Shown here: positions 1-64,000 of the stretch, piece after piece
Layout of the letters: every line of letters starts with the position of its first letter
How positions within the stretch are numbered: position 1 is the first letter of the stretch
From: Malacoraja senta
Lineage: Eukaryota
Assembly: GCA_038087875.1 (NCBI GenBank)
Contig: CM075995.1
Location: 994,001 to 1,058,000, forward strand
Reading direction: 5' to 3'
DNA length: 64,000 nucleotides
The notes under the pieces: model-generated
Database searches by the model: none
Seen by the model: the letters and a program-made list of their open reading frames with translations, nothing else
What the model was told of the DNA's origin: nothing
Made by a program: the position numbers and the translations under genes

Positions 1-487
1 CCCTATCGCGGGGCATGGACTTAACATCAGAGCTGATCCCTTGCCTGGGATTGCTCCCACCGCGGACTTTAACATCAAGAGCTCGCAGTCTCGGGAGAGG
101 CCGAGTCGGGAGCTCCAATGTCGCGGAAGGTTCGACCAGCCCCGACGCGAGGTTCGATCGTCCAGTGCGGAGGAGCTGATATCCCCCCGATGCGGGAGCT
201 GATCGCCTCGACATGGAGGGCCGGATCGCCACCGGCTACGGGAGTCAAGATCATCCCGTCAACGGGGGCTCGAGGCCCACGACCGAGGAAGAACTAAGGA
301 AAGGGACTTGAACTTTATTTCGCCTTCCATCACAGTGAGGAATGTGTAGGAGTCACTGTGGTGGATGTTCATGTTAAAATGTGTTTTTGAGTGATCTGTT
401 GCTTTTAATTGTATGACCTGGCCAATGAAATTCCTCGTATGTTGCAAAACATACTTGGCGAATAAAGTGTGATTCTGATTCTGATTC
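1..487 (+). mobile_element. 3' end of a non-LTR retroelement with GC-rich internal repeats and an (ATTCTG)n tail
   Basis: AATAAA followed by ATTCTG repeats at about 472-487. The motif GCCTTCCATCACAGTG recurs in reverse at about 27258 and 63007, so this is a dispersed family. Confidence 0.6.
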
Positions 488-741
488 GGAGAAGGTTGAG
501 AATCGTGGCTGTTCTCAAACCCTTATTTAATCCAACATGGAGAAAAGCCACCTCTACTTCCTCAGACGACCAGGTACATTTGGTATGTTTACAATGAGTC
601 TCACCAACTTCTACAGATGCACGGCAGAAACCGGTGCATGTATTGGGAATACCGCAAGAAATTGCAGAGTTGTTGATGTAGCCTAGTCCATCACACAAAC
701 TCATCATGAGCAGAGCCGTCTGGAGCGCGTGACGTCATTTG

Positions 742-996
742 AAGATAGACACAAAATGCAGGAGTAACTCAGCGCGACCGGCAGCATCTCTGGAGAGAAG
801 GAATGGATGATGTTTCGGGTCGAGACTTTTCTTCAGTCTGAAGAAGGGTCTCGACCCAAAATGTCACCCATTGATGTTTCGGGTCGAGACTCTTCTTCAG
901 TCTGAAGAAGGATCTCGACCCGAAATGTCACCCATTGCTTCTCTCCAGAGATACTGCCGGTCCCCCTGAGTTACTCCTGCATTTTGTGTCTATCTC
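742..996. repeat. Palindromic Penelope-type terminal repeat with four hammerhead-like cores
   Basis: Long inverted repeat (gatagacacaaaatgc...gcattttgtgtctatc) with a duplicated centre. CTGAAGA-stem-GAAA-(C/T)GTC-like motifs occur on both strands. Confidence 0.75.
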
Positions 997-1130
997 CAAT
1001 CGCCTTGGCCCCGCTCTGGGAGTATGAGTGGGGGCGGATCCGGATCCGCAACGGCCGTGAGCCCCAGGCCGAGCTCGGCGATCGCTTGCCTGCTTCTCCT
1101 GCTGTTGGAGGTGAGACGTTGCGCTACGCC

Positions 1131-1335
1131 AGGGTGTCCCACTTGGCCGTCATTTACGCGACAGGCCGGTGGTGCGCGAAGATTTCGTGCAGAACGAAAT
1201 CCTGGAGCGCTGCGCGATACCGAGCGCAACTCCACACTCCTCTACGCCGCTCCATGCGCCCGTCCCGCGCTACCCACATGCTACCAGGTCGCGTAAATGG
1301 TGCGCAGATGATGGCCAAGTGGGACTGGCCCTTAG
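1131..1335. mobile_element. Harbinger-like MITE fragment (CpG-rich)
   Basis: Inverted ends GTCCCACTTGGCCGTCAT / ATGATGGCCAAGTGGGAC; same TGTCCCACTT terminal motif as the MITEs at 20444 and 47659. Confidence 0.55.
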
Positions 1336-2189
1336 GTGACCCGTTTGTGGTTGCTTGAGAATACAAGAATAAAATTTAATGAAATGAAAGGCCCATGTAA
1401 AGTCTCATCTAGAAACCACCACAGGAAACATCACAGCTCTCTCACGGTATCACACATAATGCAGCCTAAATATTGTGTGGCTTAGATAACAATCATTTTC
1501 ATGCGAAGGCAGCAAATAACTCAGAAATTCCAGATTTATGCCCTGAGCAGCTGAAAGATAATGGGGAATTGTGCAGCATTGGTTGGAACTGGGAGGATTT
1601 GGGATTCTGATGGGGTTGAAGGACAGAAGATGGTCGCAGGGAGAAAGTAACCATGCTGCACCTCTAGGATGGGAATTATAAATGTTACCCAGATATACAG
1701 ATGCCCAACACAGTGTTATTTGCTGCCTACCTCAAATCATTAAAACCAAAGGGAGCTCTTCATATCTAACAATGACAATTTCTACTCACACAATAAGCAG
1801 TGCACAGATCCCAACAGTGTCACCTACACATTTGCACAACCAATATTTTCTAAAAGTTTTTTAGAAAGCTTTTGAAATCTTAAAATTAAGAGTCAACTTC
1901 AAATGTACAGAAGGCATATTTTTAAGATCATAAATTGAATTATATATAAATATTATATTGATTAAAAAATCTTACCAACATACTGGCTGTGTTTAAAAAA
2001 ATATTCTACATTAAATGATAAATATAAACATCGAAGGGCCTGTTTCCACACTGTATCACTCTATGGCTCAATGACTATCAATTCATGATTTAATCAATCA
2101 GGAAAATTACTTCATGTTAAGCAAGATGTTAAATCATTATTTGATATTTAACCATTAAAGTATCCAAATAAAAATAAGATTGAACTTAC

Positions 2190-2310
2190 GAACACATGTG
2201 AAGTTATCATCAGTTAAATAGTAATCATCCAAACATCTCCAGTCCAGGCAAAGAGAGAGAGGGGGCAAAGTAACGCTGAGGATCACTACAAGAAGAGATG
2301 AGACTGTCAT
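2190..2310 (-). CDS. EGF: Pro-epidermal growth factor, first coding exon (signal peptide and start of the mature N-terminus); gene continues beyond the window start
   Basis: Hand translation gives MTVSSLLVVILSVTLPPLSLCLDWRCLDDYYLTDDNFTCV plus 1 nt, then a GTAAGT donor (phase 1). Signal peptide plus W-x-C...N-x-T-C-V matches recalled human EGF exon 1 (WSCPEGTLAGNGNSTCV-G, phase 1). Start context AGATTATG as recalled for human. Downstream of LRIT3 in the same orientation, as at human 4q25. Confidence 0.88.
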
Positions 2311-2524
2311 AATCTCTGTCGTTCTTGCCTAGCTGTAAAGCACAGTTCACTGTCCTTTAAACATAATTTCAGGATAGAAGGATAAAGGACAATGTTAGTA
2401 AAAGGTTAACAAGGTCTGTAGCATTTTCTCACTATTCCTAGGTCCATTTTTCAAAAAATTGTGGCGCTCCAGATTTTTGTTAAATCCAGCTCTCTTGGAG
2501 GTTTCTATAGCTTTGTAGAAGTAA

Positions 2525-2558
2525 AGTATGAAATGCCTGACACCCTTGTGACAGATTT
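2525..2558 (-). promoter_or_regulatory. Conserved motif in the EGF 5' leader
   Basis: Minus strand AAATCTGTCACAAGGGTGTCAGGCATTTCATACT closely resembles recalled human EGF 5'UTR AAATTTGTCATAAGGGTGTCAGGTATTTCTTACT; contains two TGTCA/TGACA motifs. Confidence 0.65.
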
Positions 2559-2737
2559 GGCAAGTTTAAAAAGAATCCAGATCAGCTAGCAATTCAAAAG
2601 TTTCTTCCAAATATTAAGCCTATAGATAAGAGCAATAATAAATGCAATTCTGCCCATTACTCCTTTAGTGAAGCATTTTCTTTGCTGAATGAAATTGTCT
2701 TTCTTGTCTCTCTAGTCAAAGTGCTTGTTTGCTTGCA

Positions 2738-2743
2738 TTTATA
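2738..2743 (-). promoter_or_regulatory. Candidate TATA box of the EGF promoter
   Basis: TATAAA on the minus strand about 430 nt upstream of the EGF ATG, consistent with a long leader like that of mammalian EGF. Supported by position only. Confidence 0.4.
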
Positions 2744-3914
2744 AGGATTCCCCTCCTCCACTAACCCTCAGCAGCACGAGAATTTTATTCACTCCACCCC
2801 TTTCGCTTTTTTTTTTTATAAACCTCTCGACATGAACTTCATTCAAACGTACATGTGGGCTATCTAATGTAGTTGAGAAGTCAAGCAGCGAACATAGAGC
2901 TGGAGCTCATAGTTTTCTGTCTGTACAAGTCTGTAACAAGCGTGTTGAATGCGAATGTGAATACTTTTGGCTGCCTCATTCAGAAACTAGAGTAAATATC
3001 CAATCTTTAACAGCCACCCGAGTCAATGGTAGTTCATCACTGGTACAGTTTTAAAAAGGACCAAGTTTTGGTTTACTGCTTAAATGCAGATTAACCTCAT
3101 ATAAATTCCGTTAAACATAAACGCCGTTAAATTACACAGATTTTACCAATAGCCCCTGTACTCAAAACGTACTGAGTTAAGCAACTTGTTACTAACCTAT
3201 CGTCATACTAGTTACCTGGACAAGAAGCTGAAACAATGTTTGAACTTCAGCTGAACTTCACCATCTTAAACCTACAATCAGTTGTTTGGTATTGAATTTA
3301 ACAGATAAAAATCCACCGGCAACCTGCCATATTGGCATTGTTGCCAAGGAAACTGCTTTGATTTCAAGTCCACCATGCTGGACTCCACCAGTAAGATGGA
3401 GAGGTAACTACTTAGTCACAAAGGCAGCATCTGAACCACTGGCACTGCACAAGAGCGGCATTTTTGAATGTGGACAAAGTAAGTAGACGACACTTTTACA
3501 TTCTGCCTCTCAGAAAGACTGACCACGTTTATGAGGCATTACATAACTGAGTGCCAGATTTATAGGAACGCCATGAAGTCTATAACTCTAGATGTTCTGC
3601 AGAAGTTGAGAAAGCCTGGGTTAAGGATTTTGCTGACACCTTTATTTAAATTATTTCTAGAGGTACGCAAAATAAATCATGCTGTCATTTCACAATGCTG
3701 TTGAAAATATTTGGGTCCTTGGGCTACATGCTTGCTAGGAATTAAATTACATAGTGTGGTTTATACAGGGCTGGCACACAGGTTTAACCCAGGGTGGAAT
3801 GCAGTTGCAGCCACTTCCACATTGCCTCGTGCCAGCTCGGAAACTCAACCTGGCACTTCCAGTCGGGATATGTAGTTGTGTGACTCTCTTTAACAGTGTT
3901 GCTAAATAATGTTT

Positions 3915-4167
3915 TAATAGGGATCTGAGGGGTAACTTATTCACACAAAGGGTGGTGGGTGTATGGAACAAGCTGCCAGAGGAGGTAGCTAAGTCTGGGA
4001 CAATCCCAACGTTTAAGAAACAGTTAGACAGGTACATGGATAGGACAGGTTTGGAGGGATATGGACCAAACGCAGGCAGGTGGGACTACTGTAGCTGGGA
4101 CATGTTGGCCGGTGTGGACAAGTTGGGCCTAAGGGCTTGTTTCCATGCTGTATCACTCTATGACTAA
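3915..4167 (+). mobile_element. CR1/HER1 LINE 3' fragment
   Basis: C-terminal CR1 ORF2 signature (VGVWNKLPEEV...FKKQLDRYM...LEGYG) and HER1-type tail. Confidence 0.8.
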
Positions 4168-4715
4168 ATTAGACGGTGTTGGGCCAAGTAGCAATTATCA
4201 GTTGGTAGTCATGATAAAGGCAGTTCATCCTCGCATGGCAATGCTATTTCAAAGGGCATTCATTTGGGAATGGGACACCTCAGCTGTCTGCTGCAACCCT
4301 CCTTGAAGGCTGCTTTTTCCAGGTTAAAAGGTACTTCTGGCGACCACAGGCACTCATATTGAGCTCTACCTATAAATTGCTACTTGAAAAACACTTACTG
4401 GGGTTGCTTCTATGGTGATCCGACTGAAACATTTTTTGAATGGGATATTCAAGTTAAACTGCTCAGTTGTCATAGGCAAGGTCATGAGGGGATCTCTGAA
4501 GACTTTATATTGGTATTGGATTGGTATTGGTTTATTGTTATCATGTACCGAGCCAAAGTTTATGGAGACAGGTGCTCCTACTGAGCCAGGCCAAGTCAGG
4601 TCAAGTCAAGTTTATTGTACACAATGAAGACCTTGCACCACTGAGACAAGATGAGATTCTACTGTCCGCACCAGTCCAGGGACTCTGCAGGCAGCACACC
4701 AGCAGTCCTGAATAA

Positions 4716-7700
4716 TAGTAAGATTAAATGAGAACTTACCAGTTTGAAGTTTGATCTTTATTTTATGAGGAGTTACGTTGGTGATTACGTGAAGAAGACC
4801 CGTCAGGGCGCATGCGCGTCAATCTTCAAAGCAGCGGTGTGAAATCACAGATAACAGAATATTTGAAGTAACATAGTAAGATGAGCAACATGAGAACTAC
4901 CATATGACCTTTTATGAGAGAGAGGGTTGGGCGTGGTGGGCACGTAATCACCAACGTAACTCCTCATAAAATAAAGATCAAACTTCAAACTGGTAAGTTC
5001 TCGTTTAATCTTACTATTTTACTTCGGAGTCACTTTAGTCACAATTGAATATCATGCAGTAACAATTGATTTGAATAATCAAAACAAACAGTAACCCCTC
5101 TATCCCAGGCGAAACTAAACAGAACTTAATACTGAATCTGCAAACAGCCCCCCATCAGCAATCGGCCGATGGTAAAAAAAAATTGAAAAAACAATTCATT
5201 TGACCACCCGGCGCCTGTAAGAATATGATCGATGGGAAAATCCATCGCCCTGGCCGCCGACCTTGCTGCTGCACTAGTGGAATAAGATGTATACACGTCA
5301 GTGTTAATACCTGCCTGAATCAACACTTACTTTAACCATCTTGAGATAGTCTGCTCTGACACTCTCTTGTGTGGTTTCTTGTAACTGATAAACAATCCTG
5401 TTTCCACATTTCTTAAGGTCCTTGTAGCTTCAATATAATGTAATAAATGTGTCCTTATACATAAACATGGATCAGTAGGTTATGCTGAAAACACAATTTT
5501 AAAACCTGTGACACCTGGCCTGCTCTGTTTGAGCAGCTCGTAAATATATAACATAACATTCTCTTCAGCCACTTCCATCCTGTCTAGCTGAAGGTTTTGC
5601 AAAATCTGCACTTGCTATGCTGAACCAATGCCATGAGCATTACCACCTTCATGGTGAGTTTTGTCAATTCAGAGACGTGACAGGAACCCACTGTCACAGC
5701 ACCTTGAGGACCACACTTACATCCCAGATCGCCATATACCTGGGTTTAGGAGGTTTAGAGTTGAAATTCCTTTCATCAATCGAGCTATGATATGATGAAA
5801 ACCCAATAGGATCTTTTCCTGACCCCATCAAAACTATACGAGGACAAAGCACTTAAAGCTGTATTAATGGTGCTATAACTGAGCCCCTCATCATCGTAGA
5901 GTGTCGACAGGAACTCTAAAATATCCACAATACCTGCAGTACTATAGTCAATATTATTTTGTACACAATATTGCTCCCATTTTTTTACATAAGTAATATA
6001 CCGCTTTTGAGTACTCTTTCTCCAGGCTGCAGTGAGCATGTCCACCGTTCGCCCAGACAGTCCTCGTCCCAGGTATGGCCTTCTTAAAACCTGCAAATTA
6101 ACAAGTCAATACGATCACATAACAGATGACTTTCCCATGTTAGCGGATGCTCCAGTAAATTCCTATTCTTGGGAACCACCAAAGGAGGCTGGATCGCTAA
6201 CTGTAACATCAAAGGGAACCATGCTTGAGTCAGGCAATTAGGTATTACAAGCACCTCCGAAGCGGCATCCTGCTTGATTTTTTTTTTTTGCAGACTCCGA
6301 CCTATGAGGCAGAATGGTGGGAAAATATATAAAACATACCACCCCAATGTAGCGAGAAAGCATCAATTGCAACTGCCCCCTGGTCTGGTTCCCATGAAAC
6401 ATATTTAGGCAGCAGGTGGTTAAACCTCGCTGCAAAACAAATCGATATCTAGCATTCATATATAAATACTATATTATTGAACACCTCCTGGTTCAACATC
6501 CAATCTGTGTTGTCATGGAACTTTCGTGACCTGGCATCTGCTACTATGTTGAATCTACCTGGTAGATAAATAGCTGAAAACCAAATATATTTTTCAATGC
6601 ACCAGGCTCAAATTTGATTAGCCAATCTGTCACAAGATACCGACTTGATTCCACCGATGTGATTAATATATATGCCACTGCCGTAGTATTGTCAATCTGA
6701 AACTGAACGTGCAGGTTACCTTTGTTAGAGCAATAAGCCTTATCCATAAAAAGCACTTAATAGTTAATTCCCCATGTCTGCAGAAGCAATGCCTCTTGCT
6801 CAGTCCATCTGCCTCCACAGTTGAAACTCGTATCCGTGACACCCCACCCGAGTGCACTGACATTCATCTGCAAAATCATGGAAGGCTGGTCAAGCATTAC
6901 CTTGCTAGAACTCCTGGACACATGGTGAATCCACCATTGTAAATCAGAAATAGCCTCTGCTGATAACTGCATGGGTCTATTATAATGACCTGAATGTATC
7001 CTTAGTGCCTCCATTAGCTTGATACAGCTGTCAATTAGCTCTACCCTTTTTTCCCTGGGCAGAGTCACTTAATTGAATCAATTGTGACCCAAATAGTCAG
7101 GTGTTAATTTGGAATTCTCTGGATGAATAATGCCCAATCTTTGAAAATTGGATTTAACAACCACCACCGGTTACTTCAGCTGTTCTCTTGGATAGCCCTG
7201 TAATCAAGATATCATCGAGATAAGCCATGAGCACCTGACCCTGGCCTCTCAGCATGCCTATTATAGGTTTTAACAATTTTGTGCCATAGTTGATCCATCC
7301 AGGTGAATTTCAAATATCCTCTATCCTGCAAATGAACAGACATTGAGTAATGTGCATCTTTAAGCTCTATAGTCACCATATAGCATCCTCTTGACCCAGT
7401 TGCTTGGCAGTGACAATTCCATCTTACAATGTCTATACTGCATCCCCCATCCTTTGGCCTGGGAAAATATTAGACACAAATTGATGGGTTGGTGAACCGA
7501 CTTTCCAATTACACCTTTATCACATAAGCTTGCAAGCGCAGTCTGAACCTCCATCTGTTCTGTTAATGAAACTGAACAGTTCTCCCAGGAACATGCTGAA
7601 TGTGCAAATCACAATTTGGATTGAACTCCATTCGAAACCCTTGAATAACACTCAGTATAAACAGAGCTGAAGTAATTTGCTTCCATTCATCCCAGAACAG

Positions 7701-9291
7701 ATGTAATGTACCCCCAGATTTAAGTTGTGTCACATTTGATATGTGCACCTGAGAACCAGGCCCACCTACCTCCTTGGTACCTGGTGGATCACGTTGTCCC
7801 CGGCCCCTGGCGGGAAGCCCCACGTTTGACCGTGTTCCCGCTGCAGAACGCCACCTGCGCATCTGCATTGCCGGCCGACTTGTTCCTGGTCCAGACCAAT
7901 CTGTCCCTCGTTTGTAGGGGTACTTTCTTTTTTGGAAACTTGCCGACCGCCGGTGGCTTGATCAAGCCCACTGTCTTTGCCTCGTCATCCATCTCCTTGA
8001 CACGCTTGGCTAGGTTCTCCCCGAAGAGTAGGTTGGCCAGCTGTATGTTGCTGGGCTGGCAGAGTGCTGCAACCTTGGGATTAATGGTGGGCCGAATGGC
8101 ACTTTCCCTGAGACAATTTATCTCAAAATGGGCGCTACAAAGCAACCCTAGTACTTCTTGCTGCGTCTCTGACAGATGCCCTCCATCCTCCGTTCTAGCG
8201 AACGCCGTGATTCCTGAGCCAAGTAGTTTCAGGATTCTCTGCAGCTTCATCTCCTGGGCACTCCTGCACATGCCCATCTGGCTCCATATCACCCGGTTCA
8301 CTGCTGGCAACTTCAGCAACACGCAGTTTCCCGGGTCTCCTGTTTCTTGACGGTACCAGACTCTGACGGGACAGCGCATCGTGCTGCCAGAGGTCATACC
8401 TCTCACAACGGCCGTCTTTGCTAGGCTCGAACTCACCGTCAGAGTCGGGGTCAGAACTCAGCTGACCCTTTGCAGTCGCCTTTTCAATGAGGGTGTTATC
8501 GAACAGCCTCTATATCGTGGAGGCCAGCTCATCTCCCAGTGGCACTCCAGACTCTGACGGGACAGCGAATCGTGCTGCCAGAGATGGGACCTCTGACAAC
8601 GGCCGTCTTCGCTAAGTTCCAAGTCACCGTCAGAGTCGGGGTCAGAACTTAGCTGCCCCTCTGCACTCACCTCATCCATGAGGGTGCTTCAAGCAGCCCT
8701 CTACCAGGTGCTGCCCTCTACCAGGTCTCTTCTGCAGCCTGCCGCCCACACGACTCCTCCCCCCGGAGTGTGCGTTGCTGGAGCAACCTCTGTATGAGGT
8801 GCTCCATTTGGGAGAACCGTTTAAAAAACGGTCTCCAGCCCCGTCCAGGACTCGTCGCGGCCCAACTCAGTTGAGTCCGAGGGCCTCCCAGACTTCCCCG
8901 TGGCCTTACGCCCCACTGCCGTTGGCTTTGGTGCTTGTAGCACTAAGTCTGCAGTCGCCCCACTCCCGGTCGGTGACTGTGCAGGGGTACCAGGCAGCCG
9001 CTCACAGACCGCATTCCCGCGGCTCTCCTGCTTACCAGCGGCTCGCCTCCCCCTGGTCGTCTTCAACCATGGTGCCCTGTAGAAAACAAAGCACGGCACC
9101 ACAGCAAAACAACTTCTTACTCCAGCTAAGTTTTCCCACTTAGCTGGAGTTTAAAATTACTTTAAAAGTACTTACCACAGGAGGAGCTCTGTCCTCCTGC
9201 TGGTCCGTGCGCCAATGCGTCAGACGTAATGACGCGCATGCGCCCTGACAGGTCTTCTTCACGGAATCACTAAGGTGACTCCAAAGTAAAA
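4716..9291 (-). mobile_element. DIRS1-type tyrosine-recombinase retrotransposon, degenerate, both ends present (copy A)
   Basis: Fragments of gag-like, RT, RNase H (FQIDNTTAVAY), methyltransferase-like (YIFPPF) and YR (STSAA...HILTGAGW) domains. Right-end extension 4716-4790 is the reverse complement of an internal complementary region at about 4942-5040. Left end is at 9291. Confidence 0.92.
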
Positions 9292-11054
9292 TACATCATG
9301 GTCTGTTGCATCTGTGTATGGATATTTCCACAGACTCCAGATTACCAAGAAAATTAGCACAGAGATGTCTTACAGTTTGCAGGCAGACTTCCAAGGATAT
9401 CTGACCATAGAAGTCAAAATCGGAGTCACTTCCAATTTACCAGCTTCAGGTCATTCTGGGTGGTCACAGTTGATCTTTTCCCTACCTTATAGTTTACTGG
9501 ACATGCACATCAGAGAGGTGAAGGATCATAGAGTATAGATCTGTACAGCATGGAAATGGCCCCTGCAGCTAACCTTGTCCATGGTGACCAAGATGTCATT
9601 TGGGCCAGTCCCATTTACATGCATTTGACCCATGCCCCTCTAAACCCCATCCTATCCACATATCGGTCCAAATCACTTTTAAAAGTCGTAATTGTATCCA
9701 CTTCTGGAGGTTCCTCTGGCAACTCATTGCAGATGTGGACTACGCTCTGAGTGAAAGTTGCCCCTGAGGTTCTCTAAAATATCGCCCGTCTCACCTGAAG
9801 CTGCTGCCCACTGGTTTTATAATCCATTACCTTGGGTATTACATGGAGGCAGAAGAGATGAGTTTAATGGCATTATGTTTAGCACAAACATTGTGGGTTG
9901 AAGGGTCTGTTCCTGTGCTGAATGAGGGTAAAGATTAATAGGATAGAACATAGTGAATAGAACATAGTTAAATGAATAAGCATGTTTTGAAAAATATGAG
10001 ATTATGTACTTAGGTAAACATCAATAGAATAGAGCAAAGTACATAATCTCACATTTTCCACACATGCTCATTCATTAATTTGTCTACATTTCCCTGGCCC
10101 CCTGCATCTTCTTCATAGTCCACACTGTTACCTGGGTTTGTATCAGCAATAGATAGACACAAGGAGCTGAAGTAACCCAGCGGGACAGGCAGCGTCTCTG
10201 GAGAAAAAAAGGATGGGTTATGTTTTGGGTCAGGACTCTTCTTCAGAAACTTGGACAAATTACTCTTGAAGTCCCTCATTAAAACCTTTGATGTAGATTG
10301 TAAACAATTGGGGCCTCGTAACTGATTGTTGAGTGCCCACTGGTCACAGCCACGCAAATGTTTTCTGTTCATTAATCACTGTTCAGGCCACACAACCATT
10401 TTATCCCCATGTCCACTTATAAGAACAAATTCAGCAGCAACTGATGGCATTGTGAATGCAAGTCAACACAAATGGAGTAAAGCTGGACATACTATAATGT
10501 GCTGTTGATCTGCGGCATTGGTAACGAAGATTTGTTATTGCAAATTACTTCTGGAAGCCTTCTTCACATCATTTTCTTGAAAAAGAGATACTACAATAAA
10601 TTTGCTTTCATAATCATCCTTCGTAATCATGGAACAATCCTTCCAAAATATTACTTATTGGATCGAATTGTCACTTTCTTTTTGTGTCCCATTTATCTTC
10701 TTCATTAACTTTGCTGGCCTAACCAAAGTGGAATTAAACCAATGCAATACTGAAGCAAACATTTTAACCAGCTGGAGAATAAATATAATTAGAAGGAAAG
10801 GAACTTGATAAATGTACAGTATTGAACCTTCGGTCTCTGCCCTGTACGTGTCCTTTCCAGTTTGATTTGAGATATCTAGTGCTGCATCTCCTTTCTTCTC
10901 CTCTCTGACCAGCCACGGGCTTAGGTTTGCCCTCTTTAGCATTCATGAGATTTGTAACCTTCTGCAAGCAGATCTCCAGTCACACACATTTGATCAGTCT
11001 GTAGAAGGGTCTTGACCCGAAATGTCACCCATCCACTGCCTCTCCCTTATCCAT

Positions 11055-13410
11055 TCTACTTGTTTATCCTCAAAAAATTCCAGAAGATTAGTCAAGCATG
11101 ATTTCCCCTTCATCAATCCATACTGACTTTGACCGATCCTGTCACTGCTTTCCAAATGCGCTGCTATTATATCGTTAATAATCGACTCAAGCATCTTCCC
11201 TACTACCGATGTAAGGCTAACTGGTCTATAATTCCCCGTTTTCTCTCTCCCTCCTTTCTTAAAAAGTGGAGTTACATTAACTACCTGCCAGTCCACAGGA
11301 ATTGATCCAGAGTCGAGAGAACTTTGGAACATGATCACCAATGCATCCACGATTTCTAGGACCACCTCCTTGTGTACTCTGGGATGCAGGCCATCAGATG
11401 CTGGGGATTTATCTGCCTTCATTCCCAACAGTTTACCTCACACCATTTCCTGACTAATGTGAATTTCCTTCAGTTCCTCCCTCCCACTAGATCCTCGGTC
11501 CCCTAGTATTTCTGGGAGATTGTTTGTGTCTTCCTAAGTGTCTTCGAAAACAGCACCAAAGTACTCATTTAACTAGTCTATCATTTCCTTGTTTCCCATT
11601 ATCAATACACCTGTCTCTGATTGTAAGGGATCTACATTGGTCTTCACCAATATCTTTTACATATCTAAAGAAGATTTTACAGTCAGTTTTTATATTCCTT
11701 GCAAGCTGTCTTGGCATCAAGTTGGGAAAAGGGGAAGTACAACGGGATCTAGGGGTCTTGTTCATCAGTCTATGAAAGTAAGCATGCAGGTACAGCAGGC
11801 AGTGAAGAAAGCACGTTGGCCTTCATAACAAGAGGAGTCGAGTATAGGAGCAAAGAGGTCCTTCTGCAGTTGTACAGAGCCCTAGTGAGACCACACCTGG
11901 AGTATTGTGTGCAGTTTTGGTCCCCTAATTTGAGGAAGGACATTCTTGCTATTGAGGGAGTGCAGCGTAGGTTTACAAGGTTAATTCCCAGGATGGCGGG
12001 ACTGTCATATGCTGAGAGAATGGAGCGGCTGGGCTTGCACACTCTGGAGTTTAGAAGGATGAGGGGGAATCTTATTGAAACATATAAGATTGTTAAATGG
12101 TTTGGACAAGCTAGAGGCAGGAAACATCTTCCCGATGTTGGGGGAGATCAGAACCAGGGGCCACAGTTTAAGAATAAGGGGTAAGCCATTTAGAACGGAG
12201 ACGAGGAAACACTTTTTCTAACAGAGAGTTGTGAGTTTGTGGAATTCTCTGCCGCAGAGGGTGGTGGAGGCCAGTTCTCTGGATACTTTCAAGAGAAGGC
12301 TCTTAAAGATAGCGGAGTCAGGGGATATGGGGAGAAGGCAGGAACGGGATACTGATTGGGAATAATCAGCCATGATCACATTGAATGGCAGTGCTGGCTC
12401 GAAGGGCCGAATGGCCTACTCCTGCACCTATTGTCTATTGTCTATTGTCTATCATGTTCTTTTTTCCCCCTCTTAAATAACCCTTTGTCCCCTGTTGAAT
12501 TCTAAATTTCTCCCAGTCTTCTGGTTTGCTGCTTCCTCTGGCCAATTTATAGGCATCTTCTTTGGATTTAACACTACCCTTGATTTCCCTCGTTAGCCAC
12601 GGTTGAGCCACCTTCCCCGTTTTACTTTTTCGCCAGACAGGGATGAACAATTGTTGGAGTTCATGCATGCGATCTTTAAATATTTGTCATTGCATCTCCA
12701 CCATCAACCCAATTCCATCTCATACCTTCAAAGTCTCCTTTCTTTAAGTTCAGGACCCTAGTCTCTGAATTAACCGTGTTCCTCTCCATCCTAATGCAGA
12801 ATTCCACCATATTATGGTCTCTCTCGCCCAAGGAGATTTGCACAACAAGATCACTGACAAATCTTTCCTCATTACACAATACCGAGTGTCGGATGGCCTG
12901 ACCTCTAGTCGGTTCCTCTACATATTGGCTTAAAAAACCATCCTGCATACATTTCAGGAAATCCTCCTCCTCAGCGTTGTTACCAATTTGTTTGGTCCAA
13001 TCTATATGTAGATTAAAGTCACCCATGATAACCGCTGTACGTTTGCTACACACATCCCTAATTTCCTGCTTGATGCTATCCCCAACCTCCCTACTGCTGT
13101 TTGGTGGTCCGTATACAACTCCAACAAGCGTTTTCTGCCCTTGTTCTTCCCATACAGTTCTTCCCATACAGATTCCACAGCATCCAAGCTAATGTCTCTC
13201 CTTACTATTGCATTAATCTCCTCTTTAACCAGCAATACCATCCCACCTCCTCTTCCTTTCTGTCTATCCTTCCTGAATATCAAATACCCCTGCATGTTTA
13301 GCTCCCAGCCTTGGTCACCCTGGAGCCATGTCTCCGTAATTCCAACTATATCATATCCCTTTACTACTAACTGCACATTCAATTCATCCACCTTATTGCA
13401 AACCTCATTA
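11055..13410 (-). mobile_element. CR1 LINE ORF2 fragment (APE endonuclease to RT N-terminus), interrupted by a second CR1
   Basis: DIVGITETWL, VIMGDFN, PLFKKGGREKTGNYRPVSLTSVVGK and KSCLTNLLEFF in broken ORFs 13002-13481, 12676-13167 and 10994-11428. Confidence 0.9.
11712..12451 (+). mobile_element. 5'-truncated CR1 inserted antisense into the CR1 above, with a (CTATTGT)n tail
   Basis: LYRALVRPHLEYCVQFWSP motif, 7-bp tail repeat, host sequence resumes after 12451. Confidence 0.88.
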
Positions 13411-14156
13411 CAAACCTTATTACAAACTTGTTTCCAACTTGGCAACATAGTTCCTATAACATGGTGCCCAAAACTGAACAAAATACTCTAAACATGGCCA
13501 CACCAATGTCTTATTTAACTGCAATATAACCTCTTAACTTCTATACTCAATACTCTGACTAATGAAGGCTAATGTGCCAAAAATATTTTTGACCACCCCT
13601 GTGACGCTACTTGCAAGGAATTGGCTCAGTGGAAGAAGCTTCACTTACTGATTGTATCATGCTATTGCATAGTTTCTAACTGAGTTAGAGAGAAACATGA
13701 GTAAAGCAGAGTTTGAGATCTGGGAAACATATAATTAGATGACTGTTACAACTGGCATGTTTTATGGAAACCACACACACACACACCTTCCCTCATTTGG
13801 CCAACAGTATGAGTAAAATTTGCATTCGACCGAAGAGATTAGCCAGATAGCATATAGTAAACGGTGGTGGCAATGTAGGCACAAGGTCCCACATCACTCC
13901 CACATCATTCTTTTATGTTCTTACGCTTTTAGTGGCAAGTGCACGGGACAACCATGTTTCAGGCCATTCTCTTTACCTTTATTTTAATTACATGATTTAT
14001 TTCATTTGTGGTTAGGATTATTTCCAATTAAATCTTTATAGAGATTGTTAAAAAATTAGTTCAGATGATATAATTGGATTTAAGATTTTATCCATTGTTA
14101 ATGAAGATACACTGTAGATCACTGCCAACTTCTGTTAATTTAAGAAACGCACTCAT

Positions 14157-15465
14157 TGGAGTAACTCAGTGGGTCAGGCAGCATCCCTGGAGAATGTGGA
14201 TAGGTGATGTTTTAGGTCAGGTCCCTTCTTCAGACTGATTATGGGAATGAGGGGGGGGGGAATGAAAGCTAGAAGAGAGGAGTGGCAGGAACAAGCATGA
14301 CAGGTCATAGGTGAACACGGACGAGGGTGTCGTTTGAAAGGCAGATGGTTAGACAAAGGCCAAATAAGCAAAAAAGGTGTGAAACAAAAAGATTAAAGTA
14401 TTTCAAATTGTGAAGCCAGAGGAAAGAACATACGTGGAGGGGTAGGGTGGAAATTGGTGCAAGTCTAGGTGGGGCACAGGGGATGGGGGGTGAGAAAGGG
14501 GGGGGAGGGGGGGAGAAAGGGGTGGTGAAGGGGGAGTTACCTAAAGTTACCTAAAATTGGAACGTACCGATCGATGGGATATAAGCTATCCAAACAAAAC
14601 ATGAGGCATTGTTCCTCCAGTTTGTGTGTGGCCTTCCTCTGGCAATGGAGGAGGCCCAGGACAAAAAGGTCAGTTTTGGAGTGGAAAGGTGAGTTAAAGT
14701 GGTTAGCAACTTGGAGATCCGGTAGGGCTTGGCGGACCAAGAGCAAGTGTTTGGTAACACAATCGCCCAACCTACACTTGGTCTCGCCAATGTACAGGAG
14801 GCCACATCAGGAACACTAGATACAGTAGTTGAGGTTAGAGGAGGTGCACGTGGGCCTCTATCTCACCTGGAAGGACTGCTGGGTCCCTTGTTGTAGGTGA
14901 GGGAGGAGATACAGGGTACAGGAGTTACACTTCCTGTGGTTGCAGGGGAAAGTACTTGGGAACAGGATGGTTTGGGTTGGGAAGGGATGAGTAAACCAAG
15001 GAGTTGCAGAGGAAGCAGTCTCCGTGGAAGTTGGAAAGGGGTGGTGATGGGAAAATATGACTGGTGGTGGGATTACGCTGAAGGTGATAGAAATGTTGGA
15101 GGATCTTATGTTTGATGTGGAGGTTGGTGGGGTGAAAGATGAGGACCAGGGGAATATCCTTGATCTGTCTGGGGCGAAGTGAAGCGAGAGCAGAACTACG
15201 GGGGACAGAGGAGACACAGGTGAGGGAACCTTCTATGACAGCAGTGGGGGAAACCATGCTTACTAAAGAAAGAGGATATCTCAGATTTCCTAGATTGGAA
15301 AGCCTCATCTTGGGAGCAGATGTGCTGAAGATGGAGGAATTTAGTGCAGGAAGTGTAGTCCAGATAACTGTGGGAGTCGGTAGGTTTGTAGTAGACGTCA
15401 GTTGATAGTCTATCCCTTGTAATGGAGACAGAGATCAAGAAAGGGTGGAGAGATGTCAGAGATAG
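14157..15465 (-). mobile_element. Penelope-like element remnant (RT C-terminus, GIY-YIG region, terminal repeat)
   Basis: DRLSTDVYYKPTDSHSYLDYTS, IPLVLIFHP and VANHFNSP. Homologous to the better-preserved copy at 56588-58240. Hammerhead-like terminal repeat at about 14157-14236. Confidence 0.85.
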
Positions 15466-15916
15466 GAAGAAAGAAGAGAGAGGATAATTTAAGGTTGCTT
15501 TCATTATTAGAAAAATAATTAACCAATGATTTAAACTGAATAGAATGGAAAATAAACATTGAAAGTAACCAGTTAAGCAAAACTGTGTTAAGTGAGAACG
15601 CAGGTATAATATGTTTGTGTAAATGGGACATAAATATATTTTCTTGTATTTTAAAAGCTGTTCATGTTAAGCAGTTCTCCCTTTTCAATAATTATGGGTT
15701 TTCAAATTACTATAATGAATCTGATGTACACATCTGATCATAGCAAAGCTAGAGCCCATAGAAGACTCTGTCCCGAATCTCCATTGAAATGAAATGTTAT
15801 GGTATTTTCATCATTCTCTTTTCAAAGGGGGGGGGGGTAATTAGAATCATACAGCAGTCAAACAAGGGCTCTGGATCAACTCAAAACTTAATTGAGGTAG
15901 TCCCACTTGCCTGCGC

Positions 15917-16247
15917 TTGGCCCATATGTTCCCGATGTTGGGGGAGTCCAGAACCAGGGGCCACAGTTTAAGAATAAGGGGTAAGGCATTTAGAACAGAG
16001 ACGACGAAACACTTTTTCACACAGAGAGTTGTGAGTCTGTGGAATTCTCTGCCTCAGAGGACGGTGGAGACTTTCTCTGGATACTTTCAAGAGAGAGCTT
16101 GATAGGGCTCTTAATGATATTTAAGAGGATATGGGGAGAAGGCAGGAACGGGGTACTGATTGTGGATGATCATCCATGTTCATATTGAATGGCGGTGCTG
16201 GCTCGAAGGGCCGAATGGCCTACTCCTGCACCTATTGTTTATTGTTT
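15917..16247 (+). mobile_element. CR1 3' fragment
   Basis: FFTQRVVSLWNSLP motif and the same 3'UTR as the copy at 12180-12451. Confidence 0.85.
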
Positions 16248-16346
16248 ATATCCCTCCAAATCTCTCCTGTCCAAGTATCTGTCCAAGTGTCTTTTAAAAG
16301 TTGTAATTGTACTCCACTGCGTCCTATGGCAGCTTTGTTCCATATA

Positions 16347-17883
16347 CAGTGGCTTGCAAAAGTTTTCATACCCCTTGAACTTTTCCACATTTTGTCACGT
16401 TACAACCATAAACGTAAATGTATTTTATTGGGATTTTATGTGATAGACCAACACAAAGTGGTGCATAATTGTGAAGTGGAAGGAAAGTGATACATGGTTT
16501 TCTGAAAAGTAATCAGCCCCCCTGAGTCAATACTTTGTAGAACCACCTTTCGCTGCAATTACAGCTGCAAGTCTTTTGGGGTATGTCTCTACCAGCTTTG
16601 CACATCTAGAGACTGAAATTTTTGCCCATTCTTCTTTGCAAAATAGCTCAAGCTCAGTCAGATTGGATGGAGAGCGTCTGTGAATAGCAATTTTCAAGTC
16701 TTGCCAGAGATTCTCAATTGGATTTAGGTCTGGACTTTGACTGGGCCATTCTAACACATGAATATGCTTTGATCTAAACCATTCCATTGTAGCTCTGGCT
16801 GTATGTTTAGGGTCGTTGTCCTGCTGGAAGGTGAACCTCCGCCCCAGTCTCAAGTCTTTTGCAGACTCTAACAGGTTTTCTTCCAAGATTGCCCTGTATT
16901 TGGCTCCATCCATCTTCCCATCAACTCTGACCAGCTTCCCTTTCCCTGCTGAAGAAAAGCATCCCCACAGCATGATGCTGCCACCACCATGTTTCACAGT
17001 GGGGATGGTGTGTTCAGGGTGATGTGCAGTGTTAGGTTTCCGCCACACATAGCGTTTTGCATTTAGGCCAAAAACTTCAATTTTGGTCTCATCTGACCAG
17101 AGCACCTTCCTCCACATGGCTTGTGGCAAACTGCAAACGGGACTTCTTATGGCTTTTTTTCAACAATGGCTTTCTTCTTGCCACTCTTCCATAAAGGCCC
17201 GATTTGTGGAGTGCACGAATAATAGTTGTCCTGTGGACAGATTCTCCCACCTGAGCTGTGGATCTCTGCAGCTCCTCCAGAGTTACCATGGGCCTCTTGG
17301 CTGCTTCTCTGATCAATGCTCCCCTTGCCCGGCCTGTCGGTTTAGATGGACGGCCATGTCTTGGTAGGTTTGCAGTTGTGCCATACTCTTTCCATTTTCG
17401 GATGATGGATTGAACAGTGCTCAGTGAGATGTTCAAAGCTTGGGATATTTGTTTATAACCTAACCCTGCTTTAAACTTCTCCACAACTTTATCCCTGACC
17501 TGTCTGGTGTGTTCCTTGGGCTTCATGATGCTGTTTGTTCACTAATGTTCTCTAACAAACCTCTGAGGCCTTCACAGAACAGCTGTATTTATACTGAGAT
17601 TAGATTACACACAAGTGGACTCTATTTACTAATTAGGTGACTTCTGAAGGCAATTGGTTGCACTGGATTTTATTTAGGGGTATCAGAGTAAAGGGGGCTG
17701 AATACTTTTGCACGTGACACTTTTCAGTTTTTTATTTGTAAAAAAATTTGAAAACCATGTATCATTTTCCTTCCACTTCACAATTATCACATAAAATCCC
17801 AATAAAATACATTTACGTTTGTGGTTGTAACGTGACAAAATGTGGAAAAGTTCAAGAGGTATGAATACTTTTGCAAGCCACTG
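16347..17883 (-). mobile_element. Tc1-family DD34E DNA transposon, 1537 bp, TA target duplication
   Basis: TA|CAGTGGCTTGCAAAAGT...ACTTTTGCAAGCCACTG|TA with long TIRs; inserted in an old minus-strand CR1. Confidence 0.97.
16527..17526 (-). pseudogene. Tc1 transposase with one frameshift near 17110-17130
   Basis: Paired-type HTH and GRP box in ORF 17089-17526. WSDETK, QQDND and SPDLNPIE in ORF 16527-17129, with 34 residues between the second D and E. Confidence 0.95.
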
Positions 17884-18105
17884 TATGCAGCCCCTGTGCT
17901 CCACAGCTCCGTTACATCATTCCCCTCTCAGCTCAAATCTGTCCCCTCTAATTTTAGACTTCCCTACCCTTGGGGAAATACTGAGGCTATTCACTATATT
18001 TATGTTTTATCAACCTCAAGGAGGTTACACCTCAAACTCCCATGTTCCAGGGACAAATGTCCTAGCCTCCCTAGTCTCTACTTCTAACTCAAACCCTCTA
18101 TACCC

Positions 18106-18994
18106 TGCTGTCAATGTCATAACCCTCCATATCAATGCTGATAAATGTGAGGTACTGCATCTCGGCAGGACAAATCAAAATAGGATGTACATGGAAAATG
18201 GTAGAGAATTGAGGAATGCAGTTGAACAGAGGGATCTAGGAATAACTGTACATAGTTCCCTGAAGGTGGAATCTCATGTAGATAGGGTGGTAAAGAAAGC
18301 TTTTGGTGTGCTGGCCTTTATAAATCAGAGCATTGAATATAGAAGTTGGGATGTAATGTTAAAATTGTACAAGGCATTGGTGAGGCCAATTCTGGAGTAT
18401 GGAGTACAATTTTGGTCGCCTAATTATAGGAAGGATGTCAACAAAATAAAGAGAGTACAGAGGAGATTTACTAGAATGTTGCCTGGGTTTCAGCAACTAA
18501 GTTACAGAGAAAGGTTGAACAAGTTAGGTCTTTATTCTTTGGAGCGCAGAAGGTTAAGAGGGGACTTGATAGAGGTCTTTAAAATTATGAGCGGGTTAGA
18601 CAGAGTTGACGTGGATAAGCTTTTTCCATTGAGAGTAGGGAAGATTCAAACAAGGGGACATGACTTGAGAATTAAGGGACAGAAGTTTAGGGGTAACATT
18701 AGGGGGAACTTCTTTACTCAGAGAGTGGTAGCTGTGTGGAATGAGCTTCCAGTGGAAGTGGTGGAGGCAGGTTCGATTTTATCCTTTAAAAATAGATTGG
18801 ATGGGTATATGGACGGGAAAGGAATGGAGGGTTATGGTCTGAGTGCAGGTAGATGGGACTAGGGGGAAGTATTTATTTTAAAAAATAATAATAATAATAA
18901 ATAAATAAAAATAATAATGTTCGGCACGGACTTGAAGGGCCGAGATGGCCTGTTTCTGTGCTGTAATGGTTATATGGTTATATGGTTATATGGT
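18106..18994 (+). mobile_element. Young 5'-truncated CR1 with (TTATATGG)n tail and TACCC target duplication
   Basis: Uninterrupted ORF2 C-terminus within ORF 17842-18862 region (track ORF 17840-18862), 8-bp tail repeat, TACCC at 18101-18105 and 18995-18999. Confidence 0.9.
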
Positions 18995-19169
18995 TACCCA
19001 GTAACATTCTCCCCAAATCTTTTTCGGCCATTTTCCAGTTTAATTACCTAGTTCCTGGAGCAGGGAGGCCAGAATGGTACATGGTACTCCAAATGCGGCC
19101 TTACCAATGTCAGGTACAGCTGTAACATGGTGTCCCGACACCTGTACTTGATGCCCTGACACCCGTGCC

Positions 19170-20130
19170 TTGGGCAGCACAGTGGCGCAACCGTAGAGTT
19201 TTTGCCTTACAGCACCAGAGACCGGGTTCGATCCCGACTACGGGTGCTGTTTGTACGAATTTGTACGTTCTTCCTGTGACCGCGTGGATTTTCTCCAGTT
19301 GCTCAGATTTCCTCCCACACTCCAAAGACGTACAGGTTTGTAGGTTAATTGCCTTCTGTAAATTGTACTTTGTCCCTAGTGTGTAGGATAGTGCTAGTGT
19401 TCAAGGTAATCACTGGTTGGCACAGACTCGGTGGGCCGAAGGGCCTGTGTTATACGAGAATTTTGCCCGAACAGTGTGCGACCCGTAGCGTGGGCGATGT
19501 CTAATGCCCAGAGCGCTATGTTTAAAGCACAGAGCGTTATGGCCGGTAGTGCTATACTTAGAACCCATTGCGCTGCGGCTGGCAGCTCTTTGTTTAAATC
19601 CCACGGCCTAAGCTGACAGCGCTCTGTTTAAACTTTGCGCGCCAAACTGGCAGCACTGTGTGTATTACCTTTACGCGACAGTCTGTAGCGCTGTGTATTG
19701 CTTTATGCGCCAGTCTGCGGCTGATTGCGCTTTGTTCCCAAAGGGAGGCCTCGCTCGGCTGTCCCCTGCCATTGGTTATAGTTTGATTTTGGGAGCAGCG
19801 CTATTGGCCAGGACTTACCGGCGGTTATTTCAACAGCTGATTTCTTATCTGTATAAAGGTAGGCGCCAGTAAGCCATAAGTTAGTTCATGTACGAGACGG
19901 GTTTACCGACGGGCTGAGTCACAATCAGCGCCGTAGACGGAGGCAGAGAGAGAGAGAGAGAGGTGTGCTGCTGTAAAACGAACCCCGTGCATACCAAGTA
20001 TTGTTGTTCTCTCTCTTGCCCATAAATCTGATTTGTAACTAAACAACCTCTTTCTGGTCTACTAGTCAAGTCCTTGAACCTGTTCCCTTGCAACAGCCTG
20101 TTTCCATGCTGTTTCTCTAAAGTCTAAAGA
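19170..20130 (+). mobile_element. HE1-type SINE split by a solo LTR
   Basis: tRNA-like head (A box and GGTTCGATCC B box). The tail GGGCCGAAGGGCCTG|TTTCCATGCTGT resumes after 20100. Confidence 0.88.
19448..20095 (+). mobile_element. Solo LTR (648 bp), TG...CA ends, 5-bp TSD GCCTG
   Basis: GCCTG|TGTTATAC...TTGCAACA|GCCTG. Internal ATTGG at 19771 and 19803, TATAAA at 19852-19857, CpG-rich. Confidence 0.88.
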
Positions 20131-20443
20131 TGAAGGCAGGCACTGCTGCAACATAGGTTTCTGTGGTACCATCTTCCAGAGCAGTGTCCTACAAATGCGG
20201 TACATCTCACCCTCATAATCCGTTATCCAAGAAGTACCAAAGGTCGTGCAGACAACAATCCAGATGGTCCCGCAGGAGTAGAAGGACACCCATGCACTTT
20301 GCAAAAGTGCACTTTTAGTCTCATTTGAAAAAAAAATTCTATAAAAAAATTTAAACAGGAACGTTTAATGTTTTCCAAAATTATTCTCTCAACTGTTTTT
20401 TTGTAATAGAGAACTGCCTCAGCCTGTGATGTTGTGAATCTAA

Positions 20444-20637
20444 TGGGCCTGCCCCTCTTAGGCGATTTTTTGGGCAATTGCCGGTGACTGCCGCAAAATT
20501 TTCAACAGTGAAAATTTTTCGACGACAATTTTTGCTGTCATAGGTTGCCATAGGTTGCTGCCAGGTGTCGTAGGTGAATTACATTAAAATTAGGCCCTGG
20601 CCGTCGCCTAAAGAGTCATCTAAGTGGGACAGGCCCA
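20444..20637. mobile_element. PIF/Harbinger-type MITE with TAA target duplication
   Basis: TAA|TGGGCCTGCCCCTCTTAG...CTAAGTGGGACAGGCCCA|TAA. Confidence 0.8.
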
Positions 20638-20747
20638 TAAGGATGTTCTCTCAGGAAGGCGATGAGGGGGAATTTCTTTGGTCAGATGGTGGTGAATCTG
20701 TGGAATTCATTGCCACAGAAGGCTGCGGAGGCCAAGTCAGTAGATAT

Positions 20748-23700
20748 TTTTAATTCGGAGTCACGTGAGTGACTACGTGAAGAACCCCGCCAGTGCGCCT
20801 GCGCGTCATTACGTCAGACGCATTGGCGCAAACGGACGCGAGGAGCAGAGCTCCTCTAGTGGAATTGTAGTTTTTAAACTACAAGGTATAAACTTTTTTG
20901 GAAGTATTTCCGTGTCCGTTTGCTGTGGGTCTGTGGGGATTTTTTCCACAGGCGCCATGGAAAAAACAGGCAAGGGGAGGAGGCGAGCGACTCAGCCGGT
21001 AGAAAGTCGCGAGATTGCGGTCGGCGACCAGCCGCCTCTGACCACGGTACAGTCGCCAGCAGACAGCATAGCGACTGGGGATATTGGGGCTGAAGTGAAT
21101 TTAGTCAGCATCAGTGGGGCAAGGCAAAGCCGATAAAAAGCTGCGGGAATGCGGTCGGTAAAGGACTGCCTCATACCCTACAACAGTCGCCGGCTGGGAG
21201 CGGGGCGAACTGTGGACTTGTGCATTAAAGAAAAGAACGGAGCCAGCTTCAGTTGGGTGCTAGGCAACATACAAGTCAGGGCCATGGAGCAAGAGTCAGT
21301 TTGGGATTCAGCTCCAAGGCTGGATACCACTTTCTGAGTGGATATTCCAAATGGATAACCTGTACACAGGTTGCTCCAACAAAACATACTCCAGGAGGAG
21401 TGATGTCAGAACCAGGCTCCAGAAGCCAGGTCAGCAGCACCTAGTAAAGGGCTGCTTGATAGCACCCTCATTGATGAGGCGCGTGCACGGGGTCAGTAGA
21501 GTTTCCAAAACAAGCGAAGACGGCAGCTGCCAGATGGGCTATTCCTGGCAGTACGATTTGCTGCTCTGTGAGAGTTCTGACCCTGAGTCTGACAGTGATG
21601 CCGATACAAGCGAAGACGGCAGCTGCCAGATGTTTTACTCCTGGTAGTACGATTCGCTGCCCCATCAGAGTCAGGAGAGCCACTGGAAAGGACATGGTCT
21701 CTGTGATCAACTATTGTGTCTGCCATCAGCTCTAGTAGCTTACGATGGATGAAAATGCCAAAAAAGCACGAGATCCCAAGGAACTGCATATTGCTGAAAG
21801 TACTAGCAGTGAACCAAGATAAGGGGTCAGATGGGCGAAGGCATGTAAGCCTAAGGAAAGTAAACTGCAGAGAATATTGAAGCTGCTGTGTTGATGAACA
21901 ACTGCAATTTGCAAAACGATGGATGGAGGCCATGGATGGAGATGCATCAAGTGGCACTAAGGTTGCTATGTAGCGCCCACTTCAAGATGAATTGTTTCAG
22001 GAAGTATGCCATTCGGTCCACCATCAACCCCAAGTTGCAGCAACTCTGTAAAGCCCAGCAATGTGCAGTCATTCAACTTATTCTTCAGAGAAAAAAACTC
22101 ATGAATCGTGGGAAAGAGTTGGATAATGAGGCAAAAACAGCAAAGTTGATCACAACATCAATGGTCGTCAAGTCTGCAAAGAGGACGTATCCTTTCAGAC
22201 ATCATACAAAATCCTGGACCGACATCAGGATCAAATCGACCATTGAAGCAGGTACGCAGTTGATGTCCTGCAGCAGGAAAATGAAAAAGCGTGGGTTTTG
22301 CCTGCCAGGAGCCAGGGACCACAGGTCACTCAGATGACAAAGGAGGTAGGTGGACCTGGTTCTTATGGGAACATATTAAGGCAAAAACAGCCAAATATTG
22401 GAAGTAAATTACTTCAGGTATTATTCTGAGTATTATAGAAAGGTTTCTAATTGATTCAATTCAAATACTGATTTGCCATCCAGTATGTTCCAAGCAGAAC
22501 ACTCCAATTTCACATACAAATAATTGATGGAGGTTCAAGCTGAATTGAAAACTTGTTTATAAACAAGTAATTGAAAGGTCGGTTTATCAAAACCACCAAA
22601 TTGTGTTTAAAATTTCTCAACCTAAAAAGGTGAGGAGTATTTTAGATCTGACAAGTCTTTAAAATTTTGTGAAGTATGGACACTTCAAAATAGAGACTTT
22701 GAGACTGCCATACAATTTAATTCAAAAAAGATGTTTTATGGCACTTATAGATCTGAAAGATGTATATTACTTAGTGTTTGTTCATTTATAAGATAAAATT
22801 ATCTAAAGGAACAATTATGGCAATTCAAAGTTCTGTCTAACGGGTTAACTTCAGTCCCTAGAAATTCACTAAATTGGTAAAACCAATTTTGCTGCTAATT
22901 AGAGTCCAAGGACAGATGTGGATGGCTTAACTGGATGATGTCCTAATTAGGACGAACAAGAGATTTCGTGAGTTATCTCTCTCAAATTATTCAAACCACT
23001 TTTGAAAGTTGGGTTTAATTCATCCAGAGAGAAATTAAGTTAACGATACTTACAACAATTGATTATTTGATTCAATTGAAAAGGTAGTGATTTACCTAGG
23101 GTAAACGGTAAAGCTAATTGATGGTTGTATTAAGCAGTTGGAAAAGCAACAATCTTCAATTAAGACAGGTGGCCAGCTTGTTAGGAGAATTAGTGTTATT
23201 TCCAGCAATACAATATGGGCCATTGGACTACCAGCAGCTGCAGATTGCAAAAAGAAAAAACACTAAGATGCATGATGGCCATTTTTTGATAGGCCATGCA
23301 ATTAAACAACAAATGCTGCTTCTGATTGCAGTAGTGGATTTAACATGTCTTTAGCAGTTCAAGCAAGATATGGATTGAACAACCTTCCATGGTCTTAACA
23401 GACTGATATCAGTGTACTAGGATTGGTGCCACTGAAAAGGTATCCATCTGTGGACAGATGGAATATGGAAGAAGTATTATTTTACAGACATGGAGAATCT
23501 ACGTTTTAAAGTCTATTGGAAGGCTTATGAGCTACAAGCTTGTTAAATACAACTAATCTGCATGTTCAGTTTCAAATTAACAACACTACAGCAATGGCAT
23601 GTAATAATTGTATGGGTGGAATTTCCATGATAACAAAGAATGGATGTTTAACTTTAAGATTTTTTTAATGATATAATAGTCAGATTTGGGAAGCCAGATA

Positions 23701-25485
23701 TGACTTGTTTCCATCCAGACTCAATCACCAGTTACAGAGATATGTGTTATGGGACTATATCGGGAGACAGTAGCGATGGATGTTTCTCGCTATATTAGGA
23801 TGGTATGTTGTTATATGCATTTTACTTCATCCTGTCTCATAAATCGGTGTCTGCTTAAAACAAAGCAGTATGCTGCCTCTGGGGTATTCGTGGTACCAGA
23901 CGGGTCTACGCAGCCATGGTTCCCTTTGATATTGGAATTTATGACACAGTTTCTGATAAATGTTCCCAAAAGAAGGAAGTTACTGGTGTATTCAATAATT
24001 GGAGAGTAACATCCATAATATGCCTGTATGGATGCAGGTTTTAAAAAAGAGGATTGTCTGGGCATGCTGTGACCATGCTTACAGCAGTCTGGCGGAAGAG
24101 TACTCAAAAGCAGTACATTTGTGAATCTGAGTTGTGACTCTGTAAATACTGCTTTCCCATTATGTAAAGAATGAGGTGAAAAAAATTCTGTGTATAAAAG
24201 AATATGGAATGTTGTACGGCACATGTTTCAAATATCTTGGATTGACCTCTATTTAATGGGTTGAGGTATAGTGCGATTTATTCACACAGAAGTATATTAT
24301 TCCTCGTTTTTATTTGATGAGGTTGGAAAGACATCCTGTTGAGTCTCGTTCTTTTATTTCCAGATTAATGAAAGGAATTTTAATTCCAGACCTTCTAAAC
24401 CTAGGAGGGAATCTGGAATATAGAATTGTTTTAAGCTTCTGATTTGGCCAAGTTCAGCATGAAGGTAGTCATGTTTATGGCACTTGTAACATTACAAAGT
24501 TACAGATACACAGAAGTACCTCAGGATTATGTTATGTTTTACATTTTATGAACTACTCAAATGAAGTAGGATCAGGTGTGACATGATTCAAGATTGTTTT
24601 ATTAACATATTCTATGGATCCATGTCTATATGTTAAGACATATTTATTGCAAAAAAATGAGGCTACAAAGATCTTATGAAATATGAAAACAAGATTGTTT
24701 ATCATTCACGAAAAACCATACAAGATAGTGTCAGTTTAGACTATTTTAAGATGGTTAAAAACAAGTTTTAGTTGCTGCACGTGTGAACATTGATGGTTTT
24801 ACATTCCATTCAGTTTAGCAGCAACTTTGACGACCAGGGCGAAGGAAGTCCCGTCGATCATATTCTCACAGCCACCGGGTGATCTAATGAGTTGGTGTTT
24901 CAACACTTTTACCATCGGGCTATTGCCAATACGGGGCTGTTTGCAGATACTATATTAAGTTCTGCTTAATTTTCCCTGGGTTAAAGGGGATACTATTAAT
25001 TATTTTATTCAAATAAATGAATTACTGCATTTGTGGTACAAATGTTATTATTAATGCATTATTGAATATTCTCGTTCCGAGTCAATCAATGCAGTGAGAA
25101 GCCGGGATTTGTCTGCGGCATGAAATCACAAAGCTTTAAAATCTTCACGTAGTCACTCATGTGACTCCGAAGTAAAATAGTAAGATTAAACGAGAACTTA
25201 CCTAGGTTTGAAGTTTGATCTTTATTTTATGAGGAGTTACGTTGGTGATTACGTGCCCACCACGACCCAACCCTCTATCATAAAGGTCAGATGGAAGTTC
25301 TTGTATTACTCGTTTTATTATGATACTATATTACTTCGCTTGTTGTTTTTTGTGATTTCACACCGCTGCTTCGAAGATTGACGCGCAGGCGCACTGGCGG
25401 GGTTCTTCACGTAATCACCAAAGTAACACCTCATAAAATAAAGATCAAACTTCAAACTTAGGTAAGTTCTCGTTTAATCTTACTA
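20748..25485 (+). mobile_element. DIRS1-type retrotransposon, highly decayed coding region, intact terminal structure (copy B), inserted in a CR1 3' fragment
   Basis: Left end TTTTAATTCGGAGTCACGTGAG. ICR at about 25142-25255 is the reverse complement of the joined right and left ends. Right ITR and extension at about 25379-25485. gag remnant LLCSAHFKMNCFRKYAIRSTINPK is shared with copy A. Confidence 0.9.
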
Positions 25486-26523
25486 TTCTTGATTTGTACA
25501 GGTGTCAGAGGTTATGGGGAGAAGGCAGGATAATGCGGTTAGGAGGGAGAGATAGATCAGCCATGATTTAATGGCGGACTAATTCTGCTCCTATCCCTTA
25601 TGACATGACCATACAAGCTCCCATTCACTGCAGAAGTGTTGAAGACACACTGACTTGTTGTTGCAGGTAACAACTTTTTCCTGGCAGAATTCCCAGAATT
25701 GAGAACCAAGATAAGGAAAAACATCAAGCATGGTCTGGGACATTAGTCATCTCTATACTCAGCTGCTTTATTTATTGATGTTAAAATGATATGTTGTCGC
25801 CCGTGTTTACTATATGGTATCTGGCTAATCTCTTCGGTTGGATGCAGATATTGCTCACTATCTTGGCCAAATGTGTAAAGGTGTGCGTTTGGCTTCAATA
25901 AAACATACCAGATGTAAGAGTCATCTAATAATAGTTGTTTTCCAGGTCTCAAAATCGTCTTTACTCATGTTTCCCTGTTACTCAGTTAGAAAATATTAAT
26001 TAGCACGATACAATCAACTGGTGAATCTATTTTCACTGAGCAACCTGACTAACTGCTGGTCACAATTTGGACCATAAATACATAACAATGTGGTCAAAGA
26101 TATGTGTTCTTATTTTAATAAAATTCCCTAATCCATTCTTGAACAATAATATAAACAATATGGAATCATATTGACGCCTTTTGCCTACAGCTGAAGATGT
26201 TTTCACTTGGATTTCTAAGAAGATTAAACAGTCGAGTATTAAGTAATTAGATCTCTTAAGTGGTATTATGAGGTGGATGTTTAAGGGACTGTAAAACGTC
26301 AGTACCTATTCTTAGAAAATATATACTTGTAAATTAAGTTAATAGTGTAGCTATTCATAATTTGTTAAATGCTATATATACAACATGTGTACTTTATGTA
26401 AATATAGTTGTATCAGAATAAATGACTGCCCTAGATTTTCTTCTATCCTTAGTGTCATGTTCATCAATGCATTAATACTTGGTCATTAGTAATATTCATC
26501 CATGAATGTATATCTGAATGTAT

Positions 26524-26825
26524 TGGGCGGCACAGTGGAGCAGTGGTAGAGTCACTGCCTTACAGCGCCAGAGACCCAGGTTCGATTCTGATTATGGGTG
26601 CTGTCTGTACATTTATATGTTCTTTCTGTGACCATGTCAGTTTTCTCTGGGGGGTTCGGTTTCTTCCCACACTCTACAAGACCTACAGGTTTGTAGGTTA
26701 ATTGGCTTCTGTAAATTGTAAATTGTCCCATATGTGTAGGATAGTGCTTGTATACAAGGTAACTGCTGGTCGGCCCGGACCCGGTGGGCCTGTTTCCATG
26801 CTGTATCTCTAAAGTCTAAAATCTA
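26524..26825 (+). mobile_element. HE1-type SINE
   Basis: GGGCGGCACAGTGG head, B-box-like GGTTCGATTC, tail TGTATCTCTAAAGTCTAAA. Confidence 0.88.
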
Positions 26826-28922
26826 AAATTTCTGCTTTCCTCTTTCCCAATGCTGGGTGATGTGAAAGTGTTCTCAAAGCTTGCCTAAAGATCCTCCAGG
26901 TTAATTTCTCCATGTTACCTCTGCTCCTTTTCCTCAACAGCCACCACCTTTGATGTGTGAGAATCCCCAGGGCATACAGCATAAGCGGAGACCCACAGCC
27001 ATCAGTTCAATGTCCATGGCCACACACACGCTCCTTCACCGTGATGTGACCAGAGTTGTACCAACCGCTGTTACTCTCTGAAATCCCTGTCCACCCGAAC
27101 AGTCAAAGTCATCCACACTTGCACCAGATTCATGGATGTACTCATGGAGCGATGTCCTCTTAAACATTGAGATCACTGCACTCACGGCACTCTCTCCGAG
27201 TCCCCACCAGTACAGGCAGCACGTCCATCTTGTTTTTTTCAGCGGCCTCACATTCCCCACTGTGATGGAAGGCAAATAACATACCTTCTTTCCTCCTTTT
27301 CTCCCGCAGTCGGGGCAATCGAAACATCCGCAGTCGAGGCGATCGCAGCTCCCACAGTCGGCGATCGAAGCCCCCGCATTGGGCCGGACGAAGCCCCTGC
27401 GATTGGGGCGGTCGAAGCTCCTGCAGTTGGAACTCCCGCAGTCGATCCCTAACAAAGGGACCGCCAGCTCCATGATGTTGTGCCGCAGTGCGGACGGAGA
27501 TACAACACGGAAAAAGTCACATCTCCGTCGAGGAAAGAAATTTAAAAAAGTTCCCCCACCCCCCCCCCCCCCCCCACATAATACAAAACTAAAAGTACAC
27601 TAAAACATACAAGTAAAAAAAAGAAGAAAGGGAGAAGACAGGCTGTTGGCGAGGCTGCCATGTACGTTGTCACCCGGTGCAAAATATAAATGTGATGCAA
27701 AGATTAAATGTAATCTAAATATCTTTATACGCGGATGATATATTACTGTACATTACAAAACCTCAAATCACTATACCAAATATATTAAATTTAATTGAAG
27801 ATTTTGGATCTTTTTCTGGATATAGAATAAATTGGAATAAAAGTGAAATTATGTCAATAAAACCGAAAGATTCATCACATCTTTTAAAATTCCCTTTTAA
27901 AATAGCTACAGAAAAATTTAAATATTTGGGAATTGAAATTACCAGATCATATCAAGGTATGTTTAGGACAAATTTTGACCCCTTACTTAATAAATTAAAC
28001 ACACTAATTAAATTCTGGAAAACGCTCCCAATGTCTTTAATAGGCCGAATAAACGCAATAAAAATGATCTTTTTACCACAAATTTTATACCTATTTCAAT
28101 CAATTCCTATATACTTACCAAAGAAGTTTTTTAAAAAACTCGACTCGGATATCACTAATTTTATATGGGACTATAAATCACATAGAATACAAAAAACTAA
28201 TCTGAATAAACCTAAAGTATTAGGGGGTTTAGCACTACCTAATTTTATGTATTATTATTGGTCAGTAAATATTAAAAATATGATTCAACTGATGGATAAC
28301 TCCGCCCAGCAAGCGGACTGGATTGTAATGGAGAAAGAGGATTGCTCCTCTAGAAACATTGGAGCGATCCTCCTCTCTCCAATGAAATTGAATAACATAA
28401 ATTATAATAAGAACCCAATTATTCATAGTACAATCCGAATTTGGAAACAAATAAAACAAAATTTAAAATTAAGAAATTTATCACTTTTATTACCTATAGT
28501 CAATAACCCTTCGTTTGATCCTTCTATTATAGATAAAGCTTATACACAATGGGATAGATTAGGAATTAAAACGCTTGGTGACTTGTATGAAACTGGAAAA
28601 TTACTTTCATTTCAACAATTACAAATAAAATATAAACTCGGAAATAATCAATATTTTAAATATTTTCAAATATGCGACTATTTGAAAAAATATACAAAAG
28701 ATCATCATAATAACCCAGCAGATGTACTGGACGAGGCAATGCAGATAAAAGCGGAATCAGCAAACTTAATATCATATTTGTATAATATTATCTTAAATGC
28801 ACAAATACCATCTACGGAGGGTATCAGAAGAGACTGGGAACAAGAGTTAGCTATTAAAATTTCAAAGGAAAGTTGGAATGAATACTTTTTAAACGTGCAT
28901 AAATGCTCGATTAATGTAAGAC

Positions 28923-31852
28923 GCTAGGCTAAACGCGAACCCTCACAAACCGGCAGTGCCTACAGTCATGTTGGCAAATGTCCGCTCCCTCGACAACAAG
29001 ATGGACTACCTCAGAGCGTGGAGAGCCTCCCAACGAAGCGTGAAGAACTGCTGTGTCTACGTCCTAACGGAGACCTGGCTGAATCAGAACATCACAGACG
29101 CTGCGATCCAGTTGGAGGGACTTATGCTATACAGAGCTGATAGAGTAGCTTCGCTAGCTGGTAAGGCAAGAGGAGGGGGGCTGGCTGTATATGTGAACAG
29201 ATCATGGTGCCGGGATGCTGTGATGACTTCCACTTACTGCTCACCCCATGTAGAGCTAATGACTGTGAAATGCCGACCCTTCTACTTACCCAGGGAGCTA
29301 ACGGCAGTCTTCATAACGGCCGTCTATGTACCACCGAGCGCGGACGTGAAGGATGCTATGACAGAACTCTATAACAACATCAGTGAGCAGCAGAGGGAAC
29401 ATCCAGATGCTTTCTTCATGGCAGCTGGGGATTTCAACCAGGCAAGTCTTACATCTGTTCTGCCTAAATTTTACCAGCATGTGAACATTGCAACCAGGGG
29501 AAAGAACAAACTAGATCTGGTGTACACCAACATTAAAGATGCATATAGAGCAGCCCCCCTCCCCCATATCGGCAACTCTGACCACCTGGCGGTTATGCTC
29601 ACACCTGCATACAGACCCAGGGTGAAACAGGACAGGCCAACGGTCAAAGAAGTCAGAACATGGCCACAGGGAGCTACCGCAGCACTGCAAGACTGTTTTG
29701 AAACCACACAGTGGGCCATTTTCAGGGAGGCAGCAACAGATGACAGTAGCATCAACCTCCAAGAATACACAGAATCCGTCATCGGCTACATCAATAAATG
29801 CATTGATGATGTAACGGTGGTAAAAACCATTAGGAGGCGTGCCAATCAGAAACCTTGGCTAACTGGGGAAGTGTGTTCCCTACTGAGAATCCGGAATGCT
29901 GCATTCAAATCTGGGGACAACGCAGCATACAAACTGGCAAGGTGTAACCTATCCCGGGGGATCAGGGAAGCGAAGAGGCTGTATGGACAAAAACTAAACA
30001 GCCACTTCGCAAATGACAAAGACACACGTCGCTTGTGGCAGGGATTTCATACCATCACGGGCTACAAGCCCCCCCCGCTGCGGATATGCCAAAACGACCC
30101 CTCTCTACCAGATGAACTGAACGAGTTCTACGCACGGTTTGAGGTTGGAAACACCACCCAGACACGTGCACTACTGCCATCTCCCAGTGACCAGTCGCTC
30201 AGGCTGTCCGCAGCCGGAGTTAAAAAGGCCTTTGCCAGCATCAACCCACGCAAAGCTGCAGGGCCGGACAACATTCCTGGATGCGTCTTAAGAGACTGCG
30301 CCGAGCAACTGAAAGATGTTTTCACAGACATTTTTAACATCTCACTCAGCCAGGCAGTAGTGCCCAACTGTCTTAAGAGTGCCACCATCGTCCCTGTCCC
30401 GAAGAAACCAAACCCAGCCTGCCATAATGACTTTCGACCAGTGGCTCTAACACCCATAGTAATGAAGTGTTTTGAGCGACTGGTTATGCAGCATATCAAA
30501 AATAGTCTACCTGCCGACCTAGACCCACTGCAGTTCGCCTACAGAGCCAACCGATCCACAGAGGACGCAGTCTCAACAACACTGAACCTCGTACTGTCAC
30601 ACCTTGATCGGAAAAATACTTATGCCAGGATCCTCTTCATAGACTTCAGCTCTGCTTTTAATACAATCATTCCGCAGCAGTTGGTGGAGAAGTTGGAGCT
30701 ATTGGGAGTTGATGCTGGCACATGTAACTGGGTCCTGAACTTTCTGTCGCAACGGCAGCAGACAGTCAGGGTGGGCAGTAGGACATCAAAAACCATAGCC
30801 GTGAGCACTGGCTCGCCCCAAGGCTGTGTCCTAAGCCCCCTGCTGTTTAGTCTGCTAACACACGACTGTACTGCTAGACTCAACAACAACTTCATCAACA
30901 AGTTCGCTGATGACACAACAGTGGTGGGTCTCATCAGTGACAATGATGAGTCGGCGTACAGGATGGAGGTGGAGCTGCTCACAGGATGGTGCAAATCCCA
31001 CAACCTCATTCTCAACGTGGGAAAAACGAAGGAGATGGTGGTTGACTTCAGGAGGGCGGGAAAACAACACCATACACCTCTGCACATCGATGGAGCTGAT
31101 GTGGAAAGGGTCAACAGCGTGAAGTTCCTAGGACTCCACCTGTCAGATGACCTGACGTCCACGACCAACACCACAGCACTGGTCAAGAGAGCCCAGCAGC
31201 GACTACACCCTCTCCGAAGACTACGTAAAGCAGGTCTCCCCACTACACACCTACGAACTTTTTATAGGGGGACAATCGAGAGCACATTAACCTACGGCAT
31301 CACTTCCTGGTTCGGGAGCTGCAAGGCGTACGAACGGCACCAACTAGACAGGATTGTGAAGACCGCCAGCAGGATTATTGGTGCTCCACTCCCTTTCCTG
31401 CTGGACATATACAGGAAGAGATGTATCAGCAGAGCCATCTCCATCATCAAAGACCCCTACCACCTATCCCATCACATATTCTCCATCCTGCCATCTGGGA
31501 AGAGGTACCGGAGCATTAGGTGCAAAACCAGCAGGATGTTCCTCAGCTTCTTCCCGCAGGTTATAAGACTGATAAACGGACTTTGTCCCCTGCCAAAGTA
31601 TCGTGCACCAACCACCAACCTGGACACACTGCAGCAGAGCCACTGTCGTGCCGCTGCCGATCAGAACGCCTGTTGATGTTTAGTAGAGTAGAGTGTTAAT
31701 TTGTTCATGATATATGTATTTTTACTTCTATTTATTTTTACTGCACACACTGAAATGGACACTGGTTGAGGAACGTTTTTTTGTTTCCTCTGGGTATGCG
31801 AATACTCAGGAAATAACAATAAAGATATACAATACAATACAATACAATACAA
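28923..31852 (+). mobile_element. Rex1/Babar-type LINE with (TACAA)n tail and AAGAC target duplication
   Basis: AAGAC at 28918-28922 and 31853-31857; removing the insert restores the host L1 frame (CSINVR|HTLIQFKILHR). AATAAA precedes the pentamer tail. Confidence 0.92.
28956..31676 (+). CDS. Uninterrupted APE endonuclease + reverse transcriptase ORF of the Rex1/Babar LINE (906 aa; frame open from 28923)
   Basis: LANVRSLDNK, LTETWL, AGDFN, SDH; KAAGPDNI, DFRPVALT, DFSSAFNTI, GSPQGCVLSPLLF, KFADD. No stop codons. Confidence 0.93.
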   Translation: MPTVMLANVRSLDNKMDYLRAWRASQRSVKNCCVYVLTETWLNQNITDAAIQLEGLMLYRADRVASLAGKARGGGLAVYVNRSWCRDAVMTSTYCSPHVELMTVKCRPFYLPRELTAVFITAVYVPPSADVKDAMTELYNNISEQQREHPDAFFMAAGDFNQASLTSVLPKFYQHVNIATRGKNKLDLVYTNIKDAYRAAPLPHIGNSDHLAVMLTPAYRPRVKQDRPTVKEVRTWPQGATAALQDCFETTQWAIFREAATDDSSINLQEYTESVIGYINKCIDDVTVVKTIRRRANQKPWLTGEVCSLLRIRNAAFKSGDNAAYKLARCNLSRGIREAKRLYGQKLNSHFANDKDTRRLWQGFHTITGYKPPPLRICQNDPSLPDELNEFYARFEVGNTTQTRALLPSPSDQSLRLSAAGVKKAFASINPRKAAGPDNIPGCVLRDCAEQLKDVFTDIFNISLSQAVVPNCLKSATIVPVPKKPNPACHNDFRPVALTPIVMKCFERLVMQHIKNSLPADLDPLQFAYRANRSTEDAVSTTLNLVLSHLDRKNTYARILFIDFSSAFNTIIPQQLVEKLELLGVDAGTCNWVLNFLSQRQQTVRVGSRTSKTIAVSTGSPQGCVLSPLLFSLLTHDCTARLNNNFINKFADDTTVVGLISDNDESAYRMEVELLTGWCKSHNLILNVGKTKEMVVDFRRAGKQHHTPLHIDGADVERVNSVKFLGLHLSDDLTSTTNTTALVKRAQQRLHPLRRLRKAGLPTTHLRTFYRGTIESTLTYGITSWFGSCKAYERHQLDRIVKTASRIIGAPLPFLLDIYRKRCISRAISIIKDPYHLSHHIFSILPSGKRYRSIRCKTSRMFLSFFPQVIRLINGLCPLPKYRAPTTNLDTLQQSHCRAAADQNAC

Positions 31853-32867
31853 AAGACACACTTTAATACAATTTAAAATTTTACATAGATTATATTATTC
31901 GAAAACTAAAATTCATAAAATTTTCCCAAATGTATCATCTATTTGTGATAAATGTCAATCCCAAGAAGCTACCATAACGCACTCATTCGTTTCATGTACA
32001 AAAATTCAAAAATTTTGGAATGAAATTTTTGAAATCTTTACAAAGTTATTTAAAACAAGACTGATACCCAAAGCAGAATGGATTATCTTCGGTATAACGG
32101 AAGATGGTCCAGAACTAAATGTGTTTCAAAAGAAACTAATGGACTATGGGTTAATAACTGGAAAAAAGCTAATTCTAAAATTTTGGAAGAAGGCTCCAAT
32201 ACCATCTATAAATATGTGGATTTCAAATATGTTTGAAACATTACACCTAGAAGAGATAAGACTCCTCCTAGCAGGTAAACCAGATCATTTCCACCTGACG
32301 TGGTCTGCATTTATAGAATTATTACAAACACAGGGTGCAAAAGTACTTTAAAAAAAAAAAAATTGAGGTCAGGTAAGGCGGGATGATAGTTGAAGAGTTG
32401 CTATGTCCCATTTACGTAATGCTCATAAAAATATTTGTTTCTCTCTTTTTCCTCTTTCTCTCTTTCTTTCTTTCCTAGGCTCTATTTCTTAACTCTTTTT
32501 CTTTTGTTTTTAATTTTGCTCTTATAGGGTCTTCGTCCTTTTTTGTTGTCACATTTCCTACACTTTCACTTTTTCCTTCACTTTCTTCTTTCTTTCAATC
32601 TTTTCCTTTTCTAGTGTAAAAAATAAATGGAGTACATTAATTGTAAGAAGATATAAATGACAAGTACTAATGTATGTGGTTGTAATGTAATGTACTTCTA
32701 ATAAAATACAAATTTAAAAAAAAAAAGATTAAATGTAATCTGGCTAAAAAATAGGTATCAAAATGGTGACAAGGACATCGGGGATATTCATGAAGGCGAA
32801 AATTTACAGTTTAATGTCTGCTTTAATATGGAGAAAAACCCAGAGAACCCAGAAAACCCAACAAGTT

Positions 32868-33165
32868 TGGGCGGCACAGTGGCGCAGCGGTAGAGTTGCT
32901 GCCTTACAGCGCCAGATACCTGGGTTTGATCCTGACCACGGGTGCTTGTCTGTACGGAGTTTGTACGTTCTCCCCGTGACCTGCATGTGTTTTCTCCGAG
33001 ATCTTCTGTTTCCTCCCACACTCCAAAGACGTACTGGTTTGTAGGTTAGTTGGCTTGGTATAAATGAAAAACTGTCCCTAATATGCGGGGATCGCTGGTC
33101 GGGGCAGACTCGGTGGTCCAAAGGGCCTGTTTCCGCGCTGCATCTCTAAACTAAACTAGACTAAA
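32868..33165 (+). mobile_element. HE1-type SINE
   Basis: Head GGGCGGCACAGTGGCGCAGCGGTAGAG and (CTAAA)n tail. Confidence 0.9.
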
Positions 33166-33188
33166 GACTCAAGAAATGTTCTTATCAA

Positions 33189-33320
33189 TTTATTACAAAG
33201 TTTTGACATTCAATATGAAAGACTTTATATATTAATTATTCTTTGAAAAAACGAAGATGTTATATAAATGTAAACTTAGCCAATAAAGAATAACCTACAT
33301 ACACTTCATGGATATTTATT
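33189..33320 (-). promoter_or_regulatory. Candidate LRIT3 polyadenylation signals (AATAAA at 33315-33320 and 33189-33194)
   Basis: Two minus-strand AATAAA hexamers shortly after the stop codon, in AT-rich sequence; unverified. Confidence 0.35.
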
Positions 33321-33345
33321 ACACTGTACATCGGTGCATCACAAA

Positions 33346-34394
33346 TTAGCAAAGGTACTCGGACCTGGAACTGTCACTTTTGAAGGTTATTTGTGAATCA
33401 ATGCTGGATCTTGAGAGTAATAGTCTTTGTGATTCAGTATCACGACGAGTCCACAGTTTATTCTCTCTCATGTGTAGCTCTGGTTTGAAGGACACTCTTT
33501 CAAATTGTATGTAGGAATCTTTAATGAGCTCTTGTTCTGCTGGTTCTTTCTTTTTGCAATGGGCTTTAATGGCCACAGAACACAGTGCAAAAATGACACC
33601 TATTCCAGAAACACACCCTACACCAATAGCAATAATGATCAGTTGTGATTGATGCCTCCCTGTGCTGATTTCTCCTTCTGTTGAGAAAATGATACATTGT
33701 TCTTTTTTGGGTTGGGTTCCCTTTGGACACACACACACTGTGTACTTTGTGCTGTGTGTCAGTCCTCCAATGGAGATTTTGCTTGTGCCAGGTTCGACAT
33801 TCATTTTCCGCACATGCTTATCACCATATTTTGAGTAGAGTACATTCAAGGCTGTACTGCTTAAATAATCTGAAGCTTTCCAGGTCACAAGGACTTTCTG
33901 ATCCGTCTCATTGATCACTCGCAGATTTTTAATGATAACATTTTGTTCGGTTGTTACCGTGGCATTCACAAATGCATTTTCTTTCTTGTTTTCATTGGCT
34001 TGCTGGGTTACTTTGTTTGAATCTCCCTCCACTTGCATCTTAGGAAGCTTCTTTTCATCCGCCATAGCCTTGGCTTGGTCCACAGGTGGGACCTTTCTCT
34101 TATCCCCAGCGGTAGTGGAGGTGGATGATGGAGCTTCAGTCGTCAAGGATCCCATCTTTCGTTCCACATTCACTTGAACTGAATTATTTTTCTCCAAAGT
34201 AAGTTTGTTTACAAGGGCCTTCCTTTGAGGGAGAGCTGTGGTAACGGTTCCTACAACAGTAAGACTGATTGATGCTTCTGCAGTTCCTGCCAAGTTTTTT
34301 GCTTTACATCTGTATTCACCAGCATCCTTGTAGGAAATGCCCGTCAAACTTATTATCGACCATCGCGTCCCATCTGCTGGTGATTCTTGTATGA
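33346..34394 (-). CDS. LRIT3: LRIT3 last coding exon (end of Ig domain, linker, FN3, transmembrane helix, cytoplasmic tail)
   Basis: Acceptor ttcttcccttcAG, then (V)IQESPADGTRWSIISLTGISYKDAGEYRCKAKNLAG...CVCPKGTQPKKEQCIIFSTE...TM...YIQFE...LWTRR...SRSSIDSQITFKSDSSRSEYLC*. Matches recalled human LRIT3 (VIQESPEEGVRWSIMSLTG...SRSSVESQVTFKSEGSRPEYYC). Phase 1 is compatible with the upstream exon. Confidence 0.96.
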
Positions 34395-34628
34395 CTGAAG
34401 GGAAGAATATTTTAAATATTGTGTAAAAAATTATTAACGCAATAAAATATTACCCAGTTGAATACATTTTTCATTGGGATTTTCCATGCAAGGACTTTAG
34501 TAGTTCTATAATTAAATGCTACTGAACCAGAGTAAACTCTAAACCAAACAAAATTAAACTAAATGAAATGTACCCTTATTAATAAACAAATTCTTAGATT
34601 TGACCTGCCAAATCATATTATTTCACTT

Positions 34629-34853
34629 AAGATAGGCATAAAATGCAAGAGTAACTCAGCGGGTTAGGCAGCATCTCTGGAGAAAAAGGATGGGTGATGT
34701 TTTGGATCTGGACCCTTCTAGGTTGATGGTCTGAAGAAGTGTCTCAACCCGAAAAGTCACCCATACATTTTCTCCAGAGATGCTGCCTGACCCGTTAAGT
34801 TAATCCAGCATTTTGTGTCTCTCTTCAATATAAACTAGCAACTGCAGTTCCTT
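34629..34853. repeat. Palindromic Penelope-type terminal repeat in the LRIT3 last intron
   Basis: Same inverted repeat family as 742-996; CTGAAGA...GAAA core at about 34730-34760. Confidence 0.75.
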
Positions 34854-35378
34854 TCAACACATATTATTTCACTAACTAAATTTGCAATTTAAAAACAATT
34901 CTAAGTCCGTGGCAATACAATAATGAAAGAATAAATTAATTTTAAGCAATCTGGTTAATAAATATTATCACAATTATATAGATTGGAAAGGCATATGCAG
35001 CATTCAAGGTCATGTACTTCAAGGTTTTGAGAGTCATTTAATTCAATAGCAATAATAACTTTGACCTTGCTGACCAAATCTAGCTCCTTTTACAATTTTA
35101 TACAACTATGGCGTAGTTCTTCACAGGAGCTGCTCCTCTGGCTAAATGCAACCTAATTCTGTACACTAAACTTAGCCGCAGAGATGTTGATCAGTCATGA
35201 AAGCTTTAACAATGAAAGTCACTCCACCTTGAAAAAATGAAACACATGGTCTATGGTAACCATCAGTGAGTGTGATTAGTGTTTCTCACAGGGAAATGTG
35301 CTTGCCATTTATCTTTCTCCTAACTGTGCTACCTAGCCTCTGCTAGTCCACATCTCATTCTGGAATCCAGCATATATC

Positions 35379-35650
35379 AGGTGGCACGGTGGCGCAGTGG
35401 TAGAGTTGCTGCCTTACAGCGTTTGCAGTGACGGAGACCCGGGTTCAATCCCAACTGTGGGTGCTGTCTGTACGGAGTTTGTACGTTCTCCCCATGACCG
35501 CGTAGATTTTTCTCCAAGATCTTCGGTTTCCTCCCATACTCCAAAGACGTATAGGTTTGCAGTTTAATTGGGTTGGTGTAAGTGTAAATTGTCCCTGGTG
35601 TGTGTAGGGTAGTGTTAATGTGCATGGATCACTGGTCGGTGCGGACAGAG
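35379..35650 (+). mobile_element. HE1-type SINE
   Basis: Same head and core as the other copies; tail truncated. Confidence 0.85.
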
Positions 35651-35899
35651 TTAGGACAGTTTTTATTATGAACACTTTGTGTGGTGTTATTGAAAATAAC
35701 TGAACTCCTACTGTTATAATTAGACAATAATGTAAAGCCTTATAATGAAAAACTACATGAAAAGTTTATTTTAATAAGCACAGAATATATTTGTTGCAAA
35801 CTATTAACCACCCCTATTTTATATGGTGGGAGAATTTCATTTTCAGTCTGGCATACTCGTTTTATGGAGATTTAGATTCTGATTGTGAAAAACACTAGC

Positions 35900-36590
35900 T
35901 CATAGAGGGTGGTGTGCGTGTGGAATGAGCTATCAGTGGAAGTATTTGAAATAGATATAATAATAACATTTAAAGGACATTTGGAAAGGTACATGGATAG
36001 GAAAGGTTTAGAGGGATGTGGGTCAAATGCAAACAAATGGGACGAGCAAGAAATTGCAGCTACTGTAATTGTGGACGCAGCCCAGATCATCACACAAACC
36101 AACCTCCCTTCTATTGATTCCATTTATACCTCGCGCTGCCTCAGCAAGGCCAGCAGCATTATCAAGGACCAGTTGCACCCTGGCCACTCCCTCTTCTCCC
36201 CTCTCCCATCGGCCAAAAGGTATCGAAGTGTGAAAACGCACACCTCCAGAATTGGAGACAGTTTCTTCCCAGCTGTTATCAGGCAACTGAATCATCCTAC
36301 CACAACCAGAGAGCAGTGCTGAACTATTATCTACCTCTTCGATGAACCTCGGACTATCCTTGATCAGACTTGCTGGCTTTATCTTGCACTAAATGTTATT
36401 TCCTTATCATGTATCTATACACTGTAAATAGATTGATTGTAATCACGTATTGTCTTTCTGCTGACTGGTTAGCACATACCAAAAAGCTATTCACTGTACC
36501 TTGGTACATGTAACAATAAACTAAACTAAACTGAACTAGATGGGCATTTTGGCTGGCATGGATGAGATGGGCCAAAGGGCCTGTGACTCA
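35900..36590 (+). mobile_element. CR1 3' fragment interrupted by a Rex1-like 3' fragment (about 36045-36535)
   Basis: VCVWNELSVEV (CR1) fused to IYTSRCLSKASSIIKD...HPGHSLFSPLPS (Rex1-like); CR1 tail resumes at about 36536. Confidence 0.75.
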
Positions 36591-36951
36591 ATGATCTTCT
36601 ATGAATTTTTCAATCACATAATCAATGTGTTTGTTGAAAATTTCTTGCTAATAAATAATTGTGCCGCTTTGAGACAGAGGGCAGCAATCCTCCATGAATG
36701 GTGACGGCGAAATTAAATACAAAGGGGGTGCAAATTGATCCCAGGATGTAATCGGCTAACATGAGCTAAAACAAATTTACAACCATCTGACTTTCTTTCC
36801 ATTGACTAGAAAAGTAGTTTGGGCAGTAAATGTGCAACATGTTTTTGAATGTTCCTCTATTGTTGAATGCAACACCGATGTGGTGTCAAATTCCTTGCAA
36901 ATGTAAGTGAAATTGGCCATAAATATATTGGATATTCAGAGGTGCTGCCTG

Positions 36952-38002
36952 TAGCAATGTTACAAAATTTTGAGATTTTAAAAATCAAGTCTGCAATTTA
37001 TCCCATCAGATAAAGCATAAAAAGAAGTTTAATTTGACACCTAATTCACCTTCATATCTTCAGTATTAAAAAAGTTATGGCCATTTTCATACTCGGAAAT
37101 TAGCATCTTGTTCCCTATTGCTTTTCCATCGACTTGACACAAAAGCTGTGATCAAGGACCGTCAAAAGCCCATAACTTTCTTAAAAATTAAGAGAACTTA
37201 ATGAAATTTTCAGTTATTATAGATTGAAGCATTCTGAAACAAATATGAAACAAACTTATGAAAATATGAAACATAACCTGAAATTAAAGCATATAATTAG
37301 TTATACCCAATTGTAGCTAATTACAAAATTCAATTACTAGATCTAAATATCTATCCATTTCTTAAGAAAAGGTTAACGTATTTAAAAAGCCTAAGTGCCC
37401 AAATAACATTCACACAAGAATTCACAATACAACATTATGTTTAAATTTCATTGTTATTAATTTATAGGCCAAATGGAAGGAATTTAGTGTTTAATTCCCG
37501 TAAATTAATGGCCATTTTAATCATCTTGCGAGTGGGATTTTGTGGAACGCGCTGGTTTGGAATGTTGCGGTTGCAGTGAATTAAACCCCAATATCGGCAG
37601 GAAAAATACTGCCGGTTGGTATATTTACATAGTCACATTTTCGCAACTTGAAATTTTTATTAAAGGCATCCTAAGAAGCTAGTTTATATGAAAAAATAAA
37701 CGGCATACCTTGCCTTGTCCCGTTCGTTAAATCCGTCCCGTTGTCGGCGTTGACGGCATTTGAAGATGATTTTAATTTTACTCCAACAATTTAATTATCC
37801 AGCGCTAATTTTAATAATCTTAATAAAACGGCAGTCGAAGCGATTTTTCTTTAGCAGCTAATTTACCTGACAGACATCGATTTAAATAGCCTGCCGAAAA
37901 ATCGCATTTTAAACCCGCCCCCCTCTCAAAGGCGCCAAAGTCGCGCACACGGGCAGTGACAGAACTGCAGCGCCGCTGAAGGTAAGTTTTGTAACATACC
38001 TA
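36952..38002. mobile_element. Non-autonomous DNA transposon (about 1.05 kb) with short TIRs and a CTGCCTG duplication
   Basis: Left end TAGCAATGTTACAAAA; right end reverse complement TAGGTATGTTACAAAA. CTGCCTG at 36945-36951 and 38003-38009. No ORF. Confidence 0.8.
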
Positions 38003-38258
38003 CTGCCTGTCCCATTGGTACTCCAGCAATTTTGTGTGTATTTTTGGATAATCCTTTGTTGAGATCCATGTAGAATCCCACGCTAAAGTAGGTCCTCAAA
38101 CGGTTGCTTGAAAGGAGCATCAAACTTTCAAGGAACACTTCCCTTGGCAACTAAACGATTGCATGAAAGATCGTCAGAGAGGTGAGGAAAACCAAGGGGA
38201 AAGGGACACAATGATCTTCCTTGTGTGTCACATTATAGTGTACTGACCAAGTCGCACA

Positions 38259-38566
38259 TTTAGTTTAGTTTAGAGATACAATGCAGAAACAGGCTTTCGG
38301 TCCACTGAGTCCGCGCCGACCAACGATCCCAGCACAATCCTACACACACTAGGGACAATTTACACAAACACCAAGCCAATAAACCTACATACCTGTACGT
38401 CTTTGGAGTGTGGGAGGAAACCGAAGAACTCTGAGAGAACTCTGGTCATGGGGAGAACGTACAAACTCCGCACAGACAGCACCCGTAGTCGGGATCGAAC
38501 CCGGGTCTCCGGAGCTGCAAGCGCTGTAAGGCAGCAACTCTACCACTGCCCCACCATGCCGCCCAA
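38259..38566 (-). mobile_element. HE1-type SINE
   Basis: Reverse complement of the HE1 consensus seen elsewhere, with (TTTAG)n tail on the plus strand. Confidence 0.9.
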
Positions 38567-39009
38567 GTGCCGCACATGTAAGTGGCTCGATGGCACTGTG
38601 AGATCTCACGGTGATTGAAATAAATCAACAATAAAGACTTATGGCTGACCTTCCTGCTGTGTCTTTCAGTGAATTGGGAAAAGAGTAGTTGCAGCATACA
38701 GCCCAGACATGAATAGTATGAGTAGCCAGTAATCAATGAAAGGACAAGTGTGAGCACTGAGACTGGCAGATGCTGTGTGCCAGACAACAATGTCACAACG
38801 CCAACCCTTTAATTGACATTTTCTATGTGTACAAACAAAGGCCTTAAATTACACCAAAAAAATCCAAATGACACCAGTAATCAAAACCATATGGGGTGAC
38901 TTGTGATGTCATGTGTGTGACTGACGCCAAGAAAATGTGAGCTGTGCAGTCGTGATATATACACAGAAATGTGTTGAAACCATTTCTTGATTCGCACAAT
39001 TTCATGAAG

Positions 39010-39315
39010 TAGTGGATTTGTTGCCTTACGGCACTTGCAGTGCCAGAGACCCGGGTTCGACCCCGACTGCAGGTGCTGTCTGTATGGAGTTTGTACGCTC
39101 TCCCCGAGACTGCTTGGGTTTTCTCCGAGATCTTCGGTTTCCTCCCACACTCCAAAGACTTACAGGTTTGTCGGCTAATTGGCTTGGTGTATGCGTACAT
39201 TGTTCCTAGTGTGTGTGTAGGATGGTGTTAACATGCAGGGATTGCTGATTGGTGCGGACTCAGTGGGTTAAAAGGGCCTGTTTCCACGCTCTATCTCTAA
39301 ACTAAACTAAACTAA
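39010..39315 (+). mobile_element. HE1-type SINE
   Basis: B box GGTTCGACCCC, conserved core and (CTAAA)n tail. Confidence 0.88.
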
Positions 39316-39334
39316 TATGCAAGGGCAGTTTGAG

Positions 39335-40925
39335 ATTAATAAGGAAGTGGTGTCGAGGCTCTTGAAGAGCATTAAGGTGAATTAATCGCCAGGACCTAAC
39401 GGAATTTATGCCAGGTTACTAAGAGAGGCAAGAGATGAGATTGCAGGAACCTTGACAAAGATCTTTGTGTCTTCTCTTGCCAGAGGCGAGGTTCCAGACG
39501 ACTGGAGAGTAGATGATGTTGTTATTTTGCTTAGGAAAGATAAAGAGAATTATAGGCAGGTGAGCCTCCGTCAGTGATAGTGACGTTTTGGGGTTGATTC
39601 TTCAGGATAGGATTTACTTCCATTTGGAAGAGAATGGGTTGATTAGAGACAGTCAGCATGGCTTTATAACATGGCAAGTTGTGTCTTACTAACTTGATTG
39701 AGTTTTTTGAGGAGGCGATGAAGATGATCGATGAGGATAGGGTGGTGGATGTTTTCTACATAGACTTTATTCAAGCATTTGATAAAGTCCCCAATGGTAG
39801 GCTGATCCAGAAGATTAAGATGCTTGGGATTAACAGTGATTAACATATGGATTCAGAACTATATTAGTGATAGAAGACATAAGCTTGTGGTGGAAGGATA
39901 ATGTTCAGGTTGGAGGTCTGTGACCAGTGGAGTTCCACATAGTTCTTTGGTGGAATCTCTGTCATTTGTGATATATATATATATATATATAAATGACTTG
40001 GACATAAATGTAGACGGGTTGGTTAGTACGTTTTCAGATGATGCCAAAATTGCTGGAATTATGGACTGTGGGGAAGGCTGTCGAAGTACACAGCTGGATA
40101 TTGATCAGCAGCAGAAATGGCGAAGATATGGCAAATGGAGTTTAATCCGAGCAAGTGTGAGGTGCTTGCACTTTGGGAGGTTAAACCTAAGGGGAGAATG
40201 TACAATAAAAAAAGTGCATGACACTTAACAGCATTGATGCACAGAGGGATATTGGGGACCAAGTCCATAACTCTCTGAAAGTGGCACACGAGTAGATAGA
40301 GTGGTAAAGACGGCATACCGTATGCTTGACTTCATAGGTCGGGAACATTGAGTATAAGAATCTGGAAGCCATGATGCAGATTTGTCGGACTTTAATTAGG
40401 CCACATTTGGAGTATTGCATGCAGTTCTGGTCGTCCCACTATAGGAAGGATGTGGACACGTTGGAAAGAGGTTTACCAGAATAATACCTGGGATTGGGAA
40501 GCTACAGGGAGAGGGTGGATGGATTTGGATTGTTTTCAGTGGAATGCAGAGGTTGCAGGCAGCCCTGATAGTAGTTTGTTAAATTATAAGAAGCACAGTT
40601 AGAATAGAAAGAACACTTTGTCCCAGTGTGGAAATGTCAAAGATTGGAGGAAAGAGCTTTAAGATGAAAGGGGTAAAGTTTAAAGGAAATATGCAGGGCA
40701 ACTTTTTTTTTACACAGATGGTGGTGAGTGCCTGGAATGTGTTGGTGGGGTTGGTGGTGAAGGCAGATACGATAGTGGCATTAAAGAAACTTGTGGATAG
40801 GCACATGGATTTGCAGGGAATAGAGGGATAGGGAATATGTGCAAGCAAACTTGGCATCATGTTCGGCACAGACATTGTGGGCCAAAAGACCTGTTCTTGT
40901 GCGGCATTGTTCTATGTTCTATAAG
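39335..40925 (+). mobile_element. Decayed CR1 LINE (RT to 3' end)
   Basis: SCLTNLIEFF, VTSGVP, YINDLD...FSDD and FFTQMVVSAWN remnants with many frameshifts. Confidence 0.85.
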
Positions 40926-40938
40926 CTTTATAGCTTTA

Positions 40939-41271
40939 GGGCAGTCATGGTGGCGCAGCGGTAGAGTTGCTGCCTTACAGCGAATGCAGCGCCGGAGACC
41001 CGGGTTCAATCCGGGTTCACATATTGGTGCTGTCTGTACGGAGTTTGTACGTTCTCCCTGTGATCTGCGTGGTTTTCTCTGAGATCTTTGGTCTCCTCCC
41101 ACACTCCAAAGACGTACAGGTTTGTAGGTTAATTGGCTTGGTAAATGTAAAAATTGTCCCTAGTGGGTGTAGGATAGTGTTAATGTGCGGGGGATCACTG
41201 GTCAGCGCGGACCCGGTGGGTCGAAGGGCCTGTTTCCGCTCTGTATCTCCAAACAAAACTAAACTAAACTA
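40939..41271 (+). mobile_element. HE1-type SINE ending about 15 nt from the LRIT3 exon donor
   Basis: Full head-to-tail copy; tail AAACT repeats end at about 41271 and the donor GT is at 41286-41285. Confidence 0.9.
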
Positions 41272-41286
41272 AGCTGAATGTATTAC

Positions 41287-41592
41287 CTGTATTGTTGACT
41301 GGTAGGCCGTCCACTCTGAACCAGATCAGTCCCGGGGTGGGGAATCCAGTTGAATCACAGCGGAGTAAGACATTGCTTCCAAGTGGCGAAGTCAGTTTGG
41401 TCGCTGAAGTCATGACCGATGGTTTGAGGCACCGCTCAAGCTCAACCCTCAGCAATAAAACACCTGCGACATCATCAGGCCCATTGCACGTGACCAACGG
41501 GTCCATGAGAACGACTGATGGTTCCTCCCACTTTGAAAGTTCAATTAACTTTGATATCCTGCAGTCACAGAACCATGGATTGTCTTGGAAAC
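41287..41592 (-). CDS. LRIT3: LRIT3 penultimate coding exon (LRRCT and start of Ig domain), 306 bp, phase 1-1
   Basis: Acceptor ttcttttcttttAG, then (G)FQDNPWFCDCRISKLIELSKWEEPSVVLMDPLVTCNGP...CLKPSVMTSATKLTSPLGSNVLLRCDSTGFPTP...PVNNT, then a GTAATA donor. Splices in frame to 34394. Confidence 0.96.
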
Positions 41593-43184
41593 CTAAAAGA
41601 AAAGAATGCGTTTTAGGCCATTATTATTTTTAAAGTATGAACATACGGGTTTGCTCTAATGTGAATAATATCCTCATCTCGTAACACTTTTCCAAAAAAC
41701 CTCACTCAAAGCAAAACCTGTAACTTAATGTAAATATCCTGTAGTAAGCATGAACGATTTTATATCGAAGTCACGTGAGTGACCACGTGAAGAGCCCGCC
41801 AGCCCGCATGCGCGTCAATATGTCGACGCATGGCGCGACGTTTGGTTGGGGATGAACGTCGGTCTCCCCAGTGGTAACGTTTAAAAGCCAAACAGGTGAG
41901 TACAAATGTGAATTAATTCCAACATTGACCTAGGTTGTTGTTATGGAGAAACCTAGGGTGAAAGGGAAACGGGCTGCTGAGAAACCAGCGGCAGAGGACC
42001 GCGGCAGTGGAAAAAGTCGACGTCCGTCCATTTCCACTTCGGAGTCGCTGGCAGCTGCGATCTGCACAGCAAGTTCCGATTCAGCTCCAAGAGGGAGCAG
42101 CTTGGCAACCCCGAGTCGGGGCAAAGCCAAAGCTAAGTCAGTAAGACAGGTCCAATCGGACAATTCTGGACAGGAGGACTCTGTCCCAACATCTATGGAA
42201 GATGTTGTTTGCTGTCTATCTAAACTGGAGCGGCTAATGGAAGAAATGGTGGCACAAAATATGCTCCGTGCAACGGAGGCATTAACAGGCAGCTCCAGCC
42301 AAATGTCTGTGGCAACACCTGGCTCAGGGTTGCAGTATGATAAGGGGAGTATTGGAGAATTTTACAGAGCTGACTCCGATTATGGGGATGATAACAGAAT
42401 ATCTGAATCCCATGATTTAATGCATGATATGCGGCAGACGCATCATAAGGAAGAGCTACCTGCTCTTGCCTCAAAATTTGCCGTTCCCTTGGGGACAGGT
42501 AAGCCACTACAGGAGGAACTGGCCAGCAGCATCAGCTATTTAACATCGCATCAACTGAAGGAAGAAGTTATGCTGGAGGCAGCTGGGAAATATCCCAGCC
42601 CAGAAAACTGCAAGACCTTGGATGTCCCGAAAGTCAATATTACATTTGGGAAAACCTCGTGGGCAGAACAAGGTCCAAAGAGCTGAAATTACAGCGAATC
42701 CTGAGACTATTGTGAGGAGTTATTATGACCTTTGCTAGGTCAGTGGATGGGTCTCAGCTGTCGGAAGCACAGCAGGATGCGATGGCACTGTTGTGCATTA
42801 CTCATTTTGAGATAAACTGCTTCCATAAAGATGGCATTAGGCCAGAATTAAACCCTAAATTTGCACACTTATGCAGGGCCAGTAATGTTCAGCCTGCTAA
42901 ATATCTCTTCGGAGAAGATTTGTGTAAGCAAGTCAAAGACTTCCAGGATGAATTGAAGGCTGCTGCTGGTATGGTTAAAACACCCTATATGGGTAAGACT
43001 CCTCTACTCCAGCGATATCACCCCTATGTGACAACCAGCAGGAATCGGTTCTCTGAGGCTGTTGGGAATTCCAGGTCTGCTCAATTTAGACCGAGCCAGA
43101 GGTCTTTTTTAGGCCCAGGCCCATCTCGTCCGTCTTGGAAGATGCGTCAGCCTCAGTTCCCAGCGGGTCAAGATATCAGAGCAA

Positions 43185-44289
43185 ATGTGGCAATTTAAGG
43201 TTTTACCTAATGGTTTGAGCTCAGCCCCTTGGCTATTTACCAAACTTCTTAAACCAGTGCTTGCCCTAACAGCTGAAGGGCATATTATTATTGGGTATAT
43301 AGATGACATTCTGATAGTCGGGAAGACGTTACGTCTCGCAAAGCTAGCTGTTTCAGCTGCCAAACCTATCTTTGAGAAATTGGGATTTCTCAACCATCCA
43401 GCTAAATCCAGGCTGATACCGACAAGATATATTTCTTATTTAGGGTTTGTCATCAATTCTCCAGGTTGCAAGGGTAATTGGCAAGATAGTAGCTGCCTTC
43501 CCAGCCACATGTTATGGGCCTATGCATTATCGAAATCTGGAGCGTGAAAAGGATCAGGCACTAAGACTCCACAAAGGTCATTTTGACAGACCTATGCAGT
43601 TGTTGTCAGAGTCAAAAGCTGAATTACAATGGTGGATTGCAAATATTCATCATTGTTCAGGCGGCTTTCTACCTAGTAAACCCACAACAACACTGCAGAG
43701 TGATGCTAGTGAACTAGGATGGGGTGCTACTAACACCATCTCTAGTTGTGGTGGTAGATGGAACAAGGAGGAGTTACGCCTTGGTCAAAAATATGGCATC
43801 AATTATTTGGAAATGTTGGCAGCATTTCATGCCTTGAAAGCATATTGTGGAAAGGTACATGGTGTGCATTTTAGACTACAATTGGATAACTCGACAGCGG
43901 TGGCATATGTAAATCACATGGGTGGATGTAGATCACTATCCTGTGATGCTCTGGCAAAAGTTATTTGGGCTTGGTGCCTAGATAGAAGCATTTGGATTTC
44001 AGCTGTTCATTTGCTGGGCAGATTTAATATGGTAGCAGATGCTAGATCACGGATGTTCAATGATCGAACTGAATGGATGTTGAATCAGGCAGTATTCAAC
44101 AAGATAATAGCTCGTTATGGAACACCAGACATTGATTTGTTCGTTTCCAGACTTAATAATCAATTGCCACGATATATAGCCTGGCAACCAGACCCAGGGG
44201 CAGAAGCGGTAGATGCATTTTCTATAGACTGGGTGGGAATGTTATTCTATGCCTTCCCTCCATTCTGCCTTATTGGAAGATGCTTGTAG
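43185..44289 (+). pseudogene. DIRS RT - RNase H - DNA adenine-methyltransferase-like region with internal deletions
   Basis: WQFKVLPNGLSSAP and GYIDDIL (RT); LQSDASELGWG, INYLEM and LDNSTAVAYVN (RH); DIDLFVSRLN...DAFSIDW...YAFPPF (MT-like). Confidence 0.88.
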
Positions 44290-44729
44290 AAAATAATGCA
44301 AGACAACGCATCAGGTATTTTAATAGCTCCTAATTGGCCTATGCAACCATGGTTTCCATTATTAAAGGAACCGCCCATGGTTGTTCACAGGCATAAGCAT
44401 ATGTTAATTCAGCCTGTCACTTTGCATGATCGCATTGACTTATTAATTTGCAGAATTTAAGAAGGCCTTTCGTGGGCCTAGGACTATCCAACTGGACGGT
44501 TGACGTAATAACTGCAGCTTGGCAAGATGGCACAAGGAAGCAGTACTGCTCATACATCAAACAATGGGAGCAGTTTTGTGAGAAGGCACATAAATTACCT
44601 TATGGCGGGTATAGCCGATGTGTTGGAGTTTCTTTCAACTTTATATTTTGAAAAATAGTTAAGTTACAGTGCTATTAACTACTCATAGTGCCTTATCATC
44701 ATATTTAGTGCTCGGGTCTGGACCAAACT

Positions 44730-45425
44730 GTGGGCACTCACCCATTGGTATCTAAATTCATGAAAGGTGTTTTTAACAGAAACCCTCCAAGGCCTAGATA
44801 TCATGAGGTATGGGATGTTAAGATAGTGTTAAGGCTGCTTCGCAATTTGGCACCAGCCGCATCGTTATCTTTGGCCCAGCTCACTCACAAATTGGTCATG
44901 CTTATGGCTCTCGTCTCAGCACAACGAGTTCAGACTTTGCAGAAACTGCGACTGGATAACGCGGTTATATCTGACAAAAAAGTGATCTTTTATATAGGTG
45001 AATTAATAAAGCAGAGCAGGTCAGGTGCGTTGGGATACAAATTGGAGCTGTTGGCGTACCCACCAGATCGAAGATTGTGTGTGATTACCTATGTTAAGAA
45101 ATACATCGAGGTTACAAAAAACCTTCGAGGTAGTGAACAGGCTGTCTTCATAAGTTATAAAAAGCCACACAAAAGGGTAACGGTGCAAACCATTTCTAGG
45201 TGGATAAAATGTGTGTTAGCAGATGCAGGAGTGGATACTGATATTTTCAAATCTCACTCTACCAGGGCTGCAGCTACCTCGGCAGCAAATAAAATGGAGG
45301 TTCCGCTGGATCACATTCTTGCGACAGCAGGATGGGCCGATGAGCGCACTTTTCAGAAGTTTTACAATAAACCAATTAACAGGACTGGTTTATTTGCTCA
45401 TAGAATTTTACGTTGTGTTGATTAG
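44730..45425 (+). CDS. DIRS tyrosine recombinase catalytic domain (open for 231 aa; N-terminal part frameshifted)
   Basis: SAQR, HSTR, AGW and FQKFY supply the R-HxxR-W-Y catalytic residues. Confidence 0.85.
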   Translation: MGTHPLVSKFMKGVFNRNPPRPRYHEVWDVKIVLRLLRNLAPAASLSLAQLTHKLVMLMALVSAQRVQTLQKLRLDNAVISDKKVIFYIGELIKQSRSGALGYKLELLAYPPDRRLCVITYVKKYIEVTKNLRGSEQAVFISYKKPHKRVTVQTISRWIKCVLADAGVDTDIFKSHSTRAAATSAANKMEVPLDHILATAGWADERTFQKFYNKPINRTGLFAHRILRCVD

Positions 45426-45863
45426 ACAACTATTTATCCCTGATGTAGAGGGATTGTTTCTATTACAGCATGTACATGTTTGCGAACTAACATCATGTTT
45501 CCATGAAGTATGTTTCTTTCGTTCCACATATAGACTGGCTCACTGCATGAAACCACAGAGCTTTGAAAGCGTCACGTAGTCACTCACGTGACTTTGATAT
45601 AAAATAGAAAGATTAAACGAAAACTTACCGTTTGAAGTTTGATCTTTATTTTATGAGAAGTTGAAGTGAGGGATTACATGCCCTCCACTCCCAACCCTGA
45701 TTCTCATAAAGATCATCAGGTAAGTCTAAGGTCTTTAATCTTTCTATAGTTTAAGTTCTGCAACTAGTCTGTGGTTTCATACAGTTGCTCTGAAGATTGC
45801 CGCGCATGTGGGCTGGCGGGCTCTTCACGTAATCCCTCACTTCAACTTCTCATAAAATAAAGA

Positions 45864-45976
45864 CAATTTACAATTACACCAAGCCAATTAACCTACAAAC
45901 TTGTACGTCTTTGGAGTGTGGGAGGAAAACAGAGATCCCGGAGAAAACCTATGCAGGTCACAGGGAGAAAGTACAA
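45864..45976 (-). mobile_element. HE1-type SINE fragment abutting the DIRS right end
   Basis: CCAAGCCAATTAACCTACAAAC...GGAGTGTGGGAGGAAA is the reverse of the HE1 core. Confidence 0.8.
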
Positions 45977-46229
45977 GATGATGCAGTATGGTAGGTAAGG
46001 AAGACCATGTGGTTCACAAAGCTCACCCATTCAGCAGAAATGGCAATCCTGCCAATGTAATGTTGGTTTCATTCTCAGCTACATCCAAGAATTTTACCTT
46101 CAACAGTTTGGCCAAAAATCCTTTCCAAATACTGATTGCTCTCACCATGAAGAAAAGGTTCACAACTTCAGGAATGATGAATCGCAATTGAAAACTGTAT
46201 TGAAAACAGCTGACAAGTTGCTCAGTGTA

Positions 46230-46400
46230 GGAAGGAACTGCAGATGCTGGTTTCAACCGAAGATAGACACAAAAAGCGGAAGTAACTCAGCGGACAGGCA
46301 GCATCTCTGGAGAGAAGGACTGGGTGACGTTTCGAGTCGAGACCCTTCTCATGCTCAAGAAGGGTTTTGACCCAAAATGTCACCCATTCCTTTCTCCAGT
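46230..46400. repeat. Palindromic Penelope-type terminal repeat
   Basis: GGGTGACGTTTCGAGTCGAGACCCTTCT...AGAAGGGTTTTGACCCAAAATGTCACCC inverted pair. Confidence 0.75.
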
Positions 46401-47384
46401 GACAAATTCTTCACATTTTTGAATAATTGCAACAGTTTTGTGCCGGACCAGAGCAAAAGTTTGGAAGTTTATTCTAAGAGCTGGTATTTTGGATGAGACT
46501 TTTATTTAACCACAGCTGATGCTCATTATCACTGGTAAATTTTCCAGGTGGCTTCAGATAATTGAATGGATTGAAGAACAAGCTTGGGCACAAGGAAATA
46601 TAACTTGGCTAATACAATGACAATTGAACATAATTTACTTGTAAGTGCAAGGATAGCAAGTTTGGATTAAACCTTGAACAGGATATCCCTAGGACCAACA
46701 TGATGATAACTAAACATGTGTTTGCAGTGCAAGACATCAGCTCTATATAGGATTCCACTGAAATTCTTACAACATGGAATTACTTCAATGCAACATCCCA
46801 ATCAACCTCTCCTGAAGACAGAGTAATTAAAAACTGAATTATGTCCATACTTATAACAATGGAGAAATTAACAAATAATGTCATTTTCAACTGCATCAAT
46901 TGGCAGGACTCTGTCATAAGAGAAAAAAAATATTTTTCAGGCGTACAATTGATGCATTTAATCCACGGAAACAAAGTTGGAATAGATTGGATAACCAGGA
47001 ATGAATATTGGTAAACTACTACTCCCATTCTGAAATAACTGAAAATGCTGGAAACACTCAGCTGGTCAGGCAGCTTCTGTGGTAAGAGAAAGGGTTAACA
47101 TTTCAGGTTTACGTTTGGGTTATTCTGCTCTAGTTGGTTAATGATCTCAACGCATGTATTGTAGACGTTACAATGAGTAAAGCTTTTGCATGGCTAACCA
47201 AAGTGCCTATGAGAAATGGTTGCCAATATGTGAGTGGAGTTGATGCACCAGCAGGGAAGCATATGACTGGTAGTTTCCCAAGTGCAGATTGTAACATAGC
47301 TCACCAGAGGGGCATCTTGTGCTGATGAAGTCCTCATGAACTCCACCTGCACAACAACATCTTTCACTCTGGGAAGTATGTTTA

Positions 47385-48530
47385 GACTTTTGTACTTTAG
47401 AGATACAGCGCGGAAGCAGGCCCTTTGGCCCACCTCGTCCGCACTAACCAGCAATCACCCTGTTCACTAACTCACAAACACGAGGGACATTTTTTTTACA
47501 ACTTACCGAAGCCAATTAACCTACAAACCTGTACATCTTTGAGTGCGGAAGGAAACCGGAGCACCTGGAGAAAACCCACGTGCTCACAGGGAGAAGGTAC
47601 AAACTCCGTACAGACAGCACCCATAGTCAGGATTGAACCCGAGTCTCTAGTGCTGTAATGCCCCTGTCCCACTTAAGAAACCTGAATGGAAACCTCTGGA
47701 GACCTTGCGCCCCACCCAAGGTTTCCGTGAGGTTCCTGGAGGTTTCCGTGAGGTTCCCGGAGGTTTTGGTCACTCTCCCTAAATAATCGAAAGTGGTTTC
47801 CGCGTAGTTGAGGCTTCTTCTATGTTCCTGCGATTATTTCAACAAAACCAGAAACCGGCCTCGACTAAAAATAGGTTGCCGTTTGGTCGAAGCCAGTGGA
47901 GTGGGGTTGCTATTTACTTACAGGCAGTCGAAGGCAATCTCCTTCGCTGACCGGCCATTTTGATTGGCTCATTGGAGTTTTCAGCAAAGATCCTGTAGGA
48001 TCTTTGGTTTTCAGGACCTAGAAGGTCCGCCGGAAGGAAAAATGCCCGCTAACTTTTAAAACCGTCTCCACTCCTTCTCTCCCCCCCTTCTCCCCCCTTC
48101 TCTCCTCTTCTTTCCCCTTCTCTCTCCCCTTCTCTCCCCTTCTCTCCCCTTCTCTCTCCCCTTCTCTGTCCTTCTCTCCCCTTCTTTCCCCTTCTCTCCC
48201 TCCCTCCCTTCCGCACTCTCTAAAGGACTTACCGTGCTCTGTGGCAGCCGTTTACATTACTCTTCATTGCACAGACAGCGCTCCTCCGCTATCCCTGGCC
48301 CCCACCTTCGCGATGTGTTCGTGTGTGTGTGTGTGTGCGGTCGGTATCAAAGATCCTGTAGGTTGCCGCTACGGTCGAGGCTTTCCAAGCAAGTGACCAA
48401 AACCCCTGGCGACTCATGGAAACCTTGGGTGGGGCGCAAGGTCTCCAGAGGTTTCCGTTCAGGTTTCCTAAGTGGGACAGGGGCATTATTTTAGGCAGTA
48501 ACCCTACTGATGGTTTTACTGTGCTGCCCC
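47385..48530 (-). mobile_element. HE1-type SINE split by a MITE
   Basis: SINE sequence ...GTGCTGTAA at 47658 resumes as GGCAGTAACCCTAC at about 48494. Confidence 0.8.
47659..48485. mobile_element. PIF/Harbinger-type MITE with TIRs of about 65 bp
   Basis: TGCCCCTGTCCCACTTA.GAAACCTGAA.GGAAACCTCTGGAGACCTTGCGCCCCACCCAAGGTTTCC is mirrored at about 48418-48485; TAA/TTA flanks; internal CT-rich tract. Confidence 0.85.
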
Positions 48531-48719
48531 GTGTTCTCTGAGCATATGTTAGACTGAAGCTAGTACATAGAGTAAATCTAGTGATTGGTTTAATTTAGTT
48601 TAATATCTTCAGATTTTTATTGCGTCTGAATTGATGTTTTATAGTATTTTAACTTTTACTTTTTAATATATTTTTCTAATTGTTATAAGCTTATTTTTTT
48701 AATAGATCCTCTGTGCAGT

Positions 48720-49640
48720 GGCACAGTGGGGCAGTGGTAGAGTTGCTGCCTTACAGCACCTGAGACCCAGTTGGATCCTGACTATGGGCGCTATCTGTAC
48801 AGAGTTTGTACATTCTCCCTGTGACAGTTGAGTATAGGAGCAAAGAGGTCCTCCTGCAGTTGTACAGGGCCCTGGTGAGGCCACACCCAGAGTATTGTGT
48901 GCAGTTTTGGTCTCTAAACTTGAGGAAGGACATTTTTGCTATTGAGGTAGTGCAGCGTAGGTTCACGAGGTTAATTCCCGGGATGGCGGGACTGTCATAT
49001 GTTGATAGATTGGAACGGCTGGACTTCTATACTCTGGAATTTAGAAGGTTGAGAGGGGATCTTATTGAAACATATAAGATTATTAAGGGCTTGGACATGC
49101 TAGAGGCCGGAAACATGTTCCCAATGTTGGGGAGTCCAGAACCTGGGGCCATAGTTTAAGAATAAGTGGTAAGCCATTTAGAACGGCGATGAGGAAAAAC
49201 TTTTTCACACGGAGAGTTGTGAGTGTGTGGAATTCTCTGCCTCAAAGGGCGGTGGAGGCTGGTTCTCTAGATGCTTTCAAGATAGAGTTAGATAGGGCTC
49301 TTATGGATAGCGGAGTTAAGGTATATGGAGAGAAGGCAGGAACGGGGTACTGATTGTGGATGATCAGCCATGATCACATTGAATGGCGGTGCTGGCTTGA
49401 AGGGCCGAATGGCCTACACCTGCACCTATTGTTTATTGTATTGACCGTGTGCGTTTTGGCCGGGCGCTCCGGTTTCCTCCCACACTCCAAAGATGTACAT
49501 GTTTGGCGGTTAATCGGCTTTGATAAAATACTAAATTGTTCCTCGTGTGTAGGATAGTGCTAGTGTACAGGGTAATCACTGGTCAGCGTGGACACGGTGG
49601 CCTGAAGGACCTGTTTCTGCACTGTATCTCTAAAGTCTAA
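48720..49640 (+). mobile_element. HE1-type SINE interrupted by a CR1 3' fragment (48826-49441, TGAC duplication)
   Basis: SINE ...CTCCCTGTGAC|CR1|TGACCGTGTG...; the CR1 encodes LYRALVRPHPEYCVQFW. Confidence 0.85.
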
Positions 49641-50260
49641 TATGATTTTTTTATGTTTATGGATGTCCATGATATTGATCGATGTTCAGTAACATTGGCA
49701 ACTTTGACTGTTTGTGAGTTTGGAGACAGAATCTCACTGGCTGGTAAATATGTTCAGTTATGCTGAGAGTAGCCTGCACTGCGCTAGCATTGGAAATGTG
49801 TTGAAAATCAGGGTCCCTGTAGATGAGTACACTTGGAACCAAACTGCAAGAGGCAACATGACCTGGGACAGTAAATAAAGGCAAGAGGTTTAATTCAATT
49901 TCCCACACTCATCTCATACATACGTACACACACATGCTGATGTATTGGCTCATACACACTCATGCACATGTACACACACAGCTGATCAATACTGTTTATA
50001 ATTTAGTTTTTAATAAGAAAAGTACTCAGAAACAGGCTATCGCAATGGGCAAATAACTGCTTTTGTTAATTAGAAGCATTTTTTTTAAAACTATGCAGCT
50101 AGACAGGCAAGGATTCTATTTAAAACCCAATCATATTGTTGAATATGTGGGTGTGCTGTAGATCACCGGATGAGAGCATCTAGCAGATGGTTAATGGATC
50201 AACATGCATTTTTGAAAAGGAGCCCTCCTGCCTTTTAATTAATTAAAATTTTAATTATAT

Positions 50261-50876
50261 CTAGACCAAGTGGGACCCGTTGGGCCCCTTTCCCCAACGC
50301 AATAATCCACCATTCACCTGTTCCCCTAACAAAACCCGTTTCCACCACTCACCCAAAGCCCCAACAAAAACTATTGCACCACTCACCCATAGCCCCCAAC
50401 TGCGCAGGGACTGCTCAATTTGCATTATTCACACTCCCTCATTTTAAACTTTAAACAAAATCAGTGTACTGTAACTTTAATAAAAATACATTTGCACCTG
50501 CTAGAGCTGGGAAGGCTACAATCCCATTGTGACATCATTGTCAGCGTATGTAAATGAGATCCCATTGTGATTGTATGACTGTGAAATGCCATTGTGACAT
50601 CATCACTGGAAGGTACCAGAAAAATCTCAAAGCAGAGTCACAGTTATTCTTCTCAGTTGGGTTTTTTAAAACTTTAATCATCAATAACTATAAATAGTGA
50701 AATATAGCATCAAATCTGAAGGGAACCTGATTATGTCGTGGACGGGGAAAATGTGAGTGAGAATGTGGGAAAATGTCAGCGCTCCCGGGTAGCGTTTTGA
50801 CGAAGATACAAAAAAACACATACACCTATACATACATACACAGGCATACAAACAAGATAAGACTTTTATAAGTATA
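50261..50876 (-). mobile_element. Non-autonomous Helitron-like element 1
   Basis: Minus-strand 3' end GGGGCCC-AAC-GGGTCCC hairpin, then ACTTGGT and CTAG. 5' region TATACTTATAAAAG followed by a (TGTA)-type microsatellite. Confidence 0.72.
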
Positions 50877-51169
50877 CTAGACCAAGTGCAGACCCGTTGG
50901 GTCTGGACACCGAACGTGCGTTTGTGTGGGGGGGGGGGGGAAGGCTGTGGCGTCACACTAATCACCCCCTTTCCTCCAAAGCACGTAATCCGGCACCCAC
51001 AAACACACAAACTCATCACACCCCTTGATATTATTTTTAATTTTTTAATTTGCTTCTTTTATCCCATCTCCACCCTATCCACTGACGAATAGCCCTCACC
51101 TCTCAGATGCGTCTAGAAGTGTTGGGGCAGAGGGAAAATTTAATGTTAGAAAAAAAAAATTTGAAGAGG

Positions 51170-52920
51170 GAGAGGAAGGGGGAGAGAGGAGAGGGGTGGA
51201 GAGAGGAAAGAGAGGATGGGAAGAGAGGTGAAGGGGGGGGTTGGAGCAGGCGTGCACGAGTCGAGTCGCGGGCTGTGAAGAGAGAAGGGCAGAGAGAGAG
51301 AGAGAGAGAGATGGGAGAGACAGAGAGACTGGTACACAAAAAAAAGCTTGAGAAACACAGCGGGTGCAGCAGCATCTATTGAGCGAAGGAAATAGGCAAC
51401 GCTTTGGGCCGAAGCCCATCCTCAGACTGGTTTTCTACCAAAACGTTGCCTATTTACTTCGATCCATAGATGCTGCTGCACCCGCTGATGATATACAGGT
51501 TTTTTTTGTGTACCTTCGATTTTCCAGCATCTGTAGTTCCGTGTTAAAGACAGAGAAACTGTTGGCGGGCTGTTTTCCCAACGCGCGTTTGCGGGAGGGG
51601 GGGTGGGCTGCGGCATCGCACTCACACTAACCACCCCCCAAACTCACACTAACCACCCCCAAACACACTCGGGGGGATGGGGTGAGGGGGGGAGAGGAAG
51701 ACGGGGTGGGGAGAGAAGAGGGGAGAGGAAGACGGGGTGGGGAGAGAAGAGGAGAGGGGAAGGAGGGTGGAGAGGAAGGGGGAGAGAGGAGAGGGGTGGA
51801 GAGAGGAAAGAGAGGATGGGGAGAGAGGTGAAGGGGGGGGGTTGGAGCGGGCGTGCATGAGTTGAGCCGCGGGCTGTGAAGAGAGAAGGGCAGAGAGAGA
51901 GAGAGAGAGACTGGTACACAAAAAAACCTGGAGAAACACAGCGGGTGCAGCAGCATCTATGGAGCGAAGGAAATAGGCAACGCTTTGGGTCGAAGCCCAT
52001 CCTCAGAATGGTTTTCTACCGAAACGTTGCATATTTTCTTTGATCCGTAGATGCTGCTGCACCCGCTGATGATATACAGGTTTTTTTTGTGTACCTTCGA
52101 TTTTCCAGCATCTGTAGTTCGGTGTTAAAGACAGAGAAACTGTTGGCGGGCTGCTTTCCCAACGCGCGTTTGCGGGAGGGGGGGTGGGCTGCGGCATCGC
52201 ACTCATACTAACCACCCCCCAAACTCACACTAACCACCCCCAAACACACTCGGGGGGATGGGGTGAGGGGGGGAGAGGAAGACGGGGTGGGGAGAGAAGA
52301 GGGGAGAGGAAGACGGGGTGGGGAGAGAAGAGGAGAGGGGGAAGGAGGGTGGAGAGGAAGGGGGAGAGAGGAGAGGGGTGGAGAGAGGAAAGAGAGGATG
52401 GGGGAGAGAGGTGAAGGGGGGGGGGGTTGGAGCGGGCGTGCATGAGTTGAGCCGCGGGCTGTGAAGAAAGAAGGGCAGAGAGAGAGAGAGAGAGAGACTG
52501 GTACACAAAAGAAAACTGGAGAAACACAGCGGGTGCAGCAGCATCTATGGAGCGAAGGAAATAGGCAACGCTTTGGGTCGAAGCCCATCCTCAGAATGGT
52601 TTTCTACCGAAACGTTGCATATTTTCTTTGATCCGTAGATGCTGCTGAACCCGCTGATGATATACAGTTTTTTTTTGTGTAACTTCGATTTTCCAGCATC
52701 TGCAGTTTCCGTCTTAAAGACAGAGAGACTGTTGGCGGGCTGTTTTCCCAACGCGCGTTTGCGGGAGGGGGGGGGCTGCGGCATCACACTCACACTAACC
52801 ACCCCCCAAACTCACACTAACCACCCCCAAACACACTCGGGGGGAGGGGGGAGAGGAAGACGGGGTGGGGAGAGAAGAGGGGAGAGGGAGACGGGGTGGG
52901 GAGAGAAGAGGAGAGGGGGA
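51170..52920. repeat. About three tandem copies of a 585-bp unit
   Basis: CTGGTACACAAAA recurs at about 51330, 51911 and 52498. Each unit holds a GA tract and a hammerhead-type palindrome. Confidence 0.9.
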
Positions 52921-54584
52921 AGGAGGGGAGAGGGGGAAGAGGAAAGGGGAGAGATTGGGGAGGGAGAGGAGATCAGGGTGGGTGAGAGGGAGGGGGAGGA
53001 GAGTTTGGAGTGGGAGGAGAGCGGGGAGGGCAGGAAGGGGGGAGAGGGGGGAGGGGATGAGGGGAAGGGGAGAGGAGTAGGGGAAGAGAGGGAGGGAGAG
53101 GGAGAGAGGGAGGGGGAGTGAGAGAGGTGGGGGAGGGAGAGGGGAACAGTGGGGAGTGATGGGCAGAGGGGTAGTGGGGAGTGGTGCAAGAGAGAGGTGA
53201 AGGGGGTGGGGGGGAGATGGGAGTGAAGAGGGGTGGTGGAGGGGGAAGAGAGGGGGTGGGAGGGGAGGGAGGGGGAGAGGAGAGAGGGGGAAGAGTGGGG
53301 AGGGAGAGTTGAAGTAGGAGGGGTAGGGGCAGTCCATCTGTTTCAAATTCCTATCACCCCCAATCCTCTTTCTCTATTGCCACAAACATGACGACGCCCT
53401 TCGACACAGGCTGCGGGATGGGGGGGAGGGGCTGGGGCTGTGGCTGCTGCAAAGGCATATGTAAACGGATTCATTCCGATTGGACATCTGTGAGCATTGT
53501 GCATTGTGACATCATTCTATGGCTGAGCTGTTTTTTTTAACATTTTGATGAATGTTTGGTTTGGGGGCGGGAGAGGTATTTTATTTTAAAAAGTGTACAT
53601 AAACACGACCAAATTTAATCAGGATTGTCTATTCGTTAAAGATAAACGTAATCTCTTTAGAAACGGTAAAAAAATATCGGCGTTTCCGCGTGCTGTGTGG
53701 GCCTAGAGCGGTATCAAAGGGGATTTGTGACACGTCAGGCGGATGGCAGACACAAGTCAGGCAGACCAAGTGCAGACCCGTTGGGTCTGGACACCGAACG
53801 TGCGTTTGGGGCGGGGGGCTGTGACGTCACACTAACCACCCGTTGGGTCTGTACCTCCAAAGCTGGGTTGCGGGGTGTGAATCTGGGCACCCACAAACAC
53901 ACACACTCATCACACCCCTTGATATTATATTAATATTTAATTTTCTTCTTTTATTCCATCTCCACCCTATCCACTGACGAATAGCCCTCACCTCTCAGGT
54001 AGTCTCGAGGGGGGTGGTGCAGAGAGAGAAAATTTAATGTTAGAAAAAAAAATTGTGAGGTGGGGGAGGAGGAGGGTGAGAGGATGGAGGGTGAGGAAGG
54101 TGGGGAGAGAGGAGGGTGAGAGAGGAGAGGGGGTGGAGAGGGAAGAAGAGGATGGGGAGAGAGGTGAAAGGGGTGGGTTGGAGCAGGCGTGCATGAGTTG
54201 AGTCGCGGGCTGTGAAGAGAGAAGGGCAGAGAGAGAGAGAGAGGGGAGAGACAGATAGACTGGTACACACAATAAAACTCGAGAAACACTGCGGGTGCAG
54301 CAGCATCTATGGAGTGAAGGAAATAGGCAATGCTTTTGGCGGAAACCCATCCTCAGACGGGTTTTCACGAAACGTTGTCTATTTCTTTTGATACATAGAT
54401 GCTGCTTGCACCACTGAGGTTATGAAGCATTTTTTTGTGTACCTTTGATTTTCAAGCATCTGCAGTTCTGTCTTAAAGACAGAGAGACTGTTGGCGGGCT
54501 GTTTGGCTGTTTTCCCAACGCGCGTTTGCGGGAGGGGGGGGCTGCGGCATCACACTCACACTAACCACCCCCCAAACACAGGCG

Positions 54585-55510
54585 GGGGGAGGGGTTGAGA
54601 GGAAGACGGGGTGGGGAGAGAAGAGGGGGAGAGGGAGACGGGTGTTGGGGAGAGGGGGAGGGAGGGGAGAGGGGGAGGAGGAAAGGGGAGAAATTGGTGA
54701 GGGAGAAGAGAGCAGGGTGGGGAGAGGGAGGGTGAGGAGAGTGGTAGAAGAGCGGGGAGGGCAGGAAGGGGGGGAGAGGGGGGGAGGGGGATGTTAGAGG
54801 TGGAGAGAGGGGATGAGGGGAAGGGGAGAGGAGTAGGGGAAGAGAGGGAGAAAAGGAGGGGGGAGGATAGAGGTGGGGGAGGGGAGAGTGGAGGAGTGGG
54901 GAGTGAGAGAGAAGGGAGGGGGGAGAGGGGTGGGGGAGGGGGTTGTGGAGGGAGATGGGGATGGGTTTGGGAGTTAAGTGGAAGAATGGGGAGGGAGATG
55001 GAGAGGTGTAGGGGAGTGGTGGAAGTGGGAGAGAGGGAGGGGGAGAGGTGTAGGGGGAGTGGTTTGAAGAGGGATAGCGGGGAAGGGGACGGGGTGAGAG
55101 AGGGAAGGGGGATGTGGGAGAGAGTAATGGGGGTGGGAGGAGGAGGGGATGAGAGGGAGAGGGGTGAGGAGAAGGGGATGGAGGGGGAGGAGAGAGGGGT
55201 GGGTAAGGTGAGGAGAAGGGTAGAGAGGTGTGGGGGGAGGGTGGAGGGTGGCGACGGGGTTGGGAGAGAAGAGGGGAGGGGGGGAGGGGGGAGGGGGGAG
55301 AGGGAGACGGGGTGGGGAGAGAAGAGGGGAGGGAGGGGGAGGGAGGGGAGAGAGGGGGAGGAGGAAAGGGGAGAGATTGGTGAGGGAGAAGAGAGCAGGG
55401 TGGGGGGAGAGGGACGGGAGGAGAGTGGGGGAGTGGGAGGAGAGCGGGGAGGGCAGGGAAGGGGGGAGGGGGGGAGGGGATGTTAGAGGTGGAGAGAGGG
55501 GATGCGGGGT
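54585..55510 (+). repeat. Long G/A-rich low-complexity tract (a similar one at about 52840-53330)
   Basis: Strongly purine-biased plus strand with many G4-G8 runs; source of spurious Pro/Ser/Leu ORFs. Confidence 0.9.
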
Positions 55511-56448
55511 AGGGACAGTCCATCTGTTACCCATTCCTATCACCCCAATCCTCTTTCTCTATTGCCACACACGTGACGACGCCCTTCGACACAGGCTGGG
55601 GGTGAGGGGCTGGGGCTGGGGCTGCTGCCAAGGCATATGTAAATTGGTTCATTCCGATTTGGACATCTTTGAGCATTGGGCATTGTGACATCACAAAACG
55701 GAACCTTCATTAATATTCTATTGCTGAGAGCTGTTTTTTTTAAAACATTTTGAAATTTCCCCATTCCCTATCCCCCCCACACACGTGACGACGCCTTTCG
55801 ACAGAGGCTGTGGGGTTGGGGGGAGGGGCTTGGGCTGTGGGTGCTGCCAAGGCATATGTAAACGGATTCATTTCGATTTGTCACACGTGTCGCAGGGCGT
55901 CGCCACGTGTGTGGGGGTGATAGGGAATGGGGGAAATTTCAAAATGTTAAACAAACAGCTCTCAGCAATAGAATGTAAATTAAGGTTCCGTTTTGTGATG
56001 TCACAATGCCCAATGCTGCGGGGGTTGAGGGGGAGGGGCCGGGGCTTGGGTCGCTGCAAAGGCATATGTAAATGGATCCATTCCGATTGGACATCTGTGA
56101 CCATTGTGCATTGTGACATCACACAACGGAATCTTTACTAACATTCTACGGCTGAGCTGTTTTTTTAAACATTTTGAAATGTTTGGTTTGGGGGGGGAGA
56201 GAGGTATTTTATTTTAAAAAGCGTACCTAAACACGACCAAATTTAATCAGGATCGTCTATTCGTAAAGATAAACGTAACCTCTTTAGAAACGGTAAAAAA
56301 TATCGGCGTTTCCGCGTGCCGCGGTGGGGCGCGGGGGCGGTATCAAAGGCGGGGACATGTCAAGCAGAACGTTGGACGTAGAGACGTACAGAACGTTGGA
56401 CGTACAGACGTACAGACGGACGGCAGCCAGAGAGTTTCAAAAGTATAT

Positions 56449-56539
56449 AGATAGATAGATAGATAGAAGATATAGTTGGATAGATAGATAGATATAGATA
56501 TAGATATAGATATAGATAGATATATAGATATAGATAGAT
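56449..56539. repeat. (GATA)n/(GATATA)n microsatellite
   Basis: Directly visible. Confidence 0.95.
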
Positions 56540-56587
56540 GGGAAGAATCTGCCACCCCAACCCAGCACAGCAAAGTTTAATGTTAAG

Positions 56588-58240
56588 AAAGAACTGCAGA
56601 TGCTGGAAGGTAGACAAAAATGCTGGAGAGGAGGGGGGGGGGGGGGGCAGGAAGAAGAAAGGAAGAAAGGAAGAGGCGGAGACAGTAGGCTGTGGGAGAG
56701 CTGGGGAGGGGAAGGAGGGATAGAGCAAGGACTACCTGAAATTGGAGGTCAATGTTCATACGCTGGGATGTAAACTGCCCAATGCGAAATATGAGGTGCT
56801 GCTCCTCCAATTTGCGGTGGGACTCACTCTGACCATGGAGAAGGCCCAGGACAGAAAGGTCGGATTCGGAATGGGAGGGGGAGTTGAAGTGCTGGGGCAC
56901 TGGGAGATCAGGTTGGTTAGTTCGAACCGAGCGGAGGTGTTGGGCGAAGCGATCGCCAAGCCTACGCTTGGTCTCACCGATATAGAGCAGCTGACACCTA
57001 GAGCAGCGGATGCAATAGATGAGGTTGGAGGAGGTGCAGGTGAACCTCTGCCTCACCTGGAAAGACTGCTTGTGTCCTTGGATGGAGTCAGGGGGGAGGT
57101 TAAAGCGACAAGTGTAGCATTTCCTGCGGTTGCAAGAGAAAGTACCAGGGGAGTGGGTGGTTTGTGTGGGAAGGGATGAATTGACCAGGGAGTTACGGAG
57201 GGAGCGGTCTCTGCGGAAAGCCGAAAGGGGAGGAGATGGGAAGATGTGGCCAGTGATGGAATCCCGTTGGAGGTGACGAAAATGCCGGAGGATTATCTGT
57301 TGTATGTGACGGCTCTTGGGGTGGAAGGTGAGGACAAGGGGGGACTCTGCCCTTCTTACGAGTTGGGGAGTGAGAGCGGAGCTATGGGATATAGAAGAGA
57401 CCCTGGTGAGAGCCTCATCTATCGTCAAAGAGGGGAACCCCCGTTCCCTAAAGAATGAGGACATCTCCGATGCCCTGGTTGTGGAACACCTCATCCTGGG
57501 AGCAGATGCGGCGTAGACGGAGGAACTGGGAGTAGGGGATAGAGTCCTTACAGGAAGCAGGGTGGGAAGAAGTGTAGTCCAGATAGCCGTGGAAGTCAGT
57601 GGGTTTGTAGTAGATGTCGATCAGTAGTCTGTTACCTGCGATGGAGATAGTGAGGTCTAGAAACGGTAGTGAGTCGGAAATGGTCCAGGTGAATTTGAGT
57701 GCTGGATGGAAGTTAGTGGTGAAATGGATGAAGTCAGTGACTTCTGCATGGGTGCAGGAGGTAGCACCGAATGCAGTCGTCAATGTACCGGAGGTAGAGT
57801 TCAGGGATAGGGCCATGGTACGCCTCGAACAAGGATTGTTCGACGTACCCTACAAAGAGGCAGGCGTTGCTGGGGCCCATGCGCGTGCCCACAGCTACGC
57901 CTTGGATTTGGAAGAAATGGGAGGAGTCAAGGAAAAGTTGTTGAGGGTAAGGACCAGCTCTGCTAGGCGGAGGAGAGTATTTATAGACGGGGATTGGTTG
58001 GTTCTGCGGTCGAGGAAGAAACGGAGGGTTTTAAGACCCTCCTGATGGGGGATGGAGGTGTAGAGTGACTGGACATCCATGGTGAAGATGAGTGGGGGCC
58101 TGGAAACGGAATCATGGAGGAGACGAAGAACGTGTGAGGTGTCTTGGACATAGGTGGGGAGGGATTTGACCAGGGGGGATAGGATGGAGTCGAGGTATGT
58201 GGAAATAGGTTCGGTGGGACACGAGCAAGCAGAAACAATG
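56588..58240 (-). mobile_element. Penelope-like retroelement, 5'-truncated (RT + GIY-YIG endonuclease), frameshifted
   Basis: FTMDVQSLYTSIPH, LPFLDLTI and YYKPTD (PLE RT); NLIYCIRCSRCQLLYIGETKRRLGDRFAQH (GIY-YIG). Confidence 0.93.
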
Positions 58241-58304
58241 CGTCTTTTTTTGTCTACCAGCAAAGATTGGATTTGGATAACAAAAGATGGCCTTGTCGGT
58301 GGCA

Positions 58305-58872
58305 CCTATATCACATTAAATCTTAGTGCAATTTCATTTTTTTTATAGTTAATGAGGGAGGGTGAAAAAATGAACCGACCTGCACAGTTGGGGGCTATGG
58401 GTGAGTGGTGGAATATTATATTGGGGGAAACGGGTTGCGTTGTAACGGTTGAGTGGTGGGAACGTTTCGTTGGTGACCGGTTTGCGTTGGGGGACCAGCC
58501 TCCCATGGGGGCTATGGGTGAGTGGTCGAATATTGCGTTAAAAATGAGCCGACCTGCACAGTTGGGGGCTATGGGTGAGTGGTGGAATATTGCATTGGGG
58601 GAACGGGTGTGTGATGGAATCTTACGTTGGGGAACGGATTGCGTTGGGGGACCAGGCCTCCCGTGTGACAGGGACCCAACGGGTGAGTGGTGGAATCTTG
58701 CGTTGGGGAACGGGTTGCTTTGGGGACCAGGCCTCTCGTGGGGGCTATGGTGAGTGGTAGAATATTGCGTTGGGGGAACGGGTGAGTGGTGGAAACGGGT
58801 TGCATTGGGGAACGGGTGAGTGCTGGATTATTGCGTTGGGGGACGGGGCCCAACGGGTCCCACTTGGTCTGG
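58305..58872 (+). mobile_element. Helitron-like element 3, related to element 1 and inverted relative to it
   Basis: Ends GGGGCCCAACGGGTCCC-ACTTGGT-CTGG|T (CTRR). The internal GGGTGAGTGGTGGAAT minisatellite is the reverse complement of 50300-50410. 5' boundary uncertain. Confidence 0.7.
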
Positions 58873-60324
58873 TATTCCTCTAAAACTTTCCTGTCTGTGC
58901 AAATGACTTTTAAATATTGTTATAGTATCTGTCTCAACTACTTCCTTTGACAGCTCGTTCCATATACCCACCATCCTCTGTGTGGAAAAGGTTACCCCTC
59001 CGATTTCTATCAATTCTTTCCCCTATCACCTAAAACCTATGCCCGATTAATATGAATATTATTCACTTTTCTAGCAAGTTTATATCGTAATTGAGGAAAA
59101 AGTATTTTTGCATCTGGCTAACAAATGGATCAGCAAAGGATCCATTTTAAAGCTATCATGTTTAAATTAACTTTATTTCTCAATTGGCAAAGTACTGGAT
59201 TATGTTTTTGTATAATCTGAGCGTGATCATTTTTTAATAGCTCAGGTTATTTAAAACAGTGAATGTTAGGAACGTACAGCAGATTAGTCAATAATTTAGG
59301 TAAAAACAGCACGTTTGCACAGATATTTGTCACAACTTTCATGAAAGGTTCTTAACTACAACACCTTTATTTCTTGTAGTTCTCTCCCATCTCCTCTCCT
59401 ACTAGCAAGAGGGTTCACCTTGACCTCTCGTTCCATTTTACTAGTATCCACATTCAATGCATCATCCCCCATAATTTCTACAAGGAGAAATATCTTCCCT
59501 GGACCTCCCATTTTCAACACTCTGAAGAGACTGTTCTTAATTTTCTGTTCCTTGTTTTCATCTCCACATCACTCCCTGTCCCATCACATTTTCCTCTGCA
59601 ACCACAGGAGAAGCGATGCCTACACTTGTCTCTTCTTCCGAGCCATCAAATAGTTCTTCAAGATGAAGTAGCGGTACACTTGCACTTCCAATTTTGTGAA
59701 TTGCTCATGACGTCATCTCCTCTACGTTAGAGAAACGCAATGCAGATTGTACAAGTACCTTCAGTCTGCAAGGGCCCACCACTTTAAAGCTGGGGAATGC
59801 TACTTTATCAACCAGCTAGGTACTTTCTGCCCTTATGACTCAATATTCCCTTTCAATCATTAAATGGAATCATTATTTTTACCTCGAAGGTAGACACAAA
59901 ATGCTGGAGTAACTCAGCGGGACAGGCAGCATCTCTGGAGAGAAGGAATGGGTGACGTTTCAGGTCGTTTTTACCTTGTCTCCCTCTCTTAGTTTGCTTC
60001 TCTTATGTCTTCAAATGCTGTTTTTATTTTAAAGGACTGGTTGGTCTGCACCATATCATAGACATACCTTCTGTCTGTTCATTCCTTCCCTTTGCTGCAG
60101 TTTCTTTTATTCCATTCAGTATTCTTTGACGGACATACTGTGTCATCCCATCTAAAGGGGCAACACTGAGTGTTACTATCCCTTGGAACAAGCTTAATAT
60201 TGGCCAAGTGAAGGCTAGACACAGAGGCTTGCAGTGATGAAGCTGCAAATGGAATTCTTTGGTGGAATTGAGTTGAGCTGAATTGTGAAATGGCAGGAAC
60301 AGAATGGAGGACTTGGAGCTTAGG

Positions 60325-60845
60325 TCAAGAGTCAAGAGTGTTTTATTGTCATGTCCCAGATAGAACAGTTAAATTCTTACTTGCTGTAGCACAACAGAAT
60401 ATGTAAACATAGTACACTGTAAACAACATGATAAACGAGAGAGTCAGAGCTTATTTGAGGTTGTAATGTAAAATAGCCTGGTGGCTGTAGGGAAGAAGCT
60501 GTTCCTGAACCGTTACAGTTTTCAGACTCCTGTACCTTCTTCCCAATGGCAAGGGTGAAATGAGAACGTGGCCAGGATGGTGTGGGTCTCTGATGATGCT
60601 GGCTGCCCTTTTGAGGCAGCGACTCCGATAAATCCCTTCGATTGTGGGGAGGACAGAGCCGGTGATGAACTGGGCAGTATTCACAACTATTTGCAGTCTT
60701 TTCCGCTCCTGGATGTTCAAGTTGCCGAACCAGGCCATGATGCAACCACTCAATATGCTCTCTACTGTACGCCTGTAGAAGTTCAAGACAATCCTCTTTG
60801 ACGTACCGAAGCTCCTTAATCTTCTCAGGAAGTAGAGGTATGCGG
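60325..60845 (-). mobile_element. Rex1-like LINE 3' fragment
   Basis: LYFLRRLRSF...FYRRTVESILSGCIMAWFG...IYRSRCLKRAASIIRDPHHP. Confidence 0.8.
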
Positions 60846-62434
60846 TTCTATTAAAATATAAGTAATTGTTGCAGTTGAGGAACATTGATTGGAGCAAGTG
60901 TTAGTCAAAAATATACTCGGAAGCAAGACGAAATGTCCTGAAGCAATTGTGTAAAGGGGGTCACGGTGAGGATATTGGCATAGACTCTGAGGTAATAACA
61001 GTGCTGTTTTAGCTAACATTCTGTAATGGGTAGAAAATGAAAAAGGGTTAATCCTGCAAGCTTTCAAAAATTCCTTCACCTGTGTCCAAGGAACTTTGCT
61101 TTCTCAGCATTAAATAGGGAAATCTGTTTTTAGTTAGTCAAAAGCAAATAATTTTGATGCTATAATTGCCAAGATCAATATTCATTGGTAAGATCGAGTT
61201 GCAACCTTCCAAAATATTTGACCTTAAAGCTGTATTCCAGCAGTTCTGAAAAGCCAAAGAGACAAAATGTCTGAGACGGGTTAAAAGATAGTAGTGTCCA
61301 AAAATTCAGGATCATGTAGTGTTTTTCAGGTTAAACTTTGAAGACTTATGATGTCTGTCATGTGTCACCTCTGCTTCATCTCCAGGCAGATTTCACTGTG
61401 GAAGCTGGGGTTTGTTTCATACCGTGTGAATTAACCTCTCATTATTAAGTAGTGCCAAGATGATTTAAGGTGAAGTCTTGGAGGGTAGAAAAAGAATTGA
61501 GAAAGAATAAATTAATTTGGAAATTGTGCACTAAAAGGAAGCAGGCCAGGAGAATTGGTTTAACTCCAAGGAGCTTAAATGCAGAAATGAGAAATTGATG
61601 TTTCTATTGTAAAGAGCCTTGCTCAAACACCAGGAGAGCTAAATTCAGTTTTCAGCAATGCACACCAGAAAGGATATTTTGGCTTCAGCACAGTTGAATA
61701 TAATTGAAGTTGGGCTTAAAGGGTTAAGTTTTGATGAGTGCTGGATGAGTTTTTTTTTAAAATAATCCTTTGTGATTAAATGAGTTAAGATCTGATTCAA
61801 TTGAGGAATTTAAAAGAGAAATGCATACAATAAGGTATATGTAGGGCAATGATTTATCTGGTGGGTAGATACAGAAACAGGGCATGTCTTAAATTAGATT
61901 AAAGCCTATTGGGATGAAATCAGAAAAAGGAATAACTAAAATCTGAAACACTAACCTCACAATCCTCCCGTCCTGCTGATACAGGATCAGTTGAATTTTC
62001 AATAGATCAGTAGATATTTGTTAGAAATGGGTTCCACAGAATGTGGAACAACTTTTGACATATGATGGTATATATATTCTGTTGTGCTGCAGCAAGTAAG
62101 AATTTCATTGTTGTATCTGGGACATATGACAATAATACACTCTTGACCACAAGATATTGCAGCGAATTGTGGATGCAGCCCAGACTATCTCACAAAGCAA
62201 CCTCCCTTCCATTGACTCCATTTATACCTCACGCTGCCTCGGCAAGGCTAGCAGCATAATCAAGGATGAGTCGCACCTTGGCCACTCCCTCTTCTCCCCT
62301 CTCCCATCAGGCAAAAGGTATAGAAGTGTGAAAATGCACACCTCCAGATGCAGGGACAGTTTCTTCCCAGCTATTACAGGCAACTGAATCATCCTACCAC
62401 AACCAGAGAGCAGTCCTGAAATATTATCTACCTC

Positions 62435-64000
62435 ATTTGATAAGGTCCCACATAGGAGATTAGCAGGCAAAATTAGAGCACATGGTATTGGGGGTAGGGT
62501 GATGACATGGATAGAAAATTGGTTGGCAGACAGGAAACAAAGGGTAGGAATTAACGGGTCCCTTTCAGAATGGCAGGCAGTGACTAGTGGGGTACCGCAA
62601 GGCTCGGTGCTGGGACCGCAGCTATTTACAATATATATTAATGATTTGGATGAAGGGATTAAAAGTAACATTAGCAAATTTGCAGATGACACAAAGCTGA
62701 GTGGCAGTGTGCACTGTGAGGAGGATGCTATGAGAATGCAGGGTGACTTGGACAGGTTGTGTGAGTGGGCAGATGCAGTTTGATGTGGATAAATGTGAGA
62801 TTATCCACTTGGTGGCAAAAACAGGAAGGCAGATTATTATCTAAATTGATTGATTGATTGATTGATTGATTTATTTCTTGTCATTTGAACCTCAAAGAGG
62901 CTCAAACGAAACTCCGTTTCCACAGCCATACAAACAAAACAATTCTTACACGACACACAAACAATTCAATTTACAGAAAAACATCCATCACAGTGAATCT
63001 CCTCCTCACTGTGATGGAAGGCAAAGTCATTTCTTTCCCCTGCACCATTTTTCTCCCGATGTTGAAGCCCCAGGCGGGCAATGTTAAGTCCCACGGCCGT
63101 TGAGGCCGCGCCGGGCGGTGTACGGCCCCGCTCCAGTCCAAAAGTCACAAGGTTGGAGCCCCCGGCGGGCGCTGGAATATCCCGCCGCCATTAAAGACGC
63201 TCCGGGCGATTTACGGCCCCACTCCGGGTCGTTCCAACCCCGCGACACGGGCGGGAGAAGTTGCGTTGCGGGAGCTCCGGAAAGCGGTCTCTCACCCGGA
63301 CCCGCGAGCTCCCGATATCACAGTCCACGGGTCTGCAGCTGCAGCTGGAGCTTCGGAGTGAGCAGCAACGAGTCACCACCGCTCCCTGCGCTCCGAGGAC
63401 GGCCAGCTACACAGGCTCCGCGACTGGAGCCCCCAGGTCGTCCCGGTCGGAGGCCGCTCCACGGAGCTAGGCCCCAACGACAACGGAGACCCGACAGGGA
63501 AAAGGTCGGGTCTCCCGTGCAGGGAATAGATTTTTTTTAAAGTTTCCCCCTGGTGTCAAGTTGGGAAAAGAGGAAGTACAATGGGATCTGGGGGGTCCTT
63601 GTTCATCAGTCACTGAAAGTAAGCATGTAGGTACAGCAGGCAGTGAGAAAGCGAATGGCATGTTGGCCTTCATAACATGAGGAGTTGAGTATAGGAGCAA
63701 AGAGGTCCTCCTGCAGTTGTACCTGGCCCTAGTGAGACCACACCTGGAGTATTGTTTGCAGTTTTGGTCTCCAAACTTGAGGAAGGACATTCTTGCTATT
63801 GAGGGAGTGCAGCGTAGGTTCAAGAGGTTAATTTCTGGGATGGCGGGCCTGTCATATGTTGATAGATTGGAGCGGCTGGGCTTGTATACTCTGGAATTTA
63901 GAAGGATGAGAGGGCATCTTATTGAAACATATAAGATTATTAATGGTTTCTGCACGCTAAAGGCAGGAAACATGTTCCAAATGTTGGGGGAGTCCAGAAC
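62435..64000 (+). mobile_element. CR1 RT-to-C-terminus fragment interrupted by a minus-strand GC-rich retroelement (about 62847-63550)
   Basis: [24 protein letters not shown]...KFADD. CR1 resumes at about 63551. The insert has a (TGAT)n end and matches the family at 1-487. Confidence 0.85.

Follow-up and report, generated by a model that had tools for sequence, protein, structure and literature searches.

Whether the 5' leader of the EGF gene carries a regulatory element that is shared by cartilaginous fishes and mammals, and what such an element would be read by, are the questions raised by the first exon of EGF in the skate Malacoraja senta. In the window, i.e. the whole stretch of 64,000 nucleotides (64 kb) that was analysed, a 34-nt motif can be read from the sequence of EGF exon 1 on the minus strand (positions 2558-2525), where it precedes the pro-EGF ATG at 2310 by 248-215 nt. 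This confirms the sequence-only reading from which the analysis started, in which a minus-strand motif had been placed about 215-250 nt before the ATG. The two TGACA motifs described there as lying 11 nt apart are also found, since the motif contains two TGTCA boxes on the minus strand (TGACA on the plus strand), at 2553-2549 and 2542-2538, whose starts at 2553 and 2542 are separated by 11 nt. The features of the region are as follows.

2525-2558, minus strand: 34-nt motif in the transcribed 5' leader, pro-EGF exon 1 (from the sequence; covered by the spliced contigs X21, X22 and X23).
2536-2545, minus strand: core GGGTGTCAGG, identical in a rat Egf primer (from the primer alignment; position 2544 is changed in organism G).
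2543-2536, minus strand, within the core 2536-2545: corresponds to positions 1-8 of Six1 12-mer sites (from a Six1 site table).
2549-2554, plus strand: left box, TGACAG (Meis consensus; seen only in batoids; unchanged among the listed changes).
2563-2569, minus strand: TTAAACT, shared with the reverse-complemented human rs4444903 reverse primer (a weak match).
2495-2584, minus strand: block free of indels in the distant batoid contig X23, flanked by an indel-rich stretch and by an unalignable one.
2311-2729, minus strand: 5' leader up to the reach of the spliced contigs X21 and X22 (X23 reaches 2815).
2190-2310, minus strand: exon 1 coding segment of 40 codons, with the signal peptide (the splice donor is at 2189, and the contigs pass into the next exon from 2190/2194).
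2724-2815, minus strand: promoter-like upstream block (TATAAAT at 2743, GCAAACA at 2732, GGGTG at 2799; gapless and with at most 4 changes in X23).
2347-2447, minus strand: three short AUG uORFs between the motif and the start codon (starts at 2447, 2424 and 2364; 13, 9 and 5 codons).

A query with exon 2 retrieved 15 of 58 candidate proteins, all of them named pro-EGF; the best of them, a skate protein 94% identical to the query, maps exon by exon to the locus, with its residues 1-40 at 2310-2191. Exons located downstream, in the neighbouring 200 kb, encode EGF and LDL-receptor class B domains (Pfam matches in 7 of the 8 frames scanned). The EGF exon 1 region is found twice in the assembly (G000:C19:994680-998300 and G000:C1:273021121-273024741, 99.4% identity over 3.6 kb), which could reflect an unpurged haplotype or a recent duplication, and was taken for an unpurged duplicate. 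Beyond this duplicate locus, no paralogous copy of 2490-2600 was found. Elsewhere in the window, region 52001-58000 shows a strong GC skew (0.36-0.63) and raised GC, and probably consists of simple repeats.

Intron 1 of the gene contains, about 22 kb below exon 1, a decayed extra calcium-binding EGF exon on the minus strand (L004 100-1, L005 10000-9970). Its lesions, as judged by eye, include a 3-codon deletion, the loss of the fifth cysteine, an apparent 1-nt frameshift near the end and a change of the sixth cysteine. The domain that follows the signal peptide is kept in sharks, sawfish, stingray, chimaera, three turtles, alligator and ibis, and this calcium-binding EGF domain is absent from the skate protein and from the listed mammal proteins; organism G splices past the extra exon and organism I uses it. 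The fact that sharks, reptiles and a bird keep the domain, while the skate and mammals are without it, suggests that it was lost independently in skates and in mammals.

Contigs X21, X22 and X23 cover the motif and, at the donor of exon 1, part from the genomic sequence to run into the next exon. These contigs derive from runs that were guessed to be RNA, two of the three being called probably DNA by an automatic flag. We regard them as spliced because their letters past the donor, when translated by eye, yield next-exon sequence (PPPYLIFSH in X21 and X22, IDIDECFDGG in X23). The motif is therefore transcribed as part of the leader, no less than 171 nt downstream of the most 5' base that the contigs cover. 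The 5' ends of the contigs disagree, being located at 2727 and 2729 in one study and at 2815 in another, so that they do not fix the transcription start. In human, the rs4444903 amplicon extends past the +61 site by 91-102 nt or 140-151 nt, according to the printed fragments. If this end corresponds to about +164, it would fall just before the presumed position of the human motif, and the distance of the element from the start would then be much the same in skate and human. The reverse primer of that amplicon has its best local match at 3015-3006 and not at the motif.

Transcription from further upstream bears on the possibility that the motif is part of an internal or alternative core promoter producing a shorter transcript, in which TTTAAA at 2570-2565 would act as a TATA box of atypical sequence, followed about 32 nt later by the TCA at 2540-2538. 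Such a spacing is indeed present in the sequence, and EGF promoters with an atypical TATA box have been reported in the portions considered here of PMC6968622 and PMC3573096. However, all three spliced contigs extend 170-260 nt further upstream, although a minor start would still be compatible with them, and it is the block at 2724-2815, rather than the motif, that appears as the better-conserved promoter-like sequence; an internal promoter is thus rather improbable. In block 2724-2815, TATAAAT is a TATA-like and GCAAACA a forkhead-like motif.

Conservation among batoids was analysed in 8 of 24 listed runs, by means of difference tables that for some runs list part of the changes. At short range, conservation of the motif above that of the flanking leader did not reach significance. 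Run X3 shows no changes in the 46 nt at 2525-2570 versus 1.8 expected (P 0.15), none of its 40 tabulated substitutions being located in 2490-2587, and X21 shows two (2544 and 2559) versus 2.3 expected (P 0.59; 27 of its 28 substitutions listed). Close relatives show no significant excess of conservation in the motif over the remaining leader. The more distant X23, which carries 62 changes over 2194-2584, is devoid of indels in region 2495-2584 (P about 0.09); all 13 gap letters, corresponding to six indels, are found in 2458-2494, and 2585-2663 does not align. In this contig block 2724-2815 is conserved at least as well as the motif block, and better than the coding part of exon 1. Among the changes listed in the eight batoid runs, none touches either TGTCA box and no indel alters the 11-nt spacing, the changes in organism G (2544 and 2559) falling outside both boxes. 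Upstream of the motif, region 2664-2727 has few substitutions (1 in 64 nt, P 0.03). Also, the 11 nt at 2671-2661 (minus strand) are identical to part of the human rs4444903 forward primer, which is located in the human promoter; this match was noticed post hoc and is equalled by 5 of 138 control tiles.

The link to mammals comes from a search of 8.4 million papers carried out with the motif itself. The reverse complement of an antisense primer for rat Egf (NM_012842), present in the portion of PMC11419832 covered by the search, matches the skate sequence exactly over 2545-2536, the core GGGTGTCAGG, in sense orientation. Over 2548-2532, 14 of 17 nt are identical, and the last 8 nt of the primer diverge. 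Neither of the two rat Egf primers translates into any of 131 pro-EGF proteins (no rat protein is among them), one of the frames containing a stop, and therefore the primer site is probably untranslated. We take it to be located in the 5' UTR, its place in the mRNA not being given in the primer paper. A match of this grade was obtained with unrelated 25-mers in 3 of about 60,000 draws (6 hits, 3 of them overlapping the motif itself), that is, 5e-5 per random primer; given the uncounted EGF primers in print, the overall chance of the match is estimated at 0.01-0.1. As a warning, the same kind of search rendered a duck ACTB primer with a 14-nt match that is due to chance, and matches to rat Hgf, human AR and p38 primers were likewise ascribed to chance. 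Of four human primers aligned to 2190-3100, one accounts for the 11-nt match at 2671-2661, another has its best match at 3015-3006, and two gave nothing above chance, as was also the case for the rat sense primer. A metagenome scan for vertebrate host DNA carrying the motif rendered 3 stretches, none of them vertebrate as judged by reading, two with what is apparently the same bacterial sulfatase-type gene.

The rat primer supports a putative core of 10-14 nt, rather than the full 34 nt, shared between skate and mammal, a homology that we infer from this one primer. The agreement between cartilaginous fish and mammal is thin, consisting of 10 nt of exact core, or 14 of 17 nt, in a single rat sequence. 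Of the gnathostome-wide, conserved cis-element downstream of the transcription start that the sequence-only reading had put forward, what is supported, by the rat primer and the spliced contigs, is a 10-14 nt core, rather than all 34 nt, in batoids plus one rodent. As to the two boxes, the evidence for the left one comes from batoids only, the rat primer spanning just the right one.

The pattern TGTCA-N6-TGTCA occurs once in the 64-kb window, a number reached by 20 of 100 shuffles, and the pattern alone is not above chance. A looser version of the motif pattern has 8 matches in the genome versus 85 for a reversed control; among the non-EGF loci, of which six were fetched, the two inspected are both in repeat-like DNA. 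Two loci (G000:C2:190355331-190357348 and 190459550-190461567) are near-identical and 104 kb apart, representing a local segmental duplication; where they match the motif pattern, the sequence is a common repeat-like one. Moreover, GGTGTCAGG is common in skate repeats, with 10 matches in 264 kb, at least 7 of them in one repeat-like context. It could be the case, then, that the motif has no special function, slow evolution near the promoter having been combined with a chance match of the rat primer. The frequency of the core in repeats and of the TGTCA pair, the close relatives without excess conservation and the occurrence of chance primer matches of 10-14 nt all go in this direction. On the other hand, the rat match had been predicted beforehand and was found in the same gene and the same orientation, at the low rate per random primer given above, and the X23 block is free of indels, so that we consider a motif without special function unlikely.

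Being transcribed, the motif might act as RNA, for instance as a small imperfect hairpin or a site for an RNA-binding protein that affects scanning, stability or the use of the uORFs located downstream of it. The local minimum-energy fold is a 7-pair hairpin with a 4-nt loop (-6.5 kcal/mol); by eye, the organism G change at 2544 and a rat change at 2546 fall in the loop, and the rat changes that hit the stem would still allow G-U pairing. However, the stability of this hairpin is matched by 17 of 200 and 39 of 200 shuffles, and it does not form when the whole leader is folded. The z values of the motif fold versus shuffles were -0.83, -1.34, 0.21 and 0.34, and that of the whole leader was 0.24. 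A search of Rfam rendered no family, the 7 weak hits in the region being all far below the gathering score, and no two-sided compensatory change was seen among the few sequences compared. Since the organism G and rat changes are located also between the TGTCA boxes, they do not discriminate between RNA and DNA. The RNA alternative offered by the sequence-only reading thus found no structural support, and an RNA element appears fairly unlikely.

Coding capacity was considered as well. A minus-strand frame that is open across the motif reads ICHKGVRHFI and could represent a conserved upstream peptide, but it has a stop four codons before the motif with no AUG in between, the rat primer has a stop just past the core, the change at 2544 in organism G gives a different residue (by eye), and the peptide has no match in the 131 EGF proteins; this makes it very improbable. 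An N-terminal extension of pro-EGF through the motif was found in none of the 131 pro-EGF proteins. Two carpet-shark proteins (P0008 and P0010) have an annotated in-frame N-terminal extension of 15-18 residues, and in the skate leader below 2729 there are five AUG uORFs of 3 to 23 codons (2447-2347 and 2676-2586, minus strand).

That the motif is a conserved DNA element is, in our judgement, moderately probable. According to the text available from PMC9456764, 93% of 589 hyperconserved mouse leaders overlap promoters. We infer that the motif acts as DNA because it shows no RNA structure and no AUG frame, and because conserved leaders mostly overlap promoters. As with the Hoxa9 E-box leader sites discussed in that text of PMC9456764, a DNA element close to the promoter would be the best explanation for the conservation of a 5' UTR. 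The EGF motif differs from the Hoxa9 case in being truly inside spliced transcripts and in having no E-box. It also differs in size from the h5UTR set, which is defined in the same text by an overlap of at least 250 nt with PhastCons elements of LOD of at least 500, since the EGF core comprises just 10-14 nt; membership of the motif in that set is therefore unlikely. The term 'EGF' was not found in 5 supplements of PMC9456764, whose coverage of the h5UTR list is uncertain.

Regarding the factor that could bind such an element, a SIX-type homeodomain half-site appears to fit best the core shared with rat, though it is not a canonical MEF3 site. The sequence GTGTCAGG at 2543-2536 has the T at position 4, the TCA at positions 4-6 and a tolerated prefix of the Six1 site, whereas position 12 is T, not C, in both the skate and the rat primer. 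In the portion considered of PMC3458543, C at position 12 is described as essential for binding of full-length Six1, and the isolated Six1 homeodomain as tolerating the loss of the 3' suffix, so that the motif could work as a homeodomain-only half-site. In the Six1-bound table of PMC3458543, 24 predicted sites open with GTGTCAGG, of which 22 end in C, 2 in A and none in T, and TCAGGCA has no occurrence in its Six1 site table. The Pvalb MEF3_2 probe, which contains GGTGTCAGGTAC, is bound by Six1 and Six4 and is required for promoter activity, as stated in the available part of PMC5011358, whose authors read the site in a different register, GACACCGGA, to which the EGF motif does not correspond. 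This probe has 9 nt identical to the skate motif and 11 nt identical to the rat primer. Expression of Egf is mainly postnatal. For this reason little weight can be given to the absence of Egf from the 2206 Six1 and 4108 Six2 target genes of E13.5 mouse kidney in the portion covered of the PMC8844495 supplement, a stage that is probably uninformative. The lack of C at position 12, the lack of TCAGGCA in the table, the different Pvalb register and the absence of Egf from the target lists are the reasons why the motif is not considered a canonical MEF3 site.

Compared to the MEF3 elements bound by SIX1/SIX4 (Myog TCAGGTTTC and Pvalb MEF3_2), the EGF motif resembles them in positions 1-8, GTGTCAGG, and in being promoter-proximal. 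It differs in having CATT (TATT in rat) where MEF3 sites have T-T/A-N-C, in its TTTC, which is 2 nt too far in skate and absent in rat, and in its location downstream of the start, inside the leader. From these sequence features, a SIX protein would be a tentative candidate for the factor on the motif.

A pair of TALE proteins (MEIS/TGIF/PKNOX), as in the sequence-only reading, is a rather doubtful candidate. The Meis motif is TGACAG/A in the part considered of PMC3261376, and the left box is a perfect TGACAG consensus, but the right box, TGACAC, is not a Meis site, so that half of the putative pair holds. The left EGF box is identical to the TGACAG of Meis/Prep sites in vertebrate conserved non-coding elements, although the EGF motif has no adjacent Pbx-Hox TGATNNAT or Pbx-Meis decamer. 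Furthermore, the motif is a direct repeat at 11 nt, whereas the TALE dimer site is palindromic. A T-box-like site had also been suggested. The T-box half-site is AGGTGTGA, with an invariant GGTG. Its fit to the motif is weak, amounting to 6 of 8 positions in the right half (5 of 8 in organism G, where GG becomes AG at 2544) and to 4 of 8 in the left half. With the T-box/Brachyury palindrome the motif shares the GGTGTCA core and the CAC-N4-GTG spacing, but organism G loses a G of the core, and the rat primer begins with TAC, which breaks the left CAC.

In the mechanism that we propose, the motif would be a promoter-proximal DNA site about 170-200 nt below the start, predicted to be bound by homeodomain factors. 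A SIX-family homeodomain would occupy the right box (GTGTCAGG), probably assisted by a TALE protein (MEIS, PKNOX or TGIF) bound at a distance of one helical turn to the left box, TGACAG. Occupancy by SIX and TALE proteins would then tune transcription of EGF in secretory or tubular epithelia. A speculative extension of this proposal, which we hold to be improbable as a whole, is that a SIX half-site and a TALE site at a fixed distance of one helical turn make up a composite element that has not been described before. Preserved in the first exon of EGF since sharks and mammals diverged, it would set the expression of EGF in kidney tubule and exocrine glands, with SIX binding in spite of the missing MEF3 suffix if given a TALE partner.

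In the literature covered on EGF promoter or leader elements, the parts considered of which centre on the +61 A/G variant as regards the leader, no description of the motif was found; footprints or deletions over it may already be contained in the classic studies of the promoter (Bell 1986, Fenton 1996, Mullhaupt 2000). As objects, short factor sites that are conserved within first exons are ordinary. What confines transcription of EGF to the kidney tubule and a small number of glands has, to our knowledge, been little mapped. A core preserved from skate to rat offers one well-defined site for mutation and for a look-up of ChIP data, through which the output of EGF could be connected with SIX or TALE factors.
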